From an uncultured Gammaproteobacteria bacterium (lineage in GTDB: Bacteria; Patescibacteriota; Patescibacteriia; Patescibacteriales; CAYTAV01), in assembly GCA_964435875.1 (NCBI GenBank), contig CAYTAV010000001.1, positions 2,318 through 66,317 on the forward strand: a stretch of DNA of 64,000 nt, given 5' to 3'. This document shows, piece by piece, positions 1 to 64,000 of the stretch; position 1 is the first letter of the stretch, and the number at the start of each line of letters is the position of its first letter. The translations under genes were made by a program, and so were the position numbers. The notes below the pieces were generated by a model. It saw nothing but the letters and a program-made list of their open reading frames with translations. It was not told where the DNA came from and did no database searches.

Positions 1-1
1 G

Positions 2-256
2 GTCGCGGCTGGCAGTGTCGAGCTGATCGATGTGCGCGAATCTGGTGAGTTCCGAGAAGGGCATATCGAGAGCGCGAAGCTGATCCCGATGGGAGAGGTC
101 GAAAAGCGTACTAGCGAGATCGACTGGAGCAAGCAAGTTGTCTTCTATTGCCGCAGCGGCGCGCGCAGCGCGTTTATCGCAGGAAAGATCGCGAAAGCCA
201 GCAGCAAAACGATTTACAACCTTATGGGAGGGATCTTGTCCTGGAGCGCGTTTTAA
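2..256 (+). CDS. Rhodanese-like sulfurtransferase domain protein (5' end lies outside the window)
   Basis: The frame is open from the window edge. The translation has ...IDVRE..EF..GHI..A and the active-site loop VVFYCRSGARS (CRxGxR), typical of single-domain rhodaneses. Confidence 0.7.
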   Translation, partial: VAAGSVELIDVRESGEFREGHIESAKLIPMGEVEKRTSEIDWSKQVVFYCRSGARSAFIAGKIAKASSKTIYNLMGGILSWSAF

Positions 257-289
257 AAATAGCCGATCATATTTTTGAATGCAATTAGA

Positions 290-1336
290 ATGGATAAGCG
301 AAACTCCGCCCTGGTCTTGTTTTCCGGCGGTCTGGATTCGATATTAGCTGCCAAATCCCTGATCAAACAGGGAATTAGGGTTACTGCCTTGAGTTTTAGC
401 AGTAATTTTTTTGATTGCGAAAAAGCCCGGATGTCCGCAAAAGATATCGGTGTGGCGCTGGTTGAAAAGGATATCAGCCGTGAAATGATCGAGCTGGTCA
501 AGCATCCGCCGAACGGCTATGGCAAGCGCATGAATCCCTGCATCGACTGCCACGGACTGATGTTCAGGCAAGCCGCACAATATTCTAGGAGGACAGCGGA
601 TAAAGACGGTAATCCTTTTTTTGATATTATCGCGTCTGGCGAGGTGCTCGGCCAGCGGCCTTTCTCACAAACAGCACAGGCTATGAAGCGGGTGGAAAAG
701 CTAGCCGGCACCGAGATACTCCGGCCGCTTTGCGCGAAATTATTGCCTGAAACGTCGTACGAGAAAAAAGGCCTGGTCGACAGGAGCTTATTGCATGCGA
801 TATCAGGCAGATCAAGGCATATGCAAGCCGGATTGGCGCGAGATTATGGGATTGCCGCATATCCTTCTCCGGCCGGCGGTTGTCTGCTAACCGACTCCAG
901 CTTCGCAGGACGCTTAAGCGGACTGCTTTCTAGATGGCCGGGAGCGGATGAGGGTGATATCGAGCTTTTAAAGGCTGGGCGCGTTTATTGGATGCCTGCA
1001 ATGATCGATGGATCATCAAGAGATAATGTGCTGGTCGTGGTTGCCAGAAACGAACAGGAGAGTACACGGCTTGGAATGCTGGCGCAAAAGGGTGATTTTA
1101 TGCTACAATTAAAAGAGCTTAAAGGCCCGTTGACGCTTGTTAGAGGCCTTAAGGATATCGGTTTCGGACTCTTTGAATTATCGGTAAAAGTGCCGTCCGC
1201 TATTGAAGCAATGATTTTCCAGCAATCCGGCAAACCAGATGCGATCATCAGCCATGCCGCCCTGCTGACCGGACTGCATTCGGCCTGCGCAAGAGGTCGG
1301 GAAGTCCGCATAATGATCACGCGAACACAAAAATAA
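290..1336 (+). CDS. PP-loop ATP pyrophosphatase, tRNA-thiolation-like (ThiI/MnmA-type)
   Basis: N-terminal PP-loop ALVLFSGGLDSILAA and a downstream NPCIDCH motif. The ORF track starts at TTG 275, but the in-frame ATG at 290 (MDKRNSALV) is more likely. It sits immediately downstream of the rhodanese gene. Confidence 0.55.
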   Translation: MDKRNSALVLFSGGLDSILAAKSLIKQGIRVTALSFSSNFFDCEKARMSAKDIGVALVEKDISREMIELVKHPPNGYGKRMNPCIDCHGLMFRQAAQYSRRTADKDGNPFFDIIASGEVLGQRPFSQTAQAMKRVEKLAGTEILRPLCAKLLPETSYEKKGLVDRSLLHAISGRSRHMQAGLARDYGIAAYPSPAGGCLLTDSSFAGRLSGLLSRWPGADEGDIELLKAGRVYWMPAMIDGSSRDNVLVVVARNEQESTRLGMLAQKGDFMLQLKELKGPLTLVRGLKDIGFGLFELSVKVPSAIEAMIFQQSGKPDAIISHAALLTGLHSACARGREVRIMITRTQK

Positions 1337-1349
1337 TCTTTAAAATCAT

Positions 1350-2519
1350 ATGTCAACAAAACCAGCCCAGCCGGAAACAGACATAATCAAGATCGTCAAT
1401 GATATAATCGTCCAGGCGATCATGCAGGGGGCGAGCGATATCCATATTGAGCCTCAAGTCGCCGAACTGGTTATCAGGTATCGTGTAGACGGGCTTCTCA
1501 AGATCATCCATAAAGCCCATCTGCAGACCGGACAATTGATCGTATCGCGCATAAAGGTCATGTGCCAGCTCGATACGACCGGCCAGCCGCGTCCGCAGGA
1601 AGGCAACATCAAATTCAGTTTCGGCGAACGCAGCGTCGATCTGCGCGTATCGATCTTCCCGACCTCGCATGGCGAAGTCGTCGTTCTGCGCATACTCGAA
1701 AGCGTGAAAATCTATACGAATTACGAACTGCTCGGATTCATGCCGGAACAAGCCCGCGTTGTCGAGGAAACCATCAAGCGCCCCTTCGGCCTTATTTTAG
1801 TCACAGGCCCGACCGGTTCGGGTAAATCGACGACGTTGTTTACCATGCTTGATAAGCTCAACGATCCCGCCCGGAGTTTGGTTACGCTCGAAGATCCGGT
1901 CGAACGCAAGCTGGACATGGCGCGCCAGACGCAGATCAACCCGGAGACCGGGCTCACCTTCGCGGCTGGATTGCGGTATCTCCTCCGGCAAGATCCGAAT
2001 ATCATTATGGTCGGGGAAATACGCGATAGCGAAACCGCCGATATAGCCGTACAAGCCGCGATTACCGGTTCCCTGGTTATCTCGACGATCCATACGAACA
2101 ATGCGGCAGGAGCGATCGTCAGGCTGATCAATCTCGGAGTCGAGCCGTTCCTGCTTTCGACTGCCCTGCGCCTTGTCACGGCGCAGAGGCTGGCTCGCAT
2201 GAATTGTCCGGAATGCCTCGCCGAATATACTCCTCCGCAGGAGCTTTATTCGGCGCTCGGCCTTGACCCCGCCAGAAAATTCTATAAATCTACCGGTTGC
2301 CAAGCATGCAACCAGCTAGGAGTCCGCGGCCGGATCGGCGTGCACCAGGTACTAACGGTAAACGACGACATTCAGGCATTGATTCTCAAGAATCCTTCCG
2401 ATGAGCAGGTCGACCAGCTGGCAGTCAAAAACGGGATGATGACTCTGCGCAATGCCGCCCTGGCAAAAGCCTATGAAGGCGTTATCAGCATCGAGGAAGT
2501 CGTTCGCTTGACTGAATAA
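1350..2519 (+). CDS. GspE/PilB-family secretion or type IV pilus assembly ATPase (compact form)
   Basis: Walker A GPTGSGKSTT, Walker B IIMVGEIRD, His box LVISTIHTNNA, and a C-terminal tetracysteine (CPEC...CQAC). At 389 aa it lacks the long N-terminal domains of classical PilB. Confidence 0.8.
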   Translation: MSTKPAQPETDIIKIVNDIIVQAIMQGASDIHIEPQVAELVIRYRVDGLLKIIHKAHLQTGQLIVSRIKVMCQLDTTGQPRPQEGNIKFSFGERSVDLRVSIFPTSHGEVVVLRILESVKIYTNYELLGFMPEQARVVEETIKRPFGLILVTGPTGSGKSTTLFTMLDKLNDPARSLVTLEDPVERKLDMARQTQINPETGLTFAAGLRYLLRQDPNIIMVGEIRDSETADIAVQAAITGSLVISTIHTNNAAGAIVRLINLGVEPFLLSTALRLVTAQRLARMNCPECLAEYTPPQELYSALGLDPARKFYKSTGCQACNQLGVRGRIGVHQVLTVNDDIQALILKNPSDEQVDQLAVKNGMMTLRNAALAKAYEGVISIEEVVRLTE

Positions 2520-2587
2520 GAGCCTTTCTGGTAATTTAATCTGGCACTAGTTATTTAAATAATCACCGGGCATATCCGGTAAAATTT

Positions 2588-3154
2588 ATGGGCACACTAC
2601 TTTGGGTCATCCTGGCAGTTATTGCAGTCGGGGCAATAGCGGTCATTGGGATGTATAACAGCCTGATCAAGCTTAAAAACAGGGTTGATGAGGCTTGGAG
2701 CGATATCGATGTCCAGCTGAAAAGGAGATACGATCTCATCCCGAACTTGGTCGAAACCGTAAAGGGCTATGCAGGACATGAGCGCGAAACGCTCGAGAAA
2801 GTCGTCCAGGCGCGCAATATGGCCATGGCAGCGCAAAAGGGCGGAGACGCCAAGGCCCAGGCAGAGGCTGAAAACATGCTGTCCGGCACCCTGAAGTCAA
2901 TTTTCGCGCTGGCTGAAAGCTATCCGGACCTCAAAGCCAACCAGAATTTCCTCGAGCTACAGCGCGAGCTGACCGATACGGAAGATAAGATCCAGGCTTC
3001 CCGCAGGTTCTACAACGGCAATGTCCGCGATTTCAATACTAAATTACAGGTCTTTCCGACTAACCTGATCGCCAACATGCTTGGATTCAAAGCGCGGGAG
3101 TTCTTCGAGATAGCCGAGGCCAAAGAACGCGAAGCCGTCCAGGTCAAGTTCTGA
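2588..3154 (+). CDS. lemA: LemA family protein
   Basis: N-terminal TM helix followed by YNSLIKLKNRVDEAWSDIDVQLKRRYDLIPNLV, ESYPDLKANQNF and RRFYNG.V..FN, all typical LemA blocks. Confidence 0.85.
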   Translation: MGTLLWVILAVIAVGAIAVIGMYNSLIKLKNRVDEAWSDIDVQLKRRYDLIPNLVETVKGYAGHERETLEKVVQARNMAMAAQKGGDAKAQAEAENMLSGTLKSIFALAESYPDLKANQNFLELQRELTDTEDKIQASRRFYNGNVRDFNTKLQVFPTNLIANMLGFKAREFFEIAEAKEREAVQVKF

Positions 3155-3183
3155 TTATTCATTTTTAAAAGCTAGGATGATAT

Positions 3184-3210
3184 AAAAGGCCCGCTTTAAC
3201 GGGCCTTTTA
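3184..3210 (+). terminator. Intrinsic terminator after lemA
   Basis: Hairpin AAAAGGCCCG/CGGGCCTTTT followed by T residues. Confidence 0.6.
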
Positions 3211-3243
3211 AAGGATGACAACGGATAATGTCGTGATAGATAT

Positions 3244-4398
3244 ATGGAAACGCGTCGTTCCGTTTATAAGATTGTTACTGGGTTATTTTCAGGCTTGCAT
3301 AACAACGCCAACCTTTTACCGTTGCATGCCATGCAAGCCCTCGACTCTATCGCTTTTTCTTTATCAGGGATTTTTATCCCGATCTTTCTCTTGTCGGGTG
3401 GGAGGGATTTAAGAAGCGTGGTAGTCTACCTTGCGCTATTCAACATATCGCTGGTCATCGGCGCATTCATTGCCGGTGGCATAGCGAGCAGCATCGGACT
3501 CAAGAAAACATTGTTAGTCCGTTTCCCTTTTCTTCTCGCCTACCTTCTGCTTTTAGTGATCGGCGAGCCGTATAAAATCAATCTAGTTATGCTGGCTTTC
3601 GCGGGAGGAATGCAGTCGGCTTTCTATTGGTCTGTGCTGAATATTCTATTTGCACGGCATGCGGAAAGCGAAAATATGGGTTCGGCAGTGAGCTGGCTGA
3701 TGGCCGTACCTCAGATTGCTAGTTTGGTCGGTCCTGTGGTTGGGGGAGCGGCGATTTTATTATTCGGTTTTCACTCGCTTTTCTACGCAACCATGGCTCT
3801 ATCGGTTGCTTCATTTCTGCCTTTATTATTTACGGAAAAACTGGATTTCAGGTTTGAATTCAAGCCATCAAGAGGACTCGAATTCTTCAGGAAAAATCCC
3901 AGATTTGTCTTTTCTGAAATTTTTGACAATATTGGCGGGGAAATGGAGGGTGTTATTTGGCCGATTTTTGTATATCTTGCATATAAGAACATAGTGGCGG
4001 TCGGCACGGTCGGGGCTTTGCTCGCTTTAGGGTCGACAACTTTTATGCTGGTAATCGGCAACTTAACCGACAAAAAACAAGAATCAGTATTTATCCGCAC
4101 GGCGGCTCCGCTGATGGTTATCATCTGGCTTGCCCGCTCGATGTTTCCTGGGCAGAATGTCATTTTTTTGTCTACCCTGTTATCCGGTTTTGTTATCTCA
4201 TTGTTAATCGTTCCTTATACGCGTTTAATTTTCAATTCCGCGAAGAAAAAGACCAACTATGATTTTTATATCGTAAAAGAATTGCCGATGTTGGCAGGCA
4301 GACTGATTTTATTCCTCGCAATTTATGTTTTCGCCGATAACTTAAAGCTAGTTTTCCCGCTCTCCGGCTTGAGTTATCTGTATTTCATGTTTTTATAA
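3244..4398 (+). CDS. Polytopic membrane protein, MFS-transporter-like
   Basis: About 10-12 hydrophobic helices with MFS-like spacing. No sharp motif was recognised and the start codon is uncertain. Confidence 0.45.
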   Translation: METRRSVYKIVTGLFSGLHNNANLLPLHAMQALDSIAFSLSGIFIPIFLLSGGRDLRSVVVYLALFNISLVIGAFIAGGIASSIGLKKTLLVRFPFLLAYLLLLVIGEPYKINLVMLAFAGGMQSAFYWSVLNILFARHAESENMGSAVSWLMAVPQIASLVGPVVGGAAILLFGFHSLFYATMALSVASFLPLLFTEKLDFRFEFKPSRGLEFFRKNPRFVFSEIFDNIGGEMEGVIWPIFVYLAYKNIVAVGTVGALLALGSTTFMLVIGNLTDKKQESVFIRTAAPLMVIIWLARSMFPGQNVIFLSTLLSGFVISLLIVPYTRLIFNSAKKKTNYDFYIVKELPMLAGRLILFLAIYVFADNLKLVFPLSGLSYLYFMFL

Positions 4399-4513
4399 TT
4401 CTATTTCCGTATGCTTTATCTGCGGATTTTATTGCTGATATTTATACAATCAGTTGCGCATATTTTGATTATTTCAGGCGTATTATCTAAAATAAAACAT
4501 ATTGCATAATACT

Positions 4514-5431
4514 ATGTCTACGATTTACACACATTCAGACTCCAACAAACGCAAGACCTGGTTTCTCTTGACTGGATTTTTAGTCTTTATCATCCTGGTA
4601 GGCTATATATTCAGTATGGCCATGGATAATGAAGGCATTCTTGTTTTTGCTGTTTTATTCAGCATATTTTCGTCTTTCTTCAGCTATTGGTTTTCCGACA
4701 AGATCGTCCTGGCTATGAGCGATGCCAAAGAAGTAACGCACGAGAATGCCCGTGAACTCTACCACCTGGTTGAAAATCTTTGTATCACGGCTGGCTTGCC
4801 GCTCCCCAGGATCTATATCATTGACGATACCGCGCCGAACGCCTTCGCGACCGGGCGCGACCCCGAGCATGCCGTGATCGCTGTTACAACCGGACTGCTT
4901 CAAAAGCTCGAAAAGTCCGAACTCGAAGGAGTTATCGCCCATGAATTATCGCATATTGGCAACCGCGACATCCTGCTTGCGACGATCGTTACCGTCCTGG
5001 TCGGCGTCATTGTACTGCTGGCAGACTGGTTCCGGCGCTGGACTTTCTGGGGCGGGGGACGGAGGCGCGATTCGGAAAAGGGAGGCGGCCAGCTCCAACT
5101 CATCATCATGGTCCTAGCCGTCGTTCTTTCAATACTGGCCCCGGTTTTCGCCTACCTGATGCAATTCGCGATTTCCCGCAAGCGCGAATTCGCCGCTGAT
5201 GCCGATGGCGCCCTGCTGACTCGTTATCCGGAAGGCCTCGCCCGGGCGCTTGAAAAGATATCCGGTGATAACGAACCCCTGGAGGTTGCCAACCGGGCGA
5301 CGGCGCATCTTTATATCTCATCGCCCTTCAAGACAGATCGTTCAGGAGTAGGTTGGTTCGCCTCGCTATTTATGACCCACCCCCCGGTCAGAGAGCGTGT
5401 TGCCGCATTAAGGGGTATGGAAGTAAAATAA
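4514..5431 (+). CDS. htpX: Zinc metalloprotease HtpX (M48 family)
   Basis: HELSHIGNRD zinc motif, N-terminal TM helices, a C-terminal E..AD block and THPP..ERV. The ATG at 4514 is preferred over the TTG at 4502. Confidence 0.85.
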   Translation: MSTIYTHSDSNKRKTWFLLTGFLVFIILVGYIFSMAMDNEGILVFAVLFSIFSSFFSYWFSDKIVLAMSDAKEVTHENARELYHLVENLCITAGLPLPRIYIIDDTAPNAFATGRDPEHAVIAVTTGLLQKLEKSELEGVIAHELSHIGNRDILLATIVTVLVGVIVLLADWFRRWTFWGGGRRRDSEKGGGQLQLIIMVLAVVLSILAPVFAYLMQFAISRKREFAADADGALLTRYPEGLARALEKISGDNEPLEVANRATAHLYISSPFKTDRSGVGWFASLFMTHPPVRERVAALRGMEVK

Positions 5432-5496
5432 GATAAATTCAACCCGCGATTATCGCAGTGCTCTAAATTTTCACCCAAAGTCGTGGAAATTTTTCT

Positions 5497-5979
5497 ATGA
5501 ATACCAAAGAAGTTCGCTCCATCGTCGATATGATAAGGGATGCAGACAACAAGGAGCTTGTTGTCGTTTCCTTGTTCCTATTACCTCTCCTGCTCGGAGC
5601 GTGGTCTATCTTTCTCAACAACCTTGATTTTCTTCACCAACGTGACGGCTGGAAATTTCTCATCATTTGTTTTCTTTTGATATCTTATGTTCTTGGTCTC
5701 ATCTACATGAAGTGGGGTGATACTCAAAAAGATAAGCTTAAGAGGGCAAGATATCATGTTGAGACTAGGCTCAAGAAAAGAGGGGGTAACCGCGCGAGTT
5801 TTGATGCCATTAGAAATGAAGTTAATGAATCCTACTCGGATGATTTTCTTAAGCAATTGATCGATTTAAATCCAGAGATATTTGGGACTTGTACTATCGA
5901 GAAAGGTGATAAGCCAGGAATTACTCTTGTTAAAGTAGAATCAAAAGACATCGAACCATCCGCTCCATCGGATCGCTGA
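5497..5979 (+). CDS. Hypothetical membrane protein
   Basis: Two hydrophobic helices followed by a charged C-terminal region. It lies in a visibly AT-rich segment and no family was recognised. Confidence 0.4.
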   Translation: MNTKEVRSIVDMIRDADNKELVVVSLFLLPLLLGAWSIFLNNLDFLHQRDGWKFLIICFLLISYVLGLIYMKWGDTQKDKLKRARYHVETRLKKRGGNRASFDAIRNEVNESYSDDFLKQLIDLNPEIFGTCTIEKGDKPGITLVKVESKDIEPSAPSDR

Positions 5980-6176
5980 TAAAACACTGTGCTATTTCGT
6001 GAGCTCTTCGCTGACAAATGGGCCGCATAACTAGTCTCAAGGAGCATAATCAATGGAACATATTTCCATCATTCTATTTTTATATGCTGGCCCAACCCCT
6101 GCATCAAAATAGGACAAGGCAATTTCCGCAAAATCTAGGTAACCACCTTTTTTATCGAAAATAAGTATTAATCGCT

Positions 6177-6602
6177 ATGCAATTAAATCATATAAAATCT
6201 AGGGCGATCATTTATTCAGGTATTATTTTGTTTTTTTTCGTAATTTTTATTTTTTTTCCAAAAAATTTTACTGTTTTAAACAATAACGGCACATGTTATG
6301 GATATATCCATTACGAGAATGTCGGTTATAAATCACAGGTTTGTTACGGCTTTTGTCAGAACTGTAACCAAATTTCGAAAAGTGAATTATCAAAGCAGAT
6401 TCAATATTATAAAGCTAAGATAAATAAATGGTTTAATATACATCCTAGCGAAGAGGGGGGTGCATGCTATTCTAGTGAGTATTGCAAGAAAATATTTTGC
6501 CTAAACACTGGCAAACCTATTTGTAGAAATTATAAATGTAAGTGTTGGTATGTAACGGATGCCGATGTTAATGATGTTGTTGAAATCCACCTTCCTCTCT
6601 AA
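6177..6602 (+). CDS. Hypothetical Cys-rich membrane-anchored or secreted protein
   Basis: N-terminal hydrophobic helix followed by many Cys (CYGF.C.NC...CYSSEYC..IFC....C..YKCKC). The DNA here is AT-rich. Confidence 0.4.
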   Translation: MQLNHIKSRAIIYSGIILFFFVIFIFFPKNFTVLNNNGTCYGYIHYENVGYKSQVCYGFCQNCNQISKSELSKQIQYYKAKINKWFNIHPSEEGGACYSSEYCKKIFCLNTGKPICRNYKCKCWYVTDADVNDVVEIHLPL

Positions 6603-6842
6603 CCAGTTAGAAAGGAAAACCCATGGCCCATTGAAAGCGCCCACCTGATCGTCTCGGCCTCACCCGCCAGGGCCTTTTTACCCCCCCAAACCAACCGATA
6701 TTCCCATTCCGTCCAAAATTTATTCAATATTAGCCATCTCTTTAGGTTTTTTTGTCTCTTAACTCTTCTCTTAAATCCGAGCCTTACAAATCTGGGACAT
6801 ATTTTGAAGATACTATTTTCGATAGGAATTTTCTATTAAAAT

Positions 6843-6874
6843 AAAACCGCCCCGTGGATGACGGAGCGGTTTTT
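6843..6874. terminator. Bidirectional hairpin terminator
   Basis: AAAACCGC-CCGT...ACGG-GCGGTTTT with an A-tract upstream and a T-tract downstream, just 3' of the minus-strand ORF 6906-7091. Confidence 0.5.
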
Positions 6875-6905
6875 GAGTATGGCAATTGCAATTGTGAATA
6901 TGCGA

Positions 6906-7091
6906 TTACTGCATATTTGAGAGCGCAATGAGGCCAACGCCGAAGACGTTGAGAAAAAGAGCAAGTGACAGGATGGTCAGCATCAGGACGCTTCCGACCT
7001 GGAAGTTGGTCACGTCATGGATGCTGGTCTCGTCCGCCGGCGCAGTAGGCTCATTGGCCGCCTGAGGGGCGTCAATGTTTTTGTTTTCCAT
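6906..7091 (-). CDS. Small tail-anchored membrane protein (hypothetical)
   Basis: The 61-aa product has an acidic/Pro-rich N-terminus and one C-terminal TM helix. A terminator hairpin follows its stop. Confidence 0.4.
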   Translation of the reverse strand: MENKNIDAPQAANEPTAPADETSIHDVTNFQVGSVLMLTILSLALFLNVFGVGLIALSNMQ

Positions 7092-7295
7092 ACTTTTGTT
7101 TTTATTTATTAATTCGGATTCAATATATGAACCGATTTTTTGTTTTTGTTGTCAAGGACCGCTCTTGTCAGTCTGTTTACAATAAAATATACTGGAAATA
7201 TCACTTGATAAACTAATTATACCAAGAAAAACAAATTAAATCAAGGGGGTGGTTATCCACATAATGCAACATTAGTGCTAATATTAAATATTTAT

Positions 7296-8732
7296 ATGCC
7301 AATAAAAAAAATCGATTATCAAAAGCTTGAGAAAAAGATTAAGCTGGAACGCATCAGCTGTTGGGAGAAATGGGGCGATAATATGCGGAAAAAGGCTTTT
7401 TCATTCGCTGAAGGCTATAAGGATTTCATCAACAAGGCTAAAACCGAGCGGGAAGCCGTCAAAGAGGCTGTAGTTTTATTAAGGAGAGCAGGCGCAAAAG
7501 AGCTGATGAAAGCTAAATCGCTGAAACCAGGCGACATAGCATATGCGGATAATCGGGGTAAATCGCTTATGGCGGCCAGAATAGGCAGGAAAGGGCTGGA
7601 TAACGGATTCAGGCTAGTCATGGGGCATATCGATGCACCGCACCTTGATCTTAAAGTGTCGCCGCTTTACGAGGACGAGGGGCTGGCGCTGTTCAAGACG
7701 CATTATTACGGCGGCATCAAAAAATACCAATGGACCACGATCGCCCTAGCTTTACACGGCGTTGTCTATCTTAAAAATGGCAAGTCGGTAGAGTTTGTTA
7801 TCGGGGAGCATGAAGATGACCCGGTATTCATGATCACTGACCTGTTGCCGCACCTGGATCGGGCAGGCGGACCTGGGTCGCCTATCAAAAACCGGGAAGT
7901 CAAGGCTGAAGACCTTAATCTGGTAATCGGCTCCTTGCCGATCAACGACGAGAAAGTCAAAGAAAAGGTCAAACTTGCCGTATTAGAGCATCTTCACAAT
8001 GAATACGGGGTCGAAGAAGAGGACTTTGCCAGTGCCGAAATTTCCGCAGTGCCCTCCGAAAAAGCCAGAGACCTCGGATTCGACAGGAGCATGATAGCGG
8101 CTTACGGGCATGATGATCGCATCTGCTCCTATGCCGGCCTGAAAGCCTTCCTGGATTCCGATCCGGCGCAGGAAACCCAGGTAATTATCCTGATCGACCG
8201 TGAAGAAATCGGTTCCGAAGGCGCGACAGGGGCCCAGTCCACGTTCATCGAGATGGCGGTGTCGAGGATGCAAAGACTGATCAAGGGCGCAAGCAGCATA
8301 GACAAGGTCTATGAGATCTTCTCTATGAGCAGGGGAATCAGCGCGGATGTTTCGGCGGCGCTGGATCCTGATTACAAAGAAGTGCACGACGTCAGAAACG
8401 CCCAAAAGCTCGGTTACGGGCTATCGATCGAAAGATACACGGGATCGGGCGGAAAATACAACACATCTGAAGCATCTGGCTCATACATCAGCGAGTTGAG
8501 GGCTTTATTCTCAAAGAACAGCGACATACTTTACCAGATCTCCGGAGGACTCGGTAAGGTCGATGAAGGCGGAGGCGGCACGATTGCGAAATATATCGCG
8601 AACCGCAACGTCGATATCGTGGATATGGGGATCCCGCTCCTCAATATGCATGCTCCCCTGGAAATCGCATCCAAGGCCGACTTGTATTGCGCTTACCTCG
8701 GTTTCAAGGCGTTTTTCGGGTGGAAGGAATAA
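7296..8732 (+). CDS. M18-family aminopeptidase (aminopeptidase 1-like)
   Basis: KTEREAV near the N-terminus, HIDAPHLDLKVSPLYED, THYYGGIKKYQW, and D/E/H metal-ligand blocks (GHDDR, DREEIGSEGATGA, MHAP.E). ATG 7296 is preferred over GTG 7275. Confidence 0.75.
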   Translation: MPIKKIDYQKLEKKIKLERISCWEKWGDNMRKKAFSFAEGYKDFINKAKTEREAVKEAVVLLRRAGAKELMKAKSLKPGDIAYADNRGKSLMAARIGRKGLDNGFRLVMGHIDAPHLDLKVSPLYEDEGLALFKTHYYGGIKKYQWTTIALALHGVVYLKNGKSVEFVIGEHEDDPVFMITDLLPHLDRAGGPGSPIKNREVKAEDLNLVIGSLPINDEKVKEKVKLAVLEHLHNEYGVEEEDFASAEISAVPSEKARDLGFDRSMIAAYGHDDRICSYAGLKAFLDSDPAQETQVIILIDREEIGSEGATGAQSTFIEMAVSRMQRLIKGASSIDKVYEIFSMSRGISADVSAALDPDYKEVHDVRNAQKLGYGLSIERYTGSGGKYNTSEASGSYISELRALFSKNSDILYQISGGLGKVDEGGGGTIAKYIANRNVDIVDMGIPLLNMHAPLEIASKADLYCAYLGFKAFFGWKE

Positions 8733-8752
8733 TCAGATGCCGCCAGATTTCA

Positions 8753-8783
8753 CAGCCCCGGATTTGCGGGGCTGTTTTTATTT
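8753..8783 (+). terminator. Intrinsic terminator after the aminopeptidase gene
   Basis: CAGCCCCG-gatttg-CGGGGCTG followed by TTTTTATTT. Confidence 0.7.
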
Positions 8784-8842
8784 AAGGAAAAAGATGGTAT
8801 AATTACTGAGGAATAATAGTTGTGCACTAAGCAGGCAGGGCA

Positions 8843-10717
8843 ATGGATATACGGACGGAACGCAAATCAGAGGTAAACGAATGGATTATCTCCGCCCGCT
8901 GGTTCTATATCGGCGGAATTTTTGTTATCGGACTGATGTCCCGCCTGCTTTCAGAGTCAAATGTGAATTTTCCGATCTGGCTCATGGCCGCTTTGCTGAT
9001 CGCAGCTGTCGGTGTCAATACAGCCATGTATGCCGGGATGAGACAGGCTAAAGCCGCAAAATCGGCGCGGATAATAGAATCTATTGGAATATTACAAATT
9101 ATTTTTGAGCTCGTTTTCTTTACGATCCTGATGCATTTCGCCGGAGGAATCGAGAGCGTAGCGATCATCTTCTATTTCATACCCGTAGTTTCCGCGTCGC
9201 TGATCTATGGCGTGCGCGGAGCTGTCTATACGGCGCTAGCTTCGGGAATATTGATCAACCTTCTGCATGTCTCCGAATACGCCGGTTTGATCACGCACCA
9301 ACCGCGTTATGATGAGCCGACGATCGAATTTTCCGATCTGTCGATCGCGCTAACCAAGACGATAACCGTTTCAATTTTCTATTTCATCGTCGGTATCTTC
9401 TCCGGCTACGGTTCGCGGCTCCTGTTCGCCCGCGAACAGCTCCTAATGAAGCATGCTGACAAGCTGGACCGCGAATCAAAGCAGCGGGCAAAACAGCTCG
9501 AACAGCTGGATTCTACCGCCCGCCTGCTTGTCAAGCGGGATCTTGAACTGACCAAGATCAACAGCGAGCTGGACAAGAAGATCGAGGAGATCGAGAAGTC
9601 GGAGGCTTCGCTCATGAAAGCGTTCCGCGATATCGAGAACGAGCGCAACAAGACGCTCGCGATAATTTCCAATCTTACCGATCCGATCATCGTGCTTGAT
9701 ACCGAGCACCGCATCAACCTGTTCAATCATGCGGCGCAGGAGATACTCGGCCTGACCGGCGCGGACATCGGGGTTCCCATATCGGACAAGAACAGCTTCA
9801 GCATCGAGAATTTCGAAGAAGTCGTCAGGCATGAATTCACCCATAAGAAAGTCGAGGAAAACAAGACGCTCGGGACGATAACCGAGGAGATGGCCGTCAA
9901 GATGGGCGATCATGACATAACTTATAAGGTGTTGACGGCTAATGTCGTCGATGAGGAGCGGCGCCAGCTCGGGATCATGAAAGTCTTTTACGACCTGACC
10001 CGCGAAAAGATGATCGACAACATGAAATCTGAATTTATCTCGATCGCCGCACACCAGTTGCGCACCCCGCTATCGGCGATCAAATGGATCATGAAGATGG
10101 TGTTGGATGAGGATGCTGGAGCGCTCAATCAAGAGCAGAAGGATCTCTTAGCAAAAGGCTACCAATCGAACGAGCGGATTATCAACCTGGTGAACGACCT
10201 ATTGAACGTATCGCGCATCGAAGAAGGCAGGTTCGGCTTTAATTTTACAGCAATCGATTTCACTGAAGTGCTGGACGTCGTCATTGAGAGCGTTGAAAAG
10301 ATCGCCGAAGAGCATAAGATCAAGCTGACGGTCAAAAAGCCCGAGAATAAGCTGGTAGTATACGCCGACAAGAGCCGGCTGATCATGGTATTGCAGAATA
10401 TGGTTGAAAATTCGATAAAATATACGCCTGAACTAGGCAAAATCGACATTGAAATAGCGGCGATCAAGAACAATATGATGCGCGTCGCGGTCAAGGATAA
10501 CGGTGTCGGCATACCTGACGCTGACAAGCACAAGCTATTCTCGAAGTTCTTCAGAGCATCGAATGTTATCCGCATGGAAACCGAGGGCACGGGCCTCGGG
10601 CTGTTCATCGCGAAGAATATCATCGAAAAGCACGGCGGCATGATCATGGTGGCAAGCGAGGAAGGCAAGGGCACCGAAGTCGCTTTTACTCTGCCCTTGC
10701 ATATGGCAGGCCAGTAG
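8843..10717 (+). CDS. Sensor histidine kinase (multi-TM, coiled coil, PAS, HisKA, HATPase)
   Basis: About 6 N-terminal TM helices. H-box SIAAHQLRTPLSAI, N-box MVENSIKYT, and G-boxes DNGVGI and GTGLGL. Confidence 0.85.
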   Translation: MDIRTERKSEVNEWIISARWFYIGGIFVIGLMSRLLSESNVNFPIWLMAALLIAAVGVNTAMYAGMRQAKAAKSARIIESIGILQIIFELVFFTILMHFAGGIESVAIIFYFIPVVSASLIYGVRGAVYTALASGILINLLHVSEYAGLITHQPRYDEPTIEFSDLSIALTKTITVSIFYFIVGIFSGYGSRLLFAREQLLMKHADKLDRESKQRAKQLEQLDSTARLLVKRDLELTKINSELDKKIEEIEKSEASLMKAFRDIENERNKTLAIISNLTDPIIVLDTEHRINLFNHAAQEILGLTGADIGVPISDKNSFSIENFEEVVRHEFTHKKVEENKTLGTITEEMAVKMGDHDITYKVLTANVVDEERRQLGIMKVFYDLTREKMIDNMKSEFISIAAHQLRTPLSAIKWIMKMVLDEDAGALNQEQKDLLAKGYQSNERIINLVNDLLNVSRIEEGRFGFNFTAIDFTEVLDVVIESVEKIAEEHKIKLTVKKPENKLVVYADKSRLIMVLQNMVENSIKYTPELGKIDIEIAAIKNNMMRVAVKDNGVGIPDADKHKLFSKFFRASNVIRMETEGTGLGLFIAKNIIEKHGGMIMVASEEGKGTEVAFTLPLHMAGQ

Positions 10718-10809
10718 GATATTATTAATCATATAGATCTCGCAGTTTTTCCGCACTACAACTGAAAGTGGGCGGTAATCCTGCAGAATAATCGCTAATA
10801 TTTAAAAAT

Positions 10810-11634
10810 ATGCCCGACAAAAAAGTATTATTGATCGAGGATGAGGTTTCCCTCGCCGAAGTATTAGAACTGAAGCTGAAGAAGGAAAATTATAACGTGA
10901 TTGTCGCTAATGACGGCGAGGATGGTTTTAACAAAGTTAAAACCGAACAGCCTGATTTGATCCTGCTCGATATATTGCTTCCAAAAATGAACGGCTATGA
11001 GGTGCTGGAAAAGATGCATGAAGAGGGTCTGCCGATCCCGCCAATCATTATTATCTCGAATTCCGGCCAGCCGATCGAGATCGAAAAAACTTCGAAATTA
11101 GGAGCAGTCGATCATCTTATCAAGGCGCAGTTCGATCCGGCGGAAGTAGTACGCAAGGTGCATTCACACCTCAATCCTGGAGCGCTCGAGGCCTTGCCAA
11201 AACAAGCTGCGCCTGCACCAACCATCATGCAGGAAAGCGGGGCGGATGACAGTGGGGCGATCAAAATACTTCTGGTCGAAGATGATAAATTCTTGCGCGA
11301 TATTTGCCGGACCAAGCTGCTTAAAGAAGGATTCAACGTGCATGAGGCGATTGACGGCGAGCAGGCACTGCAGGACATCGAATCGGCCCAGCCGGACATC
11401 GTGCTACTGGACATCATTCTGCCGAATATCGACGGCTACCAAGTGTTGACAGAAATCCGGGCTAATCAGAACCCCAAGATCGCCAAGGTACCGATCATCA
11501 TGCTTTCCAATCTTGGGCAGGAAGACGACATCAAGCGCGCGCTCGACCTCGGGGCGAACAATTATCTCGTCAAAGCGCATTTTACGACCGATGAAATCGT
11601 CGAGAAGATCAAGAAAGAACTTAAAATTGCCTAG
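10810..11634 (+). CDS. Response regulator with two receiver (REC) domains and no output domain
   Basis: Two REC units (VLLIEDE...LILLDILLP...K and ILLVEDD...IVLLDIILP...K) joined by an Ala/Pro linker. Confidence 0.8.
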   Translation: MPDKKVLLIEDEVSLAEVLELKLKKENYNVIVANDGEDGFNKVKTEQPDLILLDILLPKMNGYEVLEKMHEEGLPIPPIIIISNSGQPIEIEKTSKLGAVDHLIKAQFDPAEVVRKVHSHLNPGALEALPKQAAPAPTIMQESGADDSGAIKILLVEDDKFLRDICRTKLLKEGFNVHEAIDGEQALQDIESAQPDIVLLDIILPNIDGYQVLTEIRANQNPKIAKVPIIMLSNLGQEDDIKRALDLGANNYLVKAHFTTDEIVEKIKKELKIA

Positions 11635-11656
11635 CAACCGGAATAATATCTCCATA

Positions 11657-11681
11657 AAAGCCCCCTTTTGCGGGGCTTTTT
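11657..11681 (+). terminator. Intrinsic terminator after the REC-REC gene
   Basis: AAAGCCCC-loop-GGGGCTTTTT. Confidence 0.7.
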
Positions 11682-11758
11682 GCTTATTGCGTAAACAATT
11701 ATCTTAGATTATAGTATTGGGAGTGTTCATTGGCTAAAAACAACAGGGGGGGCTGGAC

Positions 11759-12025
11759 ATGGAAAGGGAAGTCATGCTGGAAGGACTGCTTGCCAAACTC
11801 AAGGAAATGCGGGAGTTACAGGATGAAATAGCCGGGTTGGCGCAGGCAAGACCGACTGATAAATGCGATATAACGCAGATCGATCAGATGGCAAGCCAGG
11901 GCGTAATAAGCCAGGAGGTAATCGAGCATATCGAAAGAGATAAATGCGCCCATTGCCTGTTTCTGGTCGTAAGGATCTACAGGGAAATAGTCAGTTCATT
12001 CCTGAGGGCAGAAATCAAAGCCTGA
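11759..12025 (+). CDS. Hypothetical protein (88 aa)
   Basis: The ORF is followed by its own hairpin terminator at 12064-12087. No family was recognised. Confidence 0.35.
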   Translation: MEREVMLEGLLAKLKEMRELQDEIAGLAQARPTDKCDITQIDQMASQGVISQEVIEHIERDKCAHCLFLVVRIYREIVSSFLRAEIKA

Positions 12026-12063
12026 CAAATCGATTCTAGGGGACGATACCCCGACAAAAACTC

Positions 12064-12087
12064 GCCAAGCAGTGTGCTTGGCTTTTT
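12064..12087 (+). terminator. Intrinsic terminator
   Basis: GCCAAGCA-gtg-TGCTTGGC followed by TTTTT. Confidence 0.65.
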
Positions 12088-12173
12088 ACTAAATATAGAA
12101 ACATATAAATATCCATCAGCTGATAGCTGGAATCTGATTTGCGGAAATCAGAAAATAATGAGAAGCTCGAATT

Positions 12174-13535
12174 ATGCGTAATAACAGGTTTAAGCCCGAA
12201 TTGATCGCTCCGGCGGGGACGATCGAGAAAATGAAGGCTGCGTTCGCTTTCGGAGCGGATGCGGTTTATTTAGGCGAACCCCGCTACTCCCTGCGTTCGC
12301 GGCTTAACGAATTCGATCCTGGGAAAATCAGGCAAGGAACCGCTTATGCTCATAAGTACGGCAAACGGGTTTATGCAACAGCCAATATTATTGCGCAGGA
12401 AAAGGATCTGAAGGGCTTGAGCGCTCATGTCAGGATGCTCGAACGCGCCGGGGCTGATGCCGTGATCATTTCCGACCCGGGCGTATTCTCGATCGTAAAG
12501 CAAGTCTGGCCGCGTGCGCGCATCCATCTGTCGACACAGGCTAATTGCATCAATTCCGCTTCCGCTCGCTTCTGGCAAAAACAAGGCATAGCGAGAGTGA
12601 TACTTGGCAGAGAAGCAACGCTCGAGGATATAAGAAAAATAAAAAAGGTGGCACCCAGCCTGGAACTCGAATATTTCGTCCATGGCGCCATGTGCATGGC
12701 TTATTCAGGCCGGTGCTTCTTAAGCAAACAGTTGAAGGAAAGGAGCGCTAATCAAGGAGATTGCGCCCAGCCTTGCAGATGGAAATATGAAAGGAGTGCA
12801 AAGGCCAAAGATCAAAAATTAAATAATTTGGAAGAACAGTTCGATATTATCGGAGAAAACAAGCAACTCGTAATCGAAGAAGACCAGCAAGGAAGCTATA
12901 TATTCAATTCGAAGGACCTCTGCCTGATCAAGCATCTTGATGCGCTGGGCGCGGCAGGCATCCGGGCGTTCAAGGTCGAAGGCCGGGCGAAAAGCGTTTA
13001 TTATATCGCGGCAGTAATTGGCGCTTATAGGAAGGCGGTTGATAATATCGGATGCAATAAGCAGGTAGCTAAAAAAGAATCCGAGCTGCTGTATGACGAA
13101 CTTTTCAAAAAGACTTACCACCGCGGATTTACACACGGCTTTCTTTTCGGCAAGTACGGAAGCGAGGAGTTGATCGACAGGCATTATTTCCATCCTGAGT
13201 GGGAATTCTGCGGCCAAGTCCTTGCTTCAAGAAGGCTTAGGAATCGCAGGCCTTTTGCATCCGGAAAATTCAGTATCCTGCTAAAAGCGCATAATACCCT
13301 GAAGTGCGGTGAAGAGATTGAGGCACTTCTGCCGGGTTATGATATAATCAAGGTAAGAGTGATGAGGATTTTGGATGCGTCAAGCCGCAAAGAGCTTAAG
13401 GAAGCGCACGGCGGGCAGGGCCTGCGCGTTATAATCGAGACTGCTATTGATCTGCCGGAATACAGCGTCTTACGCAGGAAAATAAGCAGAATCAGCCCTG
13501 ACTACCGCAATAAATCGAACAATATTCCTATATGA
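12174..13535 (+). CDS. Peptidase U32 family protein
   Basis: U32 signature block EYFVHGAMCMAYSGRCFLS and the N-terminal PELIAPAG...A...GADAVYLG block. Confidence 0.8.
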   Translation: MRNNRFKPELIAPAGTIEKMKAAFAFGADAVYLGEPRYSLRSRLNEFDPGKIRQGTAYAHKYGKRVYATANIIAQEKDLKGLSAHVRMLERAGADAVIISDPGVFSIVKQVWPRARIHLSTQANCINSASARFWQKQGIARVILGREATLEDIRKIKKVAPSLELEYFVHGAMCMAYSGRCFLSKQLKERSANQGDCAQPCRWKYERSAKAKDQKLNNLEEQFDIIGENKQLVIEEDQQGSYIFNSKDLCLIKHLDALGAAGIRAFKVEGRAKSVYYIAAVIGAYRKAVDNIGCNKQVAKKESELLYDELFKKTYHRGFTHGFLFGKYGSEELIDRHYFHPEWEFCGQVLASRRLRNRRPFASGKFSILLKAHNTLKCGEEIEALLPGYDIIKVRVMRILDASSRKELKEAHGGQGLRVIIETAIDLPEYSVLRRKISRISPDYRNKSNNIPI

Positions 13536-14110
13536 TTGCATTTATCAAAGGAACGATCCAGAATAAAGGAAAAGGTTATGTGATTATCCGGGCCGGGGAT
13601 GTCGGGTACCAAGTATTCGTCGGCCCTGCCTTATTCGCGGACCTGGAAATCGGCAGTTCGGCCGAGCTATACACGCATCAATATGTGCGCGAGGACGCGC
13701 TCGACCTATTCGGTTTCCGGAAGATTAGCGAACTCGAGATGTTCGAACTACTCCTGACAATCTCTGGAATCGGTCCGAAATCGGCGCTGGGAGTTCTTTC
13801 GGTAGCCGGAGTCGCTGATATCAAGGAATCAATCGCCAGGGGAGATCCCCACCTTCTGACCAAGGTTTCCGGAATCGGGAAAAAGACGGCCGAAAGAGTG
13901 ATCCTCGAACTGCGGGAGAAGGTCGGTTATGGATCAGTCGATCTGCGAAGCGGCGGGGGAACGATGTCCGGAGGCGACGAGATCGACGCGCTGGTCGCGC
14001 TAGGCTATTCAATATCGGACGCGCGTGATGCTTTAAGGACGGTTGATCCCTTAATCAAGGATTCAAGGGAGCGGATCAGGGCGGCCTTAAGAAATCTAAG
14101 CAAGCAATGA
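13532..14110 (+). CDS. ruvA: Holliday junction branch-migration complex subunit RuvA
   Basis: MIAFIKG......VII...GVGYQV, helix-hairpin-helix motifs ISGIGPKSAL and VSGIGKKTAERV, and a C-terminal domain III. It overlaps the upstream stop by 4 nt. Confidence 0.9.
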   Translation: MIAFIKGTIQNKGKGYVIIRAGDVGYQVFVGPALFADLEIGSSAELYTHQYVREDALDLFGFRKISELEMFELLLTISGIGPKSALGVLSVAGVADIKESIARGDPHLLTKVSGIGKKTAERVILELREKVGYGSVDLRSGGGTMSGGDEIDALVALGYSISDARDALRTVDPLIKDSRERIRAALRNLSKQ

Positions 14111-14119
14111 AACAACCAG

Positions 14120-15124
14120 ATGGTGACAGCGCCCCTAAAAGACAGGAAGGAATTGAACTTTTTCTTGATCAGCCAGGAACATGCGCCATTCCAGCAATCA
14201 TGGGAATGGGGCGATTTTCAGGAAGCGGCTGGTAACAGGATCGTCCGGATCGGTGTATTTGATGATAGCGGCGGGTTATGCGCGGCGGCGACGCTTGTGA
14301 AAAAGCATCTGCCGGCAAATGCGAGCTATATGTATTGCCCGAAAGGGCCGGTTATCGCATCAAAAACAGTCGACCACAAATTACAGATTATCGATGCTTT
14401 AGTAAACGGCATAATCGACATTGCTAGGCAGGAAAAAGCGATATTTTTCCGTTTCGAACCGCCGGATCCGCCCGAAAAATATTATAAGCAGGCGGTCAGG
14501 ACGATCGATGTACAGCCAAGCCGGACAAGCATAATCGAGATCAACAGGGACAGCACAGACATCATGAAAACGATGCATCCGAAGACCCGCTATAATATCA
14601 GGTTAGCCGAGAAGAAGGGTTTGAGGGTAAATGAAGCCGGAATAGAGGATTTTGAAGGATTCTGGCAGCTGATGATGGAAACTAGGGACCGGGACGGTTT
14701 TAGGTTGCATCCTAAGGAATATTATCGAAGGATGTTGGGTATCGGCGGAGCTAAACCTGCAGCAGGAAAAGCGCTATCCGTAGCATTGCTCACTGCGGAG
14801 TTCGAGGGCCGCCTGATCGCCGGTAATATCATGGCGATTTTCGGCGATACCGCGACCTACGTCCACGGGGCATCCTCCAATGCCTGGCGGCAAGTGATGG
14901 CTCCTTATCTCCTGCAGTGGGCAGGTGTCAGGAAAGCTCAAGAGCTCGGATGCAAATTTTACGACCTTTACGGCATCGATGAGCGCAAGTGGCCAGGCGT
15001 TACGAGATTCAAGCTCGGTTTTGGCGGTTATGAACAAGCTTATCCCGGCACATTCGACTTCCCGCTCGCCGGCTGGCAATACAATATCTACCGAGCTTTA
15101 AGGGCAGCCAGGAGGCTTATCTAG
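14120..15124 (+). CDS. FemA/FemB-family peptidoglycan interpeptide-bridge aminoacyltransferase
   Basis: FQQSWEWGDFQ block near the N-terminus and a GNAT-like duplicated fold length of about 330 aa with a C-terminal YDLYGI block. Confidence 0.7.
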   Translation: MVTAPLKDRKELNFFLISQEHAPFQQSWEWGDFQEAAGNRIVRIGVFDDSGGLCAAATLVKKHLPANASYMYCPKGPVIASKTVDHKLQIIDALVNGIIDIARQEKAIFFRFEPPDPPEKYYKQAVRTIDVQPSRTSIIEINRDSTDIMKTMHPKTRYNIRLAEKKGLRVNEAGIEDFEGFWQLMMETRDRDGFRLHPKEYYRRMLGIGGAKPAAGKALSVALLTAEFEGRLIAGNIMAIFGDTATYVHGASSNAWRQVMAPYLLQWAGVRKAQELGCKFYDLYGIDERKWPGVTRFKLGFGGYEQAYPGTFDFPLAGWQYNIYRALRAARRLI

Positions 15125-15152
15125 ACAAGAATAAATAGATAAATTGATATAA

Positions 15153-16565
15153 ATGCCAATACTCAACAAGATAAAGCAGTTGATTCCGCGCGGGATTTTC
15201 CACGTATTACAGCCAGCATACCACTTCTCCTTGTCATGGCTGGCCGCGATAATACACGGGAATCCCAGCCGTAAGCTGATCGTTGTCGGCGTAACCGGTA
15301 CTACGGGTAAAACTACAAGTGTTTATCTGATCGCGAAAATACTGGAAGGAGCTGGGTATAAAACCGGCTTCACCTCGACAGCTCTGTTCAATGACGGAGA
15401 GCGGGAATGGCTGAACGACAAGAAGATGACGATGGTCGGCCGTTTCTTTACGCAGAAGATGCTCAAAAGAATGGTCAGGAACGGGTGCTGTTGCGCTATC
15501 ATTGAAACGACATCCGAAGGGGTGCGCCAGTTCAGGCATCGGTTCATCAATTACGATATCCTGGTTATTACAGGGCTTTACCCCGAACATATCGAATCGC
15601 ATGGCAGTTTCGAAAACTATAAGCGAGCCAAAGGCGAGCTATTCAAGCACCTTAAGCGCTGTTCGACCAAGTATGTCGATGATGCATGCCGAGTTGCCGG
15701 GATTGCAACGGAAATAAAGAAACTTGAGTTAAAACGGATCAAAAAGACGATTATAGCCAATGGAAACGATCCCTTCGCCGGATACTTCCTGGCTTTTTGG
15801 GCAGAAGAAAAGTTCGCATACTTAAACAAATCGTCCGCCAAAGAGATCGGTCCAGACCCGGAGGCAATAAAAACGGTCGAGTTTGATCGGGTGATGTCTG
15901 ACAGCAAGGGGACGGTTTTCTATTGCCAGGATAAAGAAATACGACTTCGAATGCTTGGAGAATTCAATGCGGAGAACGCAATGGCTGCCATAACCGTGGG
16001 AACTGCATTGAGCGTGCCGTTTGATAGTATGAAATCCGGGCTTGAAAACATCGGCGGGGTCCCTGGCAGGCTCGAAAAAATCGATGCAGGCCAGAATTTT
16101 ACGGTCATAATCGATTATGCGTTCGAGCCAAACGCGCTGTTGAAATTATATGATACATTGGAAAAAATTCCGCATAATAGTATTATCCATGTGCTTGGCT
16201 CGACAGGGGGTGGCAGGGATGTTGCCCGTCGACCCGTGATGGGTAGAATAGCTGGTCAAAAGGCGAATTTTGTGATTATCACGAACGAAGATCCATATGA
16301 TGACGATCCCCAGCTGATAATCGACCAGGTAGCGGTCGGGGCTGAAAAGTCAGGGAAGAATGCCGGGACAAATTTATTAAAGATACTAGAACGTAGAGAA
16401 GCGATCAAAAAGGCGTTCGAACTGGCAGAAAATGGCGATATTGTAATAATCACAGGGAAGGGCTGTGAGCAGGGTATATGCGGACCTGGAGGCCGGATCG
16501 ACCCCTGGGATGACAGGGTTGTAGCGAGAGAGTTGTTGGAAAAAGCGGTATCCGCAAGCAAATAA
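15153..16565 (+). CDS. Mur ligase family protein (MurE-like)
   Basis: ATP-binding loop VGVTGTTGKTT, DYAFEPNAL (compare DYAHTPDAL in MurE), GSTGGGRD..RRP.MG and ITNEDPY.DDP. Confidence 0.7.
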   Translation: MPILNKIKQLIPRGIFHVLQPAYHFSLSWLAAIIHGNPSRKLIVVGVTGTTGKTTSVYLIAKILEGAGYKTGFTSTALFNDGEREWLNDKKMTMVGRFFTQKMLKRMVRNGCCCAIIETTSEGVRQFRHRFINYDILVITGLYPEHIESHGSFENYKRAKGELFKHLKRCSTKYVDDACRVAGIATEIKKLELKRIKKTIIANGNDPFAGYFLAFWAEEKFAYLNKSSAKEIGPDPEAIKTVEFDRVMSDSKGTVFYCQDKEIRLRMLGEFNAENAMAAITVGTALSVPFDSMKSGLENIGGVPGRLEKIDAGQNFTVIIDYAFEPNALLKLYDTLEKIPHNSIIHVLGSTGGGRDVARRPVMGRIAGQKANFVIITNEDPYDDDPQLIIDQVAVGAEKSGKNAGTNLLKILERREAIKKAFELAENGDIVIITGKGCEQGICGPGGRIDPWDDRVVARELLEKAVSASK

Positions 16566-16642
16566 GTAAGTAATGTTTTATATTGCTAAAATTAAACAAA
16601 AATATTCATCTTGATTTAATTCCGTCTTTAGTTTAAAATATA

Positions 16643-16671
16643 TTGACATTTGGAAAAACATTTGTTAAGAT
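16643..16671 (+). promoter_or_regulatory. Sigma-70-like promoter candidate P1 upstream of rpoB
   Basis: TTGACA (16643-16648), a 17-nt spacer, then TAAGAT (16666-16671). Confidence 0.4.
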
Positions 16672-16681
16672 ACAGCTACTA

Positions 16682-16711
16682 TTGACAAAAAAACGGAATT
16701 GATTGTATTAA
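16682..16711 (+). promoter_or_regulatory. Sigma-70-like promoter candidate P2 upstream of rpoB
   Basis: TTGACA (16682-16687), an 18-nt spacer, then TATTAA (16706-16711). Confidence 0.35.
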
Positions 16712-17015
16712 TAGTGTCCCCGAAAAGGGAAGAATTCTCATAAAATTTATAGAAAACCGAACAATTAGCGATCGTTACAGAGCAGTCGTTTTTTATTTTT
16801 ATCGGTACCGGCAAGGTTGATCTGGTTATCCGCCCCAAGCATCCGTACCCGAATCAGGAAAAATCTTCAGCATCTTTAGCACAGGCAGACTTTGCGCAAT
16901 TTTTAAGGCAGACGTATTTATAAGCCACGATTAAATAAAATTAGTGTCTCCTGTTCTCACATGATTTCTATAACCTAATTAATAACAAACTCAAGGAATG
17001 CTTGAGGATTTTTTT

Positions 17016-20000
17016 ATGCATATGGAAGCGAAAAAGCGCAAATACTTTACCTCACTTTACAAGGATGCTCCCGAGCCGAATTTAATCGAGATCCAGAAGG
17101 ACTCTTACGACTGGTTTCTAAAAGAAGGGTTAGCCGATCTATTCGATGAAATTTCACCGGTTACTGATTTTATCGGGAGGGACCTGCAGCTTTATTTCGA
17201 TGAATTCTATCTTGATGAACCGAAGTTCAATGAAGCAGAAAGCAAGGCAAAGAATATAACGTATGAAGCGCCCTTGAGGGTCAAGACTCGCCTGGTCAAC
17301 CAGCGCACTGAGACTGAAACAGCCCAAGAGGTGTTTCTTGGGGACCTTCCGATCATGACAAAGAACGGCACGTTCATAGTCAACGGCATTGAGCGCGTGG
17401 TCGTTTCACAGCTGATCCGAAGCGCCGGCGTCATCTTTTCTTCAGAGTTCATCAAGGGAAAGAAATTCTACGGCGCAAAGATAATCCCTAATCGGGGCGC
17501 CTGGCTTGAATTTGAAACGGATGTCAACAAAGTCATCTGGGTCAGGATCGACCGCAAGAGGAAAGTTGCAGCCACGTCGCTTTTACGCGCGTTCGGCTTC
17601 GGCACTGACGATGAGATCTGGCAAGTCTTGCGCGACCTAAAGGACGCAAGCGGGGAAAGGGATGAATACATAAAGGCGACGATCGGCAAGGATGCGGCTA
17701 CAAATGAAGCCGAAGGGCTTAAGGAGGTCTATAAGCGAATCCGTCCGGGCGATCTTGCCACAACCGATAATGCCCGCCAGCTGATTTTTTCCATGTTCTT
17801 CCGTTTTGACCGTTATGATTTCGGCCGCGTCGGCAGATACAAGCTTAACAAGCGCTTTGCTTTTGATATACCCAACAATAAGGAGACTCGCGTATTAAGG
17901 AAGGAAGATGTTGTTGCGATTATCAAGGAAATAATCGATCTTAACGTTTCCCAGAGGAAGGAGGATGATATCGATCATCTTGGCAATCGCCGCGTCCGGG
18001 CAATCGGCGAGCTTCTGCAGAACAAGTTCAGGGTCGGCTTGGCTCGCATGGAGAGGATCATACGCGACCGCATGAGCACGATCGAGATAAATGCCATTAC
18101 TCCCAACAAGCTGATCAATGCCCGTCCGGTGATCGGAGTCGTCAGGGAATTCTTCATGTCATCCCAGCTCTCACAATTCATGGACCAGACAAACCCGCTT
18201 TCCGAACTCGAGCATAAACGCCGCCTTTCGGCCATGGGACCTGGCGGGCTTACCAGGGAGCGGGCCGGTTTCGACGTGCGCGACGTACATACGACGCATT
18301 ACGGACGCATCTGCCCGATCGCCACTCCCGAAGGCCCCAATATCGGCTTAGTCGGCCATCTCGCGAGCTATGCCCGTTTGAACAGCTTCGGCTTCCTTGA
18401 AGCTCCTTTTCGCAGGGTCCTCCATGACGTGCCCAACGAACCGGAGTTTACGAAAGGAAAAATCGCCCGCGAAGATATCCGCGAGATTACGAAATCTGGA
18501 GAGCCCGGCAAAGTATTGATCAAAGCCGGAGAAATGATTAACGATAAGAAAGCTGAAGAGCTTCATGCGAAGCAGGGCCATATCGCGATACCGATCGTAC
18601 CGCTGGTCACGGATGAGATCGTTTTACTCGATGCGTTTGAAGAGGAAAAATATATTGTAACAGCCGCAACGACACCGATCGACGAGAACGGTAAGTTCCT
18701 GGTAGAGCGTGCGGAAGTCAGGAAATACGGGCAACCCGCTACGGAAGATATCGAGAATATCGATTTTATGGGCGTTGCGGCGAACCAGATCGTTTCGGTC
18801 GCTACCTCGCTGATCCCGTTCATGGAGCATAACGACGGGCAGCGCGCTCTTATGGGGACGAACATGCAGAGGCAGGCTGTTCCGCTTATCAATGCCGAGT
18901 CGCCGATCGTCGGTACCGGCATCGAGGGCCTGGCCGCCCGCGATTCGGGCCATATCATCATCGCTGATGAGGACGGGGAGATCTCGAAAGTCGACAGTTC
19001 GACAGTCGCGATAAAGAACAAGGCTGGCAAACAGAAAGCCTATAAGCTCACAAAGTTTCTCAGGTCCAATGCTTCAACCTGCATAAACCAGCGTCCGGTC
19101 GTTTCCAAGGGCGACCGCGTCGGCAAGGGAGACGTCATTACTGATTCGTCGGCGATCGACCGCGGGGAACTCGCGCTCGGGAAAAACGCGCTTGTAGCAT
19201 TTATGACATGGGAAGGATTCAATTATGAGGACGCGATCATCATATCCGAAAGGCTGGTCAAGGACGACACTTTCACGTCGATCTATATCGAAGATTTCAT
19301 GATAGATGTCCGCGATACCAAGCTCGGTCCCGAGGTCATCACTAATGACATACCTAATATCGGCGAAGAAAAACTCAAGAATCTTGACGAGGGCGGCATC
19401 GTCCGCATCGGGGCAAAAGTTTCGTCAGGCGATATCCTGGTCGGGAAGATAACGCCAAAGGGAGAGACCGAACTGTCGGCGGAAGAGAAGCTCCTGCGGG
19501 CGATATTCGGTGAAAAAGCGAAAGATGTACGCGATTCTTCATTATACCTTGAGCACGGGGAGCATGGGAAAGTCATCGATGTTAAGATTTTTTCACGGGA
19601 GGAAGGCGATAAGCTTTCTGCCGGGATCATCAAGACCGTGCAGGTCACCGTAGCCAATCTGCGCAAGATCCAGGTTGGAGATAAGATGGCCGGACGCCAC
19701 GGGAACAAAGGGGTCATCTCGAAGATCGTGCCTGTAGAGGATATGCCCTATCTCAAGGATGGCACCCCGATCGATATCATACTTTCTCCGCTGGGTATCA
19801 TATCCCGTATGAATCTCGGCCAGCTCCTGGAGACCCACATGGGATTTGCCGCCAAGAAGCTAGGCTACAAGGTTGCGACGCCTGCGTTGAACGGCATATC
19901 AGAACAGACTGTTGTCAGCGAGCTCGAAAGAGCAGGCCTCAACCCGGACGGAAAGGTTACGCTCTATGACGGCAAGACCGGTGAACCTTATGATAATCCG

Positions 20001-20447
20001 ATCACAGTCGGCTATAAGTATATGATGAAACTCAACCATATGGTCGAGGATAAGGTGCATCAGCGCTCGATAGGCCCTTATTCGCTCATCACCCAGCAAC
20101 CGCTCGGAGGAAAGGCGCAGTTCGGCGGGCAGCGCTTCGGAGAGATGGAAGTCTGGGCGCTGGAAGGCTACGGAGCATCCCATACCTTGCAGGAGATACT
20201 GACCATAAAATCGGACGATGTACCCGGCAGGAGCAAAGCGTATGAATCCATTATCAAGGGCGAAACTATCAGGAAATTGAACGTCCCGGAATCTTTCAAT
20301 GTTCTGATCCGGGAGCTGAAGGGCCTCTGTTTTGATGTCGAATTGCTCGACGAGGAACTCAAGAAGGTCGAGATCGGCAACGTTGAAGAAGGGAACGGCG
20401 AAAGGAAAAGGAGCGACCAGCATCCGGCGGACAAGGAAGAGGGATAA
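17016..20447 (+). CDS. rpoB: DNA-directed RNA polymerase subunit beta
   Basis: Full-length RpoB with all conserved blocks (P.L.EIQ..SY..F, GTFI.NG.ERVVVSQL, NMQRQAVPL, GRHGNKGV, GGQRFGEMEVWALE). Possible starts are ATG 16998, 17016 or 17022. GAGG lies 9 nt upstream of 17016. Confidence 0.95.
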   Translation: MHMEAKKRKYFTSLYKDAPEPNLIEIQKDSYDWFLKEGLADLFDEISPVTDFIGRDLQLYFDEFYLDEPKFNEAESKAKNITYEAPLRVKTRLVNQRTETETAQEVFLGDLPIMTKNGTFIVNGIERVVVSQLIRSAGVIFSSEFIKGKKFYGAKIIPNRGAWLEFETDVNKVIWVRIDRKRKVAATSLLRAFGFGTDDEIWQVLRDLKDASGERDEYIKATIGKDAATNEAEGLKEVYKRIRPGDLATTDNARQLIFSMFFRFDRYDFGRVGRYKLNKRFAFDIPNNKETRVLRKEDVVAIIKEIIDLNVSQRKEDDIDHLGNRRVRAIGELLQNKFRVGLARMERIIRDRMSTIEINAITPNKLINARPVIGVVREFFMSSQLSQFMDQTNPLSELEHKRRLSAMGPGGLTRERAGFDVRDVHTTHYGRICPIATPEGPNIGLVGHLASYARLNSFGFLEAPFRRVLHDVPNEPEFTKGKIAREDIREITKSGEPGKVLIKAGEMINDKKAEELHAKQGHIAIPIVPLVTDEIVLLDAFEEEKYIVTAATTPIDENGKFLVERAEVRKYGQPATEDIENIDFMGVAANQIVSVATSLIPFMEHNDGQRALMGTNMQRQAVPLINAESPIVGTGIEGLAARDSGHIIIADEDGEISKVDSSTVAIKNKAGKQKAYKLTKFLRSNASTCINQRPVVSKGDRVGKGDVITDSSAIDRGELALGKNALVAFMTWEGFNYEDAIIISERLVKDDTFTSIYIEDFMIDVRDTKLGPEVITNDIPNIGEEKLKNLDEGGIVRIGAKVSSGDILVGKITPKGETELSAEEKLLRAIFGEKAKDVRDSSLYLEHGEHGKVIDVKIFSREEGDKLSAGIIKTVQVTVANLRKIQVGDKMAGRHGNKGVISKIVPVEDMPYLKDGTPIDIILSPLGIISRMNLGQLLETHMGFAAKKLGYKVATPALNGISEQTVVSELERAGLNPDGKVTLYDGKTGEPYDNPITVGYKYMMKLNHMVEDKVHQRSIGPYSLITQQPLGGKAQFGGQRFGEMEVWALEGYGASHTLQEILTIKSDDVPGRSKAYESIIKGETIRKLNVPESFNVLIRELKGLCFDVELLDEELKKVEIGNVEEGNGERKRSDQHPADKEEG

Positions 20448-20520
20448 AAACGGCTCTGCCGCATATCGGCCGTCGACCAGACGGGAAAAATCAACAGTTG
20501 ATTACATAATTTTGATAAAT

Positions 20521-23500
20521 ATGCTCAATCCTATTAAAACTACCGATTTCGAGGCGATCAAGCTGAAGCTCGCTTCTCCGGATGAGATGCTCTCCTGGTC
20601 TCACGGCGAAGTCACCCGTCCAGAAACCATCAATTACCGGACGCAGAAGCCCGAGAAGGACGGCTTGTTTTGCGAACGCATCTTCGGCCCTTCCAAGGAC
20701 TGGGAATGCTATTGCGGGAAATATAAAAAGATCCGCTACAAGGGCATCGTTTGCGACAAGTGCGGAGTCGAGGTAACACGCAGTATCGTGCGCCGCGAAC
20801 GCATGGGCCATATCAAGCTGCAAGCGCCGGTGACCCACATATGGTTCTTAAGGGGCCTCTCCTCAAAATTCGGCTTGATCCTCGATCTTTCGATGCAGGC
20901 GATCGAAAAGGTTGTATATTTCGCCAGCTTCATCGTCACGGATGTCAACGAAGATCTTAAGCAGGACACCATAGAACAGATCAAGCAAGAGTTCAAATCA
21001 AAGAAGAAACAGATCGAATCGGATTATGCGAAGCAGACGAACGAGATAAAGAGCCGTAAAGGCAGATTAAAGGACAAAGGCTCGACCGAGGCGCAAGCCG
21101 AAGAGACCATCAGCCGCGAGATCGAGTCGCTTGATAAGGCCAAGGAAGAGAAGCTCTCGGACCTCAATCAGGCCTTCGACCGGGCGATGCGGGAGCTTAA
21201 AGAGCTTAAACCGATGCTGATCATTTCGGAAAGCGCCTACCAGGATTTGAGCCTCAAATACGGCCATCTTTTCGAAGCCGGCATCGGCGCCGAAGCGATC
21301 CGGAACCTGCTCGAGCGTATTAATATGGACGAGATGATCGCCAGCCTGGAATCCGAGCTCGAGACGGCCGTCGATTCGAAGAAAGACAAGCTTATAAAAC
21401 GGCTCAAACTTTTTAAAAGCCTTAATACCAATAATATCCGTCCGGAATGGATGGTCCTGACAGTCATCCCGGTGATTCCTCCCGACCTTCGGCCGATGGT
21501 AGCGCTTGACGGGGGACGCTTCGCGACTTCGGACCTAAACGATCTTTATCGCAGGGTGATAAATCGCAATAACCGTTTGAAGCAGCTGATCGAGCTCAAT
21601 GCACCGGAAGTGATCTGCCGGAACGAGAAGCGCATGCTCCAGGAAGCCGTTGACGCCCTGATCGACAATTCAGCGCGGCACAGCAAATCAGTAACGGCTT
21701 CAACCGGCCAGAAGAGGATGCTGAAATCGCTTGCTGATTCGCTCAAAGGCAAGCAGGGGCGCTTCCGGCAGAACCTCCTGGGCAAGCGCGTCGATTATTC
21801 AGGGCGCAGTGTCATCGTGATCAATCCGAAGTTGAAGCTTTACGAATGCGGCCTGCCGAAAGTAATGGCGCTGGAGCTCTTCAAGCCTTTCGTCATCAGC
21901 GAGCTGATCAAGCGCGGACACGTCCATAATGTGCGCAGCGCTTCGCGCTTCATCGAAGCCGGACATAACGAGGTGTGGGATATTCTTGAAGAGAGCACGA
22001 AGAAGTCGTACGTCCTTCTTAACCGCGCGCCGACGCTTCATCGGCTCGGCATCCAGGCGTTCAAGCCGATCCTGATCGAAGGCAAAGCTATCCAGATCCA
22101 TCCGCTAGTCTGTACGGCTTTTAATGCCGATTTCGACGGCGACCAGATGGCCGTGCACGTGCCGCTGACCGAAGAAGCGATCGCCGAAGCCCGAGACGTC
22201 ATGTTATCCTCGCATAATCTGCTAAAGCCTGCGACAGGAGATCCGATCGTCGCTCCGAACCAGGATATCGTCTGGGGAGCCTTTTATGTCACGTTCGAAC
22301 GCGACGCGGACCGGGATGATAAAGATTTGAAGCATTTTTCGTCTCCAGAAGATGCTAAATACGCATATAATTCCGGCAATCTGCACCTGCAGGATCCGGT
22401 CATGGTGCTTATGCCGGAGCAAGGCATCATCCGCACGACTGTCGGCCGCATAATTTTCAACGACATTCTTCCCCCCAAGCTGCGATACGTCAATAAAGGG
22501 CTGGATAAAAGCGCTCTTAAGCAGCTTGTGAAGAAATGCCTGCTTCATTACTCGAAGGAAGAGACTGTCGCGTTCCTTGATGACCTGAAGTCCAGAAGCT
22601 TTGAGTTCATAACTAAGAGCGGCTTGTCCTGGGGAATGAACGACCTGCCAGTGCTTCCCGAGAAGGACCGCCTGATCGAAGAGGCGAGCCTCAAGGTTGA
22701 CGAGATCCAGGAGCAGTATGAGGACGGCCTCTTAACCGATAGCGAGCGCTACAGCAAGATCATCGAGCTCTGGACCGGCGTTAAAGAGCGCGTGACCGAA
22801 ATATGCCGGAAAAGCCTCGAACTGAACGGGCCGATCTATTCCATGATCGAGTCCGGGGCCAGGGGATCCTGGGCCCAGCTGACGCAGATCCTCGGGATGA
22901 AAGGCCTTGTGACATCGCCTTCCGGCGACATCATCGAGCTCCCGGTTAAAGGTAACTTCAAACAGGGCTTCAAGGTCCTCGAATACTTCATTTCAACCCA
23001 TGGCGTGCGCAAAGGCCTTTCGGATACCGCTCTTCGTACGGCCAATGCCGGATATCTGACGAGGCGCTTGATCGACGTGGCCCAGGACGTAGTCATCATG
23101 AAGGACGATTGCGGAGTCAAGGACGGCCTGCTATTAACGAAGCATGAATCTGAAGAGATGGGCAGTACGCTCCTGCGCCGCATGGTCGGTCGATACCTGG
23201 CAAAAGACCTCTTAGACAAGAAGGGAAAGGTGGTCATGGAGGCTGGCACGCTGATAACCGAGCCGATCGCAGACGAGCTCAAGGACAAGGATTTTACCGA
23301 AGCGTATATGCGCTCCGTGCTGACCTGCAAGCTCACCCGCGGGGTCTGTGAAAAGTGCTACGGGTATGACCTGGGGCATAACAAACCGGTCGAGATCGGT
23401 ACGGCCGTCGGCATCATCGCCGCGCAATCGATCGGCGAACCGGGCACACAGCTGACAATGCGCACGTTCCACACGGGAGGCGTTGCAGGGCAGGAAGATA

Positions 23501-24474
23501 TTACGCAAGGCCTTCCCAGGGTCGAAGAAATCTTCGAAGCGCGACCGCCGAAACGCAAAGCCTTCATGGCAGACGTCAGCGGCGCGATCAGCATCGAGAC
23601 GGCCCAGCGGACAATCGTCGACGAGCGCGGCAAGCTGACTGTGACTAATCCGCAGGCGAAGATACTCAAGATCAAATACGAAGGCGTCGATACCGACCGC
23701 TATTATTTCAGCGAAGCGACGCAGGCCGCGGGAAAGGACAAGAAGGGGAGCGCCGAAAAGAAAATTAAGATGCTCGTTAAGGACGGCGACGAGGTCAAAG
23801 CCGGACAGGAGCTGTTTTCTTCGGGCGCCGCTTCGATTGCCGCGAAAAGGGCGGGCAAGGTGGCAGTCGAGAAAAAATTCGTCAAGATCGCCGCACCGGC
23901 CGAACGCGCGAAAGAATTCATAATTCCCAAGGGCTTCAATGTCTGGGTCAAGGACGGCGACCAGGTAGAAAAAGGCGACCAGCTGACGGAGGGCAGCCTC
24001 GATCTGCAGCAGCTTTATTCGCTCAAAGGCATCCATGAGACCCAGAAATACATAATCAAGGAGATCCAATATGTGTATTCTTCCCAGGGCCAGCCCTTGA
24101 ATGACAAGCATATCGAGATTATCGCCCGCCAGATGTTCTCGCGCATCTATGTGCAGGACGCCGGCGATACCGACCTTTTGCCGGGGGAGATCGTTGAGCG
24201 CGCCGCTTTCGAGCGCACGAATGAGGACATGAAGGCCGCTGGCAAAAAGGAAGCGAAAGGCGATATCCTGTTCCTCGGGATAACAAAATCATCCCTGACA
24301 ACGAACAGCTTCCTCTCAGCCGCATCGTTCCAGAATACCGCGAGCGTGCTGATCGAGGCCGCAATAAACGGCAAGATCGACTTCCTCGAAGGGCTCAAGG
24401 AAAACGTGATCATCGGCAGGTTGATCCCGGCGGGTACCGGCTTCAATCCGAATAAAAAATTCAGGTATTATTAA
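20521..24474 (+). CDS. rpoC: DNA-directed RNA polymerase subunit beta'
   Basis: The conserved N-terminus F..IK..LASP..... starts at ATG 20521. Zn finger CYCGKYK...C..CGVEV, catalytic NADFDGDQM and the trigger loop are present. The track ORF start at 20332 overlaps rpoB and was rejected. Confidence 0.95.
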   Translation: MLNPIKTTDFEAIKLKLASPDEMLSWSHGEVTRPETINYRTQKPEKDGLFCERIFGPSKDWECYCGKYKKIRYKGIVCDKCGVEVTRSIVRRERMGHIKLQAPVTHIWFLRGLSSKFGLILDLSMQAIEKVVYFASFIVTDVNEDLKQDTIEQIKQEFKSKKKQIESDYAKQTNEIKSRKGRLKDKGSTEAQAEETISREIESLDKAKEEKLSDLNQAFDRAMRELKELKPMLIISESAYQDLSLKYGHLFEAGIGAEAIRNLLERINMDEMIASLESELETAVDSKKDKLIKRLKLFKSLNTNNIRPEWMVLTVIPVIPPDLRPMVALDGGRFATSDLNDLYRRVINRNNRLKQLIELNAPEVICRNEKRMLQEAVDALIDNSARHSKSVTASTGQKRMLKSLADSLKGKQGRFRQNLLGKRVDYSGRSVIVINPKLKLYECGLPKVMALELFKPFVISELIKRGHVHNVRSASRFIEAGHNEVWDILEESTKKSYVLLNRAPTLHRLGIQAFKPILIEGKAIQIHPLVCTAFNADFDGDQMAVHVPLTEEAIAEARDVMLSSHNLLKPATGDPIVAPNQDIVWGAFYVTFERDADRDDKDLKHFSSPEDAKYAYNSGNLHLQDPVMVLMPEQGIIRTTVGRIIFNDILPPKLRYVNKGLDKSALKQLVKKCLLHYSKEETVAFLDDLKSRSFEFITKSGLSWGMNDLPVLPEKDRLIEEASLKVDEIQEQYEDGLLTDSERYSKIIELWTGVKERVTEICRKSLELNGPIYSMIESGARGSWAQLTQILGMKGLVTSPSGDIIELPVKGNFKQGFKVLEYFISTHGVRKGLSDTALRTANAGYLTRRLIDVAQDVVIMKDDCGVKDGLLLTKHESEEMGSTLLRRMVGRYLAKDLLDKKGKVVMEAGTLITEPIADELKDKDFTEAYMRSVLTCKLTRGVCEKCYGYDLGHNKPVEIGTAVGIIAAQSIGEPGTQLTMRTFHTGGVAGQEDITQGLPRVEEIFEARPPKRKAFMADVSGAISIETAQRTIVDERGKLTVTNPQAKILKIKYEGVDTDRYYFSEATQAAGKDKKGSAEKKIKMLVKDGDEVKAGQELFSSGAASIAAKRAGKVAVEKKFVKIAAPAERAKEFIIPKGFNVWVKDGDQVEKGDQLTEGSLDLQQLYSLKGIHETQKYIIKEIQYVYSSQGQPLNDKHIEIIARQMFSRIYVQDAGDTDLLPGEIVERAAFERTNEDMKAAGKKEAKGDILFLGITKSSLTTNSFLSAASFQNTASVLIEAAINGKIDFLEGLKENVIIGRLIPAGTGFNPNKKFRYY

Positions 24475-24511
24475 ATCTGTATTCAGCATCAATCAAATCA
24501 AATACGGGAAA

Positions 24512-24547
24512 CAACAAAGAACCAGCGTAATCGCTGGTTCTTTGTTG
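24512..24547. terminator. Bidirectional terminator between convergent rpoC and porB
   Basis: A perfect 16-bp stem CAACAAAGAACCAGCG / CGCTGGTTCTTTGTTG with a 4-nt loop. Confidence 0.75.
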
Positions 24548-24559
24548 GAATAGTATCGC

Positions 24560-25531
24560 TTATCTCAAACCGTATTTCTTGATATTCTCGTCGGCGATCG
24601 CCTGCAGGAATCCGATCTGCTTCCGGCCGGCATCAGTTTTGAACAGATGCGAGAAGCGCCCCTGGGCTTTCAAATACTCGTCTACCGGCGGGGCCGGATC
24701 CGGCACCTTCATGACTTCAGTTAGCTGACCATCGACATATTCAATGACCGGATAAAGTCCGGTCTGGGCCGCGAGCCTGCCGATCCTGACCGTTTCCGCG
24801 GGTTCGATCTTCCACCCGGGTATGCAGGGAACAGCGATTTGCAGATAGCTCGGGCCTTCGGTTTCAAGGGCTTTTTTAACCTTTTTCGCTATGTCGGGAA
24901 GGAAGCCGGCCGTTGTCTGGGCCGCGTATCTAAGGCCGTGCGCCAGTGCGATTGCGACCATATCCTTTTTCCGCTGGTGCGAGCCGATCGCATCTAGCGT
25001 GTTTCCGCTTCCCGCCGGGGTGGTTGTCGTATTGGCGGCCCAGGGCGTCGCACCGGATGCCTGGACGCCGGTGTTAGCATATGCCTCGTTGTCGTAGCAG
25101 ATGTATAAGATGTTTTCTCCCCGCTCCCACATGCCGCTGATCAAGCCGAATCCGATGTCGAAAGTGCCTCCATCACCGCCCTGCGCGACCACTTTAGGCA
25201 GGGCATCCTGGCTTTTCGTTTTTAGATTCCGGAATTGGTGCTTGTAGCGTAGGGCCGCCGATATGCCGGATGCGACGGCTGAGGCGTTTTCAAACAAGGA
25301 ATGGATCCAGGGCATGCCCCAGGCGGATTCAGGGAAGGGGGTCGTCGTTACCTCGAGGCATCCGGTGGCGTTAGCTATAATTACGTCCGGGCCGAGCGCT
25401 TCGGCCACGACGCGCGCGGCGATCAGCTGGCTGCAGCCGGCGCAAGCCCGATGTCCGGGCGCCAAAGGGAGATATTTATTCCCAGCCTTTGCAACCCCAT
25501 TTTTTTTAGCTATCGTTGTTTTTAATGCCAT
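24560..25531 (-). CDS. porB: 2-oxoacid (pyruvate):ferredoxin oxidoreductase, beta (TPP-binding) subunit
   Basis: GHRACAGC near the N-terminus, TPP motif GGDGGTFDIGF...YDNEAYANTG, PC..GW, and a C-terminal QGRFSHL block. The likely start is Met27 of the track ORF (MALKTT...). Confidence 0.85.
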   Translation of the reverse strand: MALKTTIAKKNGVAKAGNKYLPLAPGHRACAGCSQLIAARVVAEALGPDVIIANATGCLEVTTTPFPESAWGMPWIHSLFENASAVASGISAALRYKHQFRNLKTKSQDALPKVVAQGGDGGTFDIGFGLISGMWERGENILYICYDNEAYANTGVQASGATPWAANTTTTPAGSGNTLDAIGSHQRKKDMVAIALAHGLRYAAQTTAGFLPDIAKKVKKALETEGPSYLQIAVPCIPGWKIEPAETVRIGRLAAQTGLYPVIEYVDGQLTEVMKVPDPAPPVDEYLKAQGRFSHLFKTDAGRKQIGFLQAIADENIKKYGLR

Positions 25532-25601
25532 ATCCGAAATGAATAAAGAATAAAGAACCATTATAAAAGGAAATAACATATCGAGCCGGCTAGACCTGGA
25601 T

Positions 25602-25814
25602 TCAAGCACTAGGTGCAGTCGACGGATTTACACTGCTCATTTTCTTTAATTTATCGAACTGTCCCATGAATTTCGAAGCTTCCAGCATCTCAATCATAAC
25701 AGGTTTTCCGGTTCCGGAAAAGTGGATGATGAATTGCCCGAATTCGCGGGCATGGCTGATCGGCCCGCTTCCGAGCTCCCAGGAGAGTATGTTGGCATCT
25801 GGATCGTAGAGCAT
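25602..25814 (-). CDS. DUF2283-family small protein (antitoxin-like)
   Basis: MLYDPDANIL.W.L......S.E.....I......G.PV.IE.LEAS is the classic DUF2283 pattern. Confidence 0.6.
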   Translation of the reverse strand: MLYDPDANILSWELGSGPISHAREFGQFIIHFSGTGKPVMIEMLEASKFMGQFDKLKKMSSVNPSTAPSA

Positions 25815-25847
25815 GGGGGTGGAAAATAGAATATAATGTAGCAAGTA

Positions 25848-26237
25848 TTATGTAGAATGCTTGTCCTTAACGCTTTTGATTAGTCCATTTATTAGCTTAT
25901 GGGTGATTATAGTATTATCTGCAATTTTATTGAAGACTTCTTTGTCGATGTATCCAAGGTCACGAGATAATAGGAGTTGATTCTGCAATTCTGTCGTAGA
26001 ACCAAGTGCGATCGAATAAAATTGAATTTTCTCTCGAGAAGATCTTCGGCTGAATCCTTCCGAAATATTTGAAGATATTGAAACCACCGCCCGTCTTAAT
26101 TGACTTACTAAACCGTATAATTCATCTTTTGGATATTTCCTTGTAAGGCAGTAAATATCGAGGGCAAGTTTATGCGCCGTTTTCCAGGCATTCAAATCAG
26201 TAAAGCTGTTAATCTTATTATTATGAGCATTATACAT
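25848..26237 (-). CDS. Four-helix-bundle protein (23S rRNA intervening-sequence / Avd-like family)
   Basis: F.DL..W..AH.L...IY..T..YPK.E.YGL.SQLRRA..SI..NI.EGF.R.S..E...FY.IA.GS..EL..QL matches the IVS/S23p four-helix family very well. Confidence 0.85.
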   Translation of the reverse strand: MYNAHNNKINSFTDLNAWKTAHKLALDIYCLTRKYPKDELYGLVSQLRRAVVSISSNISEGFSRRSSREKIQFYSIALGSTTELQNQLLLSRDLGYIDKEVFNKIADNTIITHKLINGLIKSVKDKHST

Positions 26238-26259
26238 ACTACATGATTCATTATACTTT

Positions 26260-26478
26260 CTACATGTTCACCGGATAAAACGTTATCACCCGTTTGCCGC
26301 CCCCTTCTTTCCGATAGATGACGCCGATTCCTTCCTTGTAAGCGCAGAAAAGCCTGCCACGCCGGCCGGTCTTTTCCGGACTGGCGACAGCGTCAATAAC
26401 AGCCTCGCGCGTTATAAAGACCTTGTGCTTGTTCAAAATCTCGAATTTTTGCTCCGCGTAGGAGGAGAAGGAGATCAT
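26260..26478 (-). CDS. DUF4258-like small protein (toxin-like)
   Basis: The 72-aa product has S.YAE.KF..... I.RE.V..........GR....Y........VIY....G..RVITFYP, resembling DUF4258 members that usually pair with DUF2283. Confidence 0.4.
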   Translation of the reverse strand: MISFSSYAEQKFEILNKHKVFITREAVIDAVASPEKTGRRGRLFCAYKEGIGVIYRKEGGGKRVITFYPVNM

Positions 26479-26612
26479 ATTATTTATAAGTATATATATT
26501 AAAATAAAGACAGATAAAAAGCAATTAGTGCTACAAAATAAAAAACAACTGTTAATACAGCCGCCGTTTTATGGCCACGAAAAATTTGTGAAATAAATAA
26601 TGAAAAAATTGT

Positions 26613-27266
26613 TCAAGATTTATTTTTTATTTTCCTAAAAAGAATTAATAAAGTAACGATAAATGTTATACCTATAAATAAATATAGATATTTAGGGAAG
26701 GTACTATTTTGTTTATTAATATTATACAAGACTACGGTACCATTATTAATGATTTTTTCTCCATTTGCTTTTAATGTTTGAAGTGTTTCATCGCTGTATT
26801 GCACATCCTTTCGTACACAATCAGGCATGCAAGTTGTTACGTCTTCTCCCCTTTCGTATTCACAAATACTATTTCTATTGCATTTAACATATTTTGATAA
26901 ATCGATCCTTAGCATTTCCTTTTTATTTGCATTGTCAATAATTTTGCAATAACTTGACAAACTTAGATATGGAAGTTCGATTTTGTTTAGTCCCTCTACA
27001 GGATTAAAACCAATAGAGACTATCACAGTACCATCTTTTTCATAAAAAATAATATTAAATTTTCCTTTCGTATCAATAAGTTTTTGGAATAATTCAGGAT
27101 AAATCTCCCCATCTTTTAAAAGCGACTCATTTTTATTTTTAAGTTCGAATTTATTTATACTTGAATTGTAGAATATTTGTAAAGAGAAAATATCAGCATA
27201 TACTGAATGTGGTAAAACGGTATATAGAAAAATAATAAATAATGTAAAATAAAATATTTTCTTCAT
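26613..27266 (-). CDS. Secreted or membrane-anchored partner protein C2 (hypothetical)
   Basis: Signal-peptide-like MKKIFYFTLFIIFLYTVLPHSVYA, 5 Cys in a C..C...C....C..C cluster, and a C-terminal TM anchor with a basic tail. The start is uncertain: the track gives 27299, which overlaps the upstream gene. Confidence 0.5.
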   Translation of the reverse strand: MKKIFYFTLFIIFLYTVLPHSVYADIFSLQIFYNSSINKFELKNKNESLLKDGEIYPELFQKLIDTKGKFNIIFYEKDGTVIVSIGFNPVEGLNKIELPYLSLSSYCKIIDNANKKEMLRIDLSKYVKCNRNSICEYERGEDVTTCMPDCVRKDVQYSDETLQTLKANGEKIINNGTVVLYNINKQNSTFPKYLYLFIGITFIVTLLILFRKIKNKS

Positions 27267-27270
27267 AAGC

Positions 27271-28494
27271 TTATTGATTACATTTATCATAATAATCATC
27301 TACCCTTTGGCAATAATTATTGGTGCCACATACACCGCTTGCATGACCGGGACCAGCATTGTAGCATGCAGCAAGAATACAAACCGCAGATGTGCAATTT
27401 GCAGGTGCTGTCGCTGAGCCGGGTTGACAATTTTTTATTTTCGAATAGGCATTAAGAACATTAATTCCGCATTGGATATCTTGCATTAAATCGTTACAGT
27501 CTAAGCCTTGGCAATATGATTGTCTTGTGGCTGGAATAACCTGGGAATATCCGCACTCTCCCGAGGTGCCTGGCGCGTTGCTACAACCCTCTCCTCCTAC
27601 GATAATTGATTTAACTAAAGAAGGATTAATATTATTTGCTTGGCTTAACTGGTTTATTGCGTTGTCTACTTGGGTGCATTCTCCATTATTGCAGGCTGTT
27701 CCTGGGGGTATTGAGCTTTTATTACAACAGCACCGCACCACTTCACCTCCGTAATTAGTGCCGCAATAAGAATAATCGCTGTCATTTTGCTGGTCAGTGC
27801 ATAGTGATTGCCAACTGCATCCATCAACCGGCTTGACGTTGCAGCAGCAGACCTGGCCGGTCGGAATCGGATTCGTACTTCCGCTGGTGTCAGTTCCTGC
27901 GGAGCAATCTTCCGGACTTCCATAAACATTACCGTATTCAAGACTACACTCCGATTCATCCCTAAAACCGCATCCGAATTTCCGGTCTTCTGTCGAAGCA
28001 GTGGAAATTTTTTGGATCTCTTCCTTTGCTGGGATGATGACCCGCAAGGGATTGAATTTTATCAGGTCGGGGTTGACCCAGAACATGATAGTATAAGACC
28101 CAAGAGCGAGCACAAGGCCGGTCAAGGCCGACCCAATCCAGGAGCGGGCCTCGCCGACCTTCGAGGCGTTGCCGCCGGCCGTGATCCAAATCGCCCCGCC
28201 GATGACCATGGCAACCGCGGCGACGATGCCGACGATATTGATACCCCAGTTGTAGACGACCTTGATGTATTCGGCCATCCAGGGCACGCAATAGACGTCC
28301 AACGTCTTGTCCCCGCTCTTGAAAGTGTCGCATTTCGCCGGGTCGCCGAATTTTAGCTTGTCAGAAAAGGTGATTTTCGGGTTAGGCAATGTCCATTTCG
28401 GATCTTCGGCAGATACCGAAGTTATAATAAAAAGCAAAGCAAAAATATTAATCACGCAAATCAATAGGGGGGTTAAATATTTATTTTTATTCAT
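27271..28494 (-). CDS. P3: T4SS-pilin-like (TrbC/VirB2-like) membrane core fused to a Cys-rich region and a C-terminal SLT-like lytic transglycosylase domain
   Basis: Signal peptide, then the core YNWGINIVGIVAAVAMVIGGAIWITAGGNASKVGEARSWIGSALTGLVLALGSYT. About 26 Cys follow, including two CCC triplets. C-terminal motifs are GGEGCS, GYSQVIPATRQ and AACYNAGPG. Confidence 0.7.
   Translation of the reverse strand: MNKNKYLTPLLICVINIFALLFIITSVSAEDPKWTLPNPKITFSDKLKFGDPAKCDTFKSGDKTLDVYCVPWMAEYIKVVYNWGINIVGIVAAVAMVIGGAIWITAGGNASKVGEARSWIGSALTGLVLALGSYTIMFWVNPDLIKFNPLRVIIPAKEEIQKISTASTEDRKFGCGFRDESECSLEYGNVYGSPEDCSAGTDTSGSTNPIPTGQVCCCNVKPVDGCSWQSLCTDQQNDSDYSYCGTNYGGEVVRCCCNKSSIPPGTACNNGECTQVDNAINQLSQANNINPSLVKSIIVGGEGCSNAPGTSGECGYSQVIPATRQSYCQGLDCNDLMQDIQCGINVLNAYSKIKNCQPGSATAPANCTSAVCILAACYNAGPGHASGVCGTNNYCQRVDDYYDKCNQ
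27325..27672 (-). other. SLT-like lytic transglycosylase domain within P3 (aa ~275-390)
   Basis: INPSLVKSIIVGGEGCS (compare ..A...qES.fn), GECGYSQVIPATRQ (compare GA.GLMQimp.Ta), DIQCGINVLNAY, and AACYNAGPG (compare aaYNaGpg). Confidence 0.55.
28090..28254 (-). repeat. Conserved pilin-core coding repeat, copy in P3
   Basis: About 165 nt, GC-rich, and highly similar by eye to 30004-30168 and 30792-30957. Confidence 0.8.
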
Positions 28495-28497
28495 ATA

Positions 28498-29184
28498 TCA
28501 TTCTCCTTGCGATAAGCATCTTTCTGGTGAATTAGATAGATCGTTTGGGCAACATGTACAATAGAGAGATAATGTGTTTGCATTGAATTTTTGCCAATGG
28601 CATAGGCTATTTTTCTCGCATTCTTGTTGTATAGCAGTACTATTGCATAAATATTGGCCTTTGTTTTCTTTATTATAAAATTTTGAGGCTATACATTCTG
28701 TATTGGATTCGATTTCACATCTTGATTTTAAATCCTTATCATTAATTTTATTGCAAAAAGAGATTTTTTTTAAATTATTTGCAATTTCAAAGTAGCAAAA
28801 ATTTTTATCTTCCAACATATCACATAAAATTTCATCGTTTCTTGCAATTGCAAGCTCATATATGCACCAATGCCGAATATTTTTATTTGTAATGATTTTG
28901 CACTTATTCGGTTGATTGGATGCTACAACAGTGTCCTTAATACATTGATTCCAATAATTTTCTTTATTTGGGTCACTTCTAAGCTTATCGAGAATGAGAT
29001 TGCAAATAGAAGTTTTTTTGTCCTCTTTGGCTTTATTTATGATGCATTTAACAAAAATCGAACGGTCAGTGCTTTGGCATTTTTCAAAGGTTAAATCTTT
29101 TGTTACATTTTTAATTATCAAAAAAAAGCCCGCAATAACAGTTATTATTATTCCGTAAGTAATATATTTGACATTAATAACCAT
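28498..29184 (-). CDS. Membrane-anchored Cys-rich helical-repeat partner protein C1 (hypothetical)
   Basis: N-terminal TM helix, then 18 Cys spaced every ~8-20 aa in a recurring C..I......C pattern. The gene is very AT-rich, with a 24-nt gap to P2 and a 3-nt gap to P3. Confidence 0.5.
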   Translation of the reverse strand: MVINVKYITYGIIITVIAGFFLIIKNVTKDLTFEKCQSTDRSIFVKCIINKAKEDKKTSICNLILDKLRSDPNKENYWNQCIKDTVVASNQPNKCKIITNKNIRHWCIYELAIARNDEILCDMLEDKNFCYFEIANNLKKISFCNKINDKDLKSRCEIESNTECIASKFYNKENKGQYLCNSTAIQQECEKNSLCHWQKFNANTLSLYCTCCPNDLSNSPERCLSQGE

Positions 29185-29208
29185 AATTTAAATTTAAATA
29201 CATAGGCA

Positions 29209-30393
29209 TTATCCTTTGCATTGATTATCTCCTATATGGACGTGCGTATTGTGATCAGAGCGGTATGCGTCACAACTGTTTCCACAGACACTCTCGCATC
29301 CTGAACCGCAAATAATATAAGCTCCGCTTCCTCCTCCTGCTTGGGAGCAATTGTTGTTTACAGCATTTGCGATACTACATTGTTGTTGGCAACCACTTGT
29401 ACTCCAATCTATCGCATGGTTTTGGTAATCACCAGTTTTACACCCCCAATGGCAAGAAGTACATACATGCCCGCATATACTATTGCCTCCCACGCAGTTG
29501 TTACAGCAACATGCATTTGTTGTGCAACTATTGCTAGGCGTGCCGTAACCCCCAAAACTACCAACAGATACATTGTTTTGTATGCAATCTTTTAAATCTG
29601 TTATTTTTCCTGTACCTCCATCTTTCGCGCAACAACATTGGGACAGTCCTGCCCAGTTCGTTCCGCAGTTAGACCATGAAGACGATACCTGGTCTGAAGT
29701 GCATCCCATCTTCCATTCGCATCCCTGGTTGGCGCTAACGCCGCAACAGCAGACGTTGGTGCAAACACCCGGGTCTGTCATGTCGGCCGGGCAATCGGGG
29801 GTGCAGTTGCCTATCGAACCTTCGTTAGTGACGAATCCGTATTCAGATTTTGATTCGCATTCGGATCTTGTTGATTGGTAGCAGGTGGACTCGTCGATGG
29901 TTGTGGAAGTATTGCCTGATATCGGGATAATTTCTTCCTTTGTCGGGACGGCGACGCGCAAAGGCTTGAAGCGGACCAGGTCGGGGTTGATCGCATACAT
30001 GATCGTGTATGAGCCGAGCCCGAGCAGGAGCCCGGCGAACGCTCCGCCGATCCAAGTGCGGGCTTCACCGACTTTCGAGGCGTTGCCACCGGCCGTGATC
30101 CAGATCGCCCCGCCGACGACCATGGCGATTGCGGCGATAATACCTATGATCCCGATGCCATAAGTATATATTTGTTTTAAATATACCGCCATCCAGTTGA
30201 TGCAGAGCTTTTTCGAATCGTCCGGGCAGGGGGATGGGTCGTCAAAGCTGATATTCTGGGAAAATGTGATTTTTGGGGAGGGCTTGATAAAAGCGTAAAC
30301 CGGGGAAAAATTGATAAAAAAAAGCGATATTGCACAGAACAGCATAAAAAAAAATGATAATCTTTGCATTTTGCCCGAAATATAATTTAACAT
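29209..30393 (-). CDS. P2: T4SS-pilin-like membrane core fused to a very Cys-rich ectodomain with a possible LAS-type zinc-hydrolase motif set
   Basis: Core YTYGIGIIGIIAAIAMVVGGAIWITAGGNASKVGEARTWIGGAFAGLLLGLGSYT. About 32 Cys lie downstream, including three CCC triplets. SCHWGCKTGD gives H-x6-D and HNTHVH gives HxH. An alternative start is ATG 30369 (MQRLSFFF...). Confidence 0.65.
   Translation of the reverse strand: MLNYISGKMQRLSFFFMLFCAISLFFINFSPVYAFIKPSPKITFSQNISFDDPSPCPDDSKKLCINWMAVYLKQIYTYGIGIIGIIAAIAMVVGGAIWITAGGNASKVGEARTWIGGAFAGLLLGLGSYTIMYAINPDLVRFKPLRVAVPTKEEIIPISGNTSTTIDESTCYQSTRSECESKSEYGFVTNEGSIGNCTPDCPADMTDPGVCTNVCCCGVSANQGCEWKMGCTSDQVSSSWSNCGTNWAGLSQCCCAKDGGTGKITDLKDCIQNNVSVGSFGGYGTPSNSCTTNACCCNNCVGGNSICGHVCTSCHWGCKTGDYQNHAIDWSTSGCQQQCSIANAVNNNCSQAGGGSGAYIICGSGCESVCGNSCDAYRSDHNTHVHIGDNQCKG
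30004..30168 (-). repeat. Conserved pilin-core coding repeat, copy in P2
   Basis: Nucleotide-level similarity to the P1 and P3 cores, strongest over the GGAIWITAGGNASKVGEAR-coding part. Confidence 0.75.
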
Positions 30394-30405
30394 GCCTGTT
30401 TCTGG

Positions 30406-31239
30406 CTAGTTACAGTAATAATGGTAAGTTCCTCCTCCCGCTTGGTTCGAGACGAATTTACCCCAGCAACCACTCCCGCAACATTGCGCACAGCAGGCGT
30501 ATACTGCCCCATCGACAGATTTAAAACGCGAATCGCTTGTCTCATAAACTGAAGTACCGCACGGGTAATTGCCTTCAAGGCAGTTCTGTTTTTGCCCTTG
30601 TACGCACGAATCGGTTCCTTCACCCTCGACACATTTGCATACGTCGATTGTGATTAAGTTTCCCTGGCCATCGTCGTCATGCTCTACACTCATTTCAAGA
30701 TGGTTTCCAACTCCGCAGATTGATTCTTTTTCGACCTGTTTTATCGCAGAAGTCTTGAAATTAACTAGATCCGGGTTGATCGTATTGAAAAGGCCGTAGG
30801 ACATTAGTGCAAGCACAAGGCCGGTCAGGGCCGACCCGATCCAAGCGCGGGCTTCACCGACTTTCGAGGCGTTGCCACCGGACGTGATCCAGATCGCCCC
30901 GCCGACGACCATAGCGACTGCGGCGACGATGCCGACGATATTGATGCCCCAGTTGTAGATAGCCTTGACGTATCTTGCCAGGTTGCCCGTACTATGATCG
31001 TTAGTGTCAAATGAATAACCGGGTATCTCAACCTGATTCTTAAAGTTTATGGCTGGCTGGCCGCTTTGTTGGTTTGTCGGTTTAGTTATTTCGATTCCAA
31101 GGCTGACTGTGCAGGAGCCATCGATACACTTTCCAGCATAGCCGCCCTCTGAAGGGCAATCCGAATCTATCGTACACGCAAAGATGACCGCTGGATAAAA
31201 CAGGATTAACAGAAAGAAAAAAGCATAATACCGATGCAT
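30406..31239 (-). CDS. P1: T4SS-pilin-like membrane core flanked by Cys-rich N- and C-terminal segments
   Basis: Signal peptide MHRYYAFFFLLILFYPAVIFA, then the knot-like CTIDSDCPSEGGYAGKCIDGSC. Core YNWGINIVGIVAAVAMVVGGAIWITSGGNASKVGEARAWIGSALTGLVLALMSYG. The C-terminal tail has CC..CC..C. The start at 31239 avoids overlap with ruvC. Confidence 0.65.
   Translation of the reverse strand: MHRYYAFFFLLILFYPAVIFACTIDSDCPSEGGYAGKCIDGSCTVSLGIEITKPTNQQSGQPAINFKNQVEIPGYSFDTNDHSTGNLARYVKAIYNWGINIVGIVAAVAMVVGGAIWITSGGNASKVGEARAWIGSALTGLVLALMSYGLFNTINPDLVNFKTSAIKQVEKESICGVGNHLEMSVEHDDDGQGNLITIDVCKCVEGEGTDSCVQGQKQNCLEGNYPCGTSVYETSDSRFKSVDGAVYACCAQCCGSGCWGKFVSNQAGGGTYHYYCN
30792..30957 (-). repeat. Conserved pilin-core coding repeat, copy in P1
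   Basis: Roughly nine of ten positions are identical by eye to the P3 copy over ~135 nt. Confidence 0.8.
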
Positions 31240-31270
31240 ATTGGAAATTGATGTTGTTATAAAAGTGGAT

Positions 31271-31783
31271 TTAAGGAATATTATTCGCCCCGCAGATGGC
31301 GATCGCCAGGGCGTCGGCCGCATCGTCCGGCTTAGGCAATTCATCCAGGCAAAGCAGAAGTTTTACCATTTTCTGGACCTGCGTTTTCGAAGCCGCGCCG
31401 TAAGCCGCGACCGCCTGCTTGACTTGCAGGGGGGTGAATTCGGCAACCGGAATGCCCGCCTGTTTCGCAGCCAGAAGAACGATCCCGCGTGCATGGCCGA
31501 CAACCAGGGCTGTCTTTACGTTCTTGCAGAAGAATAACTGTTCAACCGCGATCTTAGCCGGTCCATATCTTTTGATAATCGCCGTCAGGCCTGAAAATAG
31601 GCTTTCAAGCCTTTCAGGCAAAGCGTCCCGCGCGCCGGTTTTGATCGATCCATAACCGAGGCACGAGAGTTTATGGCCCTCCGAGCAGATGATCCCATAG
31701 CCGGTATCGGCGATTCCCGGGTCGATCCCGAGTATGATCCGCTTTCTAGAAGGTTGCCCTATGGGCTGAGCCGCGCTTTTCAT
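31271..31783 (-). CDS. ruvC: Crossover junction endodeoxyribonuclease RuvC
   Basis: ILGIDPG...TGYGII, the E in VEQLFF, and the C-terminal DDAADALAIA catalytic acidic residues. Confidence 0.9.
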   Translation of the reverse strand: MKSAAQPIGQPSRKRIILGIDPGIADTGYGIICSEGHKLSCLGYGSIKTGARDALPERLESLFSGLTAIIKRYGPAKIAVEQLFFCKNVKTALVVGHARGIVLLAAKQAGIPVAEFTPLQVKQAVAAYGAASKTQVQKMVKLLLCLDELPKPDDAADALAIAICGANNIP

Positions 31784-32328
31784 ATCTCGTAGATGTATGT
31801 CCTGCTCGGCACGGTGTCGATTATATCGATCGGATCGAAGCCGGGCAGTTCGAAGGCATAGGACGCGATCCTGGCTCCTGGTTTTAGCTCTTTTTTAAGC
31901 TTATTCGCTAACCTGCCCATGACATGCGATACTAAGAATATGTAGACAGCATCAGCCGGACCAAGATCCTCTTCAAAGAAATCCTTGCGGTATATCTCCG
32001 CGCTGCTATGTCGTACCCATTTCGTAAGCCTGGCCTTCAGAAAAGGGTAGGGTGAAAGCTCGAAACCGACCGTCTTAAGGCCGATTTTTTCCGCTCTGAA
32101 AAGGACCCGTCCGTCGCCGCAACCAGGATCATAGAGTACTGCGCCTTCTTTGAGACCGAGCCTGGCGAGGATGCATACGATATTCCGGTCAGGCGTCTTT
32201 ACCCAGGGGACCAGCGTCGTTATGTTCGTCCAAAGCATCGAGAGCATGAATAATATTATCGGAACAGAGAGAATTATCGTTAGAGACAGCGCCAGAACAG
32301 CCAGGGCGATCGCAGTCAGGTCAGCCAT
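31780..32328 (-). CDS. Membrane-anchored class I SAM-dependent methyltransferase
   Basis: N-terminal hydrophobic helix or helices, then SAM motif I LYDPGCGDGRVL. Confidence 0.6.
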   Translation of the reverse strand: MADLTAIALAVLALSLTIILSVPIILFMLSMLWTNITTLVPWVKTPDRNIVCILARLGLKEGAVLYDPGCGDGRVLFRAEKIGLKTVGFELSPYPFLKARLTKWVRHSSAEIYRKDFFEEDLGPADAVYIFLVSHVMGRLANKLKKELKPGARIASYAFELPGFDPIDIIDTVPSRTYIYEI

Positions 32329-32331
32329 GTT

Positions 32332-33060
32332 TCAAATGTTGCTTATGTTAGTATAATAATCGTTAACATCCTCATTCTCTTCAAGCTCCCCGACCAGCCT
32401 TTCCAGCCGTTCCCTTTCATTGTCGGCGATCTCGATCAGGTCCTTGGCTACATATTCGACTTCTGATGATTCGGCGGATATATTCTTGTCCTCTAATAAT
32501 CCCTTGATATTCTGCAGGATTTCGACCGGACAAAAAACCGTTAATCCTTCCTCCTGCGACTGGATATCGTCTGCCCCGGCTTCAATAAGCTCTAATTCGA
32601 AACCGCTGTTATCGATATTCTGGTTTTCGATTTCCTGTTTCATGATCCTGACAACGCCTTTTTTCTCGAAGTTCCACATTACCGAACCGAACGATCCTCC
32701 GTGTTTAGAGAAAATATGCCTGATCTCGCTTGCGGTCCTGTTCTTATTATCAGTCAAACAGGTTATGACGAATTGCGTATTGGCCGGCCCGACCGCTTCA
32801 TAAGCAAGCTCTTCGATTGCTGCTCCGCCTGTTTCGCCGGTCCCGCGTTTTATCGCGCGCTCGATATTTTCTTTCGGCATGTTTGCGGCCTTGGCCTTCT
32901 CGACAGCCATCCTAAGGGAAAAATTAGCTGCCGGGTCGCCGCCCTTTTCCCTGGCCGCGACGGTTATCAGCTTGCCAAGCCTTGTAAAGACCGCCCCGCG
33001 TTTAGCGTCAGCCACTCCCTTTTGCCGTTTGATCTGCGCCCATTTGCTGTGTCCGGACAT
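32332..33060 (-). CDS. yebC: YebC/PmpR family DNA-binding transcriptional regulator
   Basis: MSGHSKWAQIKRQKG.ADAKRG..F.RL....V.A...GGDP..N..LR.A...AKA.NMPK..IERAI. The start is at Met21 of the track ORF. Confidence 0.9.
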   Translation of the reverse strand: MSGHSKWAQIKRQKGVADAKRGAVFTRLGKLITVAAREKGGDPAANFSLRMAVEKAKAANMPKENIERAIKRGTGETGGAAIEELAYEAVGPANTQFVITCLTDNKNRTASEIRHIFSKHGGSFGSVMWNFEKKGVVRIMKQEIENQNIDNSGFELELIEAGADDIQSQEEGLTVFCPVEILQNIKGLLEDKNISAESSEVEYVAKDLIEIADNERERLERLVGELEENEDVNDYYTNISNI

Positions 33061-33216
33061 TTCTGTATTTAGTATTAAGAATAATGCATTCAGGGACATT
33101 CGATGATTATAAAATAACATATTTTCAATTATTAATCAAAAATAAAAGCCTTAAATTGCATTCTGTCGTAATCAGGCTATAATTAAACCAGAGCGATTCA
33201 TTATTAGCCTTATCGT

Positions 33217-34029
33217 ATGGAAACAATCACCAGCTTGCAGAACCCGGGCGTCAAGAACGTGATAAAACTGCGTAGCGCTTCCGAAAGGAAGAAGCAGGGA
33301 CTTATCGTGATCGAAGGATGCCGCGAGCTCAAACTGGCCCTGCAATCGAATTACCCGGTAAAGGAAATATATGTTTCGTCCGAATTGTATACGGGTGATG
33401 TGTCGGCTGAAGCAGGCGGCCGGAAGGTGATGCCGGTTTCAGCGGAAGTTTTCAGAAAAATATCGATGCGTGAGCATCCAGACGGTATCCTAGCGGTCGC
33501 TGAACCGAAGTTAATCGATCTCGAACACATACTATTGTCTTCCAGCCCGCTCATCATCATCCTTGAATCTGTCGAAAAGCCGGGTAATATCGGGGCAGTT
33601 CTGCGTTCCGCAGACGCCGCGGGGGCTGACGCCGTGGTGCTCTCCGATCCGTCCTGCGATTTTTATAATCCGAATGTTATCCGCGCAAGCCAGGGAACGG
33701 TGTTTACGAAGCAGGCCGCGGCTTCAACAGCTGACGAGATATTCGCCTGGCTGGCTGATAACAATATCGAACTCGTCGCGGCGACATCTTCCGCGATGAA
33801 ATCTTACTGCGAGATCGACTATCGGCGGCCCATGGCTGTTGCCCTGGGAACGGAGGCAGACGGTTTGAGCGAAGCATGGATAAAGAAGGCCAGGGAGCTC
33901 GTTAAAATCCCGATGCAGGGAGCGATCGACTCGCTCAATGTCTCCGTTGCCGCCGCCGTGATCGTTTTCGAGGCAGTCAGACAGAGGAGGATGAATTATG
34001 AATCAGGAGTTATGAATCAGGAGTTATGA
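33217..34029 (+). CDS. TrmH/SpoU-family RNA 2'-O-methyltransferase
   Basis: SpoU motifs LE.V..PGNIGA.LRSA.A.G, NP.VIRAS.G, and LG.E..GLS.......IPM.G..DSLNVS.A.A. Confidence 0.8.
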   Translation: METITSLQNPGVKNVIKLRSASERKKQGLIVIEGCRELKLALQSNYPVKEIYVSSELYTGDVSAEAGGRKVMPVSAEVFRKISMREHPDGILAVAEPKLIDLEHILLSSSPLIIILESVEKPGNIGAVLRSADAAGADAVVLSDPSCDFYNPNVIRASQGTVFTKQAAASTADEIFAWLADNNIELVAATSSAMKSYCEIDYRRPMAVALGTEADGLSEAWIKKARELVKIPMQGAIDSLNVSVAAAVIVFEAVRQRRMNYESGVMNQEL

Positions 34030-34039
34030 ATCAGGAGTT
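33998..34039 (+). repeat. Tandem repeat, 14 bp x 3 (ATGAATCAGGAGTT) spanning the trmH stop and the GH130 start
   Basis: Three perfect head-to-tail copies, each carrying an ATG. The last copy supplies both the TGA stop of the upstream gene (34027-34029) and the ATG of the downstream gene (34026). Confidence 0.9.
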
Positions 34040-35081
34040 ATTTACCAGATCGGATAATAATCCGATTTTGAAACCGGTACCGGAGCATGCTTGGGAGTCG
34101 CGCAAACTTTATAATCCAGGCGCGGTATACCATAACGGCAAGCATCACCTATTCTACCGTGCGGTCGGAGAGGGTCCGGACTGGGAGTCGGTCATCGGCT
34201 ACGCCGCATCTGATGACGGAGAGCGCTTCGATCGTTTTTCCAGTCCCTTGCTCAAAGGAGAAGGCGAATTCGAAGTTCGGGGCCTGGAAGATCCCCGCAT
34301 CACGAAAATCGGCGATACTTTCTACATGGCTTATGCCGCCTATGACGGGATTACACCCAGGCTTTCGATCGCGACCTCGCAAGACCTGAAGAGCTGGACA
34401 AAGCACGGTCCGGCCTTGGGTGGCTGGAGATTCGCTGAAGCGGGTGGAAAGTTCGTCAAATTCATCGATGATAAGCCGGCAGTCGTGCCTCAAAGCAATG
34501 AATGGTCGAAATCGGGTGCGATATTTCCCGAGAAGATTGAAGGTAAATACGTAATGCTGTTCGGAGAATACCGGATCTGGCTCGCTTATTCTGATGACGG
34601 GCTGAACTGGAAAGGAGATCACACCCCGCTGGTTTCGCCCAGAACGGGTAGCCGTTTTGACAATTGTTATGTTGAAACAGGGCCGCCTCCGATTCTGACC
34701 GAAAAGGGCTGGTTGGTTTTTTATCACGGGGTTGATAATACGGGGCAATATTCGTTGGGCATCATTTTGTTAGATTTTTCGGATCCTAAGAAAGTATTGT
34801 CCAGGCCAGAAAAGAGCGTGTTTAGAGCCGCTCGATGGTATGAGAGCCATGGCTTGGTTGACATTCTTCCTGGAGGGCTCGATGCGATCGAAAAAATGCG
34901 GCCTGAAGAACTCGAAAAATTTGTCAGGGAGCAAGAAGCCGACGGAATCTACCCAAGAATCGTTTTCTGCAACGGCGCTATCGTGACAGACGATATGGTC
35001 CGGATATATTACGGAGCGGGGGATACGGTGGTTTGCGCGGCAACGGCGAGTCTAAGCGATTTGATAGATTTCCTGAAATAG
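34026..35081 (+). CDS. Glycoside hydrolase family 130 (DUF377) glycosidase/phosphorylase-like protein
   Basis: NPILKP....WE....YNPGAV......H..YRA, the LEDPRITKIGDTFYM.Y.AYDG block, and five-bladed-propeller-type repeats. Confidence 0.7.
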   Translation: MNQELFTRSDNNPILKPVPEHAWESRKLYNPGAVYHNGKHHLFYRAVGEGPDWESVIGYAASDDGERFDRFSSPLLKGEGEFEVRGLEDPRITKIGDTFYMAYAAYDGITPRLSIATSQDLKSWTKHGPALGGWRFAEAGGKFVKFIDDKPAVVPQSNEWSKSGAIFPEKIEGKYVMLFGEYRIWLAYSDDGLNWKGDHTPLVSPRTGSRFDNCYVETGPPPILTEKGWLVFYHGVDNTGQYSLGIILLDFSDPKKVLSRPEKSVFRAARWYESHGLVDILPGGLDAIEKMRPEELEKFVREQEADGIYPRIVFCNGAIVTDDMVRIYYGAGDTVVCAATASLSDLIDFLK

Positions 35082-35150
35082 CATTCATATGCGTAGTACG
35101 AGATTAGTCCATAGGAGGCAGGGGTATGTTATGCCGCTCGCCTGATCGAT

Positions 35151-35183
35151 AAAAAAACCGAAGATAATATCTTCGGCGTTTTT
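35151..35183. terminator. Bidirectional terminator
   Basis: AAAAAAA-CCGAAGAT-aat-ATCTTCGG-cg-TTTTT. Confidence 0.7.
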
Positions 35184-35205
35184 ATCGTTGGAAATTTGGA
35201 CAGCC

Positions 35206-35598
35206 TTATCGCGTGATAAGCCAAAAAATGCCTTCATTCTGGATCTGTTTCTCGGTCAGGATACGGCGGTTGAGGATCCTGGGGTTTTTGAAAAGTTGTT
35301 TCAGCATCATGGCAGTATTTGAAGCAGGCAAAGAGACGGTGTATAAGGCATGGCAACAAGCATTTCCGGATTCACGGGTCCAGCCAAGCCCGCTCTGGTC
35401 GATTATATCCGCGAGGTTGCGTGAAGCAACATGAATCTGGCTTATATTTTCAGCGGTGCCGCCAGGCGTAGCGTTTACGATGATATTCTTTTCTTTTCCG
35501 CCGTTCAGCCAGTGTTTGCGCTTGATCCTGCCGATTGACCGCTTATCCGTGATGCTGATCCAAATCATGGGCAGTTCTCCTTTTTGTTGAATGGACAA
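35206..35598 (-). CDS. Hypothetical protein
   Basis: ORF only, with no family recognised. The start is uncertain (MIWISITD... at 35568 is possible). Confidence 0.3.
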   Translation of the reverse strand: MSIQQKGELPMIWISITDKRSIGRIKRKHWLNGGKEKNIIVNATPGGTAENISQIHVASRNLADIIDQSGLGWTRESGNACCHALYTVSLPASNTAMMLKQLFKNPRILNRRILTEKQIQNEGIFWLITR

Positions 35599-35685
35599 TA
35601 GCAGCCCGACGCTGCATGCATAATAATGCTAAATATTAGTAGATATTTTAAAAAATTGTAAATCCCCAGTGATTAAAAGCAGAGA

Positions 35686-36099
35686 TCAGACATTGCTGAA
35701 GAATTCTTCCGGATCGATAAAATTTTCAAATTGTCTAAGTCTAACCTTCCCGCGGCTGATATCGATATGCAGATGCGGACCGCGCGACAGAGCCCCGGTA
35801 TTGCCGGTGCGGCCGATAATCGCCCCCTCGGCATACGATCCTCGCGGGGCTCGTTCCTTCAGATGCAGGCAACGCATGACAGTCTTACCGTATCTTTTGC
35901 TGAAAATTTCCGCATGGATCGTGTTGCCTCCGTCTTTGCCCCATCCGGAAAAGACTATTTTGAGCTTGCAGGGAGCAAGGACGGGAGTCCCTTCCGGCAC
36001 GACTAAGTCTGATCCAAGATGACGGGCGGAATAATATGTTTTTTCTCCGAACGCATAACCACGTTTCAAGGCACCCCAGTTTTCAAGCGGCCGTATCAT
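35686..36099 (-). CDS. M23-family metallopeptidase domain protein
   Basis: HLGSD (HxxxD), GNTG, and PHLHIDI (HxH). It is a short single-domain protein with no obvious signal peptide. Confidence 0.75.
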   Translation of the reverse strand: MIRPLENWGALKRGYAFGEKTYYSARHLGSDLVVPEGTPVLAPCKLKIVFSGWGKDGGNTIHAEIFSKRYGKTVMRCLHLKERAPRGSYAEGAIIGRTGNTGALSRGPHLHIDISRGKVRLRQFENFIDPEEFFSNV

Positions 36100-36115
36100 C
36101 CGTTTGGCGCAAAAT

Positions 36116-37168
36116 TCACCTATTCCAGACGTGCTTCGCCGCCTTCCAGAAGTACTTCGCTACGATAAGGGCAAGCAAGAGATATAGCGCAATTTTTACG
36201 GCGAATAGGATCGCAGATAAGAGGTTGACGCTGATATCCTGCAGGGCAGAATTCACATTACGGACAAGCTCTTTTATGGCTGCTTTCCATGACTGGGCAA
36301 GGGATTCCCTGTCGACGAACTTGTTTTCGCGGATATTGACCCTGAAATACGCATAAGCGAGCTTGTCAAGCTCCTCAGCTTTCGAGCGGGAAAGCCTTTC
36401 GAGCTGTTCTGCCACTGCGATCCTTTGCTGTGACAAACGCTCGATCACGCCGATCTTCGAATCGATGATTTTCGCGAGGCTCTCGGCATCCTTTGCCTGC
36501 GTCGCGACCGCGCTGATCTCGTTGTAGGAGGCGACCGCATTCTTCAGGGTTTCGTCGATCACATCCTGTTTTTTCTTCAGGATGTCCATTTCGCTCGTGA
36601 AATCCTCGACGCTGTTCTTGATCGTCCGGACGTTCTCGACCAGATCTTTCGGGCTAAGGTCCTCGATAACTGCGAGCACTTCATCCTTGTGTGCTATTTC
36701 AGCCTTAAAGATATAACTGCAGCTATTGTCGGCTTCATTAGCGTTTTCAAAGATGATATACTCGAGCGGTTTTAAGTCGCGGATTTTTGTGCAAGACTGG
36801 TCAAGATCCCTGGTCTCGATTTCAGCGAAATATTCTCTTGTTTCGTAATTTTCCGCATCTTTGCCGGTAGAAAGCCTCGAATCGTCGGCACTGCCGGCAT
36901 TACGGGCCGAGAGAACGGGCGCTTGAGCATCATATGCGAATTCTCCGGCCTCTTGCTTCGATGAGATTTCATCAAGAGGCATATTTGGCGAGATATATCC
37001 GTCAGAATCGAAAATTGAAGTCCCCCCCGTTCTGCCCATGTGCCATGAGCTGGTCTGACCCCCGAACAGGTTGATAATGAATGCGAAGGCAATGATAGCG
37101 ATCAGCGCAAGCCCGGTGATTTTCAAGGCCTTTAACGGATTGAAATCAAGATTTTTTGGTATTTTCAT
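36116..37168 (-). CDS. DUF4349-like membrane protein
   Basis: N-terminal TM helix, a central coiled-coil-rich region and C-terminal TM helices. The layout and the E.RD.....I..L block resemble DUF4349. Confidence 0.45.
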   Translation of the reverse strand: MKIPKNLDFNPLKALKITGLALIAIIAFAFIINLFGGQTSSWHMGRTGGTSIFDSDGYISPNMPLDEISSKQEAGEFAYDAQAPVLSARNAGSADDSRLSTGKDAENYETREYFAEIETRDLDQSCTKIRDLKPLEYIIFENANEADNSCSYIFKAEIAHKDEVLAVIEDLSPKDLVENVRTIKNSVEDFTSEMDILKKKQDVIDETLKNAVASYNEISAVATQAKDAESLAKIIDSKIGVIERLSQQRIAVAEQLERLSRSKAEELDKLAYAYFRVNIRENKFVDRESLAQSWKAAIKELVRNVNSALQDISVNLLSAILFAVKIALYLLLALIVAKYFWKAAKHVWNR

Positions 37169-37260
37169 AATTATATATTTAATTATTCGATTGGCCTGTT
37201 AATATTTTAGCAAAAATATATCTTGCCCGAAAGCCATTCCCTGCAAGGCAGGCGTAAGGT

Positions 37261-37289
37261 TTGACAAGGGATATTAGTTGATATATGAT
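37261..37289 (+). promoter_or_regulatory. Sigma-70-like promoter of the marR-family gene
   Basis: TTGACA (37261-37266), a 17-nt spacer, then TATGAT (37284-37289). Confidence 0.5.
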
Positions 37290-37304
37290 TGATATATCAA
37301 CTAA
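37274..37304. promoter_or_regulatory. Perfect 13-bp inverted repeat, the likely MarR operator
   Basis: TTAGTTGATATAT-gattg-ATATATCAACTAA overlapping the -10 element. Confidence 0.55.
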
Positions 37305-37320
37305 TAATAAAGTCATATTT

Positions 37321-37740
37321 ATGGATATCAAAAAAACGGCCCTGGAATTTTATATTAATCTCGCGAAAGCACAGGCGGTTAGCGAGCGGCGCTTCGATTC
37401 AAAGCTCGGAGGAATCGGTTTTAGCTGGTTTATCGTGATGTACCATCTTTCACGGGAAAAAGACGGAAAACTGCGCCGCGTAGACCTTGCTGAAAAATCC
37501 GGCCTTACCGCATCGGGCGTAACACGCATCCTGCTTCCCATGGAAAAGATCGGATTAGTCAAGCGGGAATCCAATGCGTATGACGGGCGGGTCAGCGACG
37601 TTTCGTTGACAAACGCCGGAAAAAACAAGTTAATAGAGACGCTAGAGCGGATCGAGCAATATTTTGAAGATACGATTAGGGACGAGAAAGCAATTAGGAT
37701 GAAAAAATTATCAGAACTGCTTGTTGAAATTTCTTCTTAA
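37321..37740 (+). CDS. MarR-family transcriptional regulator
   Basis: Winged-helix block L.R..LAEKSGLTASGVTR.L..MEK.GLV.RE.N..D.R......T..G. ATG 37321 is preferred because 37285 lies inside the promoter -10. Confidence 0.75.
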   Translation: MDIKKTALEFYINLAKAQAVSERRFDSKLGGIGFSWFIVMYHLSREKDGKLRRVDLAEKSGLTASGVTRILLPMEKIGLVKRESNAYDGRVSDVSLTNAGKNKLIETLERIEQYFEDTIRDEKAIRMKKLSELLVEISS

Positions 37741-37756
37741 GCATTAAAATAATTGC

Positions 37757-38209
37757 ATGAGCATGATCAAGGCAAAAATTAATGAGGATCTAAAAGGGGC
37801 GATGCGCGCTAAAGATGAAGTGCGGACTGGCACATTGCGTATGCTGATCGGCGCGATACGCAACAAGGAGATTTCTCTGCGGCAGGGAGAATCGGTTGAG
37901 TTGACTGATGAGCAGGTCGTCGAGGTGATTTCAAGCGAAATCAAGAAGCGCAAGGACTCGGTCGAAGCGTACCTCAAAGGCAGCCGCCAGGACTTGGCGG
38001 ACAGGGAAAGCGCCGAGATCGAGATTCTGACCGCATACCTTCCGATCCAATTGACAGACGAGGAACTCGAAGTGCTAGTCAAGGAAATTGTCGCCGGTTT
38101 GCCGCAGGGAGCGGCTTTCGGCCAGGCGATGGGTGCTGTCGTGCCGATGGCGAAGGGCAAGGCGGACGGAGCGCGCATTAGCGCGATGGTCAAGAAAGTG
38201 CTTTCATAG
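37757..38209 (+). CDS. GatB/YqeY domain-containing protein
   Basis: I..DLK.AMRAKD..R...LR.L..AI.N.EI, then VI...IKKR.DS.E.Y..G.R.DLA..E..EI..L..YLP. Confidence 0.85.
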   Translation: MSMIKAKINEDLKGAMRAKDEVRTGTLRMLIGAIRNKEISLRQGESVELTDEQVVEVISSEIKKRKDSVEAYLKGSRQDLADRESAEIEILTAYLPIQLTDEELEVLVKEIVAGLPQGAAFGQAMGAVVPMAKGKADGARISAMVKKVLS

Positions 38210-38240
38210 CCGGATCGGCAGAAGATGAGCAGGGAAATAT

Positions 38241-38272
38241 TTGACAAGCCATGCTATAGCATGGCTTGTCAA
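38241..38272. terminator. Bidirectional terminator between the yqeY-like gene and greA
   Basis: A near-perfect 15-bp palindrome TTGACAAGCCATGCT/AGCATGGCTTGTCAA. Confidence 0.65.
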
Positions 38273-38300
38273 ATATGTGATTTTATTATTTTTAAAATAG

Positions 38301-38801
38301 CTATTCAATTTTAATTATCAGGTATCTTTTTGTTTTGTCTTTGCATCGCACGACCGCGGTTTCACCTTCCCGCTTGCCGATCAGAGCCGAACCGAGCGGC
38401 GAGGCATGTGAAATCACTCCCGAGGACGGGTCGGTTTCGGATGGCCCGAGCAAGAGATATGTTTTTATTCGCCCGTCGATCTCGACAGTAATTTTGCCGC
38501 CGATCTGAGCTGTTCCGTCCGCGGTAGGGCGCTCGATGATGATCGCGCGCTTCAACAGGTCTTCAGTCTCGAGTATGCGGCGGTTGATCCCGCGCAACCG
38601 CGCTTTCGCCGCTTGATAAGGCGCGTTTTCCGAAAAATCCCCGTCTTGCGCATGGAGCTGCATTTCAGCGATAACTCGCGGCCGGTTTTCGGTTTTTAAC
38701 TTTACGAGCTTTTCTTCGAGTTCCTTATACTTTCCGATCGTCAGGTGAGGATCGGCTTTTAATCCAGCATATTTTCCTGTTTTGCGTTTTGGCAGTCTCA
38801 T
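38301..38801 (-). CDS. greA: Transcription elongation factor GreA
   Basis: Coiled-coil N-terminal domain with GD.SENA.Y.AAK and a C-terminal globular domain with S..SP.G.AL.GK..G. Confidence 0.85.
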   Translation of the reverse strand: MRLPKRKTGKYAGLKADPHLTIGKYKELEEKLVKLKTENRPRVIAEMQLHAQDGDFSENAPYQAAKARLRGINRRILETEDLLKRAIIIERPTADGTAQIGGKITVEIDGRIKTYLLLGPSETDPSSGVISHASPLGSALIGKREGETAVVRCKDKTKRYLIIKIE

Positions 38802-39051
38802 GATTGAAGTTTATCAGAATAACCTCAATCATGGAAACTCCTGTTCCGGTTATCTTAAGCAAAATGTATGTTGTTTAATTCCAAAAAGGACCGAATTCGG
38901 TGGTTTTTTTGGAATATGCGGGGTTTCCGCCTGTGCGAACGCTTCGGCGGATAAATATCTCTGCGACCTTCCCGCAACTTTGCGGGACGTTTCTCGCCCG
39001 AACGTCCAAAATTATTCGGTCGGGCAGGGAACCAACAAAAAACTCCCGGAG

Positions 39052-39125
39052 CGGAGCGGACGGGACTCGAACCCGCGACCTCTGCCGTGACAGGGCAGCG
39101 TTCTAACCAACTGAACTACCGCTCC
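39052..39125 (-). tRNA. tRNA-Asp (GTC)
   Basis: Cloverleaf GGAGCGG-TA-GTTC-AGTTGGTTA-GAAC-G-CTGCC-CTGTCAC-GGCAG-AGGTC-GCGGG-TTCGAGT-CCCGT-CCGCTCC-G. No CCA is encoded. Confidence 0.9.
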
Positions 39126-39516
39126 GCTCCGGGAGTTTAGAAACACCCAAAATTTTTGTCTTAATGTATCTTCTGCCGGCCGCGCTTTTAAGTAATTTTT
39201 TCTGGCCTTCCTGCTTCTAATAAAAACAGACCGGCTAAGGCCTGCAAAAATACTAACAAAATCAGGCGTGGATGTCAATAACAAAACTTTTAAAAAGTGG
39301 TATAATATGATGGTGGATGAAATATTTATTATTTTAATAAGTTGAGACTTGAAAAATCTGAACCATGCCACTCTGCGGTATGGCGAAGCACCTATGCTGG
39401 TCACTGCCAGCAAACGGGGACGCTTTCCTGAGTCTGCGCCTGCTTATTACCGGATTGCGGATCAGGAATCGGATGGCAGTACCAAGGAGTCTTCTCAAGC
39501 CTCAAATTCATACCCT

Positions 39517-41244
39517 ATGTATCTGAAAAAAGCCGTCATTATTCTTTATTCAGGACTTTTTCTCTGTGTCGTAGCCCTCGGTGCGCGTTTTTATTGGGCC
39601 AACCTGCGCGGGGCGAAACCAGTTATATTTTCTCCGCCGTATGATATAACCGAGAGCATAAACAAAACGATCCGCGGAGAAGGAGCGACTTCGAGCGACA
39701 TCAAAATCACGGAATTAAAGGAGCTGCCGCTTATTATGCCGGCCGGGTTTAAGATCGGAATTTTTGCCAAAGATCTTGATAAACCGCGCGTAATCGCGTT
39801 CGATCCGAACGGCACGCTAGTCGTTAGCATTCCTAGCAAAGGGCAAGTAATAGCATTGCCAGATAAAGATGCCGATGGAAAAGCTGACAAGATAACCATC
39901 GTGGCTGATAAGCTGAACGAACCGCACGGACTGGCTTTTAGGAAGCTGGAGGGCGGCAAGCATAAGCTTTATGTCGGCGAAACGGACAAGGTTACCGTAT
40001 TCGATTACAATCCAACAGAGATGAAAGCAAGCCTGCCGATGACGGCAGCCAAGCTGCCTGGAGGAGGAACGCATAGAACCAGGACGCTGATGTTCCAGGA
40101 AGGCTCCACTGTGGTGTCAGGCTCGACAACGATGAGTGAAAAATCCCTGAATGAGCGCTTGCTCGTTTCCGTAGGTTCTTCCTGCAATGTTTGCGAAGAA
40201 AAAGACGATCTGCGGGCGAAGATAATCGCAATGAGTCCCGACGGACGCGAAATAAACACTTTCGCATCAGGACTCCGAAACACGGTCTTTTTTACCGCTC
40301 ATCCGGTTACCGGCGAGATCTGGGGTGCTGATATGGGCAGGGATCTCTTAGGCGACAATCTGCCGCCGGACGAGATCAATATCCTCGCAGAAGGCAAAGA
40401 TTATGGCTGGCCTTATTGTTTTGGATCTAATCTGCATGACGACGAATTCGATCCGCAAAAAAAGGTCTCTTGCGAAACCAGGGAGCCAAGCTATCTTAAT
40501 ATCCAGGCGCATTCCGCACCTTTAGGGCTCGCTTTTTTCCCCGAGAGCGGCTGGCCTGTGGAATATCAGAATAGCTTGCTGGTGTCCTTGCATGGTTCAT
40601 GGAACAGGACAGAGCCAACGGGCTACAAAATCGTGCTCTATCGGCTTGATCGGCAGGGAAATTTTATAGATGTTGATGAGCATGGGAATCCGGTCATGGA
40701 AGACTTTATCACGGGCTGGTTGACTAAGGATGATCTGACCTTGGGCCGCCCGGTCGATATAAAAATCCTTGCTAACGGCATGATCTTTGTGAGTGATGAT
40801 AAGGCCGGTGTTATATACCGCATATTGCATAGTTCTTCCGGAGCAGAAAATACTGCGGATGCTAGCCAGCCGGCAACAACACCGGAAGCCGCAAAAAATA
40901 CGGAAAGCGAGATCCGGTTGACCAACCCAAAACAGGGCGAGGCCGTCAAAAGCCCATTGGGCATCGACGGGGAGGCGCCTGGCAGCTGGTTCTTCGAAGG
41001 AGTCTTTGATGCGAAAGTCTTGGATGGGGACGGGAACGAGCTCGGCAGAGGCCAGGTGCAGGCGCTCGGAGACTGGATGACTGGAGGACTGGTGCCTTTC
41101 ACCGGCAAGATCGAATATTCCAGACCAGGATCGGAAGCCGGCGCGCTAGTCCTGGTCAAAGCGAATCCTTCCGGATTACCCGAGAACGAAGTTCAGCACT
41201 ACATCAGGGTAAAATTCGGAGAGGCCGGGGCGGTTACCGAGTAG
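39517..41244 (+). CDS. PQQ-dependent sugar (sorbosone/glucose) dehydrogenase-like beta-propeller protein with a C-terminal Gmad2 Ig-like domain
   Basis: N-terminal TM helix, NEPHGLAF, GLRN..........G..W..D.G.D.......DE.N....G.DYGWPYC and SAP.G. The C-terminal P....G.A.G.WFFEG.F....D..G block is Gmad2-like. The start at ATG 39517 (MYLKK...) is preferred to TTG 39349. Confidence 0.75.
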   Translation: MYLKKAVIILYSGLFLCVVALGARFYWANLRGAKPVIFSPPYDITESINKTIRGEGATSSDIKITELKELPLIMPAGFKIGIFAKDLDKPRVIAFDPNGTLVVSIPSKGQVIALPDKDADGKADKITIVADKLNEPHGLAFRKLEGGKHKLYVGETDKVTVFDYNPTEMKASLPMTAAKLPGGGTHRTRTLMFQEGSTVVSGSTTMSEKSLNERLLVSVGSSCNVCEEKDDLRAKIIAMSPDGREINTFASGLRNTVFFTAHPVTGEIWGADMGRDLLGDNLPPDEINILAEGKDYGWPYCFGSNLHDDEFDPQKKVSCETREPSYLNIQAHSAPLGLAFFPESGWPVEYQNSLLVSLHGSWNRTEPTGYKIVLYRLDRQGNFIDVDEHGNPVMEDFITGWLTKDDLTLGRPVDIKILANGMIFVSDDKAGVIYRILHSSSGAENTADASQPATTPEAAKNTESEIRLTNPKQGEAVKSPLGIDGEAPGSWFFEGVFDAKVLDGDGNELGRGQVQALGDWMTGGLVPFTGKIEYSRPGSEAGALVLVKANPSGLPENEVQHYIRVKFGEAGAVTE

Positions 41245-41298
41245 TGCCCGACTATTGACTAAGACCGGGGAATAGGCTAGTATAGCCCGTTAAGATTT

Positions 41299-42360
41299 AT
41301 GCATTACATCCAAGAGACAAAACAATTTTCCTTCTTGTTCTGGGAGCTTGTGAATAAATCGAAACGCATCCTGGTCACTTCGCATTCCGTACCTGACGAT
41401 GATTCGATCGCATCGGTGCTGGCGGTATACGGGATGATCAGGAAGAAGCATCCGCGGAAGACGGTGCGGATCGTCTATTCTTCGCCAATCAAGAAGCGCT
41501 GGGGCCAGATCCCAAATTTCGACAAAGTTGAAGCTTCGATCGACACGGCAAGCATAATTTCAGAATTCGATCTCGCGATTTTTCTGGACGGCAATTATTT
41601 CAAGCGTTTTTCCTCAGATCCGCGGCAGCTGGCAGGTTCGCGGACAATCAAGGTCTGTATCGACCACCACGCCTCGAAGGCGGATATATTCGACCTTGCG
41701 CTGATTGCGCCCAAGGCTACATCGACGTCAGAGCTCGTCTATTACGCTTTATGCGAGCAAGAGAAGCGTTTAGCACCGGACATCGCCAAAGCGCTCCTCT
41801 TAGGACTGATCGGCGATACGGGCCGTTTCCGCTTCATCGAGCCTCGCAATGCGCATATACTTTCCATCGCCGAGAGGCTCATCAAAGAAGGGGGAATCCA
41901 AGTCGATCTGTTCATGGCCGGATATTCGAGCTACTCGAAAAAAGTTTTTAGCGCGCTTAAGCAGTTCATCAATAATTCCGAGCTTGTTTATCCCGCCAGC
42001 TGGCCGCCTTATATCGTTTCGTTCATAAGCAGGGAGCAGGCGGACGCGCAGGGCTATTCGCCGCTGGACATCGATTCAGCCGCAAGCTTATTCATAACGA
42101 CATACGGCACTTCCGTAAACGATGCGAGCTGGGGGGCCGTACTCTATCCGCTTCCGGACGGGGACGTCAAGATCGGCCTGCGCTCGCGGCCCGGAGGCGT
42201 GAACGTACGCTTAATCATGGAAGAGCTTGGGATCGGAAGCGGGCATGACCGTGCGAGCGGCGGGGTCTATAAGGTCAGGCCGAAGCGTCCGCTCGAACCT
42301 GAGGAATGCTACCGAAAATTTAAATCCTGGCTGTCGAAAAATAAACCGATATTGGCATAG
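41299..42360 (+). CDS. DHH-family phosphoesterase (NrnA-like)
   Basis: DHH motifs H..PDDDSIAS, D, IDHH and GDTGRF, followed by a DHHA1-like C-terminus with GGGH-like GSGHDRASGG. Confidence 0.8.
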   Translation: MHYIQETKQFSFLFWELVNKSKRILVTSHSVPDDDSIASVLAVYGMIRKKHPRKTVRIVYSSPIKKRWGQIPNFDKVEASIDTASIISEFDLAIFLDGNYFKRFSSDPRQLAGSRTIKVCIDHHASKADIFDLALIAPKATSTSELVYYALCEQEKRLAPDIAKALLLGLIGDTGRFRFIEPRNAHILSIAERLIKEGGIQVDLFMAGYSSYSKKVFSALKQFINNSELVYPASWPPYIVSFISREQADAQGYSPLDIDSAASLFITTYGTSVNDASWGAVLYPLPDGDVKIGLRSRPGGVNVRLIMEELGIGSGHDRASGGVYKVRPKRPLEPEECYRKFKSWLSKNKPILA

Positions 42361-42382
42361 AATATTTGATCCTGGATTAGAA

Positions 42383-42405
42383 AACCCGCATAGATAATGC
42401 GGGTT
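42383..42405. terminator. Hairpin between convergent genes
   Basis: AACCCGCAT-agata-ATGCGGGTT. Confidence 0.5.
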
Positions 42406-42423
42406 CTGTTGTCCTTGCGGCCT

Positions 42424-43398
42424 TTAGGCCGTTTTTTTCATGCAATTTTTGTGCTTCTTGTTTAAGGCATCTTTGACGATATTTGCTACTTCACCGGGTG
42501 ATAGTGAGCTTCCGTAGAGCCAGCCGCTGCCGATAATGCTGTTGCCGCCCCCCCATCTGTCGCTTGGGTCAACGAAATTTTCAATCTCGTTTAGCTTGCG
42601 GGCTAACAAGCGCATATTGATATATGCGTAGTAAACGGATAAAATTCCGATTACATAGCTATACCTCCCATTAGGTCGTTCCCGGAAAAGGACGTATATC
42701 TTGTATCCGTTCCGGAATATGCCAGTTTTTGGATGCGTACCGATTTCCTTAGCAACAATGAAATCATCCTTGGTAAGAAAAGGCTCATAGCTCATGTCCA
42801 TGTCGGTTTCTTGCGCGCGGCCAGCTACATATTCCAGAATCCTTTCCTCGATTTCATAGATGACTGCGGACCAGGTTGCCGGATCTTTCGTCTCGAGATC
42901 AAGCATTCCTCTAGATCGGAATAATGTATATGGCTCGAAGACCCAAGCCATTTTTCTGATGGTTTTTTGCTCGAATGGTATAGCTCCGGCCGTCGAATCA
43001 ATGCAATCTTCGCGGGTTGCAATTTTGTGCAATAGGTCGTTGAAAAGGAAATCGCGTTTATAACCATGGTTAATTAAGGTCCAGCACATCGCAACGTCAG
43101 GATCGTTATGGTTCGTGTAGACATCAACCCGGGGGCTTCCGTCATCACCGCGAAAAACATCGTAGAAACCTCGAAGTAATGCATTATAAATCTGTCCGCA
43201 TGTCGCATGGACGGCAATCGGGTTTGAATGTGCGTGATGGTCGAAATTCGCCTTGATTTTCGTGGGGTAAAATCGGGTTTTGCCGTGCACATAACCGTCG
43301 ACAGCAATTGAATACGGACCCGTTTCCTCATCAAATGTTTTCCATGATATCGACGGCTGACCTGGTTTCATGATAAGCCTGATTTGTTCGCTATTCAT
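42424..43398 (-). CDS. Hypothetical protein (contains an NFDHH motif)
   Basis: A long ORF with good coding character. No confident family was recognised, only a DHH-like tripeptide. Confidence 0.4.
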   Translation of the reverse strand: MNSEQIRLIMKPGQPSISWKTFDEETGPYSIAVDGYVHGKTRFYPTKIKANFDHHAHSNPIAVHATCGQIYNALLRGFYDVFRGDDGSPRVDVYTNHNDPDVAMCWTLINHGYKRDFLFNDLLHKIATREDCIDSTAGAIPFEQKTIRKMAWVFEPYTLFRSRGMLDLETKDPATWSAVIYEIEERILEYVAGRAQETDMDMSYEPFLTKDDFIVAKEIGTHPKTGIFRNGYKIYVLFRERPNGRYSYVIGILSVYYAYINMRLLARKLNEIENFVDPSDRWGGGNSIIGSGWLYGSSLSPGEVANIVKDALNKKHKNCMKKTA

Positions 43399-43615
43399 CG
43401 CATATACCCTTTTCTTCTATATTTTATAAGGGAAAATTGACCATTTTTTGGAATTTTAAAGGGCGCTCTATCTGATAAATATTTATACTCTTTTTTTAGC
43501 AACTTGGCAAGAGGGCCGATTTATGGCATAATTTAAGCTCTTAACAACAGTTTAATGTAAGTAATTTATAATCTAAGCGTCTTAATTTATAAGCTAATTC
43601 AATTATAATAAAAAT

Positions 43616-43999
43616 ATGATGCGACCAATCCATTTTGACTTATATGCAGATGACCCGGAAAGGGCGGCTAAATTCTATACCGACGTATTCGGTTGGAAAT
43701 TCGAGAAATGGGATAATCCGACAGCCGTTTATTGGCTGATTACTACCGGCCCCGAAGGGACGCCGGGAATCAACGGAGGTATGGGGCGGCGCAATCCGGA
43801 ATATCCGGATGGCGTATCGCATGCCGCGACACTGACCTATGGCGTCCCGGACTATGCCCAGTACGCGGAAAAGATCCGTCAGCACGGCGGTGAAGCCGGC
43901 GAGAAGATGGCGATCCCGGGGTTCGGCTGGCACGGCATGTGCAAGGACACCGAAGGCAACGTCTTCGGCATCATGCAGGACGATCCAAGCGCGAAATAA
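43616..43999 (+). CDS. VOC (glyoxalase/bleomycin-resistance) family protein
   Basis: I.F.LY.DD.ERA..FY..VFGW.F..W and a C-terminal D.EGN.FG.MQ.D. Confidence 0.7.
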   Translation: MMRPIHFDLYADDPERAAKFYTDVFGWKFEKWDNPTAVYWLITTGPEGTPGINGGMGRRNPEYPDGVSHAATLTYGVPDYAQYAEKIRQHGGEAGEKMAIPGFGWHGMCKDTEGNVFGIMQDDPSAK

Positions 44000-44132
44000 C
44001 GAAATATAGGACAAGTCTGGTTTGTAGTTCGGACTTGCCCTTTTTCGATTTTATTAACAGCATACAAAAAATCCAAAACCACCATCATGGCCTTGGATTT
44101 CAAAAATCTATTAAATTGTGCTGACGGCCGGC

Positions 44133-44369
44133 TTAGGCATGATGCATTGCTTCGCGGTGCGCTGTTGCAGTAAATCGTCCCGGGTAGAATGCCAGGTAAA
44201 CCCCCGAGAGGCCAACCAGAGCATAGATGACCCTGGAAAGCACTGACATTTCCCCGAACAGGAATGCTACCAGATCGAAGCTGAAAAATCCGACGAGCCC
44301 CCAGTTGATCGCACCAACTACTACTAACCCGATCATAAGCCAGTCGTACCAATGGATTCTGTTTTCCAT
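44133..44369 (-). CDS. DUF378 domain membrane protein
   Basis: VVGAINWGLVGFFSFDLVAFLFG......SRVIYALVGLSG is the DUF378 hallmark. Confidence 0.8.
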   Translation of the reverse strand: MENRIHWYDWLMIGLVVVGAINWGLVGFFSFDLVAFLFGEMSVLSRVIYALVGLSGVYLAFYPGRFTATAHREAMHHA

Positions 44370-44515
44370 ATAATTAATTTATTATGTCTATATTGACGCA
44401 GGAGGCAGAAAATTATTACAATAATATATATCATACTTATTGGTTCGGTGTTTAATTTTGAAAGGATGCGACCGTATTCGCGTCAATAAATTAGAAATCA
44501 GTTAAATGGAAAAAT

Positions 44516-44674
44516 ATGTCAAACCCTTGCGGTTGCAATCCCGGCGAGGAGTGCAAAAAACTAAAAAAATATCCTGTAAATGAAGATTTTGTAAGGCACT
44601 TCAAGGCCCGATTAACTAGGTATATAAAGGAGAATCCTTGTTCCGGACCCTGGAAAGGAAAAAATTGTAGTTAG
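44516..44674 (+). CDS. Small Cys-containing ORF (52 aa), not in the supplied track
   Basis: My translation is MSNPCGCNPGEECKKLKKYPVNEDFVRHFKARLTRYIKENPCSGPWKGKNCS. A hairpin terminator follows at 44707-44730. Confidence 0.3.
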   Translation: MSNPCGCNPGEECKKLKKYPVNEDFVRHFKARLTRYIKENPCSGPWKGKNCS

Positions 44675-44706
44675 TGTCTAAAACCAGAATGTGTAAATGC
44701 TGCAAT

Positions 44707-44730
44707 AAGCCGCCCAAATGGGCGGTTTAT
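44707..44730 (+). terminator. Intrinsic terminator after the small ORF
   Basis: AAGCCGCCC-aaat-GGGCGGTTT followed by ATT. Confidence 0.5.
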
Positions 44731-44797
44731 TGATAAGAATGTAATATTAATTAGATTGTATCGTCTTATTGGCATAAAATACTACTAATGAAAATAT

Positions 44798-45067
44798 ATG
44801 AAATATTTCAAAAAAACAGTTATTACAATGGCGCTGGTTGTGTTGATGATGGCTCCTTTAGCGGGAGTTGACGCATCAAGTGGAAAAGGTAAAAACAGGG
44901 ACCTCACCAGGGAAAACAAAAGAAAACAAGTTATAATCAAAAAACTTCCTAAAACAATGAAGTATGACAACGGGGTTAAATTTAGGAGCCACAAGGAAGA
45001 TGGTCGAAGATATGGAATAATTAAATACGAAGACAGTTTCCGCCCCAAAAGTCCAAGCCATTACTGA
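44798..45067 (+). CDS. Small secreted basic protein (hypothetical)
   Basis: Signal peptide MKYFKKTVITMALVVLMMAPLAGVDA, then a Lys/Arg-rich 60-aa region. Confidence 0.4.
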   Translation: MKYFKKTVITMALVVLMMAPLAGVDASSGKGKNRDLTRENKRKQVIIKKLPKTMKYDNGVKFRSHKEDGRRYGIIKYEDSFRPKSPSHY

Positions 45068-45083
45068 AGAGAAGAGATTTTAA

Positions 45084-45112
45084 AATAACGCCCTTACAGG
45101 GCGTTATTTTTT
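45084..45112. terminator. Bidirectional terminator overlapping the sigma-factor stop codon
   Basis: AATAACGCCCT-tac-AGGGCGTTATT followed by TTTTT. Confidence 0.65.
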
Positions 45113-45621
45113 TCCTTTTTTTCCTTATCGATGCGTGTTTTCAGCATCTTTAATCCGCGGTGGATTAATACATATATATTAGAGGAGGATTTGCCGGTTA
45201 GTGTCTTAATCTCTTTAATGTCAAGCTCGTCGATGAAACGCAAAATAATGACGTCTCTGTAAGTTTTTGGAATGGAGGAGAGGTTTCTTCTGACCACCTC
45301 CATTTCGATATCAGCATCGATTGCAGCATGTATACCGTTCTGCTTATGATCAGGAAGCGCAATCGCTTCATCAAGCGCTAGCGACGGTTTCTTCGATCGG
45401 TAATAATCAATTACAAGGTTGTTTGCGACTTTATAGATAAAACTCTTTATATTGTCTATCCGTCCGCCTTCACCAATGTAGCGCCAGGCCTTCATGAACG
45501 TTTCGGACGTAAGGTCCTCTGCAAGAGCCTCATCACTTACGCGAAAATAGATATGGCGTAAAATATCCGCAGCGCTCTTGTCATAAAACTCAAGAAACTC
45601 ATTTTCGATTCCCTTGTTCAT
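45094..45621 (-). CDS. ECF-type RNA polymerase sigma-70 family factor
   Basis: Region 2 (DLTSETF.KAW....... SF.Y..A.N..IDYYR) and region 4 (R.V..LR....L...EI...TG.S..N..V..HRGL..L). No adjacent anti-sigma gene was seen. Confidence 0.8.
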   Translation of the reverse strand: MNKGIENEFLEFYDKSAADILRHIYFRVSDEALAEDLTSETFMKAWRYIGEGGRIDNIKSFIYKVANNLVIDYYRSKKPSLALDEAIALPDHKQNGIHAAIDADIEMEVVRRNLSSIPKTYRDVIILRFIDELDIKEIKTLTGKSSSNIYVLIHRGLKMLKTRIDKEKKEKNNAL

Positions 45622-46110
45622 AATCCAGTTGAAATGCGCACAATAATGATACTATGCCAACTCATAAGTGTAAATATGCCTCATGGATGATCATGCTAAA
45701 CATAATCATGCAACAGCATAAAACAGTTTAGGGATGTTTTCACCGGGATATACCGCACAGTTTATAAAATAGATTCTGCATTTGCGCAAATCGCGAGAAT
45801 ATTTCTTTCTATAGCTTATCAACGGACGACTGCCTTTTTCAACGATATTTATTGTAAAAATAGATAATATTTAAACGTATCGAAAACATAGTCGTTGAAA
45901 TGGAAAATGAATAAACAGCTTAATGAAGATCGTGATTCTTAATAATTTTTTAATCATGCTCAACTACAATCCTAGCAAGCCATAATAAGGACTAATGCGG
46001 ACAAATTCCGCAAAAGCCGGAGGCTACCAGCTAAAATAATGAAAGGTCGAGCCAGCCCCGGGCTACAGGGGAGACCTAACAGCACGTTATAATTAAATCT
46101 TCCATAACAT

Positions 46111-47778
46111 ATGAAGAACACTATAAAGAGCATCGCCACCCTTTTGGTCGTGACCGTCATGATTGTATTTGTCGCAGGACAGGTCAAGGCCGAATACCTG
46201 GCGGCGAACGTTGAGACCGGATATGAATCCGAAAATACGGTCAAAGCGGAATCTGTAAGCGAACACCTGATGGTCAACGGCAACCACGAGATGCTTTCCA
46301 ATGAAGCAGACGTCGAAGGAGAAACCGGAGATAACGATAGCGACTATAATACAGGCAAAGGCCTGGTCGACGGCGGTGACGTTGTGATCGTCGGAGGTTT
46401 TACTAGCGAAGTAAACGTCAATATGACCGAGCAGGCCAGCACCGAGCTGCATGACTTTACGGCAATGAATGACACGACCGGCGCTTATTCGGACAACGAC
46501 GCGCTTGCCTCGCTTTTCACGGCGGTTTTCGGCGCAAACGAGAACCTGGCTTTCGTCGCTAATAAGGCGAAGATCGAAGGCGAGTCAGGTGATAACGAGA
46601 CCAGCTACAATACAGGTGACGGCGAGGTCAAATCCGGCGACGCAGAGATCGACGCTAGCGTGATGAACACGGTCAACGGCAACCTGTTGATCATCGGCAA
46701 TGATATCGATGAAGAAAGCGAATCCCTGCTCGAATCGAATTCCTCCAACTCCAATACCGGAGCGAATTCGAAAAATAAGGCGAAGGTCCGCATCAACCAC
46801 ATGGCTACAGCCGAGAATATCAATATGGCCATGCTGATGAATTATCTGAAGACCGAAGCAGAGACCGGCGATAATGAATCGAGCTATAACACCGGTTCGG
46901 CCAAGATCGATACCGGCGATGCAAACACCAAGACTACGGTCAAGAACGACGTCAATTACAACCAGACCATGATCAACATGGATCTCGGAGACTCTAATCT
47001 CGAGGCTTCAAACGACACGACCGGATATGAATCCGATAACAAGGCCAAGGTCGAATTAAATAGTGTGGTCGGCGTAATGAATGCCAACCAGGCCATGGTC
47101 ATGAATAAGGTTAAGAACGAAGCAGAGACCGGCGATAACGAAGCCAGCTATAATACCGGTTCGGCAACGATCAAGTCTGGCGATGCGGACAGCCAAGTCA
47201 GCATCGACAATGGCGATACGCTCAACAAGAACGAGACCGAAGTCAATATCGATCTCGGCAACATCAGCATGACAGCATCCAACGCCACTACCGGAGCAAA
47301 TTCAACGAATAAGGCCAAGGCTGAATTCGGCAGTGCGGTTGCGGTCGGCAATACTAACGGTTTGATGCTCAGCAACGACGTCAAGTCCGAAGCAGAAACC
47401 GGCGATAACGAGGCGAGCTACAATACCGGGACCGGGAACATCACTTCCGGCGACGCCACCTCGAACGTGACTGTAAAGAACGACGCCAACTACAATTCGA
47501 CGACGGTAAACGTCGCTCCGACCGCTAATGTCCAAGCGACCAACGATACGACCGGAGCGAATTCGACCAACAAGGCCGAAGCATCATCCGCGTCTGTCGT
47601 CTCGGTTGCTAACCAAAATTGCGGCGTGATCTCGAATGAAGTCAAGTCGGAATCAAATACCGGCGGCAACTCGACGAGTTACAACACCGGAGCCGGCACG
47701 GTTAAATCCGGCGACGCAAGCATTTCCTTCGGCGTGAACAACACGACCAACGGGAACAGCACGACCATCGGCAACTAG
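46111..47778 (+). CDS. Secreted Asn/Thr/Gly-rich repeat protein (six ~90-aa repeats), a beta-solenoid or amyloid-like fibre subunit candidate
   Basis: Signal peptide ending VKA. Recurring N.TTGA.S.NKAK... and E(A)ETGDNE.SYNTG...I.(S/T)GDA...V..N motifs, with (E/S/N)(T/S)G(D/G)N at aa 71, 159, 251, 339, 429 and 516. Confidence 0.75.
   Translation: MKNTIKSIATLLVVTVMIVFVAGQVKAEYLAANVETGYESENTVKAESVSEHLMVNGNHEMLSNEADVEGETGDNDSDYNTGKGLVDGGDVVIVGGFTSEVNVNMTEQASTELHDFTAMNDTTGAYSDNDALASLFTAVFGANENLAFVANKAKIEGESGDNETSYNTGDGEVKSGDAEIDASVMNTVNGNLLIIGNDIDEESESLLESNSSNSNTGANSKNKAKVRINHMATAENINMAMLMNYLKTEAETGDNESSYNTGSAKIDTGDANTKTTVKNDVNYNQTMINMDLGDSNLEASNDTTGYESDNKAKVELNSVVGVMNANQAMVMNKVKNEAETGDNEASYNTGSATIKSGDADSQVSIDNGDTLNKNETEVNIDLGNISMTASNATTGANSTNKAKAEFGSAVAVGNTNGLMLSNDVKSEAETGDNEASYNTGTGNITSGDATSNVTVKNDANYNSTTVNVAPTANVQATNDTTGANSTNKAEASSASVVSVANQNCGVISNEVKSESNTGGNSTSYNTGAGTVKSGDASISFGVNNTTNGNSTTIGN
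46210..47775 (+). repeat. Six imperfect in-frame coding repeats, period ~87-92 codons
   Basis: Spacing of the ETGDN-type motif in the translation. Confidence 0.8.
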
Positions 47779-47797
47779 GCCAGGGCGTCAAGGCGCA

Positions 47798-47855
47798 CCC
47801 GAGGTTCATCCTCGGGCTTCGCCGCCGCCGTACAAGCCTTGACTTGTACGGCGGC
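47798..47855 (+). promoter_or_regulatory. Two strong GC-rich hairpins between the two repeat-protein genes
   Basis: CCCGAGG-ttcat-CCTCGGG (47798-47816) and GCCGCCGTACAAG-ccttga-CTTGTACGGCGGC (47824-47855). No T-tract follows. Confidence 0.5.
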
Positions 47856-47890
47856 AGAGGAGTAATATCGAATATTAACCGTAACACCAT

Positions 47891-50722
47891 ATGTCTTACC
47901 TTAAAAGCCTTAAAACACTGAAAAAAGGAGCGGCAGGAGTCATGCTGGCGATGCTCGTTGCCTGGACGATCGCCCCGATACTTAAAGCCGAAGAGGGCGC
48001 AGTTACAGGCAGTACGGCAAGCGGAACAGCAGCGGAAACCGCCTCAACGACCGAAAGTGCGGTCGCGCCGGCAGGCGAAACTTCCGCGACGGATAATTCC
48101 GAAGCCGGTATCGGGGCCGGCAACCTGGCTACCGGCGCAGATTCAAGCAATTCAGCATCGACCGAAATCAGCAATACGCAATCCGTAATTAATATTAATA
48201 CGGCAACGACCACTAACGATTCATACTTGAAAGCCGACACGGGCAGGAATACGGCAAGCTATAATACGGGGTCGGGCATCATTACGACAGAAAAAGCCAG
48301 GGGCAAGGGCGAGATCGTCAATACGATCAACCTTAATATGGTCATCCCGGAGATTGCAGGAATCGGTCCGATTTCGGCAGAAAACGGAAATACTGGCGCC
48401 AGCTCTGATAATATCGCCAAGGTCAACGTCAACAACCAGCTCACCGTACATAATTCCAACAGCGCCAATACGACGAACCTGGTCGAAGCAGAAGTAAATT
48501 CAGGCAATAACGCGGCCGAGGGCAATACCGGCCACGGCATGATCCTCACCGGATCTGCAAGCCTAGGGCTAAATTTCATTACGATGTCGAACGCTAATTT
48601 CGTCGGTTCGCAGCGCTTCTATGCCAATTGGCAGAACATTTATGATAACCATACGGGCGATATCGATATTTCGACGGAAGCGGCCGTCAGCGCTTCCCCC
48701 CTGTCCGGACTGCTGATCGACGCTTCGAACAGCGATACCGGGGCTGGTTCGAACAATCAGGCGATTGTCGATGTAAACGACCAGACGAGCATCATCAACC
48801 AGAATACCGGCAAGATCAGGAACGAGATCAGCGCCAAGGTCACAACCGGCAAGAACAAGGCCAGCAAGAATACCGGAACAGGATCGATCGCCACCGGCCA
48901 GGCGAACTCGTCAGTCAACGTGATGAATTTCCTGAATTCGAACATAGTATCCTCGAACTGGTGGCTCAAGACCTTGAACGTCTTCGGCAGCTGGAAAGGA
49001 AATATGGTATTGCCGATGATGCCGAGGCCGAACCTGACGGTTACCCAGCCGGAACTTGAGGCAAGCGCCAATGCCACCGGCGCAGGTTCTGAAAATGCGG
49101 CTGAAGCGAATATCAACACTTCGGTAGCTATAGCAAACACAAACAATGCCGTGATAACCAACAGCGTCGATATCAAGACCAACTCGGGAGACAACAAGAC
49201 CTCGTTTAACGGAGGCACCGGAATCGTAAAGTTCGGCGATGCAGACGCCGAGACTAACGAGCTTAATGTTGCGAATGTGAACGTAACGGGCGATTCATGG
49301 TGGATGGTCGTCGTTAACAAGTTCGGCAAATGGCTGGGAACGACTATCGGGTCGCCTGTCGAGACCACGGTTAGCGCGACTGCGGCTACCACAGTCCTGA
49401 CGCCCAACGGTTCGGGCATCCGGGTGAATAACAATTCGACAGGACCTGAATCGAATAACTTCGCAGGAGCGAACGTTACCCACAGCACCGAAATAACCAA
49501 TGCGAACGAAGCTGATATCATGAACAAGCTCAAGATCGAGGCGATTACCGGCGAGAACGAAACACAGTTCAATTCCGGTCACGGATATATCGAAGCCGGC
49601 AGCATCGATGCGGTCAACAATCTCGTAAATTTTGCGAATGCCAATGTCAATGTCGGCAATTGGCTGGTTACCGTGATTAACGTTTTCGGAGACTGGGAGG
49701 GTAACGTCGTGTTCAGGACCGCGACCCAATCCGAGATCGACGCCATAAATTCTAACAGCCAGCTGATGGTCAACGGTGGATCGTCGTCAAATGCAGGTAC
49801 CGGAGCAGGTTCCTCGAACAGTTCCGGTAGCAGCTCTTCCAGTACCGGAACAACATCGAATACTAACGCATCCGATACGGCAAACAACACTTCAGCTTCG
49901 ACGCTGACGGGAGAGAATTCCGCGAGCTATAATACCGGGTCAGGGATCGTTACGGCCGGCGGCGCTGATTCCAACACGACCATCCAGAACCAGGTAAATA
50001 CGAATGTTACCGGCGCATCATCAGGCGGCGGCAATGCCACATCTACGAATTCAGGAACCGGTGCCGGGTCCAATAATTCGGCGGTTACTAATAATTCCAC
50101 TGATACGAACGTAGCAAATAGCAATACAGCCCAAGTCACGAATTCCGTACAAGCCAGCAACAACACGGGGCAGAATTCGGCCAATTATAATACAGGCAAC
50201 GGTGCGGTCGATACCGGATGGGCGACGACTTTCGCGGGCCTTTATAACCAGGTTAACGAAAACCAGACCAACGCAGGCCAGCTGCTTTCCGACCTTAACA
50301 GCATAACTGATACGACCGGCAACGACATCGGTTCGCAAACGCAAGGGAACGGCTCTGGCAACCAGAATTCGGATACAACGCCCTCCGGAGGCGGCTCATC
50401 TGCCGGATCTACGTCTTCGGGGGGAGCGGGCGGCGGCCAACCCGCTCTGACGCAGACAACCGCGCCTAGCGGACAACAGACAGTCCAGAGCGCATATTAC
50501 CCCCCGGCTCCCGTCACATACGGCCAAGGCCGAACGGTCGATTCGGCGAGCGCAGAGGACGCTAAGAACGACCTTAATTCGGATGGTTATATCAACGACC
50601 TGGACTTCTCAATCTTGATGGCGAACTGGAAAAAACCGGTCCACTCGCTTAAAGCGGATATCAATAGCGACGGATCAGTCGATGAATCCGACCTGCGGAT
50701 CCTGCTCGCTAGATGGTATTGA
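47891..50722 (+). CDS. Large secreted repeat protein (same repeat class plus Trp-containing inserts), low-complexity linker and C-terminal dockerin
   Basis: Signal peptide. Repeats N.TGA.S.N.A.V.V.N ... TG.N.A..NTG.G.I.TG.A with inserts WWLKTLNVFGSWKGNMV, WWMVVVNKFGKWLG and WLVTVINVFGDWEGNVV. Ser/Gly/Asn/Thr linker. C-terminal DLNSDGYINDLD...DINSDGSVDESD. Confidence 0.75.
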   Translation: MSYLKSLKTLKKGAAGVMLAMLVAWTIAPILKAEEGAVTGSTASGTAAETASTTESAVAPAGETSATDNSEAGIGAGNLATGADSSNSASTEISNTQSVININTATTTNDSYLKADTGRNTASYNTGSGIITTEKARGKGEIVNTINLNMVIPEIAGIGPISAENGNTGASSDNIAKVNVNNQLTVHNSNSANTTNLVEAEVNSGNNAAEGNTGHGMILTGSASLGLNFITMSNANFVGSQRFYANWQNIYDNHTGDIDISTEAAVSASPLSGLLIDASNSDTGAGSNNQAIVDVNDQTSIINQNTGKIRNEISAKVTTGKNKASKNTGTGSIATGQANSSVNVMNFLNSNIVSSNWWLKTLNVFGSWKGNMVLPMMPRPNLTVTQPELEASANATGAGSENAAEANINTSVAIANTNNAVITNSVDIKTNSGDNKTSFNGGTGIVKFGDADAETNELNVANVNVTGDSWWMVVVNKFGKWLGTTIGSPVETTVSATAATTVLTPNGSGIRVNNNSTGPESNNFAGANVTHSTEITNANEADIMNKLKIEAITGENETQFNSGHGYIEAGSIDAVNNLVNFANANVNVGNWLVTVINVFGDWEGNVVFRTATQSEIDAINSNSQLMVNGGSSSNAGTGAGSSNSSGSSSSSTGTTSNTNASDTANNTSASTLTGENSASYNTGSGIVTAGGADSNTTIQNQVNTNVTGASSGGGNATSTNSGTGAGSNNSAVTNNSTDTNVANSNTAQVTNSVQASNNTGQNSANYNTGNGAVDTGWATTFAGLYNQVNENQTNAGQLLSDLNSITDTTGNDIGSQTQGNGSGNQNSDTTPSGGGSSAGSTSSGGAGGGQPALTQTTAPSGQQTVQSAYYPPAPVTYGQGRTVDSASAEDAKNDLNSDGYINDLDFSILMANWKKPVHSLKADINSDGSVDESDLRILLARWY
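50567..50719 (+). other. Dockerin type I-like module (two EF-hand-like segments)
   Basis: D-L-N-S-D-G-Y-I-N-D-L-D-FSILMANW and D-I-N-S-D-G-S-V-D-E-S-D-LRILLARW, matching the duplicated DxNxDGxIxxxD calcium loops followed by helices. Confidence 0.7.
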
Positions 50723-50755
50723 AGATGTTAAGCTGATACTCATAGAAATATTGAT

Positions 50756-51763
50756 ATGAAAAAGACATTAATCGTGTTATTTATCGGCATTAGTCTGGCT
50801 TTTTCAAAACCAGAAGCCAAAGCTGCGGGGCTGGCCGGCTATATTATATCTCCAGCGGCGCAGGAAGCGGCCAAAGGGGAGGTAGTGCAGATCCAGGTCG
50901 AGATCGACCCTAAGGGAGAAATCTTCGATACCGCCCGAGTAAAGCTGGAATATACGCCCGGGATGTTAAACCTCGAGGGCGTAGCGAAGAATACAAAATT
51001 TTCCCAGACAGCCGGAGGCAACTCCTTTTCTGATGATAGCGGCACTTTTTCTTACGGTTCAGGCCTGCCTGGCGGCACATCGGAAAAAATCAGGTTCTTA
51101 ACTCTGACTTTCCGGACTGCCAGGGAGGGAGAAGCGAAAGTTTATCTGCGCGATGATTCATTGATCGCAAGCAACGGCATCAACGTGAGCGACTGCCGTA
51201 GCAATATGGCAACGATCAGGATCGGCAAAGCCAAGGCTAAAGTGCTGGGAGTCAAGCTCTATCCGGACGGAACGCTCTTGCGCAATTCTAAGACGAGGGA
51301 AATTTTCTACATTACGGGCGGCGCCAAGAAAAAGGTCGCAAGCCTCAAGGAGCTGGCCGCATACGGCAAGAAGACGATCATCAACGTTTCGCCCGAGGCC
51401 CTGGACGGTTATCTTCCATATGCAAACGGAACGCTCTTGCGCAATTCTAAGACGAGGGAAATTTTCTACATTACGGGCGGCGCCAAGAAAAAGGTCGCAA
51501 GCCTCAAGGAGCTGGCCGCATACGGCAAGAAGACGATCATCAACGTTTCGCCCGAGGTCCTTTCGCAATTCCCCGTTTTCAGCACTACCGGCAGCCAGCT
51601 AGCCGAAGGCGCTCTGGTCAGGGATAAAACCAGCAAGAGGATTTATGTGGTCAGCGGCGGTAAGAAATCACTAATCGCTACGCTGGCAGACCTATCGAAA
51701 TACCGAGGCAGGCAGATTATCGATATCGATCCAGGCTTGTTGTCTCAGTATCCGACCTCATGA
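50756..51763 (+). CDS. Secreted cohesin-like domain protein with three C-terminal ~53-aa repeats (putative wall-binding)
   Basis: Signal peptide. KGEVVQIQVEIDPKGEIFDTARVKLEYTPGMLNLEGV resembles the cohesin N-terminal strands. The repeats are GTLLRNSKTREIFYITGGAKKKVASLKELAAYGKKTIINVSPE.L x2 plus a diverged third copy. Confidence 0.6.
   Translation: MKKTLIVLFIGISLAFSKPEAKAAGLAGYIISPAAQEAAKGEVVQIQVEIDPKGEIFDTARVKLEYTPGMLNLEGVAKNTKFSQTAGGNSFSDDSGTFSYGSGLPGGTSEKIRFLTLTFRTAREGEAKVYLRDDSLIASNGINVSDCRSNMATIRIGKAKAKVLGVKLYPDGTLLRNSKTREIFYITGGAKKKVASLKELAAYGKKTIINVSPEALDGYLPYANGTLLRNSKTREIFYITGGAKKKVASLKELAAYGKKTIINVSPEVLSQFPVFSTTGSQLAEGALVRDKTSKRIYVVSGGKKSLIATLADLSKYRGRQIIDIDPGLLSQYPTS
50825..51193 (+). 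other. Cohesin-like module
   Basis: The pattern G(D/E).V.I.V.I......I......L.Y.P..L....V is followed by beta-rich segments ending ..FRT..EG.A.V.L. Confidence 0.5.
51267..51557 (+). repeat. Tandem duplication: two 100%-identical 132-bp copies (51267-51398 and 51426-51557), period 159 bp
   Basis: Direct comparison of the nucleotide strings. The first mismatch is at 51399 versus 51558. Confidence 0.9.
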
Positions 51764-51820
51764 AATGAACAATAAAATCAACGCTTAATTTTATCAATGT
51801 TGACCATAGATATCACCTTC

Positions 51821-51846
51821 AAGCCGCCTGTTTAAAGGCGGTTTTG
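51821..51846 (+). terminator. Intrinsic terminator after the cohesin-like gene
   Basis: AAGCCGCCT-gtttaa-AGGCGGTTTT. Confidence 0.6.
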
Positions 51847-51968
51847 CGTTAATTCCGGATTTTGACCATGTTTATGGATCGGTTTTGACTGAATGAGGCG
51901 TTGTGATATAATATGCAGTCAATGCTATCCAACAGGCGGATGAAGCGAAGCTGGCTTGGCAAGCTGTT

Positions 51969-54713
51969 ATGGAACAATACATCAAATATACATCGAAATA
52001 TCATGCAATCCTGCTCATGTCCGTGGCAATCGCGGTTTTTTACCTTGTCAGCCATTCCAGCTACCTCCTTTTCCATTTTTTAGTCGAAATCATAGGAGTC
52101 GTCGTCGCAGTTGCGGCGTTTTTTATAGTATGGAATTCTTGGCATTACATCGAAAATAACTATTTTCTCCTGGTTGGCGTTTCGTTCGTTTTTACGAGCT
52201 TCATCGACCTATTGCATCTGCTCGCCTATCGGGGGGTGAACCTCGTCGGTAATCCCGGAGACGCTGATCTGCCGATGCAGCTTTGGGTCGCGGCGCGAAC
52301 AGTATCCTCTCTTTCTTTTGCCGTCGCGCCCTACCTGGTCGGCAGGACTGCATACAAGACCAGGCATTTGTTTGTAATATATTTTATTGCCACGACAGGG
52401 CTGGTTGCTTCGATTTTTTATTTCAGGAACTTCCCACTAGCTTATACCGAAGACGGGGGGTTGACCGGCTTCAAGATCGCGATGGAGGGAGTGATCACGT
52501 TGCTTTATGCCGGCGGGGTACTAGGCTTGTATCTCAAGCGCATGCATTTCGACTCGAGAGTGCGTAATCTTATCATTTCAGCGCTGGTTATGCAGATAAC
52601 CAGGGAGATCGCCTTCACCGTCTATGCTGAACCCGGCGACCGGATCAACTTTGCAGGGCATATCCTGCATCTGGTTTCTATCTACCTGCTTTATTTAGGA
52701 ATAGTCGAAGCCTCGCTCATGAAGCCGTATCGGCTGATGTTTAAAAGCTTAAAAGACAGCGAAACCGCCCTAAAAGAAAGCGAAGCCCGTTACCGCTCTC
52801 TGGTCGAAGCTTCTCCTGATGCCATCTTGGTGCATACGCTGGGCACGGTAATGTATGCCAACCCAGCATCTGCCGAACTGTTGGGATACAAAAGTCCGGA
52901 TGTCCTGCTCGGGAAAAATATCTTTGAGATTTTCCATACAGATTCGCATGAAGCGGTCGAAGCCAGAATCGCTTCGGTTAGGAAGGGCGCGAATGAGACT
53001 CCTCTTGCCGAACTTAATGTTGTCCGCAGCGACGGTAAAAAGATCCCGGTCGAAGTAACCGGAAGATCGATCAAATACAAGAACAAACCGTCATTACAGA
53101 CCCTTTTACGTGATATCAGCGATCAGAAGAAGCGCGATTATGAACGCGACGAGCTGACAGCCCAGCTCGCACAGAAGAGCGACAGCATTGAGTTGCTTGC
53201 GGACCGGTTGAAAAAAGAACGCGATATGCTTAAAGTAATAATGGAAAATTCGGGATCGATGCTCGTTTATCTTGACCCCCGCTTCGATTTAATTAATGCG
53301 AATACGACGTTCCTGAGATATAGCGGCTTGACGACGTACGAGATAATCGGCAAGAATTTTTTCGAACTGTTCCCCGACGGGGAAATCAAGGAAATTTTTG
53401 AGCATGTCAGAGCCGCCGGCAAACCGAGGGAATTCAAGGCCCAACTCCTGTCGTTCCCGCGCATGCCAGGCGTCAAAAAGACTTATGCGGATTGGAGCTT
53501 GATACCAATTACTAACATATTCGGCGCCGTAGAAGGCCTTGTCCTTTCCTTGCAGGACGTTACCGAGAGAATCTCGAACGAGATCGAACTTAGGAGCCAT
53601 GCTGATCAACTGGAAAGGCTTTCGGTCGAACTTAGCAAGTTCCGCATGGCTGTCGATAACGCGGCAGACCACGTCGTAATTACCGACAAGGAAGGCAAGA
53701 TAATCTACGCTAATGACGCAGCCGAAAGGATTACCGGTTATGCGAAGCATGAAATGATAGGACGCTCTCCGGCTCTCTGGGGCAATAGAACCAGGATGTC
53801 TGACGGCCAGGGTACTTATACCGAGGCGTCGGTCTGGCAGGATCTTGGGCAGTCCGAGACTTTTGAAGGCGAGGTCTTAAATATCAGGAAGGATGGGACA
53901 AATTATATTGCTGATCTGCATATCGCTCCTGTTTATTCAGAAGAGGGCGAAACAGTCTTTTTTATCGCGATCGAGCGGGACGTGACCAAGATCAAAGAAA
54001 TCGACAGGGCTAAGGACGAATTCATCTCTTTCGCATCCCATCAGTTACGGACTCCGCTGACTAGTGTCAGCCTTTCTGCTGAACTGCTTCTTCGCGGGAT
54101 CATGGGCAATGTCGAAGATAAGCAGAAGAAATACTTGCTGGAGATTTACAAATCGACGCATCATATGGCCGAGCTGGTCAATACGCTGTTGAACGTATCG
54201 CGAATCGAAATGGGAACATTTGTTATAAAAAGAGAAGAGCTCGATTTGACCGAAAAGGTCGGGCGCATCCTTGAGGATATGTATTTACAAATCCGCCATA
54301 AGCGGCTAATATTGGATACGCAATATCAAGATAGCATGCCGACCGTCTATTTCGATAAGAACATACTGCGTATCGCGCTTGAGAATCTGGTATCCAACGC
54401 TATCCGCTATACTCCGGAAGGAGGGATCATCAGGGTTGAAATCGCACAAAGCGGCGTTGAGACGATCATTTCTGTGAAAGATTCTGGCTGCGGGATTCCG
54501 GAAGAAGCCCGTCCGTACATATTCCTTAAGTCTTACAGGGCTTCGAATGCGCGCAATCTTAGCGCTGACGGATTGGGCCTCGGGCTGTATATCGCGAAAT
54601 GGGTGATTGAGAAAGCAGGAGGCCGCATCTGGTTCGATTCAATCGAGGGTTCAGGATCCATCTTCCATATCGCGATACCCGCGTCAATCGAAGATATTAA
54701 CGATGCCGAATGA
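51969..54713 (+). CDS. Sensor histidine kinase (MASE3-like membrane domain, multiple PAS, HisKA, HATPase)
   Basis: About 7-8 TM helices with an H..VE......A.F...W start. Several PAS units. H-box SFASHQLRTPLTSV, N-box LVSNAIRYT, and G-boxes DSGCGI and GLGLGL. Confidence 0.85.
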   Translation: MEQYIKYTSKYHAILLMSVAIAVFYLVSHSSYLLFHFLVEIIGVVVAVAAFFIVWNSWHYIENNYFLLVGVSFVFTSFIDLLHLLAYRGVNLVGNPGDADLPMQLWVAARTVSSLSFAVAPYLVGRTAYKTRHLFVIYFIATTGLVASIFYFRNFPLAYTEDGGLTGFKIAMEGVITLLYAGGVLGLYLKRMHFDSRVRNLIISALVMQITREIAFTVYAEPGDRINFAGHILHLVSIYLLYLGIVEASLMKPYRLMFKSLKDSETALKESEARYRSLVEASPDAILVHTLGTVMYANPASAELLGYKSPDVLLGKNIFEIFHTDSHEAVEARIASVRKGANETPLAELNVVRSDGKKIPVEVTGRSIKYKNKPSLQTLLRDISDQKKRDYERDELTAQLAQKSDSIELLADRLKKERDMLKVIMENSGSMLVYLDPRFDLINANTTFLRYSGLTTYEIIGKNFFELFPDGEIKEIFEHVRAAGKPREFKAQLLSFPRMPGVKKTYADWSLIPITNIFGAVEGLVLSLQDVTERISNEIELRSHADQLERLSVELSKFRMAVDNAADHVVITDKEGKIIYANDAAERITGYAKHEMIGRSPALWGNRTRMSDGQGTYTEASVWQDLGQSETFEGEVLNIRKDGTNYIADLHIAPVYSEEGETVFFIAIERDVTKIKEIDRAKDEFISFASHQLRTPLTSVSLSAELLLRGIMGNVEDKQKKYLLEIYKSTHHMAELVNTLLNVSRIEMGTFVIKREELDLTEKVGRILEDMYLQIRHKRLILDTQYQDSMPTVYFDKNILRIALENLVSNAIRYTPEGGIIRVEIAQSGVETIISVKDSGCGIPEEARPYIFLKSYRASNARNLSADGLGLGLYIAKWVIEKAGGRIWFDSIEGSGSIFHIAIPASIEDINDAE

Positions 54714-56796
54714 CTATATGGACAACGAGGAGAAATACAAATCAACTGAAATAGTTAATCGCGGCGACAGCGCGGGCGATAAAGCGGGTGATTATGAGCG
54801 CTTGAAAACCGATTTGGCAGAGATTGAATCAAAGTACCGTATCGTAGCCGAACATACCTATGATTGGGAATTTTGGATCGATCCTGCGGGATCGTTCCTC
54901 TACTGTTCGCCTTCCTGCGAGAGGATATCGGGCAGGAAAGCCGAAGAGTTTTTGAAAAACCCTGACCTGTTCCAGGACATCGTGCATCCCGACGATACGG
55001 ATGAAATGAGGAAGCACAGGGATAAGATAGCCGAGTCCAGCAGGCCCGAAGAATTCGAATACAGGGTCATTTGTCCGGATGGAAGGATAAAATGGCTTAA
55101 CCATGTCTGTATGCCCGTTTTTGGCAGGGAGGGGCTTTATCTGGGCAGACGAGGCAGTAATCGCGACATAACTGAACGCAAGCAATTCGAAGAAGTGCTG
55201 AAGACGCAAGCCTTGGTTGTTGAGAACATGGCGGAAGGTGTGTTGGTCGCCGAGGAGGACGGCCAGATCGTTTTCACTAACCCGACGTTCGATTCGCAAT
55301 TCAGCTTTAAACGCGGGGAGCTGGTCGGAAGCAATATTTCCTCGCTGTATGCCGCCGAAAAGCAATATGACGAGGTCATGTCCAGGATCAAGCACGCTCT
55401 GGGAGAAGGTCGCAATTGGACGGGCGAATTGGCCGGCAGGACCAAGGGGGGGGAAGAATTTTTTACATATGCCAGAGTCAGCCGCCTGCAGGTTTTCGGG
55501 AGGAATTACGTAATTTATGTTCAGGAGAATATCACTGACCGGAGGATTTCTGAAAATGCTTTGAGGGATAGCGAACAGCGCTTCCGGGCGATTTTCAACC
55601 AAGCTGCCCTAGGGATTGTGCTGGCGAACATGGAAGGCCGTCCGATCGAAGCTAATAAGGCTTTCAGCGAAATGATCGGCTACTCCAAAGAGGATCTTAA
55701 GGCTATGACTTTTCTTGATTTCACTCATCCCGACGACAGAGATCTGGACAAGGAGGCGTTTGACGAGATGAAGTCCGGCTTGCGCGAAAGCTACAGCCTC
55801 GAAAAGCGTTATTTTCATAAGGATTCGAGAATCGTCTGGGTGCACGTATCAGTCTCATTGCTGCGCGGGAGGGAAGGCGAACCTGAATTCACGATCGGAG
55901 TTGTAACGGACATATCTTCAAGAAAAACGGCGGAAAGCGACCGGGAACAATTGCTTGAAGAGGTTTCAAAAAAGAATGTCGACATCGCTAGATTAGCCGC
56001 TTACCTCGAGAAGGAGCGCGATCTCTTGCAGACGATCATGGAAAATGCGGGAGCGAAGATCATGCGTCTCGGAGCGGATTTCATAATCAAGGACGTCAAT
56101 AAGGAGCTGGAAAAAAGCCTTGGCATGAGACGCGACGAACTGGTTGGCGCCAACTATTTCTACCTTTTTCCCGATGATGAACGCGAAAAAGAATTCGTTA
56201 CAGCGAGGGATGGGGGGGTGATCATGAAGGGCAAGGGTGGATCAATGCATGCAGCCGGCAGGAATCAAGGCAAAGCCGCATATTACGATTGGACGCTCAT
56301 ACCGGTCGCCGGCCCCGGGGGCAGGGTCGAAGGGCTGGTGCTTTCGCTATTCGATGTGACCGAAAGGATAACCAGGGAATTAAGCCTTAAGCTTAACGCC
56401 GAAAAACTCGATCTTGCGGCTAATGATCTAAAAAAATTCAGAGCAGCCGCAGATGCATCTTCGGATATTATCGTTATTACAGGATCGGACAAGCGTATCA
56501 TATATGCGAATTTACAGGCTCAGCTTGCGACGGGTTATACATTCGAAGAAATGGCGGGCAAGACGCCGGCGTTATGGCAGAGCAGCCGCAGACCAGATAA
56601 CGAGTTCCACGGCGGGAAAGAAAGCGTCTGGCAGGGGTCAGGCATGCTTTCCCGCCAGTTCAAGGGCACTCTGTATAATCGCGACAAGCATGGCAGGCAT
56701 TACCGGTCTCAAGCACATATTTTTCCGGTCGTCGACGAGCTTGGGGTAATAAGGCATTATGTTTCAGTCGAACGACCCGATAACCAGGAACAATAA
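54703..56796 (+). CDS. Multi-PAS protein without a kinase core (paralog of the upstream kinase sensor region)
   Basis: 4-5 PAS-like units. Long colinear similarity to aa ~420-690 of the upstream kinase. It ends right where the kinase H-box would begin. The ATG overlaps the kinase stop by 11 nt. Confidence 0.7.
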   Translation: MPNDYMDNEEKYKSTEIVNRGDSAGDKAGDYERLKTDLAEIESKYRIVAEHTYDWEFWIDPAGSFLYCSPSCERISGRKAEEFLKNPDLFQDIVHPDDTDEMRKHRDKIAESSRPEEFEYRVICPDGRIKWLNHVCMPVFGREGLYLGRRGSNRDITERKQFEEVLKTQALVVENMAEGVLVAEEDGQIVFTNPTFDSQFSFKRGELVGSNISSLYAAEKQYDEVMSRIKHALGEGRNWTGELAGRTKGGEEFFTYARVSRLQVFGRNYVIYVQENITDRRISENALRDSEQRFRAIFNQAALGIVLANMEGRPIEANKAFSEMIGYSKEDLKAMTFLDFTHPDDRDLDKEAFDEMKSGLRESYSLEKRYFHKDSRIVWVHVSVSLLRGREGEPEFTIGVVTDISSRKTAESDREQLLEEVSKKNVDIARLAAYLEKERDLLQTIMENAGAKIMRLGADFIIKDVNKELEKSLGMRRDELVGANYFYLFPDDEREKEFVTARDGGVIMKGKGGSMHAAGRNQGKAAYYDWTLIPVAGPGGRVEGLVLSLFDVTERITRELSLKLNAEKLDLAANDLKKFRAAADASSDIIVITGSDKRIIYANLQAQLATGYTFEEMAGKTPALWQSSRRPDNEFHGGKESVWQGSGMLSRQFKGTLYNRDKHGRHYRSQAHIFPVVDELGVIRHYVSVERPDNQEQ

Positions 56797-56806
56797 ATAA
56801 CAACAG

Positions 56807-56834
56807 AAAACGCCCCCTAAAAAGGGGGCGTTTT
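56807..56834. terminator. Bidirectional terminator
   Basis: AAAACGCCCCC-taaaaa-GGGGGCGTTTT. Confidence 0.75.
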
Positions 56835-56844
56835 GCAGCATGCT

Positions 56845-57516
56845 TTAGCTATTGATGCGGTAGCCGGCACCGCGCACTGTTTCTAGCAGCCGGCCGTTCT
56901 TATCCCCGATTTTTTTCCGTAGATTCGTAATATGCACATCGACTACGTTGGAAAAGGAATCAAAAGCGAAGTCCCAGATATTGGAGATTATCTGCTCCCT
57001 TCCCAGAACCTGGTTAGGGTGCCGCATGAGATATTCAAGCAGAGAGAATTCTTTCAGGGTCAGGCGTATTTCCTTGTTCGCTCGGAAAACTTTCTTCGTG
57101 ACAGGATTCAAGACGATATCCTGCAAGCGGAGTTCGGTCGGCAGCGAAGTCTGCGGCCTTCTTAATATCGCCCTGATGCGAGCCAGCAGGACTTCGAAAG
57201 TGAAAGGTTTGACTAGGTAATCGTCAGCTCCGACATTAAGGCCGGCGATAATATCATCTACGCCGTCTTTGGCAGTTAGCATCAGTATAGGCGTCGAAAT
57301 CTTTTTTTCCCTCGCTTCCTTGCAGATTTCCATCCCTCCTTTCTTGGGAAGCATGAGGTCGAGTATGATGAGATCGTAATCTTCATGGTTGAGTTCGATT
57401 CGCAGTTGTCCGGATTCTCCGTCCAGGCAAAAATCAACGGCAAAACCTTCTGCTTCCAAGCCGTCCTTGATCAGATGAGCGAGGTTTTCCTGGTCTTCGA
57501 TTACCAAAATCCGCAT
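56845..57516 (-). CDS. OmpR/PhoB-family response regulator
   Basis: REC domain (MRILVIEDQ...LIILDLMLP...K) and a winged-helix output (LT.KEF.LLEYLM....V..R..I....W.......NVVDVHI.NLRKKI......T.RG.GY.I). Confidence 0.9.
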   Translation of the reverse strand: MRILVIEDQENLAHLIKDGLEAEGFAVDFCLDGESGQLRIELNHEDYDLIILDLMLPKKGGMEICKEAREKKISTPILMLTAKDGVDDIIAGLNVGADDYLVKPFTFEVLLARIRAILRRPQTSLPTELRLQDIVLNPVTKKVFRANKEIRLTLKEFSLLEYLMRHPNQVLGREQIISNIWDFAFDSFSNVVDVHITNLRKKIGDKNGRLLETVRGAGYRINS

Positions 57517-57623
57517 AATTTAAGAGGTAGCCGTCGTAAAATATAATTCCGGAATATTCGCGGAATGTCAAATTAATCTTATAGAATTTAGATTAAAAAA
57601 AGATGAAGGATGGAGGTGATATT

Positions 57624-59459
57624 TCAGATAAGCAAGAGCAGCAGGAGCATTCCGATCAGTCCCAGGGTTGCCGCGATAATATGCGGGTGTTGGCGCTTGA
57701 TTTCGATAAGTATGTTCAGAGACAGGAAGAAGCAGGCGGCAATCAAGAGCAATTTATAATACCAGGCGCTTAAAGCGAACAATGGTCTGAGGACCTCTGG
57801 CTGATTGCGGGAGGCGAAAAGATAATCTTTGAGCACAGATTGCTCCACGGGTAGCGTCGCTTTCCATCCAATTTGCGATTGGCTCTCGTTGCCTGCTTGA
57901 TCCGCTGCTTTCAATGCGCCCGGCGTATAGGGCGGCAAGGAATCCGATTTTTTTCTAAATATGATTAACGAACCGGACCATTTGCCCTGACCAGGATCCT
58001 CGTTGCTGAGTGAAAAGCTGTAGTTGTTCCAGGAAGCATCGACGGATCTCGTATCACGGTCCGCATATGCGATGCAATTGAGTACCAGCATGCTGTCTCC
58101 CGGCGGCTTTTCTAGCCAAAAGAAACTCCTGGCCCCGTCAATAGACGGAGGTGTCGTATCGATCGTGTAAGTATAGGTTGCTGTCGTACTCGAATAATTG
58201 TCGCTTCCTGCTGAAACCAGGCTGATTTTATGGGTGCCATCGGGAAGATTGGTGCTGATGTTCGCGTAGTTCCAGTCGCCTTTGTCCTGGCTGGCGATCA
58301 GAACCCCGTTGTCATACAGTTCGAGCCGCCCCGGGTTGGGGGCGAATATCGTATATGTTACGTCGCTATTCGTCAGGAGCGCACCATCCAGCGGGAAAAT
58401 GATGACAGCCGAGCTGGAGGAAGCGGGTAATAAATCAGCGGACATTGAAATTTTGCTGCCCGAAACGCGGGTTTCCGCCAGCCCGTCTTTTCCAGTGCCT
58501 TCAGCCGATACTTTATAGCCTGTCAATCCTGGCCTGATGGGCCGGATATCAACCTGTTTACGTACAGTTGAAGAGTTTTTGCGCGTGCCATTTTTCGCCG
58601 GAGCCGCAAAAAATTGGACGACAAGCGTGCTTTCAAACCCTCCCCAGGATCCGCTGGTCATGCCGACCCCGATCTCTTGGTAGTCGCTGTCTATCAGATT
58701 AGCAAAATGCGTTGGACTCTGTACCCAGCCGTTGACAACATCCTCTGCGCTTTCGAACCCCATGGCGAGATTCTCGCCGGCGACCGAGAACGAATATTTG
58801 CTCGTTCGCAGCCAGTCGACTAGCATCTTGTTGTCCGGCCCGATATGCGAGAAATATTGCTTTGCGAGCATGTCTTGAGCTTTTGCGCGGGCGGCTTCCG
58901 TCAGTTTCGCATTCTCTTTCAGCTCAGGAACGCCCTTCTGCCGGCGTAGCTGGTTAGTCAGTTCGATCACGCGCCGGCTTTCTTTCTGCAATATGTCAGG
59001 CGAGAGCCAGGCGACTGCCGGTACGGCCGCGATTACGGTAAAAATGAACGCTTTGATGGCCAGGGAAGAGCAGGCATAGAAGATAATGCGCTTGATCGAA
59101 AGCACGCCCGGCTTATAGTCGTTCCCTGCATGAGGTATGAACATATCTTTCAGCAAGCCGCTGCCCCGGGGGTTGCGGCCGAGCATGACTTCCCGGCCGT
59201 CGCTGATCCCGTCGCCGTCCGTATCAGCCCTCAAGGGGTCGGTGCCGAATATTTTCAACTCTGCAAAATCAGAAATCCCGTCGCCGTCCGTATCAACCCT
59301 TAAGGGGTCGGTACCGAATTCTAATTCTTCACTGTCGGTCAAACCGTCGCCATCGGAGTCTTTTCGCTTACGTTTTAGCGGCTTATTTCCGTGAAACAAG
59401 GTTTTTTCCTGCTTGATGGCGCTTTTCTTGCCCGACTTAGTCTTTTTTTCTTTATCCAT
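57624..59459 (-). CDS. CAP/SCP (YkwD-like) domain membrane protein with N-terminal thrombospondin-type-3 calcium-binding repeats and an Ig-like region
   Basis: DSDGDGLTDSEE..FGTDP...DTDGDGISD x3, then a TM helix. CAP block N..R...G...L......L...A...A..M....YFSH........GEN.A.G......V..GW..SP.H..N......EIGVG. C-terminal TM helices. Confidence 0.7.
   Translation of the reverse strand: MDKEKKTKSGKKSAIKQEKTLFHGNKPLKRKRKDSDGDGLTDSEELEFGTDPLRVDTDGDGISDFAELKIFGTDPLRADTDGDGISDGREVMLGRNPRGSGLLKDMFIPHAGNDYKPGVLSIKRIIFYACSSLAIKAFIFTVIAAVPAVAWLSPDILQKESRRVIELTNQLRRQKGVPELKENAKLTEAARAKAQDMLAKQYFSHIGPDNKMLVDWLRTSKYSFSVAGENLAMGFESAEDVVNGWVQSPTHFANLIDSDYQEIGVGMTSGSWGGFESTLVVQFFAAPAKNGTRKNSSTVRKQVDIRPIRPGLTGYKVSAEGTGKDGLAETRVSGSKISMSADLLPASSSSAVIIFPLDGALLTNSDVTYTIFAPNPGRLELYDNGVLIASQDKGDWNYANISTNLPDGTHKISLVSAGSDNYSSTTATYTYTIDTTPPSIDGARSFFWLEKPPGDSMLVLNCIAYADRDTRSVDASWNNYSFSLSNEDPGQGKWSGSLIIFRKKSDSLPPYTPGALKAADQAGNESQSQIGWKATLPVEQSVLKDYLFASRNQPEVLRPLFALSAWYYKLLLIAACFFLSLNILIEIKRQHPHIIAATLGLIGMLLLLLLI
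59196..59360 (-). repeat. Coding repeats for TSP3-like DxDxDGxxDxxE units
   Basis: Near-identical stretches are visible in the DNA (…gtcgccgtccgtatca…cttaaggggtcggt…). Confidence 0.7.
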
Positions 59460-59503
59460 AAATCAAAAATGATCCGCTTAGGAATGATCTAATTATACCA
59501 GAA

Positions 59504-59531
59504 TTGACAAAAAATAGGAAAATATTATCAT
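59504..59531 (+). promoter_or_regulatory. Sigma-70-like promoter candidate for the tRNA array
   Basis: TTGACA (59504-59509), a 16-nt spacer, then TATCAT (59526-59531). Confidence 0.35.
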
Positions 59532-59665
59532 ATCATTACCCTTGCCTTCATCAGGATAATTTGTTATAGTGGTATCGAGTTCGAGGACTTATTTTTATTT
59601 TACCTATAAGCAATAATCAAAATCCTATCCGATCGGACCGCAGATGCCGGGCGCATATCGAAAGC

Positions 59666-59739
59666 GGGCAATTAGCTCAGTTGGTTAGAGCGCAACACTG
59701 ATAATGTTGAGGTCGGAGGTTCGACTCCTCCATTGCCCA
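59666..59739 (+). tRNA. tRNA-Ile (GAT)
   Basis: GGGCAAT-TA-GCTC-AGTTGGTTA-GAGC-G-CAACA-CTGATAA-TGTTG-AGGTC-GGAGG-TTCGACT-CCTCC-ATTGCCC-A. Confidence 0.9.
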
Positions 59740-59839
59740 CCGAATAGTAAAAGTCTAAAGTGTCAAGTTAAAAGCTGTTGTTTTTTGAATTTTTTCAATA
59801 TGATTTTGCACCTTTTACTTTCTATCTAAATTATTTTAT

Positions 59840-59912
59840 AGCGGGGTAGAGCAGCTGGCAGCTCGCCAGGCCCATAACCTGGAGGCCGTGGGTTCGAATC
59901 CCACCCCCGCAA
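59840..59912 (+). tRNA. Initiator tRNA-fMet (CAT)
   Basis: Nearly colinear with E. coli tRNA-fMet: AGCGGGG-TA-GAGC-AGCTGGCA-GCTC-G-CCAGG-CCCATAA-CCTGG-AGGCC-GTGGG-TTCGAAT-CCCAC-CCCCGCA-A. It has a 1:72 mismatch and A11:U24. Confidence 0.85.
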
Positions 59913-59992
59913 CATCGATGATGCCGGATAGTGGATGATGACTGCCGGATTGATAAAGCGACATTCGCTGTTCATCATTCAGCATTTATTTT

Positions 59993-60064
59993 GCCTCGGT
60001 AGCTCAGTGGTAGAGCAAATGACTGAAAATCATTGTGTCGTCAGTTCAATTCTGACCCGAGGCA
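59993..60064 (+). tRNA. tRNA-Phe (GAA)
   Basis: GCCTCGG-TA-GCTC-AGTGGTA-GAGC-A-AATGA-CTGAAAA-TCATT-GTGTC-GTCAG-TTCAATT-CTGAC-CCGAGGC-A. Confidence 0.9.
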
Positions 60065-60147
60065 CAGTAGATTTTTGTTTTTTGAAGCTAAATTATCAAT
60101 ACTGATGTAGCATCCAAGATCAATAATCCAGAATACAGTGTGCATCC

Positions 60148-60219
60148 CGGGGTGTCGTATACCGGCTAGTACGCATGCTTTGGGAGCATGTTGACTGGGT
60201 TCAATTCCCAGCACCCCGA
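60148..60219 (+). tRNA. tRNA-Pro (TGG)
   Basis: CGGGGTG-TC-GTAT-ACCGGCTA-GTAC-G-CATGC-TTTGGGA-GCATG-TTGA-CTGGG-TTCAATT-CCCAG-CACCCCG-A. Confidence 0.85.
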
Positions 60220-60316
60220 CAGAATAATTAAGGATCAGCGGTTTAGGAACGATAAAAGCCAGGTGAAATAAATTGTGTTAATCAGAAATCAAAAAACACA
60301 AATCAAGAATATTCTC

Positions 60317-60388
60317 GCGGGTATAGTATAGTGGCTTTTATGACAGCCTTCCAAGCTGTAGAGGGGGGTTCGATTCCCCCTACCCGCT
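60317..60388 (+). tRNA. tRNA-Gly (TCC)
   Basis: GCGGGTA-TA-GTAT-AGTGGCTT-TTAT-G-ACAGC-CTTCCAA-GCTGT-AGAG-GGGGG-TTCGATT-CCCCC-TACCCGC-T. The D stem is weak. Confidence 0.8.
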
Positions 60389-60443
60389 CAAAAAAGAACA
60401 GCATGCGCTGTTTTTTTCGTATTTATATTTATTACTATTGCAG

Positions 60444-60998
60444 TCAGATCCGGTCTTTAATAAACCGCCATATTCTATCAAACACCTCACTAGAAGAAAG
60501 TCCGGTAGTATCCACAACCAGGTCATAGTTCTTGCGGTCGTAGACTTTGATCCCGAAGTATTTCCTGTAGCGCAGATCGTCGCTCGCTATCCTTTGGCGG
60601 TAAAGCTTTATGACGTCGCAAAGAGTCTTTATATCAGCCCCCTCGTTGCGGCTGTCTGATATCGATACATCTTTAAAGATCCTCTGCGCCCCGACATTCT
60701 CATCGACATCGAGGAAGATCTTGAGCGAATGCGGAATAAAATGCCAGGATGTGCGGCCTTCGATGATGAAATTATCGCCGCCTTCGCCGAGCTTCTTCTG
60801 GTATTCGTCGACTTCGAGATCGGTCGACGGATCGGTTTCTCCCAGACGGTTGTATGCCTCGAGAGTCATGCCGCGCTGGCGCGCTTTTTCGCGGCGGAGA
60901 CCGCCGATGTAGTAGCGTGGCCAACCCAGCTTATCCGCCAGCATCTTGGCGATAGTCGACTTGCCAGAACCGGGCATCCCGCCGATCGAGATTATCAT
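60444..60998 (-). CDS. Cytidylate-kinase-like (archaeal-type CMP kinase) P-loop NMP kinase
   Basis: MIISIGGMPGSGKSTIAKMLA..LG P-loop, a size of ~180 aa, and an NMP-kinase layout with the central II.EGR block. Confidence 0.55.
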   Translation of the reverse strand: MIISIGGMPGSGKSTIAKMLADKLGWPRYYIGGLRREKARQRGMTLEAYNRLGETDPSTDLEVDEYQKKLGEGGDNFIIEGRTSWHFIPHSLKIFLDVDENVGAQRIFKDVSISDSRNEGADIKTLCDVIKLYRQRIASDDLRYRKYFGIKVYDRKNYDLVVDTTGLSSSEVFDRIWRFIKDRI

Positions 60999-61132
60999 GG
61001 CTTTGGGTATTATATAAATTACGAATATGATTTCCGGAAATATTATAGTCGGTTCAATTCTTGCCTGGATGCTCGGGGCTGGGCGACAGACCTGTCATGA
61101 TGTCCGTCTTTTTTTCGAAAATATAATTAGGT

Positions 61133-62047
61133 TTATTCGATAACGCTCGATATCTCATCAGGCAAGGGCGCGTCATATTCCACATAAGTACCGGCAAGAC
61201 TATGGAATCCCAGCTTGCAGGAATGCAGGAATATTCTTTTGGTTCCCAGTTTCTTGTTATTGATCTTCGAAATGCGGGTGCCATACAAGTCGTCGCCGAC
61301 GATCGGATGGCCGATCGCTGAAAGGTGGGCGCGAATTTGATGCGTGCGTCCCGTTTTCGGACAGACATCGAGCAGAGTGTAGCGGCCTGTCCTTATTTTG
61401 ACCGAATAGCTGGTGAACGAATTCTTGCCTTCGCCGCCGCGCGGCCGCGCGGCGGTCTTGCCAGTTCTTTTCGATCTTGCCAGCGGAAAATCGATCGCAC
61501 CTTCGTCGCTCCGGACGCTACCATACACGATCGCCTGGTAGCGCTTGACAACCTTGCGAATTTTGAATTGGCGGGAGAGGGATTCAAACATGCGCTCGTT
61601 TCTGGCGATGACGAGCGCCCCGCTTACATCCTTGTCTAAGCGGTGCACGATACCGGGGCGGTCAGGATCATGTCCTACCCGGCTGATCTCAGGAAAATTT
61701 TTGATCACACAGTCGATCAGCGATGGATGCTTATCCGTTGTAGATGCATGAACAGCGATTCCGGCCGGTTTGTCGACAACCAAATAATCATCACAAGCGA
61801 AAACGACCGGAATGTCGGGGCATACGCTTGTACCCGCCTTTACGATCGATTTTTCCTCGAGCGGTTCCATGATGATTTCATCCCCTATCTTGAGCGGCCG
61901 ATGCGCTTTCGCAACGACGCAGTTGACCCGTACCAAGCCTATATCGATCAGGCGTTTGATACTGGAACGTGAGTGCGCAGGATCGCGGGCGGCCAGGAAA
62001 GCGTCCAGCCTTGCGCCGGCATCATTTTCAGTTGCAATATATTTCAT
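61133..62047 (-). CDS. RluA-family 23S rRNA/tRNA pseudouridine synthase (RluD-like, with S4 domain)
   Basis: N-terminal S4-like RLD.FL.........S....I..G.V.VN and the catalytic HRLDKDVSGALV. The K.Y.A.V.G and HQIR.HL blocks are also present. Confidence 0.85.
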   Translation of the reverse strand: MKYIATENDAGARLDAFLAARDPAHSRSSIKRLIDIGLVRVNCVVAKAHRPLKIGDEIIMEPLEEKSIVKAGTSVCPDIPVVFACDDYLVVDKPAGIAVHASTTDKHPSLIDCVIKNFPEISRVGHDPDRPGIVHRLDKDVSGALVIARNERMFESLSRQFKIRKVVKRYQAIVYGSVRSDEGAIDFPLARSKRTGKTAARPRGGEGKNSFTSYSVKIRTGRYTLLDVCPKTGRTHQIRAHLSAIGHPIVGDDLYGTRISKINNKKLGTKRIFLHSCKLGFHSLAGTYVEYDAPLPDEISSVIE

Positions 62048-62050
62048 AAG

Positions 62051-63466
62051 TCATCTTTCAATTAGGTCAAGCAGTTCTTCGCGGGTGATGCCCCGGAACA
62101 GGTATAGCGAGCCGAGATAGATCAAGCCTCCGGCAGCGACCGCTAGAAGGATCGGCAATCCCGGTAACAAGAGCAGGAAAAGCGCCATCAGGCAGGATGC
62201 GGCTGCTGACTTGAGTATGATCGACAGATCCGGGAAAAAGCCGGCATAGCGCGCAGAATAATAGAGGGAAAAAAGCATGATCACTGCTTCGCTGTAGATC
62301 GTGACCCAGGCTGCCCCGTATAGGCCGTATTTTGGGATGAACAGCGCATAGCCTGCGACCGCCGTGATAGCCGTGAAAGCATAGGCCGGTATAGTTTTTT
62401 TCTGCGCTCCGACCGCGATGATCGCATGAGCTGGTACCGAGCCGATATAGATCGCCGCCGCCGCCGCCGACAGTATTCCGAGGACCGGACCTGATCCGGT
62501 AAAGTCGCTGCCAGCGACCAGCGACATGATAGCCGTCCCGGTAAGACCCGCGCCGAATATAAGCGGAACGGCAAGAATAGCCATCGCGTTGAAAGATTTC
62601 TGAAAAACGGCTCTGAAAGCATTAAGGTCGCGCGCGCTCCAGGAACGCGACAGTATCGGTAGAACAATGCCGCAGAAGATGAAAGGTATCGTCACGACCA
62701 CGTCGATGACCTTGTAGGCGGCGCCGTAGATCCCGACTTCTTTCTGCGATTTCCAGAGCGAAAGCAGGAGCGTATCGGTCTTGAGATAAAGCAGGTTAAG
62801 GATTATCGTTATCGAGAGCGGCCAAGCAAACTTGAATGTTTCTTTCCATACTTCGCGGTCGAATGCGAACGATATCTTGAAAAAAGCCCTTGAGTAGGCG
62901 TAAAGAGCGATGAAATTCGCGATACTGCCAGCGACCGACGCGATTATATAACCATGCAGGCCGGCGTTCTCCCGGTGCGAGATTATCACGCCCAAGAGCA
63001 TGACCGCCCGTCCGAATACTTCGGCGATCGATACTTTATCCATGCGCAGATTCGTCTGAAACAGCCCGACCAGCACCTGGTTAAGAGCAATGAATACGAA
63101 CGAAGCCGCGCCGATCGCGATACCGCCATTGATCTCTGCGGAATACGGGAATGCAAGTGCGATCAGCGGAGCGAGGGAAAGGAAGACGGCAGCGCTCGCC
63201 AGGCGCAGGGTAAACAGGTTGCTTAGTATGCGCTGACGGTCGATTCCGGGCTTGTTGATCATCTGCACGGTAACCAGCGTCAGGCCGAAATCAGCGATGA
63301 TCCCGAAGAAAGACAGGAATGTTATGATCGTCGTGTAAGCGCCGAATCCTTCCGTGCCTAGCCCGCGCGCCATTACTGCAATCGCAAAAAGCCCCAAGGC
63401 AGTTGCGGCGACTTTGCTTATGAATTGGGCAATCGCGTTATAAGCGACTTTTGTCGATAATTTCAT
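62051..63466 (-). CDS. MOP-superfamily flippase (polysaccharide biosynthesis / Wzx- or MurJ-like)
   Basis: About 12-14 TM helices over 471 aa, with N-terminal N...Q...K......L block typical of oligosaccharide flippases. Confidence 0.6.
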   Translation of the reverse strand: MKLSTKVAYNAIAQFISKVAATALGLFAIAVMARGLGTEGFGAYTTIITFLSFFGIIADFGLTLVTVQMINKPGIDRQRILSNLFTLRLASAAVFLSLAPLIALAFPYSAEINGGIAIGAASFVFIALNQVLVGLFQTNLRMDKVSIAEVFGRAVMLLGVIISHRENAGLHGYIIASVAGSIANFIALYAYSRAFFKISFAFDREVWKETFKFAWPLSITIILNLLYLKTDTLLLSLWKSQKEVGIYGAAYKVIDVVVTIPFIFCGIVLPILSRSWSARDLNAFRAVFQKSFNAMAILAVPLIFGAGLTGTAIMSLVAGSDFTGSGPVLGILSAAAAAIYIGSVPAHAIIAVGAQKKTIPAYAFTAITAVAGYALFIPKYGLYGAAWVTIYSEAVIMLFSLYYSARYAGFFPDLSIILKSAAASCLMALFLLLLPGLPILLAVAAGGLIYLGSLYLFRGITREELLDLIER

Positions 63467-63589
63467 CTGCAGCCGGAGATTTTATCGCTATTATTAATAT
63501 TGTACCTGCAAATTGGCTCGAAAGCCAGTTTCCTGATATAATATAGAGGCAGGATACAAATATTAGCTTAAAATATAAGAAAAAGCAAT

Positions 63590-64000
63590 ATGCTTAAAGA
63601 ATCAATTCTTTCTTTTTCAGCAATTCTTTACAGGTCCAGAACCTGCTTCTTGGCGGCGTTCATTTTCGCTTCATTATTCCTGCAGCTAGCTCAGGATGCT
63701 TGTGCGGGAGATCTCTTGAACCAGGTTACGCAAGGCCAGGCAGGGATCAGCGAGGTTGGACAGGTATTCGGCGCAAACGGAGAAAATCGCGATATCCGGG
63801 CGATCGTCGCCGCATATGTAAAGATTTTTCTCGGCTTTCTCGGACTGATCTTCATAATCATCATCATAGTCGCCGGATTCAAATGGATGACCTCGCAGGG
63901 CGACTCGAACAAGGTCGAAGATGCGCGTAAACAGCTCCAGCACGGCGTTATCGGACTCTTGATCGTGCTCGCGGCTTGGGGAATCGCCCTGTTCGCAATC
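63590..64000 (+). CDS. Canonical short T4SS-pilin-like (TrbC/VirB2-like) protein, 3' end outside the window
   Basis: My translation is MLKESILSFSAILYRSRTCFLAAFIFASLFLQLA...IFLGFLGLIFIIIIIVAGFKWMTSQGDSNKVEDARKQLQHGVIGLLIVLAAWGIALFAI. This gives a signal peptide, helix 1, a G.SNKVEDAR loop and helix 2. It is absent from the ORF track because it runs off the end of the window. Confidence 0.7.
   Translation, partial: MLKESILSFSAILYRSRTCFLAAFIFASLFLQLAQDACAGDLLNQVTQGQAGISEVGQVFGANGENRDIRAIVAAYVKIFLGFLGLIFIIIIIVAGFKWMTSQGDSNKVEDARKQLQHGVIGLLIVLAAWGIALFAI

What the first reader, a model, noticed from the sequence alone, without database searches (positions are those of the whole stretch)
50567..51193. 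Adjacent dockerin and cohesin-like modules in a non-cellulolytic, reduced-genome context
The 943-aa protein ends with two 22-residue EF-hand-like segments, DLNSDGYINDLDFSILMANW and DINSDGSVDESDLRILLARW. This is the duplicated dockerin signature.

The gene starting 34 nt downstream opens with a signal peptide and then a segment resembling cohesin strands 1-3 (GEVVQIQVEIDPKGEIFDTARVKLEYTPGMLNLEGV).

Cohesin-dockerin pairs are known outside cellulosomes. A cis-encoded pair that attaches a fibre-like repeat protein to a putative wall anchor would be a neat self-contained assembly device.
Basis: partly seen in the sequence, partly recalled or inferred. Interest (0 to 1): 0.6.

Follow-up and report, generated by a model that had tools for sequence, protein, structure and literature searches.

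The report
Dockerin-cohesin anchor for a surface fibre
An ultra-small (Patescibacteria) bacterium encodes a long beta-rich surface protein ending in a dockerin "plug", followed directly by a secreted protein carrying a divergent cohesin "socket" and envelope-anchoring repeats; the pairing recurs across the whole order, so it is probably how these cells fasten surface fibres to themselves.

Summary
The 943-aa protein (47891-50722) ends in a dockerin that passes Pfam's own cut-off.

The next gene (50756-51763) encodes a signal peptide, a ~135-aa domain and three ~53-aa repeats. The Pfam cohesin model misses that domain. It is nevertheless a cohesin:
- 79 of 118 homologues hit Pfam Cohesin.
- Its family profile hits this genome's two Pfam-positive cohesins.
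- The AlphaFold model (pLDDT 95.5) returns cohesins as its first 27 PDB matches.

The pairing is not chance. In 201 genomes of the same order, 84 of 130 dockerins have a cohesin within 4 kb downstream on the same strand, against 1 upstream.

The specific cassette is a ~555-aa repeat protein, a ~950-1100-aa repeat protein with dockerin, and a cohesin with an anchor. It recurs in 10 of 10 contexts examined.

Two orthologues lack the dockerin. They carry the anchor repeats fused to their own C-terminus, and no cohesin gene follows them.

Binding itself is untested. This is a non-cellulosomal, one-to-one variant of single-cohesin anchoring proteins. I found no description of it in the searchable literature, although this scan has noted it repeatedly in Patescibacteria.

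The parts
46111..47778 (+). Gene 1: 555-aa secreted Asn/Thr/Gly-rich repeat protein without a dockerin, a paralogue of gene 2
   Evidence: ORF. BLASTP against gene 2 gives E 1e-34 with the same repeat grammar. No Pfam or NCBIfam hit. A ~550-aa orthologue precedes the dockerin protein in every cassette examined.
47891..50722 (+). Gene 2: 943-aa secreted repeat protein (the cargo, or fibre) made of seven all-beta units, a disordered linker and a C-terminal dockerin
   Evidence: ORF. AlphaFold with 40 sequences gives pLDDT 70 and seven units, each with a ~31-residue strand run. Foldseek found no significant PDB match for the body. About 28 orthologues of 860-1215 aa are all annotated as hypothetical proteins of Parcubacteria.
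50279..50560 (+). Low-complexity Gly/Ser/Thr/Gln/Pro linker (aa 797-890) between the repeat body and the dockerin
   Evidence: pLDDT below 50 over aa 797-890. Orthologues have Gly-rich tracts at the same place.
50567..50719 (+). Dockerin module: two Ca-loop-plus-helix segments at aa 894-915 and 923-943
   Evidence: Pfam PF00404 29.6 bits against a cut-off of 22.9 and 31.9 bits in six frames. Predicted helices at aa 903-911 and 932-942. Local Foldseek match to the X-dockerin chain 4u3s_B, probability 0.85 but E 6.7, rmsd 1.9 A over 47 columns. 24 of 29 orthologues end in the same module by motif.
50723..50755 (+). 33-nt spacer between gene 2 and gene 3, with no terminator-like site
   Evidence: Sequence. 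The terminator scan finds nothing on the + strand between the two genes.
50756..50824 (+). Signal peptide of gene 3 (aa 1-23, ending ...AKA|AG)
   Evidence: Read from the sequence. Homologues have the same N-terminal hydrophobic leader. No prediction tool was run.
50825..51226 (+). Divergent cohesin domain (aa 24-157)
   Evidence: No Pfam hit on the protein itself. 233 homologues in the representative library, and 79 of 118 of them hit PF00963. The family profile hits this genome's Pfam-positive cohesins at 5e-18 and 1e-16. AlphaFold pLDDT 95.5 and pTM 0.85. The first 27 Foldseek PDB matches are all cohesins, best E 1e-7, with TM-scores of 0.54-0.76.
51257..51760 (+). Three ~53-aa repeats (aa 168-335), the putative envelope or cell-wall anchoring module
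   Evidence: Repeats. Copies 1 and 2 are 97% identical in DNA (51260-51402 and 51419-51561). No Pfam family. In orthologous cassettes this position is occupied by a linker and a C-terminal transmembrane helix. The same repeat ends many other secreted Patescibacteria proteins. It is fused directly to the fibre protein in P0170 and P0172.
45094..45621 (-). Context: ECF-type sigma factor, divergent from the cassette
   Evidence: Pfam Sigma70_r2 and Sigma70_r4_2.
51969..54713 (+). Context: MASE3-PAS-HisKA-HATPase sensor kinase with its own promoter-like site. Two-component genes flank the cassette in several relatives.
   Evidence: Pfam domains. Promoter-like site at 51885-51912. Response-regulator or histidine-kinase genes lie next to the cassette in L048, L074, L075, L077, L078 and L080.

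Best explanation
Genes 46111-51763 form a conserved surface-display cassette of Parcubacteria-type Patescibacteria.

**Proposed mechanism**
1. Gene 2 encodes a long, secreted, all-beta repeat protein. A flexible linker at its C-terminus ends in a Ca2+-type dockerin.
2. Gene 3, 33 nt downstream and probably co-transcribed, encodes a secreted protein. It has one divergent cohesin, followed by three ~53-aa repeats that hold it on the cell envelope.
3. The dockerin plugs non-covalently into the neighbouring cohesin, so the repeat protein is tethered to the cell surface.
4. Gene 1 has the same repeats but no dockerin. It probably co-assembles with gene 2.

**Shown here**
- The identity of the dockerin and the fold and family of the cohesin.
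- The directional, order-wide gene pairing.
- Conservation of the three-gene cassette.
- Replacement of dockerin plus cohesin by a direct fibre-anchor fusion in two orthologues.

**Inferred**
- Physical, Ca2+-dependent binding of this dockerin to this cohesin.
- That the repeats bind the wall or envelope.
- The role of gene 1.
For: **Modules**
- Dockerin: PF00404 is above its cut-off, and both Ca-loop-plus-helix segments are present.
- Cohesin, sequence: the best non-self hits in the own proteome are the two Pfam-positive cohesins. 79 of 118 homologues hit PF00963. The A2 profile scores 5e-18 and 1e-16 on those paralogues.
- Cohesin, structure: 9 of 11 weak PDB sequence hits are cellulosomal cohesins or scaffoldins. 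The AlphaFold model has pLDDT 95.5. The first 27 Foldseek matches are cohesins, including OlpA, OlpC and the Archaeoglobus non-cellulosomal cohesin.

**Gene linkage**
- In 201 genomes of the order, 84 of 130 dockerin hits have a cohesin-profile hit less than 4 kb downstream on the same strand, in 58 genomes.
- The controls are 1 hit upstream on the same strand and 6 on the opposite strand.
- My rough estimate of the chance rate is below 1% per dockerin.
- This genome's second dockerin protein (contig C5) is also followed by a protein with a weak N-terminal cohesin-profile hit, E about 1e-3.

**The orthologous cassette**
- 10 of 10 contexts with a dockerin have the cohesin gene immediately downstream, with profile E-values from 1e-46 to 2e-60 for the nine relatives.
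- The anchor after the cohesin is a C-terminal transmembrane helix in most cassettes. It is the ~53-aa repeats here and in the closest relative.

**Natural fusion**
- P0170 and P0172 are orthologues of the fibre protein.
- They have no dockerin and end in two copies of the same anchor repeat (E 5e-16 and 1.4e-13).
- Their loci have no cohesin in any of the six frames.

**Co-inheritance**
- The cohesin tree follows the class of the upstream dockerin protein: 6 label changes against 20.3 in shuffles, and 0 of 200 shuffles were as low.
Against: - The curated Pfam cohesin model does not recognise this particular domain.
- No binding was computed or measured.
- The genome holds two further Pfam-positive cohesins (contigs C6 and C95) without an adjacent dockerin. 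Cross-binding, or a different true partner, is therefore possible.
- 46 of 130 dockerins in the order had no listed cohesin downstream. Part of this comes from contig ends and from a cohesin list truncated at 150 rows.
- The ~53-aa repeat has no characterised relative. Its role as a wall anchor rests on position and on the fusions, not on a known binding activity.
- The body of the fibre protein is modelled only at pLDDT 70 and has no PDB analogue. "Fibre" is therefore a description, not a demonstrated assembly.
Confidence: 0.8

Rival explanations
1. The modules are a real dockerin and a real cohesin, but they are not each other's partners. The dockerin would bind one of the Pfam-positive cohesins elsewhere in the genome (C6 or C95), or bind promiscuously. 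The neighbouring cohesin would capture something else, possibly a host-cell protein.
For: - Two orphan cohesins exist, and no dockerin gene lies upstream of the C6 cohesin.
- The neighbouring cohesin is the most divergent from the Pfam model.
- Cross-specificity among cohesin-dockerin pairs is known in cellulosomal systems (general knowledge).
Against: - Dockerin-to-cohesin adjacency is strongly directional: 84 downstream against 1 upstream.
- 10 of 10 orthologous cassettes keep the pair.
- Dockerin and cohesin are lost together in the two fusion variants.
- Cohesin lineages track the class of the neighbouring dockerin protein.
Confidence: 0.1
2. There is no cohesin-dockerin binding at all. 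The cohesin-like beta-sandwich would be a structural or glycan-binding surface module, and the dockerin a Ca2+-stabilised terminal module. Adjacency would then only reflect co-expression of envelope proteins.
For: - There is no Pfam cohesin hit on this protein.
- Beta-sandwiches of this type also occur as non-cohesin modules: lower Foldseek hits include CLIPPER, YcnI and a pilin domain.
- No interaction data exist.
Against: - The first 27 structural matches are cohesins.
- The family is homologous to Pfam-positive cohesins at E about 1e-17.
- Simple co-expression does not explain the fixed gene order.
- It also does not explain why a covalent fibre-anchor fusion removes both modules at once.
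Confidence: 0.07
3. The near-identical tandem repeat, and perhaps the gene arrangement itself, is an assembly artefact of a metagenome-assembled genome.
For: - Repeat copies 1 and 2 are 97% identical over 143 nt.
- The assembly has 112 contigs.
Against: - The same three-gene order is found in independent assemblies from NCBI, ENA, JGI and Logan.
- Relatives carry 2-4 copies of the repeat after the cohesin.
- At most the copy number of the repeat is in doubt.
Confidence: 0.03

Closest known systems
Single-cohesin cell-surface anchoring proteins of Clostridium thermocellum (OlpA, OlpC; complexes PDB 3ul4 and 4dh2)
   Same: - One type-I-like cohesin is joined to a cell-envelope retention module and captures a single dockerin-bearing protein at the cell surface.
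- These cohesins are among the top structural matches (ranks 11, 16 and 18).
   Different: - The anchor is not an SLH domain: it is an uncharacterised ~53-aa repeat, or a C-terminal transmembrane helix in orthologues.
- The cargo is a non-enzymatic beta-repeat protein, not a glycoside hydrolase.
- The partner genes are adjacent and one-to-one.
- The organism is a 1.2-Mb Patescibacteria genome with only two dockerins.
- The Pfam cohesin model does not detect the domain.
Non-cellulosomal cohesin-dockerin modules of archaea (Archaeoglobus fulgidus cohesin, PDB 2xdh; ANME archaea, PMC9012536)
   Same: - Cohesin and dockerin occur in organisms that do not degrade cellulose and lack large scaffoldins.
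- 2xdh is the second-best structural match (E 3e-7, TM 0.69-0.73).
- The ANME study also proposes a role in extracellular assembly.
   Different: - Here the pair is split over two adjacent genes in a fixed order and is conserved across a bacterial order.
- A specific cargo family is attached.
- Natural fusion variants bypass the pair.
Cohesin and dockerin-like modules of Clostridium perfringens glycoside hydrolases (PDB 2jh2, 2vo8, 2w1n)
   Same: - Single cohesin modules are used for non-cellulosomal protein-protein assembly outside the cell.
- They are structural matches at E about 1e-5.
   Different: - Those modules join secreted enzymes to each other rather than to an envelope anchor.
- Their gene context and cargo are different.
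Essential dockerin-domain envelope protein of Saccharibacteria (SEML1_0315; Wang et al., Cell 2023, PMC10633639)
   Same: A dockerin-bearing envelope protein in a Patescibacteria genome, thought to act at the cell surface.
   Different: - That paper does not mention cohesin at all and speculates on glycan targeting.
- Here a cognate cohesin anchor is identified next door.
- I did not test whether SEML1_0315 has such a neighbour.

Membership tests
Dockerin (Pfam PF00404, type I) | Profile HMM score above the curated gathering threshold | tested here: met
   29.6 bits against 22.9, E 7.9e-7, aa 893-938. 31.9 bits in the six-frame genome search.
Dockerin (Pfam PF00404, type I) | Duplicated ~22-residue segment, each with a Ca2+ loop (D-x-N-x-D-G...D at positions 1, 3, 5, 9 and 12) followed by a helix | tested here: met
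   The segments are DLNSDGYINDLD+FSILMANW and DINSDGSVDESD+LRILLARW. Predicted helices at aa 903-911 and 932-942. Local structural match to dockerin chain 4u3s_B, probability 0.85 but E 6.7.
Dockerin (Pfam PF00404, type I) | Ca2+-dependent binding to a cohesin | not testable with these tools
   No complex prediction or experiment was possible. The claim is inferred from gene linkage.
Cohesin (Pfam PF00963) | Profile HMM score above the curated gathering threshold | tested here: not met
   No PF00963 hit at E<=1 on the 335-aa protein. The six-frame genome search with PF00963 also misses this locus.
Cohesin (Pfam PF00963) | Sequence homology to recognised cohesins | tested here: met
   - phmmer against the own proteome: the best non-self hits are the two Pfam-positive cohesins, E 1e-4 and 2e-3.
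- 79 of 118 homologues hit PF00963, best 1e-25.
- The family profile A2 hits those paralogues at 5e-18 and 1e-16.
- The orthologues P0004, L077_258 and L078_276 carry precomputed PF00963 hits.
Cohesin (Pfam PF00963) | Flattened nine-stranded beta-sandwich (jelly-roll) fold | tested here: met
   The AlphaFold model has pLDDT 95.5 and pTM 0.85, and is all-beta. The Foldseek PDB matches at ranks 1-27 are all cohesins, E from 1e-7 to 2e-5, TM-scores 0.54-0.76.
Cohesin (Pfam PF00963) | Binds a dockerin | not testable with these tools
   Inferred only.
Cellulosome (scaffoldin-based multi-enzyme complex) | Scaffoldin with several cohesins, and dockerins borne by carbohydrate-active enzymes | tested here: not met
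   The anchor has a single cohesin. The whole genome has only two dockerin proteins, and neither has a glycoside-hydrolase domain.
SLH- or sortase-anchored anchoring scaffoldins | SLH domain or LPXTG sorting signal after the cohesin | tested here: not met
   No SLH or other Pfam hit in the C-terminal half. The sequence ends ...LLSQYPTS with no LPXTG motif. The anchor is an uncharacterised repeat.

The most novel reading that the evidence does not exclude
The 555-aa and 943-aa proteins may be the subunits of an undescribed class of beta-rich surface fibre or surface layer in Parcubacteria. The dockerin-bearing protein would be the base subunit, plugged into a cohesin socket, and the dockerin-less paralogue would be the bulk subunit.

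The cassette would then be one of at least three classes of a general one-plug-one-socket system. Patescibacteria would use this system, instead of sortase or SLH anchoring, to mount appendages used for contact with host cells. Neighbouring ECF-sigma or two-component regulators would control it.
Probability: 0.3. Interest if true: 0.75.

Novelty: new variant of a known kind. Interest (0 to 1): 0.55.

Why it matters
How candidate-phyla-radiation bacteria build their surface and hold on to host cells is largely unknown. Most of their envelope proteins are annotated only as hypothetical.

- **Testable parts list.** This locus supplies a plug (dockerin), a socket (a cohesin that curated models miss), an anchor (a new ~53-aa repeat or a transmembrane helix) and a cargo (a new beta-repeat protein family).
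- **A natural control.** Two orthologues replace the non-covalent joint with a covalent fusion.
- **Different logic from the cellulosome.** In this order, cohesin-dockerin pairing follows a one-to-one, gene-adjacent rule rather than one scaffoldin serving many enzymes.
- **Practical uses.** The divergent cohesin family (233 representative clusters) could improve domain models. Small orthogonal cohesin-dockerin pairs are useful connectors for protein engineering.

Tried and rejected
**Searches that gave nothing**
- Pfam and NCBIfam on the three proteins gave only the dockerin. The SpoU_sub_bind, ETF, PORR and IPPK hits on the repeat region are below their cut-offs, and I treat them as spurious.
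- Single-sequence phmmer of the 335-aa protein against PDB sequences found nothing.
- The word-indexed homologue search found only two weak relatives, which match the C-terminal repeats. The exhaustive representative search was needed to find the family.
- The search for related loci with the cohesin alignments A2 and A3 failed because no stretch was conserved enough. I used the genome search instead.
- Foldseek of the whole 943-aa model against the PDB gave nothing significant (best E 0.38), apart from a local dockerin match. The fold of the repeat body stays unassigned.
- The ~509-aa protein on contig C26 that shares the anchor repeat has no Pfam hit and no PDB relative, so it gives no functional handle on the repeat.
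- An exact-match scan of genome contigs to name the organism found nothing, because own-genome records are withheld.
- Four literature searches for cohesin or dockerin in CPR, Patescibacteria or Parcubacteria found no description of such cassettes. Peer et al. 2009 is not held.

**Ideas tested and dropped**
- A dockerin gene upstream of the orphan C6 cohesin: none in the 360 nt before the contig end.
- P0166 and P0178 as orthologues that lack a dockerin: they are a split gene (the dockerin sits in the next ORF, and a cohesin follows) and a gene cut at a contig end.

**Not done**
- A read-through dockerin-linker-cohesin single chain for AlphaFold. Genes 2 and 3 are in the same frame, so this is feasible.

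Full report
**1. What is in the sequence**

Three co-directional ORFs fill window 46111-51763.
- Gene 1 is 46111-47778 and encodes 555 aa.
- Gene 2 is 47891-50722 and encodes 943 aa.
- Gene 3 is 50756-51763 and encodes 335 aa.

They are aa 894-915 (DLNSDGYINDLDFSILMANWKK) and aa 923-943 (DINSDGSVDESDLRILLARWY).

Gene 3 starts 33 nt after the stop codon of gene 2. No terminator-like site lies between them. A strong promoter-like site appears only after gene 3, at 51885-51912, in front of a sensor-kinase gene.

The window belongs to a 1.17-Mb assembly of 112 contigs that is about 90% complete. Its relatives have genomes of 0.6-1.8 Mb. Orthologues of gene 2 carry NCBI names such as Candidatus Staskawiczbacteria and Parcubacteria group. 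The reduced-genome context is therefore real.

**2. The dockerin**

Pfam Dockerin_1 scores 29.6 bits against a cut-off of 22.9 (E 7.9e-7, aa 893-938). The six-frame genome search gives 31.9 bits.

Both segments have the Ca2+-loop pattern D-x-N-x-D-G...D followed by a helix. AlphaFold places helices at aa 903-911 and 932-942. The only probable local PDB match of the whole model is an X-dockerin chain (4u3s_B, probability 0.85, rmsd 1.9 A over 47 columns), although its E-value is 6.7.

The dockerin is confirmed.

**3. The cohesin**

The curated Pfam model PF00963 does not hit gene 3 at E<=1. The six-frame PF00963 search of the genome also misses this locus, while finding cohesins on contigs C95 and C6. 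Single-sequence search against PDB sequences is empty.

Four other lines of evidence show that this is a sensitivity problem.

(a) phmmer of aa 24-170 against all ORFs of the own genome returns, as best non-self hits, exactly the two Pfam-positive cohesin proteins (E 1e-4 and 2e-3).

(b) An exhaustive search of 1.8 billion representatives finds 233 homologues. Of the top 118, 79 hit PF00963 at E<=0.01, the best at 1e-25.

(c) A 32-sequence family profile (A2) hits the two Pfam-positive paralogues at 5e-18 and 1e-16. Against PDB sequences, 9 of its 11 weak hits are cellulosomal cohesins or scaffoldins.

(d) AlphaFold with that alignment gives an all-beta domain with pLDDT 95.5 and pTM 0.85. Its first 27 Foldseek PDB matches are all cohesins, with E from 1e-7 to 2e-5 and TM-scores of 0.54-0.76. 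They include C. cellulolyticum CipC (1g1k), the non-cellulosomal Archaeoglobus cohesin (2xdh), and the single-cohesin anchors OlpA and OlpC (3ul4, 4dh2).

I therefore call aa 24-157 a divergent cohesin.

**4. The rest of gene 3**

A signal peptide (aa 1-23, read by eye) precedes the cohesin. Three ~53-aa repeats follow it (aa 168-335). Copies 1 and 2 are 97% identical at the DNA level.

The repeat has no Pfam family. It occurs at the C-terminal end of many other secreted proteins of the order, including a near-universal ~490-aa family and proteins of 1300-2200 aa. It also occurs together with Ig-like surface domains (Big_2, DUF5011, Fn3_assoc) in other Patescibacteria proteins.

**5. Is the adjacency meaningful?**

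I searched 201 genomes of the same order with the cohesin profile and with Pfam Dockerin_1.
- 84 of 130 dockerin hits have a cohesin hit less than 4 kb downstream on the same strand, in 58 genomes.
- Only 1 has a cohesin upstream on the same strand, and 6 have one on the opposite strand.
- With two or three of each module per ~1-Mb genome, I estimate the chance rate at well under 1% per dockerin.
- The count of 84 is a lower bound, because the cohesin list was cut at 150 rows.

Parsing 36 fetched loci plus the window shows recurrent cassette classes.
- **Class A:** a ~600-aa dockerin protein, a ~150-aa gene, then a ~590-aa protein with an N-terminal cohesin.
- **Class B:** a ~425-aa dockerin protein, a ~350-aa weak cohesin with a C-terminal transmembrane helix, then a ~585-aa cohesin protein.
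- **Class C (this window):** a ~555-aa repeat protein, a ~950-1100-aa repeat protein with dockerin, then a cohesin with an anchor.
- **Others:** giant dockerin proteins of 878-3280 aa, each directly followed by a ~600-aa cohesin protein.

The second dockerin protein of this genome (contig C5, 425 aa) is also followed by a protein with a weak N-terminal cohesin-profile hit, E about 1e-3.

A maximum-likelihood tree of the cohesin domains follows these classes. Class A forms a clade with support 100/96. Class C groups with two small-cassette cohesins at 99/97. The class labels need 6 changes on the tree against 20.3 in shuffles (0 of 200 shuffles were as low). Each cohesin lineage has therefore been inherited together with its neighbouring dockerin protein.

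**6. The orthologous cassette**

For class C, I examined every context I could fetch.
- The contexts are the window, G023, two Staskawiczbacteria genomes, and six metagenome or MAG contigs.
- All 10 contexts in which the fibre protein has a dockerin have the cohesin gene immediately downstream. Profile E-values for the nine relatives run from 1e-46 to 2e-60.
- After the cohesin, most carry a low-complexity linker and a C-terminal transmembrane helix. One is a longer ~590-aa protein with no terminal helix detected.
- The window and its closest relative (P0004, 350 aa) carry the ~53-aa repeats instead.

Because the repeats occupy the same position as a membrane anchor, I infer that they are an envelope anchor.

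**7. A natural fusion experiment**

By motif, 24 of 29 orthologues of gene 2 end in a dockerin. The five exceptions break down as follows.
- One is a split gene whose next ORF carries the dockerin, and a cohesin follows it.
- One is cut at a contig end, and one is a 548-aa fragment.
- The remaining two, P0170 (1215 aa) and P0172 (1163 aa), have no dockerin. They end in an extra domain plus two copies of the same ~53-aa repeat that forms the tail of gene 3 (phmmer 5e-16 and 1.4e-13).
- The loci of those two keep the ~550-aa upstream gene. They have no co-directional downstream gene and no cohesin in any of the six frames.

So where the fibre carries the anchor covalently, the dockerin and the cohesin gene are both absent. 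This is the strongest indirect evidence I have that dockerin plus cohesin serve to join the fibre to the anchor.

**8. The cargo**

Genes 1 and 2 are paralogues (E 1e-34). Both are built from Asn/Thr/Gly/Ser-rich units with a conserved ...TG.N.ASYNTG.G.I.TGDA... core.

AlphaFold on the full 943-aa protein with 40 sequences gives pLDDT 70 and pTM 0.59. The model has these features:
- an N-terminal helix (signal or anchor);
- seven all-beta units, each with a ~31-residue strand run, whose cores have 10-residue-block pLDDT of about 85-94;
- a disordered linker (aa 797-890);
- the dockerin.

No PDB structure matches the body significantly. All family members are annotated as hypothetical. "Fibre-like" is plausible but not shown.

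**9. Comparison with what is known**

Functionally, the closest analogues are the single-cohesin anchoring proteins of cellulosomal clostridia (OlpA and OlpC). These have one cohesin plus a wall-binding module and capture one dockerin protein.

The differences are:
- no SLH domain or sortase signal;
- an uncharacterised repeat or a transmembrane helix as the anchor;
- a non-enzymatic cargo;
- strict gene adjacency;
- a Patescibacteria host with only two dockerins.

Non-cellulosomal cohesin-dockerin modules are known in Archaeoglobus and ANME archaea (PMC9012536) and in Clostridium perfringens. A dockerin-domain envelope protein is essential in a Saccharibacterium (PMC10633639).

Four full-text searches found no paper describing cohesin-dockerin cassettes in CPR, Patescibacteria or Parcubacteria.

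Earlier notes of this scan report similar adjacent pairs in many other Patescibacteria genomes. I treat those notes as leads that agree with my census, not as independent evidence.

**10. Verdict**

Physical binding and the wall-binding activity of the repeats remain inferred.

This is a new variant of a known kind: cohesin-dockerin anchoring in a one-to-one, gene-adjacent, non-cellulosomal form, with a new cargo family and a new anchor module. My confidence in the anchoring model is 0.8, and I score interest at 0.55.

Noticed in passing
Order-wide; example loci L042-L045 and L054-L071: At least two further conserved dockerin-to-cohesin cassette classes occur in the same order, often both in one genome. 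Class A is a ~600-aa dockerin protein, a ~150-aa gene and a ~590-aa cohesin protein. Class B is a ~425-aa dockerin protein, a ~350-aa weak cohesin with a transmembrane helix, and a ~585-aa cohesin protein. Giant dockerin proteins (878, 2391 and 3280 aa) are likewise followed directly by a ~600-aa cohesin protein.
   Followed up: partly
Own genome, contig C5:4349-8005 (locus L047, 1349-5006, minus strand): The genome's second dockerin protein is 425 aa, with Cys-rich N-terminal repeats. It is immediately followed by a 774-aa protein that has a weak N-terminal cohesin-profile hit (E about 1e-3) and a Big_13 domain. This looks like a second, more divergent pair.
   Followed up: partly
Own genome, contig C6:37468-38400 (-) and contig C95:26-2365 (+): Two Pfam-positive cohesin proteins have no adjacent dockerin. 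The C6 protein is a signal peptide, a cohesin and two copies of a different ~45-aa repeat (GRILLQVERNGEAWYV...), so its architecture parallels gene 3 with another putative anchor module. The C95 protein is cut at the contig start.
   Followed up: partly
window 51260-51402 and 51419-51561: A near-identical (97%) 143-nt tandem duplication forms anchor repeats 1 and 2 of gene 3, while repeat 3 is diverged. It is either a recent duplication or an assembly effect.
   Followed up: partly
L048:8955-9875, L052:7060-7995, L076-L080; own genome contig C19:13117-16273: A fourth gene of 306-351 aa (signal peptide plus C-terminal transmembrane helix) follows the cohesin gene in 7 class C cassettes. In L050, a ~590-aa cohesin protein may be a fusion of the cohesin and this fourth gene, which I did not test. 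The gene has only a faint hit to WxLIP_PGBD (E 0.086). It is absent from this window, but paralogues lie on contig C19 (phmmer 1e-22 and 8e-15).
   Followed up: partly
window 51969-54713 (+) and 45094-45621 (-); L048, L074, L075, L077, L078, L080: Regulatory genes recur beside the cassette. In the window these are a MASE3-PAS sensor kinase downstream and an ECF-type sigma factor divergently upstream. In six relatives they are response regulators and/or PAS histidine kinases.
   Followed up: no
L080:4001-7281: In one relative the fibre gene is split. A 915-aa ORF lacks the dockerin, and the next 157-aa ORF carries it (Pfam weak hit; sequence ...GDLNGDGKVDDLDFSILMGAW...). This is probably a frameshift or an assembly error.
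   Followed up: yes
Own genome, contig C26:8166-9695 (+): A 509-aa protein carries the same ~53-aa repeat after an uncharacterised N-terminal domain. It belongs to a ~490-aa family present in nearly every genome of the order. It has no Pfam hit and no PDB relative.
   Followed up: partly
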